Source: a virus
Taxonomy: Duplodnaviria; Heunggongvirae; Uroviricota; Caudoviricetes
Reading direction: 5' to 3' (one strand)
Length of the DNA stretch: 29,309 nucleotides
IMG/VR virus record: IMGVR_UViG_3300018878_000133
Coordinates: 64,001 to 93,309 of that record
In this document: in pieces, positions 1-29,309 of the stretch
Position numbering within the stretch: the stretch's first letter is position 1
How the letters are laid out: every line of letters begins with the position of its first letter
The notes under the pieces: model-generated
What the model saw: the letters and a program-made list of their open reading frames with translations, nothing else
Told to the model about the DNA's origin: nothing
The model's database searches: none
Translations under genes and position numbers: made by a program

Positions 1-420
1 GCTGAAACTCTCGGTGACCACTGTTTAAAAACTCTTCAGTATGTACAGTCAAGAGAAAAAGATTTAGGGCCTGCTATTGAGCTTGAAACTAAGATTGCTG
101 CCGCGCTTCATGATTGTGGTAAGCCTTTTTGTAAAGCATTCAAAGATTCTAAAGGAAATGATTCTGAGTTTGCTCATTATTACAACCACGAAAATGTCGG
201 TGCTTATATCTCTCTTTTCTACGGAAAAGAAGAAGACGTAGACAGTCTTACCGTAGCTGCTCTTATTCGTTATCACATGACTTTGCATTTCTTTAAAGAC
301 TGGAAGCAGAAGACTATAGATAAATATGAAGCTGAATTCACTTCTGCTTCATATTTAAAAGAAATTAAATTTTACGACGCTTTAAAAATATTACATGAAG
401 GTGATAAAAATGCTCACTAA
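1..420 (+). CDS. HD-domain phosphohydrolase, 5'-truncated (likely the C-terminal HD domain of a phage kinase-HD / RNA-end-processing protein)
   Basis: Frame 1 is open from base 1 to TAA at 418-420 (absent from the ORF track because it has no start). Translation AETLGDHC...AAALHDCGKPFCK...AHYYNHENVGAY...LIRYHM...LHEGDKNAH shows the H...HD...H...H...D pattern of HD domains. Confidence 0.8.
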   Translation, partial: AETLGDHCLKTLQYVQSREKDLGPAIELETKIAAALHDCGKPFCKAFKDSKGNDSEFAHYYNHENVGAYISLFYGKEEDVDSLTVAALIRYHMTLHFFKDWKQKTIDKYEAEFTSASYLKEIKFYDALKILHEGDKNAH

Positions 421-733
421 AAATGTCATTAATACTGTAAAAGCAATTGATGCTCTTTCGAAGCAAATGGCAAGTATAGACAGAGAAAGAGATGAGATGA
501 TTTGGAGTCTTAAAGAAGCCGTCAAATCAGAGGACAGCTATTGTAACCTCGAATATATCGAAGTTGTTTCTTTTAGTATCGTTAATGAGCCAGCAGGCGA
601 TAAACAAGAGAATGGTAGCTACGTCTTAGAGAAGCAAGATGACAGTTTGTTTAATCCTGATAGCGGTTCCGGAGTACTGTTTTGTCCTATTGAGAATGAA
701 GATAAATGGCTTAAAATTGAGTATATTTGGTAA
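410..733 (+). CDS. hypothetical phage protein
   Basis: ORF 395..733; ATG at 410 follows GAAGGTGA and overlaps the upstream stop. Confidence 0.7.
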   Translation: MLTKNVINTVKAIDALSKQMASIDRERDEMIWSLKEAVKSEDSYCNLEYIEVVSFSIVNEPAGDKQENGSYVLEKQDDSLFNPDSGSGVLFCPIENEDKWLKIEYIW

Positions 734-746
734 AAGGAGACTATTT

Positions 747-917
747 ATGTTGTATATTAATTATGTAGATAATAGTGATTATGAAAATTATATTATCAAT
801 CAGCAGGTAAATAGCATTTTAAATCGTCGTGACGATGAAGACGACTATAGATATGACCATGACGTGGAAAGATTTAGAGAAGATTTAAGAGAAAGCTTGC
901 GTGACTACCAACCGTAA
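747..917 (+). CDS. small acidic hypothetical protein (56 aa)
   Basis: AAGGAG RBS precedes ATG at 747, in frame with track ORF 639..917. Confidence 0.65.
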   Translation: MLYINYVDNSDYENYIINQQVNSILNRRDDEDDYRYDHDVERFREDLRESLRDYQP

Positions 918-933
918 ATATTTAGGAGGTTTT

Positions 934-1332
934 ATGACTAAAGAGCGTGCGTATGAGCTTGCCAAGCAAGCTTCTTATAATAGTGATTATAAGCAGGCGC
1001 TAGGAGCAGTTGCAATTTATTGTGGAAAGTTGCTAGCTCTTGGTTGGAACAGTCATAAAACTCACCCTGGTCAGGCTAGATATAATAGCCTTGAACGAGG
1101 TTTTGATGGGTATTCTTTTCAGTCAACTATTCATGCTGAAATGATGGTCATTAATAAAATTAAATACCTCGATATTAACTTTAATAAAGTAAAACTTTTT
1201 GTTTGGCGAGGTAAAGATCATCCTCGTTTGTCTAAACCCTGTGCCGCTTGCGAGAGGGCCCTTCGTGATTTAGGAATTAGACACGTTTACTATACTGGAA
1301 ATAATAGTTACATAGAAGAAACTTACATATAA
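934..1332 (+). CDS. Zn-dependent cytidine/dCMP deaminase-superfamily protein
   Basis: Motifs IHAE and SKPCAACERAL (HxE...PCxxC); AGGAGG RBS before ATG at 934. Confidence 0.85.
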   Translation: MTKERAYELAKQASYNSDYKQALGAVAIYCGKLLALGWNSHKTHPGQARYNSLERGFDGYSFQSTIHAEMMVINKIKYLDINFNKVKLFVWRGKDHPRLSKPCAACERALRDLGIRHVYYTGNNSYIEETYI

Positions 1333-1346
1333 TGGAGGTTTATTAT

Positions 1347-1640
1347 ATGAAAAAATGTTTTCCTGAGCATTTAATGAAAATTGAGTGGACTGCATCTTAT
1401 ATGAATGGCTACGAACAAGAGAAAGTAGCATTGTTTAATGAGACAGTTGTAAGCGAAGTTGAGGTTAGAAGCTGGATTGAACAAGGCCTTTTAGACGTTG
1501 AGCATAAGCCTACTGTCGTTACTATGACAAAGAAACAATATGAGAATCTTTTTGACCATGTATCTAGCACTGAAGATATTGATTCAGAAAGATCTTTTTA
1601 TTCCGATTTAGTACTTGAACAGCAAGGAGGTATTCTGTAA
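1347..1640 (+). CDS. hypothetical phage protein
   Basis: GGAGG at 1334-1338, then in-frame ATG at 1347; TAATG coupling to the next gene. Confidence 0.7.
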   Translation: MKKCFPEHLMKIEWTASYMNGYEQEKVALFNETVVSEVEVRSWIEQGLLDVEHKPTVVTMTKKQYENLFDHVSSTEDIDSERSFYSDLVLEQQGGIL

Positions 1641-2035
1641 TGGATATGACTAAAAGAGAATTTTTTAAACTTAAGCATCGTAAGCACATTTATAATATTT
1701 ATTCCGACGTAGCAAGCAGAGCTTATGATTTGTCTGAAACCTTTTTAACTAAACTTAAGTTAATCAGAGAGCTAAAGGACCATTATAGAGATAACGACTC
1801 TATTTGGCAGTTACTTCATAATACTGAAGCAACGTGTACCTCTAATTTTGAATTTGAAGCTATTGTTAGATGTAACAGTGCCGGTAAAAATGATTTTAAA
1901 ACAAGTCATGCAGCATATGGCGCACTTACTTGTGATATTCGTAAACTAAGCTGGGCAATTGGAAGAATGTCTGCTGTTATCGACTTATTTGAATATATGA
2001 AAAAGAATGATTTATGTCTGAGGGCAAAGAAATGA
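1640..2035 (+). CDS. hypothetical phage protein
   Basis: 131-aa ORF with GGAGG RBS, coupled to neighbours. Confidence 0.7.
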   Translation: MDMTKREFFKLKHRKHIYNIYSDVASRAYDLSETFLTKLKLIRELKDHYRDNDSIWQLLHNTEATCTSNFEFEAIVRCNSAGKNDFKTSHAAYGALTCDIRKLSWAIGRMSAVIDLFEYMKKNDLCLRAKK

Positions 2036-2370
2036 GTTGTCATTTTTGTTTTAATGCACATGTATGGGCAAAAGAACCTCATATTGAAGAAGACTACTAT
2101 GAATCTAGTTTAGATAATAGTAATGATTTTAGCTCTTCTACCATCGGCACTACTTGTGGTTTACCGAATGGCTATCCTCATCAGATATATCTTAATTCTG
2201 GAGGCGGTAAAGCAATTAATATTGAAGTTTGTGAATGGTACTACGGTCGTTGGCACACAGTTGGAGTATACTACCCAAAATTTTGCCCGGAGTGCGGACG
2301 AAAACTTGACGAGTATGTTATTGCTGAACGTGGAACTGCTTTTACAAAAATACAGGAGGATCGTGAATGA
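2032..2370 (+). CDS. Zn-ribbon hypothetical protein
   Basis: CHFC...CPEC motifs; ATGA overlaps on both sides. Confidence 0.7.
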   Translation: MSCHFCFNAHVWAKEPHIEEDYYESSLDNSNDFSSSTIGTTCGLPNGYPHQIYLNSGGGKAINIEVCEWYYGRWHTVGVYYPKFCPECGRKLDEYVIAERGTAFTKIQEDRE

Positions 2371-2846
2371 GTTTAGCAATTTATTTAATTTGTAATATTG
2401 TAGTTTTTGCTTTTATTATCTCAAATGCTGTATCATATAGTGAAAGCTCCGGTCATAAATACGGCAAGCGCCTTAACAAAAAGATTTCGACCATTGTTTT
2501 TGCCAGTCGCTCTACTGACAAGACTATCGAATTTAATAGTAAAGGCAAAAAATTCTGTATCCGAGTAGCGAATGCTGAAGTACCTCCTGGACTTACGTAT
2601 GATACTATCCCTGTGTACACATGTAGAGATGTTTACATTAATGACGAACTTGTTTGCAAGGTCCATAAGCTCGAAAGGCTTTTTAGTAAAGTTTATCTAG
2701 CAGAGTTTAGCAGTGGTAGAAATGAAATTGAAATTGAAGCATTGATTAATGTCGCTTATAAAACAGCTAAGCAGCTTAACAAAGAATACTGGAATAACTG
2801 GCACGAAAAACAGGATGCAGTAAAGTCTTTTTATAAAGATAAGTAG
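2367..2846 (+). CDS. hypothetical protein with N-terminal hydrophobic (membrane/signal) segment
   Basis: Hydrophobic N-terminus LAIYLICNIVVFAFIISNAV; GGAGG RBS; ATGA overlap. Confidence 0.7.
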   Translation: MSLAIYLICNIVVFAFIISNAVSYSESSGHKYGKRLNKKISTIVFASRSTDKTIEFNSKGKKFCIRVANAEVPPGLTYDTIPVYTCRDVYINDELVCKVHKLERLFSKVYLAEFSSGRNEIEIEALINVAYKTAKQLNKEYWNNWHEKQDAVKSFYKDK

Positions 2847-2861
2847 TTTTAGAGGTGACAT

Positions 2862-3437
2862 ATGTCGAACGAATATAAAGATTGGGAACGAGATAAAATA
2901 GAAGAAGAAAACCAAGCTATAACTGAATACCCTTTTTTAAGAGCTAGAAATATTGATGGTACTATTGACACAGAATCGAAGTTTCCAATGATTGGGCTGG
3001 AAATTCCTAACGGTTGGTATAAGTTATTTTTTCAAATGTGTGATGATATTAAGACTATTCTTGAAGAAAAAGGAAAACTTAATGATTTCTATTTTATTCA
3101 AGTAAAAGAAAAATATAATGAGTTAGTTTGTTATAGTAATGGTGAAGGTTCGCCTGCTGTTGAAGTAATTCTTCAAAAATACGGATACATAGCAAGATTT
3201 GTTTGCGTAAATTGTGGTATGCCAGCGCACTATGAAACACGAGGTTATATTGCTTCATTGTGCGAAACATGCTTTAGAAATAATGGATTTGAGCGCGATA
3301 TCTGTGATGACCTTGAATTTAAAGACTCTTATGAAGTAGTAGGATTTAGAGACGGTAAAAGTTATAAAAGTATTGTAAGTGTTAAAGATGAGTGGAATAG
3401 ATACTTACAGAATTTTTGCGGAGAAGCTGATGTATAG
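2862..3437 (+). CDS. conserved phage hypothetical protein (GW...QVKEKY motif, Zn finger)
   Basis: IPNGWYKL...IQVKEKYNEL...CVNCG...SLCETC resembles an uncharacterised family I recall from large phages; GAGGTG RBS. Confidence 0.7.
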   Translation: MSNEYKDWERDKIEEENQAITEYPFLRARNIDGTIDTESKFPMIGLEIPNGWYKLFFQMCDDIKTILEEKGKLNDFYFIQVKEKYNELVCYSNGEGSPAVEVILQKYGYIARFVCVNCGMPAHYETRGYIASLCETCFRNNGFERDICDDLEFKDSYEVVGFRDGKSYKSIVSVKDEWNRYLQNFCGEADV

Positions 3438-3627
3438 ATATGAAACTATTTTTAAAGGTAAATCTAAGGTCAATAAAGTTACACAACTAGAAAATATTAA
3501 ACCTGTGTTATATTCTATGATGGATATTTGTCCTAGTTGTGGCGAGTACTCAGTAGATGGAGGAGTCTGTATTAAATGCCAAAAAGAATATGGACTACAT
3601 AAACCTGCAAACATTTATATCGGATAA
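3430..3627 (+). CDS. small Zn-ribbon protein
   Basis: ATG at 3430 overlaps the upstream stop; CPSCGEYSVDGGVCIKC. Confidence 0.65.
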   Translation: MYRYETIFKGKSKVNKVTQLENIKPVLYSMMDICPSCGEYSVDGGVCIKCQKEYGLHKPANIYIG

Positions 3628-3637
3628 ATAAAGTATT

Positions 3638-3672
3638 AAACGTGCTAAAATTAATAATTTAGCACGTTTTTA
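3638..3672 (+). terminator. intrinsic terminator-like hairpin
   Basis: AAACGTGCTAAA (3638-3649) pairs with TTTAGCACGTTT (3658-3669), followed by a T tract. Confidence 0.7.
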
Positions 3673-3712
3673 TTGTAATATATAGTATAAAATTATTAAA
3701 GAGGTATATAAA

Positions 3713-3982
3713 GTGTTTAGAAATGTTGTTATTGGAAAGCCTTTAGTTGAAGTTAGCAGTCTGTTAGCTTTAGATAATAAAGACTGGGAAGAAAATGAAA
3801 AAGATTATACACTCTTCACCGATACTCGTTTTCTTCCTGCTGTTATGAAAGAAGCCGGTATTGTAAACTCTACCGGTGAAGTGCGTAGAAATAAACCAGA
3901 ACTCTGTATTACCCTTGATAAACCTGATTGCATTAATATTAAATGGGGTAAAAAATTTCTTTATGTTGTTGTAGGTGAGTAG
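3713..3982 (+). CDS. stand-alone S4-like RNA-binding protein (resembles the TyrRS C-terminal S4 domain)
   Basis: LPAVMKEAGIVNSTGEVRR...IKWGKKFLYVV matches the L..aGl..S.sEaRR...GKk.f pattern; GTG start after AGAGGT. Confidence 0.6.
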   Translation: MFRNVVIGKPLVEVSSLLALDNKDWEENEKDYTLFTDTRFLPAVMKEAGIVNSTGEVRRNKPELCITLDKPDCINIKWGKKFLYVVVGE

Positions 3983-4030
3983 TTAGTATGGAACTGTTAC
4001 CAGCAGATATTATGGATAAGGAGAATTTTT

Positions 4031-4237
4031 ATGGAGCAACTTGGTTTTGCTTTAATGATTATTACTGTGAGTGTTTTTATTTCAACTCTATTAGCTTGTA
4101 TAGGACTTAATAGAAGAGATAAACAGATTGTAGCTCTTAAGGAAGAATTGAAAAATATTCAAGCCTGGTCAGGTGATGTTGCTACAAAGTATAACGAGCA
4201 TATAATTGAGTATCATGATGGAGGGACCAGCAGATGA
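4031..4237 (+). CDS. small membrane protein (TM + coiled coil)
   Basis: AAGGAG RBS; hydrophobic residues 4-26 followed by a heptad-like segment. Confidence 0.7.
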   Translation: MEQLGFALMIITVSVFISTLLACIGLNRRDKQIVALKEELKNIQAWSGDVATKYNEHIIEYHDGGTSR

Positions 4238-4512
4238 AACCGTTGTTTAGATGTGAATATTGTGATAAAATTGGCACGGAAGAAGAACTTACAAAACACG
4301 AGGCAGAGTGCATTAACAATTATACAAAACGATCTTGTCATACCTGTAAACATGCTGAAAATAAGATAACTAAGTTTAATTGTAAGCTTGGCAAGGAAAT
4401 TCCAGAAGGCAAACTTTTTGAGTACTGTCCGGCGTATGAGTGGGACGAAAAAGACCACACTTCAAGAAACCCTGTACCATTTAATAACCTATTTGGAGGT
4501 CTGTTTGGATGA
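4234..4512 (+). CDS. Cys-rich Zn-binding hypothetical protein
   Basis: CEYC, CHTCKH; ATGA overlaps; ends in NLFGGLFG. Confidence 0.75.
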   Translation: MKPLFRCEYCDKIGTEEELTKHEAECINNYTKRSCHTCKHAENKITKFNCKLGKEIPEGKLFEYCPAYEWDEKDHTSRNPVPFNNLFGGLFG

Positions 4513-4775
4513 AAACTGTAGAAGTAAAATATATGCCTGGTGATACTTGCTGGGTAAAAGGCCAATATAGAGAATGTATTATTGAAAGTGTTATTCTTGA
4601 GAAAGATGACATTACATATAATTGGTATAATCTGGATGTTGGTGTAGATATTACAGAAGTTTGGGACGACGGCTATTTTACTAGAGAAGACATTGGTAAA
4701 ACGGTCTTTAATACTTTGGAAGAACTAGAGAAAGCTTTTCCTGAAGATTTTGATTTTGGTGATGAAGATGAGTGA
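4509..4775 (+). CDS. acidic hypothetical protein (possible SH3-like beta-barrel)
   Basis: PGDTCWV...DIGKTVFNTLEE pattern common in small Firmicutes-phage proteins. Confidence 0.7.
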   Translation: MKTVEVKYMPGDTCWVKGQYRECIIESVILEKDDITYNWYNLDVGVDITEVWDDGYFTREDIGKTVFNTLEELEKAFPEDFDFGDEDE

Positions 4776-4959
4776 ATTTTGTCCAAGAGACTGCAAATAT
4801 CTTAATCTAACTGAGGAAAAACAAAATATGTTAGATGAACCCGCACTACATAAGTGTCTTAAATATAAAGTAAGATTATATCACATGCTAGCACATCCTG
4901 AGCTATATAGATGTGAAGAGTGCCTTAAGGAGACTAAAAATGAAACATTTTATGAGTAA
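4768..4959 (+). CDS. small Cys-rich protein
   Basis: ATG at 4768 overlaps the upstream gene; CPRDCKY...CEEC. Confidence 0.65.
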   Translation: MSEFCPRDCKYLNLTEEKQNMLDEPALHKCLKYKVRLYHMLAHPELYRCEECLKETKNETFYE

Positions 4960-5146
4960 TCCATGTGGTTATGGTCATTGTATGAGTATTGAATGTCATA
5001 AATGTAGACATTTTAAACCTCGTTATAGAGGTATTCCAGTTCCTCGTTGGCTTGGTTGGCTACTCTATGAACATGAAGAATATATTAATATAAAGAGATG
5101 GGCTAAAGAGCATCCAGAAGAAGAAAATGGTAGAGGAGAATTTTAA
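4940..5146 (+). CDS. small Cys-rich protein
   Basis: AAGGAG RBS before ATG at 4940; CGYGHC...CHKCRH. Confidence 0.65.
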   Translation: MKHFMSNPCGYGHCMSIECHKCRHFKPRYRGIPVPRWLGWLLYEHEEYINIKRWAKEHPEEENGRGEF

Positions 5147-5548
5147 ATGTTAGCTAGTAATTCAAGCACAGTAAGTGAAAACAAAACTTGTCCTATTTGT
5201 AAAAAGCCTCTGATAAAAATGCCTGATGGAAGTTTTAAATGTGACGATTGTGGTTATATTGAAAAACTATCTACTCTTATTCCTAATTCAGAGCTAAAAC
5301 AATTTTTAAATAATTATAATAAAACTGCGAAAGTTTCTACTGACAGCGACTTGCAAGGCATCGGTGGTCTGTATGGCTGGATTTGTCCTAAGTGTGGGGC
5401 AGTGATGAGTCCTTATGAGTCTTTTTGTCCTAACTGTACCCAACGAAATTGGGAAGTTACTTGTACTACTGGCACTAATAATATTAAAAGTAATTTTGAT
5501 GTTAACCAATTTATTGGCGGTAGAAAGGATAAATACGGGTACGAATAA
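5147..5548 (+). CDS. double Zn-ribbon protein
   Basis: CPIC...CDDC and GWICPKCG...CPNC. Confidence 0.75.
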   Translation: MLASNSSTVSENKTCPICKKPLIKMPDGSFKCDDCGYIEKLSTLIPNSELKQFLNNYNKTAKVSTDSDLQGIGGLYGWICPKCGAVMSPYESFCPNCTQRNWEVTCTTGTNNIKSNFDVNQFIGGRKDKYGYE

Positions 5549-5943
5549 TGTCTGTAAAAGTACTAATTAAACGAGATACCGTTGACAATTTTAAAACTAA
5601 AAACTTTATACCGAGAGAGTATGAATTAGTCGCTGCTTATGGTACTGATACTGAAGAAGTAATCTATAAACTCGGAGATGGTAAAACTTATTGGGCAGAT
5701 TTAAAAGAAATTACTAAAATATCTGAATTAGATAAATTTATTTTTTATGTCGCTTCCACCTCAGTGTCTGGTACAGAAGTAAAGCATTCAAAAGTCTGTA
5801 AAGGTCCTGAGATTTATCTAAATCCTTTTATGGCAGAAGAAGTTCTTAATGATTTAGGTAATGAGCCTAAGAATCTAAATGCTGAAAAGCTGATTGAAAC
5901 AGTGAATAAGTTTATTACTGACGATAAGAAAGCTATTTATTAA
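5548..5943 (+). CDS. protein with N-terminal Mtd_N / phage-hyaluronidase-N-like domain
   Basis: VLIKRDT..N...N....YEL...TDT...YKLGDGKTYWADL matches the IqlrRDT..nW...Np.l..GE...etDT...KiGDG.t.w..L pattern. Confidence 0.6.
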   Translation: MSVKVLIKRDTVDNFKTKNFIPREYELVAAYGTDTEEVIYKLGDGKTYWADLKEITKISELDKFIFYVASTSVSGTEVKHSKVCKGPEIYLNPFMAEEVLNDLGNEPKNLNAEKLIETVNKFITDDKKAIY

Positions 5944-5963
5944 TCTAAGAGAGGTAACAAATT

Positions 5964-6545
5964 ATGGGTAAATGGGGAATTGACTGTGATTTTGACAAAA
6001 ATCCTGCATTAAGAATTATTGCTACACGAGACAGATGGGTAAAGGCAAAGCATGATTTAGAAGATGCTAAATACATTGAACATCTTATTCATTGTGACTA
6101 TGTAAGAACAGTTAGAAACGCTAAAACTGTTTGGGATTATCGTATTCCAATGATCAAAGCTGCTAGACCTGAAATTGGTAAGACCAAAAAGAAAGAACGT
6201 GAAAATCTTTCTTATATTGAAAATACTGTAAAAGAATGTTTCTTTAAAGATAATGATAGAATTAATATTAAAATTCATGATATTATCTCTGGCGGCTATG
6301 AAGGATATTATTATGAACTATTCTTTAAAGTAAATAAGGAAGAGTATGCAGTTCAAATTCCTCATAGAGAGCAGCTAACTATAGAAAACATGAGTTATGC
6401 TTATGATGGTAAATTTGTATTTTTGCACAAAACCTCTGATTGCTCGACTTCTGTAGAATTTATGGAATACGACGAAGAAGAGTTTGCTAAGAAGTGTAAA
6501 GAATATTTTGATAAGGTGCTTGCAAATGAGAAAGAAAAGGAATAA
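5964..6545 (+). CDS. hypothetical phage protein
   Basis: 193-aa ORF with AGAGGT RBS. Confidence 0.75.
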   Translation: MGKWGIDCDFDKNPALRIIATRDRWVKAKHDLEDAKYIEHLIHCDYVRTVRNAKTVWDYRIPMIKAARPEIGKTKKKERENLSYIENTVKECFFKDNDRINIKIHDIISGGYEGYYYELFFKVNKEEYAVQIPHREQLTIENMSYAYDGKFVFLHKTSDCSTSVEFMEYDEEEFAKKCKEYFDKVLANEKEKE

Positions 6546-6699
6546 AGATGGGTATGTGCTTAAATCTGATGTAATTCGAATTATTCAAAATTATATTAGA
6601 AATATTCAAATGAATGACTATGGAACTGACTCTGGCATTCCTCAGCTATACAGAGTATTGACACAGATTGATGAGATGGAGGTTATAAATGCAGACTGA
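6526..6699 (+). CDS. small hypothetical protein
   Basis: AAGGTG RBS before ATG at 6526, in frame with track ORF 6484..6699. Confidence 0.6.
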   Translation: MRKKRNKDGYVLKSDVIRIIQNYIRNIQMNDYGTDSGIPQLYRVLTQIDEMEVINAD

Positions 6700-6970
6700 G
6701 ACTAGCTTAATGAGATGCGATGATCACGCCGAGGCGTTAGTATTTACTAGATTTGATTATGATAATCTTGATACTTCCTATGAGATTACTATAGAAGATT
6801 CATATATCGGTGGAGATTATACAGGATTACTTGGTAGATTTAAACGAGCATGGAAAGCTTTTACTGATAAGCCTGTTTATTATACGGGCGTATTTACTGA
6901 TGATAAAGCTAAAATGCTTAAATTTTTAACTGAAAGTATCAATATCATTAATAGGACAGATAATAATTAA
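6689..6970 (+). CDS. hypothetical phage protein
   Basis: GGAGG RBS; 93 aa. Confidence 0.7.
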   Translation: MQTETSLMRCDDHAEALVFTRFDYDNLDTSYEITIEDSYIGGDYTGLLGRFKRAWKAFTDKPVYYTGVFTDDKAKMLKFLTESINIINRTDNN

Positions 6971-6983
6971 TTTTTAAATATTT

Positions 6984-7014
6984 GCGTAAGGTTGTTTAAA
7001 TCTTACGCTTTTTT
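6984..7014 (+). terminator. intrinsic terminator
   Basis: GCGTAAGGTT (6984-6993) pairs with AATCTTACGC (6999-7008), followed by a T run. Confidence 0.75.
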
Positions 7015-7026
7015 CTGTATAATATA
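7015..7026 (+). promoter_or_regulatory. putative -10 element (TGTATAATA motif)
   Basis: TATAAT at 7018-7023 lies right after the terminator and about 35 bp before a gene with a GGAGG RBS; the same motif occurs at 10130 and 25883. Confidence 0.5.
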
Positions 7027-7059
7027 TAAGTAGGAATTTTATTATAGGAGGATTTTAAA

Positions 7060-7461
7060 ATGTTAAAAATTAAACAAATTATCAATGGTACCTATTATTT
7101 AACTTGTGATAAGAAGATTCAGGCAAAAGATAAAATTTATTCTGCATCAGTTGAAAATAATACTATGGAGCTGTTTTGTGAAGATACAGATGTTGAAGGT
7201 GTTTACTGCTTTGGAGCAACCCAGCTCACTGATGGACTCTACCATAAGGCTGGCTATACTTGGTCAAGTAGACCTAGCTGTATTAATGGACAGTTTGGTA
7301 TGCAGCTTGTTGATGTGATTATTGATAGTTGTGCTTACTTTGCTGTTGATATTCATATTTTAAAAACATTGGTAGAAGAGCATACCGGTAAAAAATATTA
7401 TATTGAGCAATATGGTAGTGCAGAGGAACCTTGCTATAGACTGGTAGAAGAGGTACTTTAA
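7060..7461 (+). CDS. hypothetical phage protein
   Basis: Strong GGAGG RBS; 133 aa. Confidence 0.75.
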   Translation: MLKIKQIINGTYYLTCDKKIQAKDKIYSASVENNTMELFCEDTDVEGVYCFGATQLTDGLYHKAGYTWSSRPSCINGQFGMQLVDVIIDSCAYFAVDIHILKTLVEEHTGKKYYIEQYGSAEEPCYRLVEEVL

Positions 7462-7462
7462 G

Positions 7463-7912
7463 TTGAATAGTGCTTGTATTATCGCAGCTTGTGCAGCAAA
7501 TGCTAGACAGAATAGAGAGCTAGTACAACAAAAGCATCATTGTTCACTAACAAATCTTCCAGAGGTACTCTATAAAATTAGACTTCGAATGTATATTGAC
7601 TTTGAGTCTATAAGATTAACGGTCGCAGTAGAAGATGTTTGTAGTGCATTTTTTAAGTCTATTTCTATACCATCGAAGTCTATTGCTATAGAAGATTTAT
7701 TCACTATTGGAGCTAGTAAATGTCCTGCTGGGCCTGATAAGTATATGGAAGAAAATCTAGATATAATTACTTCTTCTATATTTTGGCAAAGAACTAAAGA
7801 AGAAATTATTGATAAATATCTGGCCGACATTAAAAATAAACATAATATTATTGTTGATAAATCATATATTAATTATAATATTAGATACTCTTGGGAGATT
7901 GACGTAGAATGA
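7463..7912 (+). CDS. hypothetical phage protein
   Basis: TTG start after GAGGT; 149 aa. Confidence 0.65.
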   Translation: MNSACIIAACAANARQNRELVQQKHHCSLTNLPEVLYKIRLRMYIDFESIRLTVAVEDVCSAFFKSISIPSKSIAIEDLFTIGASKCPAGPDKYMEENLDIITSSIFWQRTKEEIIDKYLADIKNKHNIIVDKSYINYNIRYSWEIDVE

Positions 7913-8172
7913 AGAATTTACATATAGAAAACAGCTATAAGATATGGGATCCTAAAAAGATGAAATACATTATATACACCTCATGTTATAAGATGTATAA
8001 AGAATATACAGCTGATGCTTGCCTTAACAGATCATATAAAGGTATGTATGTAGAATGGTGGCTACATAACATCGGTTACTACATTACACGACCTTTTGTA
8101 AAAATTGAAAAAATAAGGATTTGGCATGACCGCTGTAAACATGTAGACTTAGAAGAACATTTTAACTACTAA
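7909..8172 (+). CDS. hypothetical phage protein
   Basis: ATGA overlap; 87 aa. Confidence 0.65.
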   Translation: MKNLHIENSYKIWDPKKMKYIIYTSCYKMYKEYTADACLNRSYKGMYVEWWLHNIGYYITRPFVKIEKIRIWHDRCKHVDLEEHFNY

Positions 8173-8199
8173 TAGCATAAATTAAGAGGTGATTTAGAT

Positions 8200-8409
8200 A
8201 TGATAAAACGATTGGAAGATCTCAAAATCGGTGATAAGTTTTGGTTCACTGATGTACCATATTTAGTGATTGATATGGACATGACAAATATGTCTCTTTT
8301 TACTGATTTTTCTAGTATTAGATTTGTATTATGCCTGGTTACTTATAAAGTTGTCGGTTTTGACAAAAATATTAATGTAATTCAAGATAAGGATAATTTT
8401 CGAGTATGA
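8200..8409 (+). CDS. small hypothetical protein (possible SH3-like)
   Basis: AGAGGTG RBS; LKIGDKFWF...YLVID pattern. Confidence 0.65.
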   Translation: MIKRLEDLKIGDKFWFTDVPYLVIDMDMTNMSLFTDFSSIRFVLCLVTYKVVGFDKNINVIQDKDNFRV

Positions 8410-8792
8410 AACTTTGGATTGACGATGTAAGACCTGCACCTGATGGATATATTCATATCAGAACTGTAAGTAGAGCCATTCAGACTATTGAGACACGAGA
8501 GAAAGAACGGCAGAGAATCATTGAAATACAAGAAGCAGCGTACGAGGATGGCAGGGATGAGTATGCTCAACACCTAAACCGTATACTACACAGTGCATAC
8601 TCTACTATTGAACTCATTGATATTGACCATGATGCAGGAGATTATGCTTCTGATGGTGGTGACTATATTAAGCTCCTTGACTGGCTTGAAGAAACTGGTC
8701 GTAATTACCCTATTCATATTCACTCAATGAATCCGGTAGGTGTTGAGAATATGAGAAGAATTATTCAAAAGAATGGTTGGAAAGAGGTTTAA
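8406..8792 (+). CDS. cyclic-phosphate-processing receiver-like (cREC) domain protein
   Basis: MKLWIDDVRPAPDGY...IDIDHDAG...IHSMNPVG...M matches the DD.R.P...DHDlG...HS.NpvG signature I recall for this phage-enriched receiver family. Confidence 0.8.
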   Translation: MKLWIDDVRPAPDGYIHIRTVSRAIQTIETREKERQRIIEIQEAAYEDGRDEYAQHLNRILHSAYSTIELIDIDHDAGDYASDGGDYIKLLDWLEETGRNYPIHIHSMNPVGVENMRRIIQKNGWKEV

Positions 8793-8794
8793 TT

Positions 8795-8977
8795 ATGGCT
8801 AGATATATTGTTAGACTACGCAAGGATACTTATAAAGCATGGACTTATGTAAATCCGATTATTGAAAATGGTGAATTAATACTTGTTACTAATATTCCAG
8901 GCTGGTGGCGGTGGAGAAAAACACGCATTAAAGTGGGAGATGGTAAAACACCTTTTAATAAGCTTAGATACCTATAA
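8795..8977 (+). CDS. stand-alone Mtd_N / phage-hyaluronidase-N-like protein (60 aa)
   Basis: IVRLRKDTYKAWTYVNPIIENGEL...RIKVGDGKTPFNKLRYL; AGAGGT RBS before ATG at 8795. Confidence 0.7.
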   Translation: MARYIVRLRKDTYKAWTYVNPIIENGELILVTNIPGWWRWRKTRIKVGDGKTPFNKLRYL

Positions 8978-8988
8978 GGAGTTAGTCT

Positions 8989-9348
8989 ATGAACGAAAAA
9001 CGTATTCTTTTATCAGATGAAGCACCAAAATATAAAAAGAAATCTAATGCAAAAGGACTACCTCGGTCAAAGCATAAACATATATATGAAACAGTTCTTT
9101 TACATCGTAAATGGAATGGTACTGATTTTAAAACAGGCAAACCAAAAATAGAAATAATACCTATACCTACTAAGGTATGTACTGTTTGTGGTAGAGTCTC
9201 AGAGACTGATATGGATAGCAAATATTATATCCAAGAAAAGGTAGATGGTCTTCCATTTCTTTACAATGAAAAACGACTAAGTAAGCAAGTAGAGAAATTA
9301 GAAAAGTGGTACACAGAAGACTACTTTGATAAATTTGCTACTAGGTAG
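8989..9348 (+). CDS. basic hypothetical protein
   Basis: AAGGAG RBS; K/R-rich KKKS...RSKHKH and a CTVCG motif. Confidence 0.7.
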   Translation: MNEKRILLSDEAPKYKKKSNAKGLPRSKHKHIYETVLLHRKWNGTDFKTGKPKIEIIPIPTKVCTVCGRVSETDMDSKYYIQEKVDGLPFLYNEKRLSKQVEKLEKWYTEDYFDKFATR

Positions 9349-9365
9349 AAGGAGATTACTATATT

Positions 9366-9440
9366 ATGAAAACTTGTTTTGATGGCCGTAATAAATCTAT
9401 CTGTTCTAGTTGTGGATATTTTATAAAATTTAGAGGTTAA
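9366..9440 (+). CDS. putative 24-aa micro-ORF (MKTCFDGRNKSICSSCGYFIKFRG)
   Basis: Fills the 9349-9442 gap; GAAGGAG RBS upstream; stops 2 nt before the next start; below the ORF-track length cut-off. Confidence 0.4.
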   Translation: MKTCFDGRNKSICSSCGYFIKFRG

Positions 9441-9442
9441 AT

Positions 9443-9913
9443 ATGTTTGAAAAAGAGATAGAACAAAAGTTAAAAACGGAACAAAGAGAAAAAGAGCGCC
9501 GTGAGAGACGACGTCGAAGAAAAAATCCTAGTTACAAAGGTTATGATTTTCGTAATTGGTTTGTTTATCCTATTGGTGTAATTTCAGTAGAGCTTGATTT
9601 GGTTCATGCTCGAAAGTACCAAGCTTTAGAGTGGTCTGAAGAAAAAGCAGTAGAAATTATAAATAAATACTTAGTTAAAATTTGCGACTATGATAAAGAA
9701 ACAGGAGAACTTAGTTTTTCAACTGATTGGCATAAACCTTGGGAGTGGCATTCGACTAAAAAAGATAAGTTATGGTGTACTAAATTTAATTATGAGCTTA
9801 CCAATTATCTTGCAGAAAAATACGAGTGTGAAGGATTTAAAAAGACCTTTGGGGAAGGCTATGAAGATGACTGGATTATTTTTACAAAAGTATCTAGTGA
9901 AGAGGTTAAATAA
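9443..9913 (+). CDS. hypothetical phage protein
   Basis: AGAGGT RBS; Arg-rich N-terminus RERRRRRK. Confidence 0.7.
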   Translation: MFEKEIEQKLKTEQREKERRERRRRRKNPSYKGYDFRNWFVYPIGVISVELDLVHARKYQALEWSEEKAVEIINKYLVKICDYDKETGELSFSTDWHKPWEWHSTKKDKLWCTKFNYELTNYLAEKYECEGFKKTFGEGYEDDWIIFTKVSSEEVK

Positions 9914-10107
9914 TGAGCAAGTATGGTGAATGTTCTGTCTGTGGAGAACCACTAGAAGCAGTATGGTTTATTGAAGAAGAGTATAATACATTTGAAGGCC
10001 ACATGTATAAAACTGGCCGTAAACGTAGAGCTGTTGATTATTTAGTTTGTCCCGAATGTGATCATAGAGAATGTATTGATGATTCTTTTGATGGGCCTTG
10101 GTATTAA
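9913..10107 (+). CDS. small Zn-ribbon protein
   Basis: CSVC...CPEC; AATG overlap. Confidence 0.7.
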   Translation: MSKYGECSVCGEPLEAVWFIEEEYNTFEGHMYKTGRKRRAVDYLVCPECDHRECIDDSFDGPWY

Positions 10108-10117
10108 TTAAAATTAT

Positions 10118-10139
10118 GCTAAAATATATTGTATAATAA
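10118..10139 (+). promoter_or_regulatory. putative promoter (-10 TATAAT at 10132-10137)
   Basis: GCTAAAATATATTGTATAATAA directly upstream of the HPr-like gene RBS. Confidence 0.5.
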
Positions 10140-10158
10140 TTAAAAAGAGGTGATAATT

Positions 10159-10383
10159 GTGACATATCCGTTTAAGATTAATACAAAAGAAGATTTGTAT
10201 AGACTTAGTGAAATGGCGAGCAAAGAAGACTTTTCTATTTATTTAAGTACAAGTACTGAGATTTTTGATGCAAAAAGTTTACTGGCTCTATTCACTATTC
10301 TAGGCAAAGAAGTAAATTTAACTGCACCAGATCATATTGATGCAGAAAAGTTTACAAAGTTTATTGAAAAGCTTGAAAAGTAA
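10159..10383 (+). CDS. HPr-family phosphocarrier-like protein lacking the PTS His15 loop
   Basis: ASKEDFSIYL...FDAKSLLALFTILGKEVNLTA aligns by eye to B. subtilis HPr ASKYDADVNL...VNLKSIMGVMSLGIAKGAEITISA. GTG at 10159 follows AGAGGTG (the track start at 10150 overlaps the RBS). Confidence 0.75.
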   Translation: MTYPFKINTKEDLYRLSEMASKEDFSIYLSTSTEIFDAKSLLALFTILGKEVNLTAPDHIDAEKFTKFIEKLEK

Positions 10384-10384
10384 T

Positions 10385-10424
10385 AAAAGACAGCTCAGTT
10401 ACAAGTAGGGCTGTCTTTTATTTA
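10385..10424 (+). terminator. intrinsic terminator
   Basis: AAAAGACAGC (10385-10394) pairs with GCTGTCTTTT (10410-10419), followed by T-rich sequence. Confidence 0.75.
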
Positions 10425-10455
10425 TATATGTAAAACTATTTTAAAGGAGATATTT

Positions 10456-12687
10456 ATGAATCATCCAAATTGGTTTGATTTTAAGGGCGGTTATTGGCAA
10501 GACAAAATAGACGTACATGATTTTATTAAGACAAACTACACTTCTTACAGTGGTAATCACAGCTTTCTAGTTGGACCTACCGACCGTACTACAAATTTAA
10601 TGAAAAAAGTGCAGGGATTATTTGATCTAGAACGCCAGTATGGTGGTGTTTTAGATGTTGATACAGCGACTGTATCATCTTTAACTAGTTTTTCTCCTGG
10701 TTACATTGATAAGGATAATGAGCTAATTGTTGGTTTACAAACAAATCGTCCGCTTAAGAGAAGCGTAAATCCATTTGGCGGAATGCGTATGGTTCGTCAG
10801 GCGTGTGAAGCGTACGGGTACAAGCTCAGCGAAGAAGTTGAAAATGAGTTTAGATATAGAACAACTCATAATGATGGTGTATTTAGAGCCTATACCGATG
10901 AAATGAGAGCTGCTAGAAAATGCCATATTATTACAGGTCTTCCTGACGCATATGGTAGAGGTAGAATTATCGGTGATTATCGTAGAGTGGCTCTATACGG
11001 CATTGATCGGTTAATTGAAGAAAAGCAAAAAGATAGAAAAGCATTGGCTACATCAAACTTTAATACCGATGAAATTCGTTTAAGTGAAGAGTTACACAAA
11101 CAAATTACGTTTTTGGGCTTAATGAAACAAATGGCAGAAATGTATGGATATGATATTTCAGAGCCTGCAGCAAATGCACGAGAAGCTATTCAGTGGACTT
11201 ATTTTGCATACCTTGCCGCTATTAAAGAGCAAAATGGTGCCGCAATGTCACTTGGCAGGGTCTGTACATTTTTTGATATTTATATTGAACGTGATATTCG
11301 CAACGGTCTTTTAACCGAAGAGGCTGCGCAAGAGCTTTTAGATGATTTTGTTATTAAACTTCGTTGCGCTAGACACCTTAGAACTCCTGAATATAACGAG
11401 CTTTTCGGTGGTGACCCTATGTGGATTACAGAAGCTGTTGGTGGTATGCAGGCAGATGGCAACACTTTAGTAACCAAAACTAGTTTTAGAATTCTTAATA
11501 CTCTTTACACTCTTGGCCCATCACCTGAACCTAACCTAACTGTACTTTGGTCTTCAAAATTACCAGACGGTTTTAAAAAGTTTTGTGCGAAAATTTCTAT
11601 TGATACAGATTCTATTCAGTATGAAAATGATGATTTAATGAGACCTATTTATGGTGACGACTATGCAATTGCATGTTGTGTATCTGCTATGAAATTGGGC
11701 AAGCAAATGCAGTTTTTTGGTGCTAGATGTAACTTACCTAAACTGCTTCTTGTTGCGATAAACGGAGGTTATGACACAACAAGTGGTATACATATTGGTC
11801 CGCAAATGCCAGTACTGACAGGTGACACTTTAGATTATATTGAAGTAAAAAAGAGACTAGATATTTACTTGCCTTGGATTGCGAAGCTATATGTAAATAC
11901 TATGAACATTATTCATTATATGCATGATAAATACTGCTATGAAAAGTCTCAAATGGCACTACATGATACTTATGTAGAACGTTTAATGGCTTTCGGTGTT
12001 GCAGGTTTATCAGTTATGGCCGATTCTTTAAGCGCAATTAAATATGCTAATGTAAAAAATCTTAGAAATGAAGCTGGCTATATTGTTGATTTTACATGTG
12101 ATGGTAAATTTCCTAAGTTTGGAAATGATGATGATAGAGTTGACACTATAGCTCAAGAAATTACTCATTCGTTTATTGAAGAATTACGTAAAATACCAAC
12201 GTATCGAAATGCTGTTCACACGTTGTCAGTTTTAACTATTACTTCTAATGTAATGTACGGTAAGCATACTGGAGCTACGCCAGATGGCAGAAAAGCCGGT
12301 GAACCTTTCGCGCCTGGTGCTAATCCTATGCACAATAGAGAAGAAAATGGAGCACTGGCATCGCTCAGCTCTGTTGCTAAATTAAATTATGATGATTGCC
12401 GAGATGGTATCTCTAATACATTTTCTATTGCCCCCGCTACTCTCGGAAATACTGAAGAAAATCAGATAAATAATCTTGTCTCTGTGTTAGACGGTTACTT
12501 TGCTAAAGGCGCTCATCATATTAATGTTAATGTACTAAATAGAGAAACCCTCATGGATGCATATGAACACCCTGAAAATTACCCAAATCTCACAATAAGA
12601 GTTTCTGGTTACGCTGTAAATTTTCACAAGCTTTCTAGAGAGCAGCAGCGCGAAGTCATAAGCAGGACTTTTCATTTATTAGTATAA
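10456..12687 (+). CDS. pflB: pyruvate formate-lyase (formate C-acetyltransferase), glycyl-radical enzyme
   Basis: 743 aa; [22 protein letters not shown], catalytic IACCVS (Cys codons at 11674 and 11677), [10 protein letters not shown], and glycyl-radical loop [10 protein letters not shown] (Gly codon 12607-12609); AAGGAG RBS. Confidence 0.96.
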
Positions 12688-12705
12688 TATTATAAATATA
12701 TTTAT

Positions 12706-12752
12706 AAAGTTAAAGCTGTATAGTATGTTATATAGCTTTAACTTTTATTTTT
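12706..12752 (+). terminator. intrinsic terminator
   Basis: AAAGTTAAAGCTGTATA (12706-12722) pairs with TATATAGCTTTAACTTT (12729-12745, one G-U pair), followed by a T tract. Confidence 0.8.
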
Positions 12753-12777
12753 ATTAAATCTATTTGGTATACTATTT

Positions 12778-12793
12778 GCTAAATTATTTGATA
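12778..12793 (+). promoter_or_regulatory. candidate late-promoter motif GCTAAATTAWWTGATA
   Basis: GCTAAATTATTTGATA in front of the first baseplate gene; 14/16-identical copy at 25179. Confidence 0.5.
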
Positions 12794-12819
12794 AAAGTTT
12801 TTAATGGAGGTCAGCTATT

Positions 12820-13503
12820 TTGGTTACTAAAGGTATTATAAAGTCTATAAATAGAGCTGGTAATCGGTGTGTAGTAAGACTGCCTCTATTTGAAACAGCG
12901 TCTAGTTCTACTCCAATAGAAATAGAAGCTTTGATTAATATTACGCCCGGTATGTTCAATAACTTATATGTAAAAGATGTTGTTTTTGTAGCTTTTGAAG
13001 AAAACGCTCTAGAAAAGCCAATTGTTATAGGTAAGCTTTTTAAAGGAACTACATATGAAAACGAAACACCGGGTGGCGCGGGCATTTTAGATTCTTTAAA
13101 TGTCCGTACAAAAGCAAGTATGCCTTCTGAAACTACGATCTTTAGGTTTTCCAATGAAGCTGTTTATAAACATTTCAAGACCCCGAAAAAAATAGCGGAC
13201 TACATACTGTGGCTAGAATCTTGGGCTAGAGACCTTTTTATAAAGCTAGATGAATATTTTAGATGTTTTAAAAACTGGACACAATGGCAACTTCGACCGG
13301 AAAACGTAGAAGTTGATGATGGAGACCTTGATAATACTGCTGAGTATCCCGTTGTAGATGCTTTTAAGTACCAAGATGAAGACGGTGAGTGCTCTGCCTG
13401 CGGTGCCTGTGCGAAGTTAAGAGTTAAAACCTGCGTTAAAAACGGTAATAAAACATATAGAAAATATAATAAAATTGGAACCGATACAAAATATTCAGAA
13501 TAG
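12820..13503 (+). CDS. baseplate spike/hub-like protein (gp5/gpV-type N-terminal OB fold)
   Basis: TKGIIKSI...CVVRLP...VKDVVFVAFEENALEKPIVIGKL matches the gp5/gpV OB pattern; sits immediately before a gp25-like gene; TTG start after GGAGG. Confidence 0.65.
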   Translation: MVTKGIIKSINRAGNRCVVRLPLFETASSSTPIEIEALINITPGMFNNLYVKDVVFVAFEENALEKPIVIGKLFKGTTYENETPGGAGILDSLNVRTKASMPSETTIFRFSNEAVYKHFKTPKKIADYILWLESWARDLFIKLDEYFRCFKNWTQWQLRPENVEVDDGDLDNTAEYPVVDAFKYQDEDGECSACGACAKLRVKTCVKNGNKTYRKYNKIGTDTKYSE

Positions 13504-13519
13504 CTAAAGGAGATAACTA

Positions 13520-13912
13520 ATGCGTTCCTATAAGTTTCCAAAAATGTTTAAAACTAATAGTTCAAGAATATGGCGCGCGGACGAGTATGGAAAAGCTACA
13601 AGACAAAACGCCTTGCTTTTGTTACATTCTGAGCGTGGTGAATTTGAATGTGACCCGTATTTTGGTATTCTATTAAAACATTATATGTTTAATCAAAATA
13701 GTTACATATTAAAAGATATGCTAATTGATACCATTTATACACAAATTGCTATCTTTTTGCCGCAGATAAAAATTTCTAGAAACAATATTGATATTGTATC
13801 AGATAATATAAAAGGCAGACTTTATTGCACTTTCTCTGGCACAAATCAAATTGATTATACACATAATACTTTTAATCTATTATTGTTTGATGAAACTAAA
13901 CAACAATCATAA
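13520..13912 (+). CDS. baseplate wedge / sheath-initiator protein (gp25/GpW-like)
   Basis: 130 aa; LLLHSERGEFECDPYFG..LKHYMF...I...IAIFLPQI is the typical gp25 pattern. Confidence 0.85.
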   Translation: MRSYKFPKMFKTNSSRIWRADEYGKATRQNALLLLHSERGEFECDPYFGILLKHYMFNQNSYILKDMLIDTIYTQIAIFLPQIKISRNNIDIVSDNIKGRLYCTFSGTNQIDYTHNTFNLLLFDETKQQS

Positions 13913-13930
13913 ATAAAAGGAGTTTAAAAG

Positions 13931-16900
13931 ATGCTAACAAAAAATGAAATTACAGCACTAAATTTATCTCCAACTAAAAAGGACTTCGTTCAAATATGGA
14001 ACGAACTTTTAGAAGTTGCCGGTAAACTTTCGGAACGTTGGGATCCGACAAGTACGAATGAAAGTGACCCTGGTATTGTAATCTTAAAAGCACTAACAGG
14101 TATTGCAGATAAGCTGAATTATAACATAGATAAAAATACTCTTGAAGCTTTTATGCCAACTGCTGCTCAAGAAGATTCTATGCGTAAGTTGTGCGAAATG
14201 CTTGGCTATAATATCAAGTATTATAGATCTGCTGAGACGACTGTTACTATTAAATACTATAATCCAGATCCTTCTGAAGAAGAAGCAAATGTTATGAACA
14301 TGAAAGATGGTCAGCATTTAGAGATTCCGAAATTTACTGTTATTACAAACGGAGATAAGGATATATACTATTTTACGACTAATGAAACACCTCGTATTAT
14401 TTCAGCTGCTTCGCCTATCACCGATCCTCCTATTCCTTGTATGGAAGGTCAGCTTGTAAAATGTGAAGGTGCTGGTGATAATAGTGTAATTACAATAAAT
14501 CATATATCAGAACGTAACAGATTCTATCTTCCAGAAACACAGGTAGCTGAGAATGGTATTTTTGTATATAATGTTTTCGGTGATACTTCTAAGGGTAGTT
14601 TAGTAGATGGGACACCCTGGACTAGAGTAGATAATTTAAATATTGTGCCTAGAGGAACTAGATCTTTTAAATTCGGTTTTGACTCTTATGAGAGTCGTCC
14701 GTATATTGAATTTCCAGAAGATTACAGCGAGCTGTTTAATGATGGGCTGTTTATTTACTATGCCAGAACTTCCGGCATCAGTGGCAATGTATCGCCAAGA
14801 ACTTTAACACAGTTAGAACCTCCTACATCAGGTTACTGGTCTAAAGTTTCAGCTGAAAGTTTTAGTGTCGAAAATTCATTTTCAGCAAACAATGGAGCTA
14901 ACATTGAGACAATCAGTCAAGCCTATAATAATTTTAAAAAGACTGTCGGCACTTTTGAGACTCTAGTCACTTGTAGAGATTATATGAATAAAATCTATTC
15001 AATGGTAGATGATGGTGGCAGATCATTAGTATCTAATATATTAGTTACAGATATTCGTAATGATATAAATAGAGCAGTTACTATTTGTAGCTGTGATGAT
15101 GCCGGCATTTTTTATAAGGATACTCCAGTATTTATAAAAAAGACCGTTGATACTGAAATAACTGAAGGTCTATTAGAAGAAGGCAAGCTAGTTTCTCAAG
15201 GTATTACCAAACATGGTGAGTTTAAAAGTGTTGGAAAAGACTATGGTGAGCCTGTCTATCAATACACTGATGAAGGTATAGAATTCAAACACCTCGCAGA
15301 AGAAGATATTACTGGTGATTTAGTACATCAAAAAACCATACCAGGTACCCCGGTTTCTCAAGGTATCACTCCTGGTACTCCGGTTTCTCAAGGTGTCACT
15401 CCTGGTAATAGAGAACACGTTGATACTAAACCAGGTAATTTAGAATTATGGGAATCAAATGAAGATGACCCTGAATTTATAGAAGACGCAGGGTATGAAA
15501 ATTATACCCACGTTAGTGAAGCAAATAAACCATATTTTTCTAGTAATCCAGCAACTAAAGTTATTGACGGTGTAGAAGTTACTACATATTGGCGTACATA
15601 TAATGAAAATGGTTTCCCTCTGTATCCGTCTGAGTTTATTATAACTTCTGGTGCAAGTAGTAAAACTTTTGATACTACAAAAACAGGTATTGTGCAAGAA
15701 GGTACATCAAATGGTAGAAGAGTTTGGTTAGTTATGCAAAATGACTCTCCTACAAGTACTTTATACTATTATACTAATTTACCTATAGAGGAAATTAGTA
15801 TTAAATACCCAATTAAAAAGTATCTCGTAACAAAAACATATAAACAAATAGATACTGAAGAGTACGTGCAAACTAATACAGAAAAATTTCTTCAAGTTGA
15901 CACAGAAAAGTTTATACAGACTGATACAGCTGAGTATTTACGGACAAATATAGAAAAATATGTAAAAACTGATACAAAACACTATTTACAGACAGATACT
16001 GAAAACTTCGAAAAAACCGATGTAGAAACCTTTTTACAAACTAATATTAAGCATCAAATAGCCGAAACATTAGTTAAAGAAGAGCCTACAATAGATCATT
16101 TTGATTTAGTACTCTATCCTTTTAAGTCATACACACAGCTTAGCTCTGAATCTAAAAGCATACGTAAGCCCTATGACAGTTCATTTACTTATTCTAATGC
16201 TAACTTAAGCACCATAGAACAACAGCTTGATACTAATTCAAAAACTTTGGCACATAAAATTCAAACCCCTCGTAAAGACGATATTCTTAGTATTAATAAC
16301 TATTTAAGATTAAATGTTACTATTGCAACTAACTCCAAGATAACAGAGGAAGAAGCAAATATACTGAAAGAGCATATTAAAATAGCGCTTGCAAATGCAT
16401 TTAACATGCATGAGCTTGACTTTGGCGAAGAAATTCCTTTTGATAGTATTATTGAGGTTATTGAAAACGCAGATCCAAATATCAGAGTCGCTTCTTTAAA
16501 TGACCCTACCTTATACACTACATTTTCCGTGTTAACTGATGTTGACGGTAATGGTGTACTAGAACCTATAGAATATGCTGTTGCGTCTTCTTGGTTAAGT
16601 GAAGATGAAGCAAAGAGTGTTCCTAACCTAGATTTTGAAACTGAGATTAAGTTTAAAGAAGACGATAAGTACCCTGAGATTGGTACTTTTAACACCAAAA
16701 AAGCTAAAAGTATTTATAATAAACTTGTTGTACGTAACATATTAGCAGGGCGGGTTCCTTTATTTAAATATAATAACACTTTTAAGACCAGCTTTGCCGA
16801 AGCTCCTTATTTGGTTACTACAGGTCTTAGTAATAGTGGTACTGACACTTTAAAAACAGAAGCTCCAGCAGCCTTGCCTGATGGTGTAACTACGGATTAT

Positions 16901-19900
16901 ATGCCTAAAGACTCATGTTTTGTCTGGACTGACGGTGAAAAAGTATATACAGCCCAAAAAATTAAAGATAAAAACGAAAGCGTTTACTATACAACAACTG
17001 AACCAGGGCTATCTAGCTATGGTTCTGATTCAGACGATAATACACTTGAAAGCATAATTGTGGACGGAGTAGTTACAGAGATAGGTGAGTCTGACAATAA
17101 AAATGATATTACAGATATACAGACTGAGTGTACAATAAAAGTAAATGATATTACAGATACAGGCTTAAAACTAAAAGCTGGTGAATTCGTAAGATTTAGA
17201 GCACCTAATCTCACAACAGTAAAAACTTATCCTGCTTATGTTAACTATCATCTTCATTTAAACGAACCTGTAGCAAAAGAAGCTAGAGCAGCTTCTGCTA
17301 ATTCACTGTTTGCAATTTTAAATAGTGATATGGCCTCCGGATGGACAGACAACGAAAATACACCAATAAAATGGCAAAAAGTTTTAAACCATTTTACCAA
17401 CACACATAAAAAGAAATTTACGATTTCTCAAACAATTTCAGCCTATTCTGAAATCTTGGCAGAGGAATCTGATGCTTGTCCAAAGAATAACGGTAACCAT
17501 AAAAAGGGAACTGATGGCAAATGTATTTATTGCGGCAATCCGATGACAAACGTACAGGTTGGAAACATCAAAGTCGGTGTAGATAACACTATTGTTGATG
17601 TAAATGCTCCCGATGTACTAGATATTTTCAAAAAAAGCGGCTGTGTAAAGCTTATCAGTACTACTGCGGCTACAGCTTTTGTGCAAAGTGATATCAGAGG
17701 TAAGTTACCCGAAATTGTTCTAACTGATAGCGATGGCAAAGCATTTAATCCTTTTATAACTTCTGCAACGACTCTGAGTGATATCAAAGCTAGTGTGGAT
17801 AATGAAATAACGGCACTTAAAGATGTTACAGATGGCTTACCAAGATATGACTGGACTGTATCATTTGAGCTGGAATATGTTCCGTTTGAACCGACCACTC
17901 TGACTGCTTGGGAAGACTTTATTAGACAATGTAAAACTGCGCTAGACAAGGGTACAACTTTTAATAATCAGGTCTTAGACTATAAACCAGTAGAAGAAAA
18001 CCGTACTATTTTGTGGCGTATGTTTGGCGAAGGCTATGAACCTGGAAGATATGTAACAGAAGACACAGAAAAGATTTTAAAGTTCAATAAAAATTATTTT
18101 GGGTTATTAAATCAAAATAATTATCTTTTAGATGTATACTTAGTTGAAAATATTGGTATAGCTGCTAGAGTATCTATGATTTCTAATAACGAAGACTATG
18201 AGCTAGGTACAGGTGAGTACTTATGTATTGAATACACACCTTCTGCGACAACTGATGATAGTAGTAGCCAAGCAACTACAGCTGTCACAGAACTATATGA
18301 AGCAGGCACAATTATTAAGCCAAGCGGTTTTGAGCCAGGCCTAATGGATTCAAGTACATTAGATAAAACTTCAACTAAATCTGTTACTTTTAATGAGTTA
18401 AATAGCACTGTAGAGATGTATAGCATAGGTGCTAATGAGCAGATTGAAGTTAGAGAACTTGCTGAAGTAAAAATTAATAAAAGCTTCTTTAATAGTGCAG
18501 TTAGTAATCAAATTTATATTTATAAAAACTTTGATTGTGCGGAGTTAGAAAAAGCTAATGATGACCAAAGTGGTAGAAGTTATACACTAAAAGACGGGGA
18601 GTATATTTTCTATACCGATAAAAATCAAGCAGAGCTCGCATATTTTACTAGTGGTACAGTAGTTACAGCGAAAGGTAGTATTGCGCTTAAAAGCTATGAA
18701 GATATAGATATTAGCACTATCTTTGATTCAGGTATTAAAGAAATTCCTTGGAAATCTTTAAGTTTCATAGGTTCTAATGATGAATTAATTTTTAGTGAAT
18801 ATCAATATGTAACTCTAGGTGAAGGAGATACTATCTATAGTTTATCATTGGCAGATGGCGGTGACTTAACCAGTTCTGACTGGAAATATTGTACTGATGT
18901 CGCCTATACCGTTTCAGGAGCTAGTGAGGACGAGCTTGAACAGGGACTGGACCCGGTAAGGCTTTCATTTGATAATAATGAAACTACCGAAAAGGGTCTT
19001 GGTTGGGAAGCCCAGTGCAGCTTAGCTTTAAATGTATCAGGTGCTGATTCACAAACCTTGCGTAATGATGGTATAGTCAAAACTAGTTTAAAACTCTCTA
19101 GTGCAGGTATTTCTGATACCAAATCTTTGAAGCTTGAGCCAACTGAAGGAAACACGCTATCTTTTAAAACAAATCTTGCATGTGCTACGAATGGTACAAT
19201 TAATGTAAATGACGTAGTATATAACCCTAATAAGTTAACAGGTTTTAAATTAAAAATTTTTACTGATGAATCTCCTGCCATTGTAAAAACTGAACCAGGT
19301 AGAACTGTTCAATTAGAAAAAGAAAGAGAAACCTTAAAAAACGGACAAGGACTTAGCGACTTCACTAAGTGGGTAGGTGAAACGCTAGACTTAAGTGAAA
19401 AAGGCTATTCTGATATTTGGAATACCGTGGATTTAACTAGAATTAATAGTAATAAACTTGATGAGGACACTGGTAAATACTATGACAATGCTTTAAAGCT
19501 ATCAACTAGTCTATTGCCTGATACTTACGGTCTATTTAGTATTTATATAAACTACGCCAGTGATGATCCAGCTGAAGCAAATTCGATGTCTACGTGGTTA
19601 GAGGTTATTCCAGGAACAAAACATGATGACATCACTCTATTTAATACAGACGAACCCTCTTGGACAAATGGTATAGCACAGATAAATACGGCTGATAAAT
19701 TACACTTAAGTCCAGGCATAAATTGCATACGAGTAAATAAATCTGGTACATTCTTTATTAAGACTTCTGAAGGGTCAAAAGGTACTCTTTCTTTTGATGA
19801 CATTCGATTAGTAGATTACAAGCTTGTACTGGAAGAAGGCAATACAGGTTCTAGTATTGCTTCTGCAACATATGGACTAAACCTAGATCAGTTAGGCTAT

Positions 19901-22684
19901 CAGATTATCGACGACCCAGTACTAAATATAAAGGTACTTAATCAACTTATTGAAAACAGTGTAGCTACAGCCTACTCGCAAGTAAATGAGCTAAAAAGTA
20001 AAAATGACGAAGAAATATCTGAGCTGTATAATACATTAATTGATGTTAAGCCAAGCATTGAAAAAATAATTGATTTTGCCACTACAGCCAAGACCGAACT
20101 CGAGTCCTTAATTACTGTTGAAAATGACACATATAGCTGGGATAAAGAGTTTAATACTACAATTCTTGACAAATATGCGCAAATAGCTACAACATTAAAT
20201 AAAGAGAAAGCTTTGTTGGATGCATTAACTGAGTATAAGGAAAAGGACGACCTGGAATTACAATTAGTTAGTATACTAAAAGATCTAGTAGATGTTAATA
20301 CTATTCAACAGCAGATTTTATCAGAATTAGCTTACCTTACAGACTCAATTAATCAAAATAACATAACCTTTGCGGAAGATGCTATATTAAATGACTTTGA
20401 AAATGTTGCCCATGGAGTAGACTCTGAGGGGTTAATCAAGGAACTTAAAACAGCTAGCATTGAAAAAATAAATACCGATTATAATGCAAAATTAGCTGTT
20501 ATACTAGAAGACCTCGAGCAGGTAGCTGATTTTGAAGGTAGAACCAGGTTAATTTCTGTATTAGAAAATCTTATTACGGCAGAGCACTATCCAGAACTTG
20601 TCTCAAAAGTAAATCAATTAGTTGAAACTGCTAATAACGATCAAATAGACAGCTATTTAGACACACTTTCGACTAGTGCTAAGGAGGCTGACTACTTAAT
20701 GATGTCTTCGGTGCTACGGAATTTAAAAATGATGCTAGAAGAAGAAAATCTACCAATTTTAATAAGCGAAATTGAGCAGCTGGCAAATAAAAATTCTTAT
20801 GCACAGTTAGATGCCGTGTTAGCTCAATTAAGCATATTGTTAACCAAAAGCTCTAGTGACGTAGGCAACCTAGAAAGTTCTGACCCTATTGAGATTATTA
20901 ATGCATTAATAGATGAGGTTGATTTAAAACTTGACAGCACTGCAGAGCCTTCACCAGATCAAAGTATTATCGAAGGCGTAGAAAATCTACATAATGAATA
21001 CTATAACACCTATAGAGAAACATTAGATGCGTTGGTTGTTGAACTTACTGGTATTTTAAGTTCATTTGACTATGATTACTACAATGATGTTATCGAAAGT
21101 ATAAATATCGTAAAAGATGAACAAGCTATTGAGGCTCTAGATAACATTGAGCTAATTACAGCAGTGAGAGACACAGATATTGCAAATGTCGAGAGTATTA
21201 GTTTAGATACTCTATTGACTTTTGACTTTGGAAAAGCAGCAGTACTCGCTGTTTGGCCAAGTTATATGTATGAGGATCTAGCTGACGGTTTTAAGGCTAT
21301 GTCTACCTTTGTCTATGATAGTGCTACTAACCTAGACAATGTATCAGATTCAGATTCTATGGATGGCGATAATGACTACAAGTCTGTTTTTTACTATACA
21401 GACAGTACAGGAACCGAAAAACTTCGTACTACTTTAGCTGAAGCCGCGAATGTGGAAAGTTTTATAGCTTTATTCGATAAAGTTAAATCTCTTGCTCTGC
21501 AACATGAACAGAAAAAGGTAATAGAAAACTTTATTAACTCTCTAAGTTTTACCATATTGCAATTGCCTAGCAGTATAACTGATAGTTTAACTGCAATAAA
21601 AGGTGGCGATGATAGTGCTAGAAATACTATCATAAACAGTATATATGACAAGCTTAGTCGACTTACTAATGCTGATAATGTTAGTAGCTTTACTATCATC
21701 GAAAAGCAGCAACTATTGGCAGCACTAAAAGAAGAACTTAATGGCATTATTAGTACAGACACAAAGCTACTTAATGTAGTATCAAATTTACTGTGTCCAA
21801 GCATCACTCTATATGAAGAGAACTATCCAGAGTTTACTGCTAAGGAAGATGATTTTTATAGCAAAGTAACTGATCTTGCTAATAATGTCAAATCAGCATT
21901 TACTGGTTATACTTCTAATACCGAGAGTGCTTTGTTAGATGCTATTAAAGATTATATAAGTGACCTCAGTAATGTAGTAGTAAGCGAGTCAAATGCACCA
22001 TCTTATGCAGATTATTCTGATAAAAACTTGCTAAATAAACTACAGAGTAAACAAGATCTGCTAGATTGGCTTGTAAATGTTGATATTACAAATAATGAAT
22101 TAGTTGACGAGTCTTTGTTACCGGATTCATATCGAGAGAGAGTGCTAGATCTCATAGATAAAAGTGTTGTATATAACAAAATTAAAACTGTTTTTGATGC
22201 AATTAGCAATGAATTTGATAGAACTAAGCCTGACGAAAATACCGAAGACAAGAGTATTATTCTTAGAAGCTGGACAAATGCTTTAAGTGCATGGTTAGCT
22301 ATTAATGTATTAGACGAAACAAATGATATTGAGGCAAGTCTTAAGATAGCTATGAATAATCTTTCTGACAGTCTTGATAAGCTAGAAGAAGACGCAGGTA
22401 AGTCTAAAGAACTTCTTGAGCTAGAAAAAGTACTAACACAAGAAAAGCAGCTTTTAGCTGAGATAAAAGATTTGGACAAAAATAATGACTTCTATTATAA
22501 TGTTCCGATAGAAAGCTCGCTTGCTATAGAGTTTACTGAAGGTGATAAAAAATTAAATACCTTATTAAATCCGAGAACTAATTATGATGTTAATAATGTA
22601 AATAATAACTTTGTTATTTCAAAATTAGATATTGACTATCTAACTGACGGCATTCAAGTTGCTCGTTCTTCTAAATTAAATTAA
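13931..22684 (+). CDS. giant baseplate wedge protein (gp6 / baseplate-J-like N-terminus, 2917 aa)
   Basis: N-terminal WDPTSTNESDPGIVILK...LNYNID...EAFMPTA...S...LGY and later FETLVTCRDY are gp6/BpJ-type motifs; follows the gp25-like gene; single uninterrupted ORF. Confidence 0.8.
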   Translation: MLTKNEITALNLSPTKKDFVQIWNELLEVAGKLSERWDPTSTNESDPGIVILKALTGIADKLNYNIDKNTLEAFMPTAAQEDSMRKLCEMLGYNIKYYRSAETTVTIKYYNPDPSEEEANVMNMKDGQHLEIPKFTVITNGDKDIYYFTTNETPRIISAASPITDPPIPCMEGQLVKCEGAGDNSVITINHISERNRFYLPETQVAENGIFVYNVFGDTSKGSLVDGTPWTRVDNLNIVPRGTRSFKFGFDSYESRPYIEFPEDYSELFNDGLFIYYARTSGISGNVSPRTLTQLEPPTSGYWSKVSAESFSVENSFSANNGANIETISQAYNNFKKTVGTFETLVTCRDYMNKIYSMVDDGGRSLVSNILVTDIRNDINRAVTICSCDDAGIFYKDTPVFIKKTVDTEITEGLLEEGKLVSQGITKHGEFKSVGKDYGEPVYQYTDEGIEFKHLAEEDITGDLVHQKTIPGTPVSQGITPGTPVSQGVTPGNREHVDTKPGNLELWESNEDDPEFIEDAGYENYTHVSEANKPYFSSNPATKVIDGVEVTTYWRTYNENGFPLYPSEFIITSGASSKTFDTTKTGIVQEGTSNGRRVWLVMQNDSPTSTLYYYTNLPIEEISIKYPIKKYLVTKTYKQIDTEEYVQTNTEKFLQVDTEKFIQTDTAEYLRTNIEKYVKTDTKHYLQTDTENFEKTDVETFLQTNIKHQIAETLVKEEPTIDHFDLVLYPFKSYTQLSSESKSIRKPYDSSFTYSNANLSTIEQQLDTNSKTLAHKIQTPRKDDILSINNYLRLNVTIATNSKITEEEANILKEHIKIALANAFNMHELDFGEEIPFDSIIEVIENADPNIRVASLNDPTLYTTFSVLTDVDGNGVLEPIEYAVASSWLSEDEAKSVPNLDFETEIKFKEDDKYPEIGTFNTKKAKSIYNKLVVRNILAGRVPLFKYNNTFKTSFAEAPYLVTTGLSNSGTDTLKTEAPAALPDGVTTDYMPKDSCFVWTDGEKVYTAQKIKDKNESVYYTTTEPGLSSYGSDSDDNTLESIIVDGVVTEIGESDNKNDITDIQTECTIKVNDITDTGLKLKAGEFVRFRAPNLTTVKTYPAYVNYHLHLNEPVAKEARAASANSLFAILNSDMASGWTDNENTPIKWQKVLNHFTNTHKKKFTISQTISAYSEILAEESDACPKNNGNHKKGTDGKCIYCGNPMTNVQVGNIKVGVDNTIVDVNAPDVLDIFKKSGCVKLISTTAATAFVQSDIRGKLPEIVLTDSDGKAFNPFITSATTLSDIKASVDNEITALKDVTDGLPRYDWTVSFELEYVPFEPTTLTAWEDFIRQCKTALDKGTTFNNQVLDYKPVEENRTILWRMFGEGYEPGRYVTEDTEKILKFNKNYFGLLNQNNYLLDVYLVENIGIAARVSMISNNEDYELGTGEYLCIEYTPSATTDDSSSQATTAVTELYEAGTIIKPSGFEPGLMDSSTLDKTSTKSVTFNELNSTVEMYSIGANEQIEVRELAEVKINKSFFNSAVSNQIYIYKNFDCAELEKANDDQSGRSYTLKDGEYIFYTDKNQAELAYFTSGTVVTAKGSIALKSYEDIDISTIFDSGIKEIPWKSLSFIGSNDELIFSEYQYVTLGEGDTIYSLSLADGGDLTSSDWKYCTDVAYTVSGASEDELEQGLDPVRLSFDNNETTEKGLGWEAQCSLALNVSGADSQTLRNDGIVKTSLKLSSAGISDTKSLKLEPTEGNTLSFKTNLACATNGTINVNDVVYNPNKLTGFKLKIFTDESPAIVKTEPGRTVQLEKERETLKNGQGLSDFTKWVGETLDLSEKGYSDIWNTVDLTRINSNKLDEDTGKYYDNALKLSTSLLPDTYGLFSIYINYASDDPAEANSMSTWLEVIPGTKHDDITLFNTDEPSWTNGIAQINTADKLHLSPGINCIRVNKSGTFFIKTSEGSKGTLSFDDIRLVDYKLVLEEGNTGSSIASATYGLNLDQLGYQIIDDPVLNIKVLNQLIENSVATAYSQVNELKSKNDEEISELYNTLIDVKPSIEKIIDFATTAKTELESLITVENDTYSWDKEFNTTILDKYAQIATTLNKEKALLDALTEYKEKDDLELQLVSILKDLVDVNTIQQQILSELAYLTDSINQNNITFAEDAILNDFENVAHGVDSEGLIKELKTASIEKINTDYNAKLAVILEDLEQVADFEGRTRLISVLENLITAEHYPELVSKVNQLVETANNDQIDSYLDTLSTSAKEADYLMMSSVLRNLKMMLEEENLPILISEIEQLANKNSYAQLDAVLAQLSILLTKSSSDVGNLESSDPIEIINALIDEVDLKLDSTAEPSPDQSIIEGVENLHNEYYNTYRETLDALVVELTGILSSFDYDYYNDVIESINIVKDEQAIEALDNIELITAVRDTDIANVESISLDTLLTFDFGKAAVLAVWPSYMYEDLADGFKAMSTFVYDSATNLDNVSDSDSMDGDNDYKSVFYYTDSTGTEKLRTTLAEAANVESFIALFDKVKSLALQHEQKKVIENFINSLSFTILQLPSSITDSLTAIKGGDDSARNTIINSIYDKLSRLTNADNVSSFTIIEKQQLLAALKEELNGIISTDTKLLNVVSNLLCPSITLYEENYPEFTAKEDDFYSKVTDLANNVKSAFTGYTSNTESALLDAIKDYISDLSNVVVSESNAPSYADYSDKNLLNKLQSKQDLLDWLVNVDITNNELVDESLLPDSYRERVLDLIDKSVVYNKIKTVFDAISNEFDRTKPDENTEDKSIILRSWTNALSAWLAINVLDETNDIEASLKIAMNNLSDSLDKLEEDAGKSKELLELEKVLTQEKQLLAEIKDLDKNNDFYYNVPIESSLAIEFTEGDKKLNTLLNPRTNYDVNNVNNNFVISKLDIDYLTDGIQVARSSKLN
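15341..15406 (+). repeat. in-frame 30-bp tandem repeat (about 2.2 copies; PGTPVSQG[IV]T)
   Basis: ccaggtaccccggtttctcaaggtatcact / cctggtactccggtttctcaaggtgtcact / cctggt; a degenerate VSQGIT copy lies at 15191-15208. Confidence 0.9.
15851..16042 (+). repeat. in-frame 24-bp / 8-aa degenerate tandem repeat (8 copies)
   Basis: DTEEYVQT NTEKFLQV DTEKFIQT DTAEYLRT NIEKYVKT DTKHYLQT DTENFEKT DVETFLQT. Confidence 0.85.
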
Positions 22685-22700
22685 ATGGAGGTACTAATTA

Positions 22701-23504
22701 ATGATTAATTTTTATAATCAAGTTCCTTCTATCTACACAAACGCTTCTAGAGACTTTCAGTATCTAAGCTGGTTAATCAACATTGTGCTTAACGCTGTTA
22801 AGCACAATGTTGATGACTTATATAATTTGCCTAATACAAAAGCAAATTCTAAGTTAACTGAGTTACTTGCACTAACACTTGGATTCAAAGTAAAGCGTAA
22901 TTATAATAAAAAACAGCTTTTAGCAATTGCAAGCGTACTGCCGCTCATATTAAAATATAAAGGGTCTGAAAAGGCAGTTGAAATTGCCGCCGAAGCTTTA
23001 GTTGCCGCTGCAGGTGTCTCAAGCAGTTTCGATCCTACGAATTTTATGGAAATTGAAGATAATTGTTTAGTAGTAACGTTTCCAAAAGACTTGGTAGATA
23101 TTGTCTTATTTATGGATCTTATACCGTATATTTTACCTGCTGGTATGACCTGCAGAGTGTCTAGACAGAATAAATATAGTGATACTTATATTACTGAAGT
23201 TAAGGTACATAATGCATTACAGGCTGACTTCGTACAAGACTTGGGTTGGTATGAAGATGCTAAAACAAGTACTGGTTTATCTGAGTTATTTAAAGTTGGT
23301 GAGCATAAACCTTATTTTGATAACCTCGAAAGCACTTCAAATGATCCAGATGCTGCAGATGATAATTATTTATTGCATACAGGTCTGTTATTTAATACAA
23401 TTATACCTGTGCTAGAAAATAGCTTAGGAATAACGCCTGTGCAGCAACTAGAAGTGGATATAGAAGTGGAAAGTACTGAAAAAGAAGGAGATAATGAGGA
23501 ATAA
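22701..23504 (+). CDS. baseplate wedge protein (P2 gpI / gp7-like)
   Basis: VPSIY...SRDFQ...LTELLALTLGF...LKYKGSEKAV...YILPAG pattern and position after the gp6-like gene. Confidence 0.6.
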   Translation: MINFYNQVPSIYTNASRDFQYLSWLINIVLNAVKHNVDDLYNLPNTKANSKLTELLALTLGFKVKRNYNKKQLLAIASVLPLILKYKGSEKAVEIAAEALVAAAGVSSSFDPTNFMEIEDNCLVVTFPKDLVDIVLFMDLIPYILPAGMTCRVSRQNKYSDTYITEVKVHNALQADFVQDLGWYEDAKTSTGLSELFKVGEHKPYFDNLESTSNDPDAADDNYLLHTGLLFNTIIPVLENSLGITPVQQLEVDIEVESTEKEGDNEE

Positions 23505-23507
23505 TAT

Positions 23508-24023
23508 ATGAAAAATACAGCTATAAACAATATTAGTTATACTGGGATAGTTACGCTATCCCAGTATACGAATGGTAAAAAATTCATAATTGCACAAAAG
23601 CATAACGCTGGTAAACACCCTTTATTTGATTTTTTAGTAGACTGTCTTGCTGGTAATTTTGAACTGGCTAGGAAAAATATGCCTAGTAAAATTATGTTAC
23701 TAAAATCTAATAAAAATATTACAGATACTGAAGTCTATGATAGCAAGTCTCAGTTTATTTTTAGACAAACAATACCAGAAAAGGTAAATGATTCAGAAAA
23801 GGACAAAGTACGGTATAGCTTTGTAATACCTAGAACTGTTTTGGAAACTGCAGATTTTGATGCAATCGGCCTATATACTGATTCAAATCAATGCAGTACC
23901 GCTACTGAAATTAACGATTATGCGGCAATATGTAAATTAACAGAAGAAAATAAGGATTCGGCTCTTACTATGTCCGCCTCAACGGCTTTAGTTATAGACT
24001 GGGAACTTATTATTTCTAATTAA
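23508..24023 (+). CDS. putative structural (baseplate/tail-fibre attachment) protein
   Basis: Operon position and beta-rich composition, ending LVIDWELIISN. Confidence 0.5.
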   Translation: MKNTAINNISYTGIVTLSQYTNGKKFIIAQKHNAGKHPLFDFLVDCLAGNFELARKNMPSKIMLLKSNKNITDTEVYDSKSQFIFRQTIPEKVNDSEKDKVRYSFVIPRTVLETADFDAIGLYTDSNQCSTATEINDYAAICKLTEENKDSALTMSASTALVIDWELIISN

Positions 24024-24038
24024 GGAGTGAAATAATCA

Positions 24039-25142
24039 ATGTTAATGTTTAACGAAACACATCGATATAGTAATAACGGTCCAATGCTAGCTTTTGTGAA
24101 AAGTACTAATATTCAAGCGTATCCTTGCGGAAGAAGAAGTGCGGCAATAAACAATGGTGACACTTTCATTCCTTTTGACCCAGAATCTAGATTAAATACA
24201 GAGGCGAATATTAGAAAAAACTCTAGTTTAAACGGTTTTACTCAAACCTATGTAAAAGAGTGGAATAGTACTAATGCTTTATTATCATTAGTTCTCGCAG
24301 GATACATTTTTGATATTAAGCTAGAATCAGGTTATAAGACCTATACAGACTTTGCTAACAATTTAAAACAAAAGCTAGTAGGCGAAGCAGATATTAGTCG
24401 TATTTATGCTAATATCTTTCTTGAAGAAGCAAAGCTTTATCAAGACACAGAAAATACAAATTTAACATATGCAACACTAGTACTACGCAATCAATCCAAA
24501 TCTAACGATGGTAAGGAAGCTTGGGGTGAGACAAGCATAGACTTACCTATTAATACTAATAACAATAATAGTACAGTTATTACAGAGTACTACTTTTCTG
24601 GGCTATCTTTCTCTACAGTGCCACTAACCAACACAGCAGCACTTATTACTAGAGATATTAGTTATGAAGAGGGCAGAGTAGAGAATGAAGCAAGGAAAAG
24701 ACAATGGGTATCTTTATGTATTTTAGAAAAAAAAGATGGTATCTGGGATATTCATCAGCCTGCTTTACTTCCTAAAATTGAACATGGTGATACGGAGGGC
24801 TCAATAAAGCTGTTTGGCAATATTGATGCAACAGGAAAGCTTGAAATAACTGATGATATTAAAGCTGGCGGGACGATTGTAGCTGATGGTGATATTGAAA
24901 CAAAAGGTGGTCTGGTATTTAGCGGTAATGATGCCAGTAACATTACTGGTGTAAAAAACATTACAGCTACTGGTGATATTAGCACAGCAAGTCTTTCAAC
25001 AAGTGAACTAAAGTATGATGGCATACCACTACATAAGCTAGTTACTGATAAAATAGGCGATGATGAAAATGGAAATGAAATATATCAGCTAAAATTTATC
25101 AGCACGACAAAAGAGAATAATATATCTAAGAGCTCAAATTAA
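24039..25142 (+). CDS. putative tail fibre/spike protein with C-terminal Gly-periodic beta-helix repeats
   Basis: GNIDAT GKLEIT DDIKAG GTIVAD GDIETK GGLVFS...GDISTA roughly 6-aa periodicity (about 24816-24990). Confidence 0.55.
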   Translation: MLMFNETHRYSNNGPMLAFVKSTNIQAYPCGRRSAAINNGDTFIPFDPESRLNTEANIRKNSSLNGFTQTYVKEWNSTNALLSLVLAGYIFDIKLESGYKTYTDFANNLKQKLVGEADISRIYANIFLEEAKLYQDTENTNLTYATLVLRNQSKSNDGKEAWGETSIDLPINTNNNNSTVITEYYFSGLSFSTVPLTNTAALITRDISYEEGRVENEARKRQWVSLCILEKKDGIWDIHQPALLPKIEHGDTEGSIKLFGNIDATGKLEITDDIKAGGTIVADGDIETKGGLVFSGNDASNITGVKNITATGDISTASLSTSELKYDGIPLHKLVTDKIGDDENGNEIYQLKFISTTKENNISKSSN

Positions 25143-25178
25143 TAATTTGTTAATTTATTAAAAACTTAAATATTATTG

Positions 25179-25194
25179 GCTAAATTAAATGATA
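25179..25194 (+). promoter_or_regulatory. candidate late-promoter motif GCTAAATTAWWTGATA (second copy)
   Basis: GCTAAATTAAATGATA about 30 bp upstream of the 25226 start. Confidence 0.5.
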
Positions 25195-25225
25195 TAAAAA
25201 TGCATTTTAAGGAGATCATCTAATT

Positions 25226-25831
25226 ATGCCAGGTTGGTTTTTAAATATACTTGCTACTGTTGGAACACTTATTTTAACACTTTCTGTTACTTTTATTTTT
25301 AATAAGATGGTAGGTTTACCTAAAGAATTAAAAAAACAAAGAGAAGCAGAAAAAGCTAAAGAAGAATTACTTAAGCAAGAAAATTTAGCTAGAGATGCTA
25401 AAATAGCTTCTCTTGAAGCAGCTATAAATGCTCTCCCGGGCTATAGAGCTCAGAGCCTGCAAATTCAGGCACAACTTCAAAATACTGATAGAGAACTTTT
25501 ACAGGTATGTAATGAGATTAAAAACGGAGTAATTGATAATCAGCATACCTTAAATGAGCGCTTAGATCGTCTAGAAAAACGTGAGAAAAATGCTATTCGC
25601 GCTAAATTGTTAGATGAATATAGATTGTTTACAGATGAGACAAAAAATCCTATGTTAGCTTGGTCTGAAATGGAACATCACGCTTTCTTTGAGCTGGTTA
25701 AAGACTATGAAGATTTAAATGGTAATGATTATGTACACAGTACTGTTATTCCAGCAATGAATGAACTTGCAGTAATTCCTATGAGTGATAAAACAGCACT
25801 AGCAAAATTAATGAATAGTAGAAAATTATAA
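25226..25831 (+). CDS. membrane-anchored coiled-coil protein, possible holin-like lysis accessory
   Basis: N-terminal TM (FLNILATVGTLILTLSVTFIF), coiled coil, and C-terminal IRAKLLDEY...Y.DLNGND resembling the R..l...Y...Y..LgGNg tail of Firmicutes-phage holin-like proteins. Confidence 0.5.
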   Translation: MPGWFLNILATVGTLILTLSVTFIFNKMVGLPKELKKQREAEKAKEELLKQENLARDAKIASLEAAINALPGYRAQSLQIQAQLQNTDRELLQVCNEIKNGVIDNQHTLNERLDRLEKREKNAIRAKLLDEYRLFTDETKNPMLAWSEMEHHAFFELVKDYEDLNGNDYVHSTVIPAMNELAVIPMSDKTALAKLMNSRKL

Positions 25832-25835
25832 TAAT

Positions 25836-25866
25836 AAAGGGTTCGTCAAAAGACGGGCCTTTTTAA
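25836..25866 (+). terminator. intrinsic terminator
   Basis: AAAGGGTTCGTC-AAAA-GACGGGCCTTT followed by a T tract. Confidence 0.75.
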
Positions 25867-25880
25867 TTTTGTAAAAGTGT

Positions 25881-25905
25881 ATTGTATAATATATGGTGAT
25901 ATAAT
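25881..25905 (+). promoter_or_regulatory. putative promoter(s) for the topoisomerase genes
   Basis: ATTGTATAATA (TATAAT 25885-25890) plus an extended -10 TGATATAAT (25897-25905). Confidence 0.55.
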
Positions 25906-25940
25906 AACAGAAAAAATGATATAAAGGAGTAGAATATTAA

Positions 25941-27986
25941 ATGGCAACAAAACAATATACTTCTGATAATATTAAAGTTTTAAATGACATCGAGCACATT
26001 CAGCTACGCTCTGGTATGTATATTGGAGAAGCAAATGATCCAAGGTCTCTTTTTTCTGAGATGTTTGATAATGCTATGGATGAGGTAAGTGCAAAGCATT
26101 CACACGAGCTTGTTGTTAATGTAAATACAAAAGAAAATAGATATACAGTCCAAGATTTTGGCCGTGGTATTCCACATGGTAAGAAAAAGCTTGATAATGG
26201 TGAAGAGAAGGAAGTAGTAGAGGTTCTAATGACCATTGCTAATTCTGGTGGTAAATTTGATAACAATTCATATAATTATTCTGCGGGCCTTAACGGCGTT
26301 GGTATGACTGTTACTAACGCGCTTTCAGAAACGTTTGAAATTACTACTAGACGTAAAGGTAAATTTGTTCATGCTATTACTCATGGTTCTGCGGACGTTG
26401 AACTAAGTAAAGGAAAAACAGACGAACTAGATGGTACAACAGCCTCATTTATTCCTAATAAAAAGTATTTCCATTCAGCTAAAATTCCTCACGAATTCGT
26501 TATAAACCGTTGTAAGATTGCTTCTGCACTCGGCTTTAGAGCAAGATGTATTATAGATAACGAAGAATTAGACACAAATTGTACTATTTTTGATTTAATT
26601 AAAGAAGAGGATTCTAAAATTGCAACGTACGTAGATATCCCAACAATTGAAGTTTCTAATGATCAAGGCGAGTCTATGAAAGCAGCTCTAAGATATACTT
26701 CTGATACTAAAGATAGATACTTTGGATATACTAACTTACTTTCCAACTATCTTGGAGGCACTCATATTCAATGCCTGTCTAAAACTATTGTTTCTACTTG
26801 GGAAGCTCTTCTAACTAAATATAAGAACTTACGTCCTGCTGTTGACCTAAAACCTTCTGATTATTTAGTTGGACTGCGCGGTATTTGTGCAGTATTTATT
26901 TCACATCCTGAGTTTTCTTCTCAGACAAAGGAGAAATTAGTAGTCAATAAGGCTTATTTTGATAGCCTTATGGAGGCTTTTAGCAAGAGCTTAACAAAGT
27001 ATTTGACTAATAACATTGAGGTCGCACAGCAGCTTTTAAAGCGTTTTGAGGAGTACCGTATAGCACAAAATGCTCTGCTTTCTCGTAAAGAAATTTCTTC
27101 TTTAATTAAAATTAATGAAGATTCTGGCGATAATATTCGACGTCGTTCAGTAGTTTCAAAACTTGTAGAATGTACATCTAAAAAGCGCGATGATACTGAA
27201 TTATTTATTGTTGAAGGTGACTCTGCTATGGGACCTTACCTCTGTGTTAGAGATAAAGCTACACAAGCTGTACTTCCTATTAGAGGTAAAATTCTTAACA
27301 CAACGTATAAAGACCTTAAAGAAGTAATTCAGAATAAAGAAATTTGCGATATTGCAAATAGTATTGGTTGTGGCATTGGAGCTCAATGTGACGCGTCAAA
27401 GTCACGTTATGAGAGGATTATTATTTCTGCCGATGCTGACCCAGATGGTTTACAAATTAATTGCCTTGTATTAGCAGTGTTCATTAATTTGTTTCCTGAC
27501 ATGGTAAAACAGGGTAGAGTATTTGTGTCACTCCCACCCTTGTACTGCTGGTCAACCAAAAAAGGTTATGATTGGTGTAATAAAGTTGAGGATATTCCTG
27601 CTTCAGCTAAAGATGTACACCGCTTTAAGGGACTTGGAGAAATGAATGACGACCAGCTTTTCTATTTTCTTGTCGATAAAGATACTAGAAATGTTATGCA
27701 GATTGAATATCCTTCTGATATTGATGAATTTAATAGGATTTTAGGAACTTCTGAAGGTAAAGGTAGCCTACTAAAAGACCTTGGGATCATTCTAAGTAAT
27801 GAAACAAAAGTCTTTGAGAATCCTAATTTGATAACTGACATCAAAAAAGCTGTAAAACCTAAAAAGCTTACTACTACATCTAATGAAAAAAATGTATCTA
27901 TTAGTAAACCTAGTACCAAAAAAGCGAAAACTGCTGAAGAGATCAAGCCTGCACAGGGAAATCTTTTTGCCGGGCTATTTGATTAA
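25941..27986 (+). CDS. gyrB: type IIA DNA topoisomerase subunit B (GyrB/ParE family)
   Basis: HIQLRSGMYIG, EMFDNAMDE, DFGRGIP, SGGKF...GLNGVG (GHKL ATPase); EGDSA, PIRGK, DADPDG (TOPRIM); RFKGLGEM. No long enterobacterial GyrB-type insertion, so gyrase versus topo IV cannot be decided. Confidence 0.93.
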   Translation: MATKQYTSDNIKVLNDIEHIQLRSGMYIGEANDPRSLFSEMFDNAMDEVSAKHSHELVVNVNTKENRYTVQDFGRGIPHGKKKLDNGEEKEVVEVLMTIANSGGKFDNNSYNYSAGLNGVGMTVTNALSETFEITTRRKGKFVHAITHGSADVELSKGKTDELDGTTASFIPNKKYFHSAKIPHEFVINRCKIASALGFRARCIIDNEELDTNCTIFDLIKEEDSKIATYVDIPTIEVSNDQGESMKAALRYTSDTKDRYFGYTNLLSNYLGGTHIQCLSKTIVSTWEALLTKYKNLRPAVDLKPSDYLVGLRGICAVFISHPEFSSQTKEKLVVNKAYFDSLMEAFSKSLTKYLTNNIEVAQQLLKRFEEYRIAQNALLSRKEISSLIKINEDSGDNIRRRSVVSKLVECTSKKRDDTELFIVEGDSAMGPYLCVRDKATQAVLPIRGKILNTTYKDLKEVIQNKEICDIANSIGCGIGAQCDASKSRYERIIISADADPDGLQINCLVLAVFINLFPDMVKQGRVFVSLPPLYCWSTKKGYDWCNKVEDIPASAKDVHRFKGLGEMNDDQLFYFLVDKDTRNVMQIEYPSDIDEFNRILGTSEGKGSLLKDLGIILSNETKVFENPNLITDIKKAVKPKKLTTTSNEKNVSISKPSTKKAKTAEEIKPAQGNLFAGLFD

Positions 27987-28001
27987 AAGGAGGAATACTA
28001 A

Positions 28002-29309
28002 ATGAATAAAGTTACACCAGTAAAGGATGCTTTAGAACTTGCTGCTGAAAATTATAAAGAATATAGTATTTATGTTGCAAATGGTAGAAGTTATCCTTGT
28101 ATCAAAGACGCTGCAAAAAGTGTGCAAAAACGTATCATTTATGGTATGTATAAATCCGCACCTAGACACATTGTGAAAATTAGCGAGCTAGCAGCGACGG
28201 GATTAAAATATCACCCTCATCCTTCCTCTATTTCCGGAGTAATTGTTTCTCTCGGAGATAACGGCAATAAACTAAGCTTTATGGATAAACAAGGTAACTG
28301 GGGTAATAAAGCTAAAGGCATTGAAGCTTCTGCGGATCGTTATATCGGTGGAAAGCTATCTGATTTAGCGATAGAACTATTATGTGATGGTATTGAATAT
28401 TGTCCTATGATGACAGGTGAGTTAGACTATGAAGAGCCTGTGGCTTTGCCAGCGTTGTTACCTATTTGCTTTATTAATGGTATGTCAGGCATCCCAGCAG
28501 GACTTCCTAAATTGAATATTCCTTGTCTTGATATCTCAGGGATGTTTGATTATTATCTAGACATTCTTAAGCACAAAGACCTTAATTATACTCCTAAGAA
28601 GCTTCCAATTCCTAATGTTGGAGTTCCTATATTATCATCTAAAGCTGATTGGGAAAGTGTCTTAAAGAATGGTAAGGGCACTATTCGACTTGCGCCTGAA
28701 ATGTCAATTGACAAGGATGGTATTATTACAATCACTGCTATGCCAGCATCTAAATCTGCAGAGCACGTAAGAAAGATCATTGAAAAAGAAATTCTTTTAG
28801 ATAAAGTAGATATGCGTGATGAGTCCACTTATGATACTAGAATTGTTATTGAAAAAGTATTTAAAAAGCAGTGCGATATGCAAGAGCTTTTTGATAGACT
28901 ATATAAAAAGTTACAGACTTCTGAAACTTATAACCTTGCTTTTTTCGACCAAGACCATATCTATGTTCCTTGTAGTTTTGATATGGTTGTTAAGTCTAAT
29001 CTTAATTATCTAATTGAAACTCATACTAATAGACTAACACATCAGATCAAGGATAACCAGGAAAAACTTGAAGTGCTTCAGATTATTGAAAAACTAAAAA
29101 AGACAAATAATTGGAAAGCTATTTTTGACCTAACTTATGAAGATGCTTGTACATTTCTTCAAAAAACTTTTAAATGCTCTGTAGAAACTTCTCAAGCTGT
29201 ACTACGTAAACCTATTTCTTATTTAACTAAAGAACATCAACAGGAAATTACTGACCTTCAAAATATTATTAGTGAGCTTGAAAATGACCAGTCTGATATT
29301 TTTGAAATG
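28002..29309 (+). CDS. gyrA: type IIA DNA topoisomerase subunit A (GyrA/ParC family), 3'-truncated
   Basis: ATG at 28002 after AGGAGG; open to the window end (436 codons; absent from the track because there is no stop). DAAKSVQKR, KYHPH, QGNWG, ASADRY (catalytic Tyr codon 28341-28343), EPVALPALLP...ING..GI. Confidence 0.9.
   Translation, partial: MNKVTPVKDALELAAENYKEYSIYVANGRSYPCIKDAAKSVQKRIIYGMYKSAPRHIVKISELAATGLKYHPHPSSISGVIVSLGDNGNKLSFMDKQGNWGNKAKGIEASADRYIGGKLSDLAIELLCDGIEYCPMMTGELDYEEPVALPALLPICFINGMSGIPAGLPKLNIPCLDISGMFDYYLDILKHKDLNYTPKKLPIPNVGVPILSSKADWESVLKNGKGTIRLAPEMSIDKDGIITITAMPASKSAEHVRKIIEKEILLDKVDMRDESTYDTRIVIEKVFKKQCDMQELFDRLYKKLQTSETYNLAFFDQDHIYVPCSFDMVVKSNLNYLIETHTNRLTHQIKDNQEKLEVLQIIEKLKKTNNWKAIFDLTYEDACTFLQKTFKCSVETSQAVLRKPISYLTKEHQQEITDLQNIISELENDQSDIFEM

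Follow-up and report, generated by a model that had tools for sequence, protein, structure and literature searches.

The pflB gene at positions 10456–12687 (forward strand) of a 29,309-nt stretch of phage DNA (the window; positions 64,001 to 93,309 of IMG/VR record IMGVR_UViG_3300018878_000133) starts with ATG and encodes an intact formate C-acetyltransferase (pyruvate formate-lyase, PFL) of 743 aa. In the reading favoured here, to which a probability of about 0.55 is given, the phage PFL would be activated by the host and would act as a deregulated source of formate for an anaerobic ribonucleotide reductase and for folate one-carbon units.

The pflB product

In the Pfam search, the window PFL matched PFL-like (1.4e-206) and Gly_radical (9.9e-38). 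On NCBIfam model TIGR01255, which defines pyruvate formate-lyase/formate C-acetyltransferase (EC 2.3.1.54), it scored 1155.6 bits and passed the equivalog cut-off, set at 994.2. With E. coli PflB (PDB 1H16; E 5e-291) it shares 58% identity, and its length and domain order are those of bacterial PflB. The alignment placed the catalytic thiyl-radical pair at Cys407-Cys408 (codons at 11674–11679, forward strand; C418/C419 in E. coli), which is invariant across 34 phage-side and 81 other aligned sequences, and the radical glycine at Gly718 within the motif RVSGY (codon at 12607–12609, forward strand; G734 in E. coli). A preliminary description of this DNA had reported a full-length, intact 743-aa PflB with both cysteines and the radical glycine, and this was confirmed by TIGR01255 and the alignment. 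The GrcA models (TIGR04365 and NF038360) stayed below their cut-offs and matched only residues 658–740 of the 743-aa protein. In the best explanation, as judged from these sequence comparisons, the captured gene would encode a working pyruvate formate-lyase.

Known PFL homologues can accept 2-ketobutyrate, and in trees the phage PFLs form clades of their own on long stems, as might be expected if they cleaved another 2-keto acid, like a TdcE-type 2-ketobutyrate formate-lyase, or catalysed a different glycyl-radical reaction and left pyruvate unused. Such altered chemistry is, however, very improbable, given that the PFL equivalog cut-off was passed, that every other glycyl-radical family scored far under its cut-off, and that all checked pyruvate- and CoA-site residues are invariant. 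The substrate-site residues R176, F327, W333, F432, and R435 (E. coli numbering) are kept in the window PFL and in 34/34 phage-side sequences.

Residence of pflB in the phage genome

The source record is an IMG/VR entry in which all genes lie on one strand. The contig (93 kb, 42% complete) encodes endolysins, a split T4-type topoisomerase II, and 18 tRNAs. Its viral nature, which the preliminary description had left to be confirmed, is supported by the endolysins, the topoisomerase, and synteny, but neither a capsid nor a terminase gene was identified (Terminase_6N gave no match in G000, G001, or G003). The identical PFL protein occurs on 18 contigs, 17 of them of ~220 kb with an unchanged gene order; L110 is a 220,249-bp assembly of the source phage. 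The order PFL, baseplate-hub-like open reading frame (ORF), gp25-like ORF, giant protein is common to at least 30 related phage copies. The synteny at the PFL locus of clade A was the same in 6/6 members checked, and the genes downstream of PFL are orthologous in G001. The pflB gene genuinely belongs to the phage, being flanked by viral genes in a reproducible position, and its earlier designation as a phage auxiliary gene is backed by the locus order shared among the 17 independent ~220-kb contigs.

In GenBank 'phage' records, full-length PFL hits are mostly host flank DNA, and joining of a bacterial pflB to phage DNA through mis-assembly or mis-binning had therefore to be considered. The chance of such an artefact is negligible, as the junctions are identical in the 17 contigs and the synteny persists among phages whose PFLs diverge by 12–25%. 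Furthermore, there is no break in base composition at the pflB flanks, and the GC3 of phage pflB is 0.25, compared with 0.40–0.65 in bacterial pflB, the codon composition of the gene having drifted toward that of the phage. Two GenBank records were rejected as precedents for a phage PFL: ON470599 is E. coli flank DNA (ycaO-focA-pflB-pflA-ycaD), and MT835515 looks bacterial, with a ZTP riboswitch and 48% GC.

A Shine-Dalgarno sequence, AAAGGAG, read from the sequence at 10443–10449 (forward strand), lies 6 nt 5' of the pflB ATG. Further upstream, at 10384–10420 on the same strand, is a terminator-like hairpin (-16.9 kcal/mol, z -5.3) that has a 13-bp stem and an 11-nt loop and precedes a T-rich run; it was missed by a simple terminator scan because its loop is large. 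Immediately 3' of the pflB stop codon, an intrinsic-terminator-like hairpin of 17–18 bp followed by a T-run (12706–12745, forward strand; -18.9 kcal/mol, z -6.2) is kept with altered loop bases in L132, L134, L111, L113, and L005. The two hairpins agree with the preliminary description of pflB as bounded by terminators. Beyond the second one, ahead of the baseplate module, is a conserved promoter-like motif, TATTTGCTAAATTATTTGATAA (12773–12794, forward strand). Related copies are located 25–40 nt 5' of four other large genes on the contig, and in the second phage clade one precedes PFL itself.

The upstream hairpin sits behind an ORF of 74 aa (10159–10383, forward strand), which adjoins pflB and holds the same position in L110, L111, L112, L132, and L134. 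It gave no Pfam match and no PDB sequence match, its AF2 model is poor (pLDDT 58.6), and PTS-HPr was suggested only by language-model (atlas) features with a score of 0.92; a possible HPr/Crh-like protein is thus a lead only. Downstream of pflB, baseplate genes had been described. For the 130-aa gp25-like wedge ORF (13520–13912, forward strand), this is suggested by weak PHROG hits (phrog_261, 3.7e-5; phrog_43, 9e-5); the 130-aa ORF is there in every relative as the constant right-hand neighbour and is 87% identical in L005. The 227-aa ORF between this ORF and pflB (12820–13503, forward strand) is 48% identical to its L005 counterpart and keeps its synteny with pflB in relatives; only atlas leads (0.82–0.84) point to a possible baseplate hub or spike of the gp5/gpV OB-like type. 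The phage nucleotide-metabolism set is represented in the window by a dCMP/cytidine deaminase-family ORF (934–1332, forward strand), assigned from the PF00383 match of its identical counterpart in L110; its NCBIfam deaminase match is only weak.

Capture, activation, and the fate of formate

The nearest bacterial PFLs, with 77–82% identity, are from Oscillospirales-type gut MAGs. The likeness to host candidates is 77–82% for PFL, 55–65% for FolD, and 68% to one MAG for NrdD, and from these values we infer Oscillospirales-type Clostridia as the probable hosts. A careful 53-row tree still kept the two phage PFL clades apart with moderate support. A 115-row quick tree was discarded as sub-optimal, a tree holding all 31 jumbo-phage PFLs together being more likely (AU p 0.916). 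An ancestor of the clade of ~220-kb gut and rumen jumbo phages may thus have captured pflB from Oscillospirales-type Clostridia once or twice. Since then the gene has been under purifying selection with dN/dS of 0.025–0.06: the ratio is 0.025–0.032 in clade-B phage PFLs and 0.043–0.068 in bacterial orthologues, and clade-A phage PFLs have dN of 0.10–0.19 and dS of at least 2.

Of 28 bacterial loci, 26 have a ZTP riboswitch (pfl motif, RF01750) upstream of pflB, as against 0 of 13 jumbo-phage sources; in the window, RF01750 gave no match at the gathering score, nor at E values up to 10. Likewise, pflA is directly downstream of pflB in 78/79 bacterial loci but was not beside it in any of 13 viral-collection loci (10 from jumbo phages), nor in G000. 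By these comparisons, the phage lineage appears to have taken pflB without the riboswitch or the activase gene. The host riboswitch would turn the operon on when 10-formyl-tetrahydrofolate is scarce, and with this sensor left behind at capture and pflA lost, the phage PFL would be made on the phage's own schedule.

The absence of an activase gene alongside pflB, pointed out in the preliminary description, extends to the whole 93-kb contig, in which, as in the window, no radical-SAM gene was found, and to relatives of 96% and 100% completeness, in which no PflA (TIGR02493) was detected; these relatives have PFLs 75–77% identical to that of the source phage, and the lack of pflA in its full genome is judged from them. 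They encode exactly two Gly_radical proteins, PFL and NrdD, and a sole radical-SAM protein, NrdG (TIGR02491, 185 bits). NrdD, NrdG, and ThyA were thus seen in relatives (G001–G003 were searched) and not within the 42%-complete source contig. Also near the PFL of L017, a 244-aa ORF with a CxxxCxxC motif was tried as an activase candidate and rejected, NCBIfam showing neither radical-SAM nor PflA.

As these relatives pair two glycyl-radical enzymes with a single activase, the phage NrdG might activate both NrdD and PFL, independently of host PflA. NrdG is homologous to PflA; its N-terminal 80 residues reach 47.8 bits with the PFLA model. However, it is an ordinary NrdG of 165 aa without the C-terminal half of PflA, its gene adjoins nrdD ~100 kb away from pflB, and PflA is encoded in all candidate hosts. 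Glycyl-radical activases are, moreover, generally specific for their partner. Activation by NrdG is hence improbable; if true, it would make NrdG the first known activase serving two different glycyl-radical enzyme families and give the phage a host-independent pair of formate-producing and formate-consuming enzymes for anaerobic DNA-precursor synthesis. In the favoured reading, PflA already in the infected cell would convert the phage PFL to its radical form. Host pflA itself lies inside the riboswitch-controlled operon, and the supply of PflA during infection is therefore uncertain.

The activated phage PFL would cleave pyruvate, yielding acetyl-CoA and formate, and formate is the likely point of carrying pflB. 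One predicted use is as the reductant of a T4-type anaerobic ribonucleotide reductase. A search for nrdG and for nrdD, whose product the preliminary description had linked to formate, found both in the near-complete relatives. The best PDB match of their NrdD was 9D3X (5.8e-123), followed by T4 NrdD (5e-113), and its finger loop, MGCR, is of the T4 (formate) type according to the subtype criteria of PMC4493059. That anaerobic ribonucleotide reduction requires formate is stated in a passage of PMC13689563 citing Mulliez 1995.

The other predicted use is via host formate-tetrahydrofolate ligase, phage FolD, and phage ThyA to the carbon of thymidylate. FolD is encoded on the source contig (380.9 bits; cut-off 355) and in L016 directly behind PFL, ThyA is present in G001, G002, G003, and G006, and the ligase gene fhs was found in 5/5 host-like MAGs, whereas no phage record has it. 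FolD was not found in G003, which has PFL; therefore, the folate link is not universal. Together with the bacterial ZTP riboswitches, the FolD and ThyA genes strengthen the one-carbon role proposed earlier. Through both routes, formate would aid the replication of a large phage genome with 65% A+T.

The earlier proposal's other side, on ATP and fermentation, fares less well, for gene content offers it no specific support. According to it, PFL keeps or raises the flux from pyruvate through acetyl-CoA to acetate and ATP, and formate is a by-product. A phage copy would cover a shutdown of host gene expression, in parallel with cyanophage psbA, which substitutes for a labile protein of the host. 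PFL itself is oxygen-labile and subject to turnover, and the GrcA-type repair modules of many enterobacterial phages show that phages gain from active PFL. Such a role has been proposed in virome papers (PMC13069815, PMC13644194). Nevertheless, on general inspection rather than by family-level searches, the contig showed no pta, ackA, or further genes for fermentation, and the metabolic genes seen with phage PFL all belong to nucleotide or one-carbon metabolism. The position of bacterial pflBA behind a ZTP riboswitch marks the role of the donor operon as one-carbon and non-catabolic, and in Clostridia catabolism runs mainly through PFOR, PFL being anabolic and a supplier of C1 units (PMC4570089). 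A primarily energetic role is therefore rather unlikely, though less so than activation by NrdG.

The preference for formate supply is itself tempered. The hosts own a PFL, and hence an extra benefit from the phage copy is an assumption. In addition, large phages of anaerobes often carry NrdD and ThyA, which could therefore accompany PFL by coincidence.

As a rule, virus-encoded metabolic genes are catalogued but seldom explained, and the phage PFL offers a concrete, testable chain. It appears that the phage kept the formate-making gene of a riboswitch-controlled operon, under strong selection and beside a formate-type reductase, FolD, and ThyA, and dropped the sensor and the activase. If true, formate supply would be a bottleneck when phages with large AT-rich genomes replicate in strictly anaerobic Clostridia of the gut and rumen, and infection would shift formate flux where formate feeds methanogens. 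The phage PFL, needing either a foreign host PflA or phage NrdG, also provides a natural system for studying the specificity of glycyl-radical activases.

Comparison with known systems

Full-length phage PFLs as a class are already known, and the rarity implied by the preliminary description was overstated. The PHROGs family phrog_21327 matches the window PFL end to end (6.9e-266), and pflD/PFL genes from virome surveys, of a lytic phage from duck caecum (PMC13069815) and of anaerobic digesters (PMC13644194), are likewise full-length and come from anaerobic gut-like habitats. The latter belong to other lineages (52% identity to Catenibacterium; a predicted Prevotella host), and a fermentation role was proposed for them. 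The reports are at catalogue level, and activase, riboswitch, selection, and NrdD/folate context were not analysed there.

The bacterial ZTP-riboswitch pflB-pflA operons of the Oscillospirales type encode the same catalytic and substrate residues as the phage PFL. In contrast to them, phage pflB has neither riboswitch nor pflA and is a hairpin-bounded unit with phage neighbours and AT-rich codons.

The eukaryotic virus TetV-1 has a full-length PFL plus its own PFL activase, unlike the jumbo-phage clade described here, which is without one. Tetraselmis virus TetV-1, a giant algal virus with fermentation genes, is mentioned in PMC12043954.

Phage-borne pieces of PFL that, as predicted for the window PFL, need host PflA are known as the GrcA/YfiD-like spare parts of T4-like and large enterobacterial phages. 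The last 60–80 residues of the window PFL have matches in ~1,500 phage records, some annotated as 'glycyl radical cofactor'. Whereas the GrcA/YfiD-like proteins are radical domains of 80–130 aa that repair the PFL of the host, the window encodes the whole 743-aa enzyme.

The pyruvate formate-lyase gene and its product

The pflB gene occupies window positions 10456-12687 (+), encodes 743 residues and is preceded by a Shine-Dalgarno sequence (AAAGGAG) read 6 nt 5' of its ATG. The product, pyruvate formate-lyase (PFL), matched the Pfam domains PFL-like (1.4e-206) and Gly_radical (9.9e-38) and scored 1155.6 bits on TIGR01255, the NCBIfam equivalog for formate C-acetyltransferase, above the cut-off of 994.2; NCBIfam profiles of other glycyl-radical families all scored far under their own cut-offs. 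It shares 58% identity with E. coli PflB (PDB 1H16; E 5e-291). Alignment placed the catalytic Cys-Cys pair at residues 407-408 and the radical glycine at residue 718, in RVSGY, and R176, F327, W333, F432 and R435 (E. coli numbering) are all retained; an altered substrate is highly improbable. Strong hairpins followed by T-rich runs lie upstream (10384-10420, +; -16.9 kcal/mol, z -5.3) and downstream (12706-12745, +; -18.9 kcal/mol, z -6.2). The ORF bounds, family scores, catalytic residues and flanking hairpins therefore confirm the preliminary description of a full-length, intact PFL gene bounded by terminators. All sequence criteria tested place the enzyme in the PFL family, and an accompanying activase gene is the sole operon feature missing.

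Residence in phage genomes

The window makes up the final 29,309 bases of a 93,309-base IMG/VR virus record (CheckV completeness 42%) whose sizeable ORFs are all on the + strand. Phage-type genes of this record include endolysins, tape-measure-like and lysin domains and a gp25-like baseplate protein. The record also encodes a tRNA-His guanylyltransferase and 18 tRNAs, as well as a topoisomerase II of T4 type that is split into two subunits. No capsid or terminase gene was recognized (the Terminase_6N profile had no match in the phage records G000, G001 and G003). Eighteen assembled contigs carry an identical PFL protein with the same neighbours, and 17 of these contigs fall in the 0.2-1 Mb size class (e.g. 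220,249 and 220,267 bp). All six members checked of the window's own PFL clade, clade A (P0001, P0005, P0020, P0024, P0025 and P0026; 82-87% identical to the window PFL), share the order many small ORFs, PFL, a 161-228-aa ORF, a 130-aa gp25-like ORF and a giant protein called at 1,473 to 2,954 residues, with several of these proteins cut by contig ends. In the related phage G001 (220 kb, 96% complete), pflB occupies the same site, and the genes 3' of it are orthologous to those of the window (40-92% identity). The GC3 of pflB is 0.25, which is phage-like, compared with 0.40-0.65 in bacterial homologues. Joining of pflB to phage DNA by mis-assembly, raised earlier as a chimera at the flanks, is excluded for practical purposes by the repeated junctions and synteny and by the lack of a composition break at the flanks; pflB is a real phage gene. 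In the contig of P0025, an extra 365-aa ORF (L133, 8277-9374) with no Pfam match lies between PFL and a baseplate-hub-like ORF.

A 74-aa ORF directly upstream of pflB (10159-10383, +) is kept across the window's phage clade. It had no match in Pfam or PDB sequence searches and its AF2 model was poor (pLDDT 58.6); by ESM-atlas features, 78 of 100 matches fell in a set including PTS-HPr (score 0.92). An HPr-like protein is thus possible as a lead only, and, if real, would tie the locus to carbon-catabolite control. Further upstream, a 128-aa ORF with a cREC_REC (cyclic-phosphate processing receiver) domain (8406-8792, +; 2.8e-17) is likewise conserved among relatives at a site 5' of PFL. Copies of the motif TATTTGCTAAATTAT(T/A) occur at window positions 12773-12794 (+) and 25174-25195 and, outside the window, at contig positions 19019, 43364 and 44495. 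The motif lies 25-40 nt ahead of the initiation codons of large genes of structural type and, in the second phage clade (clade B; L005, L010 and L016), directly 5' of PFL; in these phages it may define a class of promoters.

The closest cellular PFLs (77-82% identity) come from uncultured Clostridia of the gut and rumen, with the labels Acutalibacteraceae, Oscillospiraceae, Ruminococcus, Monoglobaceae and similar; this similarity suggests Clostridia of that kind as donors of the gene and as hosts. In the phylogeny called for by the preliminary description, the window PFL falls within a clade that comprises 27 sequence clusters and has full support (SH-aLRT 99 in the quick tree, 100/100 in the careful tree), all checked members of which are phage-borne. 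PFLs of clade B (G001, G003, G006 and fragments) are 74-77% identical to that of the window. The careful tree splits the two phage clades with moderate support; a single phage clade is not rejected by the data (AU p 0.916), the tree built under that constraint being better than the result of the quick free search. In G003 and G006, pflB lies a few kb past the topoisomerase genes and adjoins thyA, with dut also present in G003 and folD in G006. A contig that looks like a separate phage lineage with the same gene (L017, IMGVR_UViG_3300037067_004189; 61 kb, GC 25.7%, CheckV 9%), very AT-rich and megaphage-like, encodes a PFL at 7066-9285 (TIGR01255 1071 bits; 57% identity to the window PFL), from which nine or more tRNA genes are 4-6 kb distant; a match to PflA was not found.

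Clade B copies have dN/dS values of 0.025-0.032, no higher than those of bacterial orthologues (0.043-0.068). In clade A, dN is 0.10-0.19 and synonymous sites are saturated (dS at least 2; 55-76% of four-fold sites differ), and dN/dS is therefore at most ~0.06. These rates indicate that PFL is kept functional by selection in phages, and we put the probability that an active enzyme is retained as an auxiliary gene at roughly 0.85.

Activase and riboswitch

A gene for the radical-SAM activase PflA lies at or just past the pflB stop in 78 of 79 bacterial loci (TIGR02493, 256 bits in the example tested). The reported absence of an adjacent activase extends to the whole 93,309-base contig and to 13 viral-collection loci, 10 of them from jumbo phages, none of which held a PflA-like sequence. 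The giant algal virus TetV-1 brings its own PFL activase. The ZMP/ZTP riboswitch (Rfam RF01750, 'pfl motif') was found within ~200 nt 5' of pflB in 26 of the 28 bacterial loci scanned; it had no match in the window or the jumbo-phage loci scanned, nor in the window's pflB leader when E values up to 10 were admitted. In Oscillospirales-type MAGs (L024-L094) it lies ~60-200 nt upstream of pflB-pflA, at locus positions ~3800-3990. This riboswitch senses 10-formyl-tetrahydrofolate shortage, and its position before bacterial pflB therefore indicates that in the donors PFL supplies the one-carbon pool. Clostridia-class genetics, in which PFL is anabolic and PFOR catabolic (PMC4570089), agrees with this role. 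In the phages, PflB synthesis would be driven by phage signals, outside host folate feedback.

The glycyl radical would then be installed by pre-existing PflA of the infected cell. RVSGYAV, the motif that contacts the activase, does not vary, and over the last 44 residues identity to bacterial enzymes is 84%; activation by host PflA is probable. The search for pflA and nrdD/nrdG beyond the window found exactly one radical-SAM gene each in G001, G003 (100% complete) and the fragment G002, namely that for NrdG (165-166 aa; TIGR02491 185 bits), which adjoins a ~735-aa NrdD (PF13597, ~1e-184); PFL and NrdD are the only two Gly_radical proteins in each. Activation of PFL by this NrdG, the sole phage-encoded candidate, is unlikely.

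Proposed use of formate and comparison with known viral enzymes

Acting with host PflA, the phage PFL would split pyruvate, and the formate could serve ribonucleotide reduction on the phage NrdD. The nearest structures to this protein are PDB 9D3X (5.8e-123, organism not checked) and phage T4 NrdD (5e-113), and its finger loop is the T4-type MGCR (L023, 1474-3684, -). T4, E. coli and L. lactis NrdD are of the formate-using subtype, and T. maritima NrdD is inactive with formate (PMC4493059). The own NrdD of one host-like MAG (L130, 454-2847, -; 797 aa) is only ~30% identical to phage NrdD and matches T. maritima NrdD (3e-39) far ahead of T4 (5e-14); its finger loop MCCR aligns with T. maritima SCCR, bearer of an extra cysteine. 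One MAG also has a T4-type NrdD (68% identity to phage NrdD), so hosts vary. Judged from these sequences, the phage may provide a formate-dependent reductase to cells in which the host enzyme works with a different reductant.

Formate could also be drawn into the folate pool by the host's formate-THF ligase (Fhs) and passed on via FolD and ThyA of the phage to give dTMP, for which the 65% A+T phage genome would create a demand. Formate-THF ligase was found in all five host-like MAGs tested and in no phage record. The window's own contig carries folD (contig 5461-6321; 380.9 bits, cut-off 355), FolD occurs in G001, and a FolD-family gene lies directly 3' of PFL in G006; ThyA is present in G001, G002, G003 and G006. 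The window further encodes a dCMP-deaminase-family protein (934-1332, +). The chances that DNA-precursor supply is the main benefit to the phage are about even; a plain role in energy and fermentation, served by the same cleavage of pyruvate, is rather doubtful.

The well-known phage PFL parts are small GrcA-like radical domains, and ~1,500 phage records have short matches to the window PFL. We found no paper on PFL in jumbo phages, and none noting the loss of riboswitch and activase or the NrdD/folate context of phage PFL. Two records deposited as phage and carrying full-length PFL were rejected as apparently bacterial DNA: MT835515.1 ('Bacteriophage sp.'; L107) combines a GC content of 48% with genes in both orientations and a ZTP riboswitch preceding pflB, and ON470599.1 (L108) spans E. 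coli ycaO-focA-pflB-pflA-ycaD. Full-length viral PFL is represented by PHROG phrog_21327, listed as function unknown, and is on record in anaerobic-digester phages (PMC13644194) and, as pflD, in a lytic phage of the duck caecum (PMC13069815); a full-length PFL in TetV-1 has also been mentioned (PMC12043954). Compared with this literature on phage PFL, the functional hypothesis proposed here is sharper and testable.
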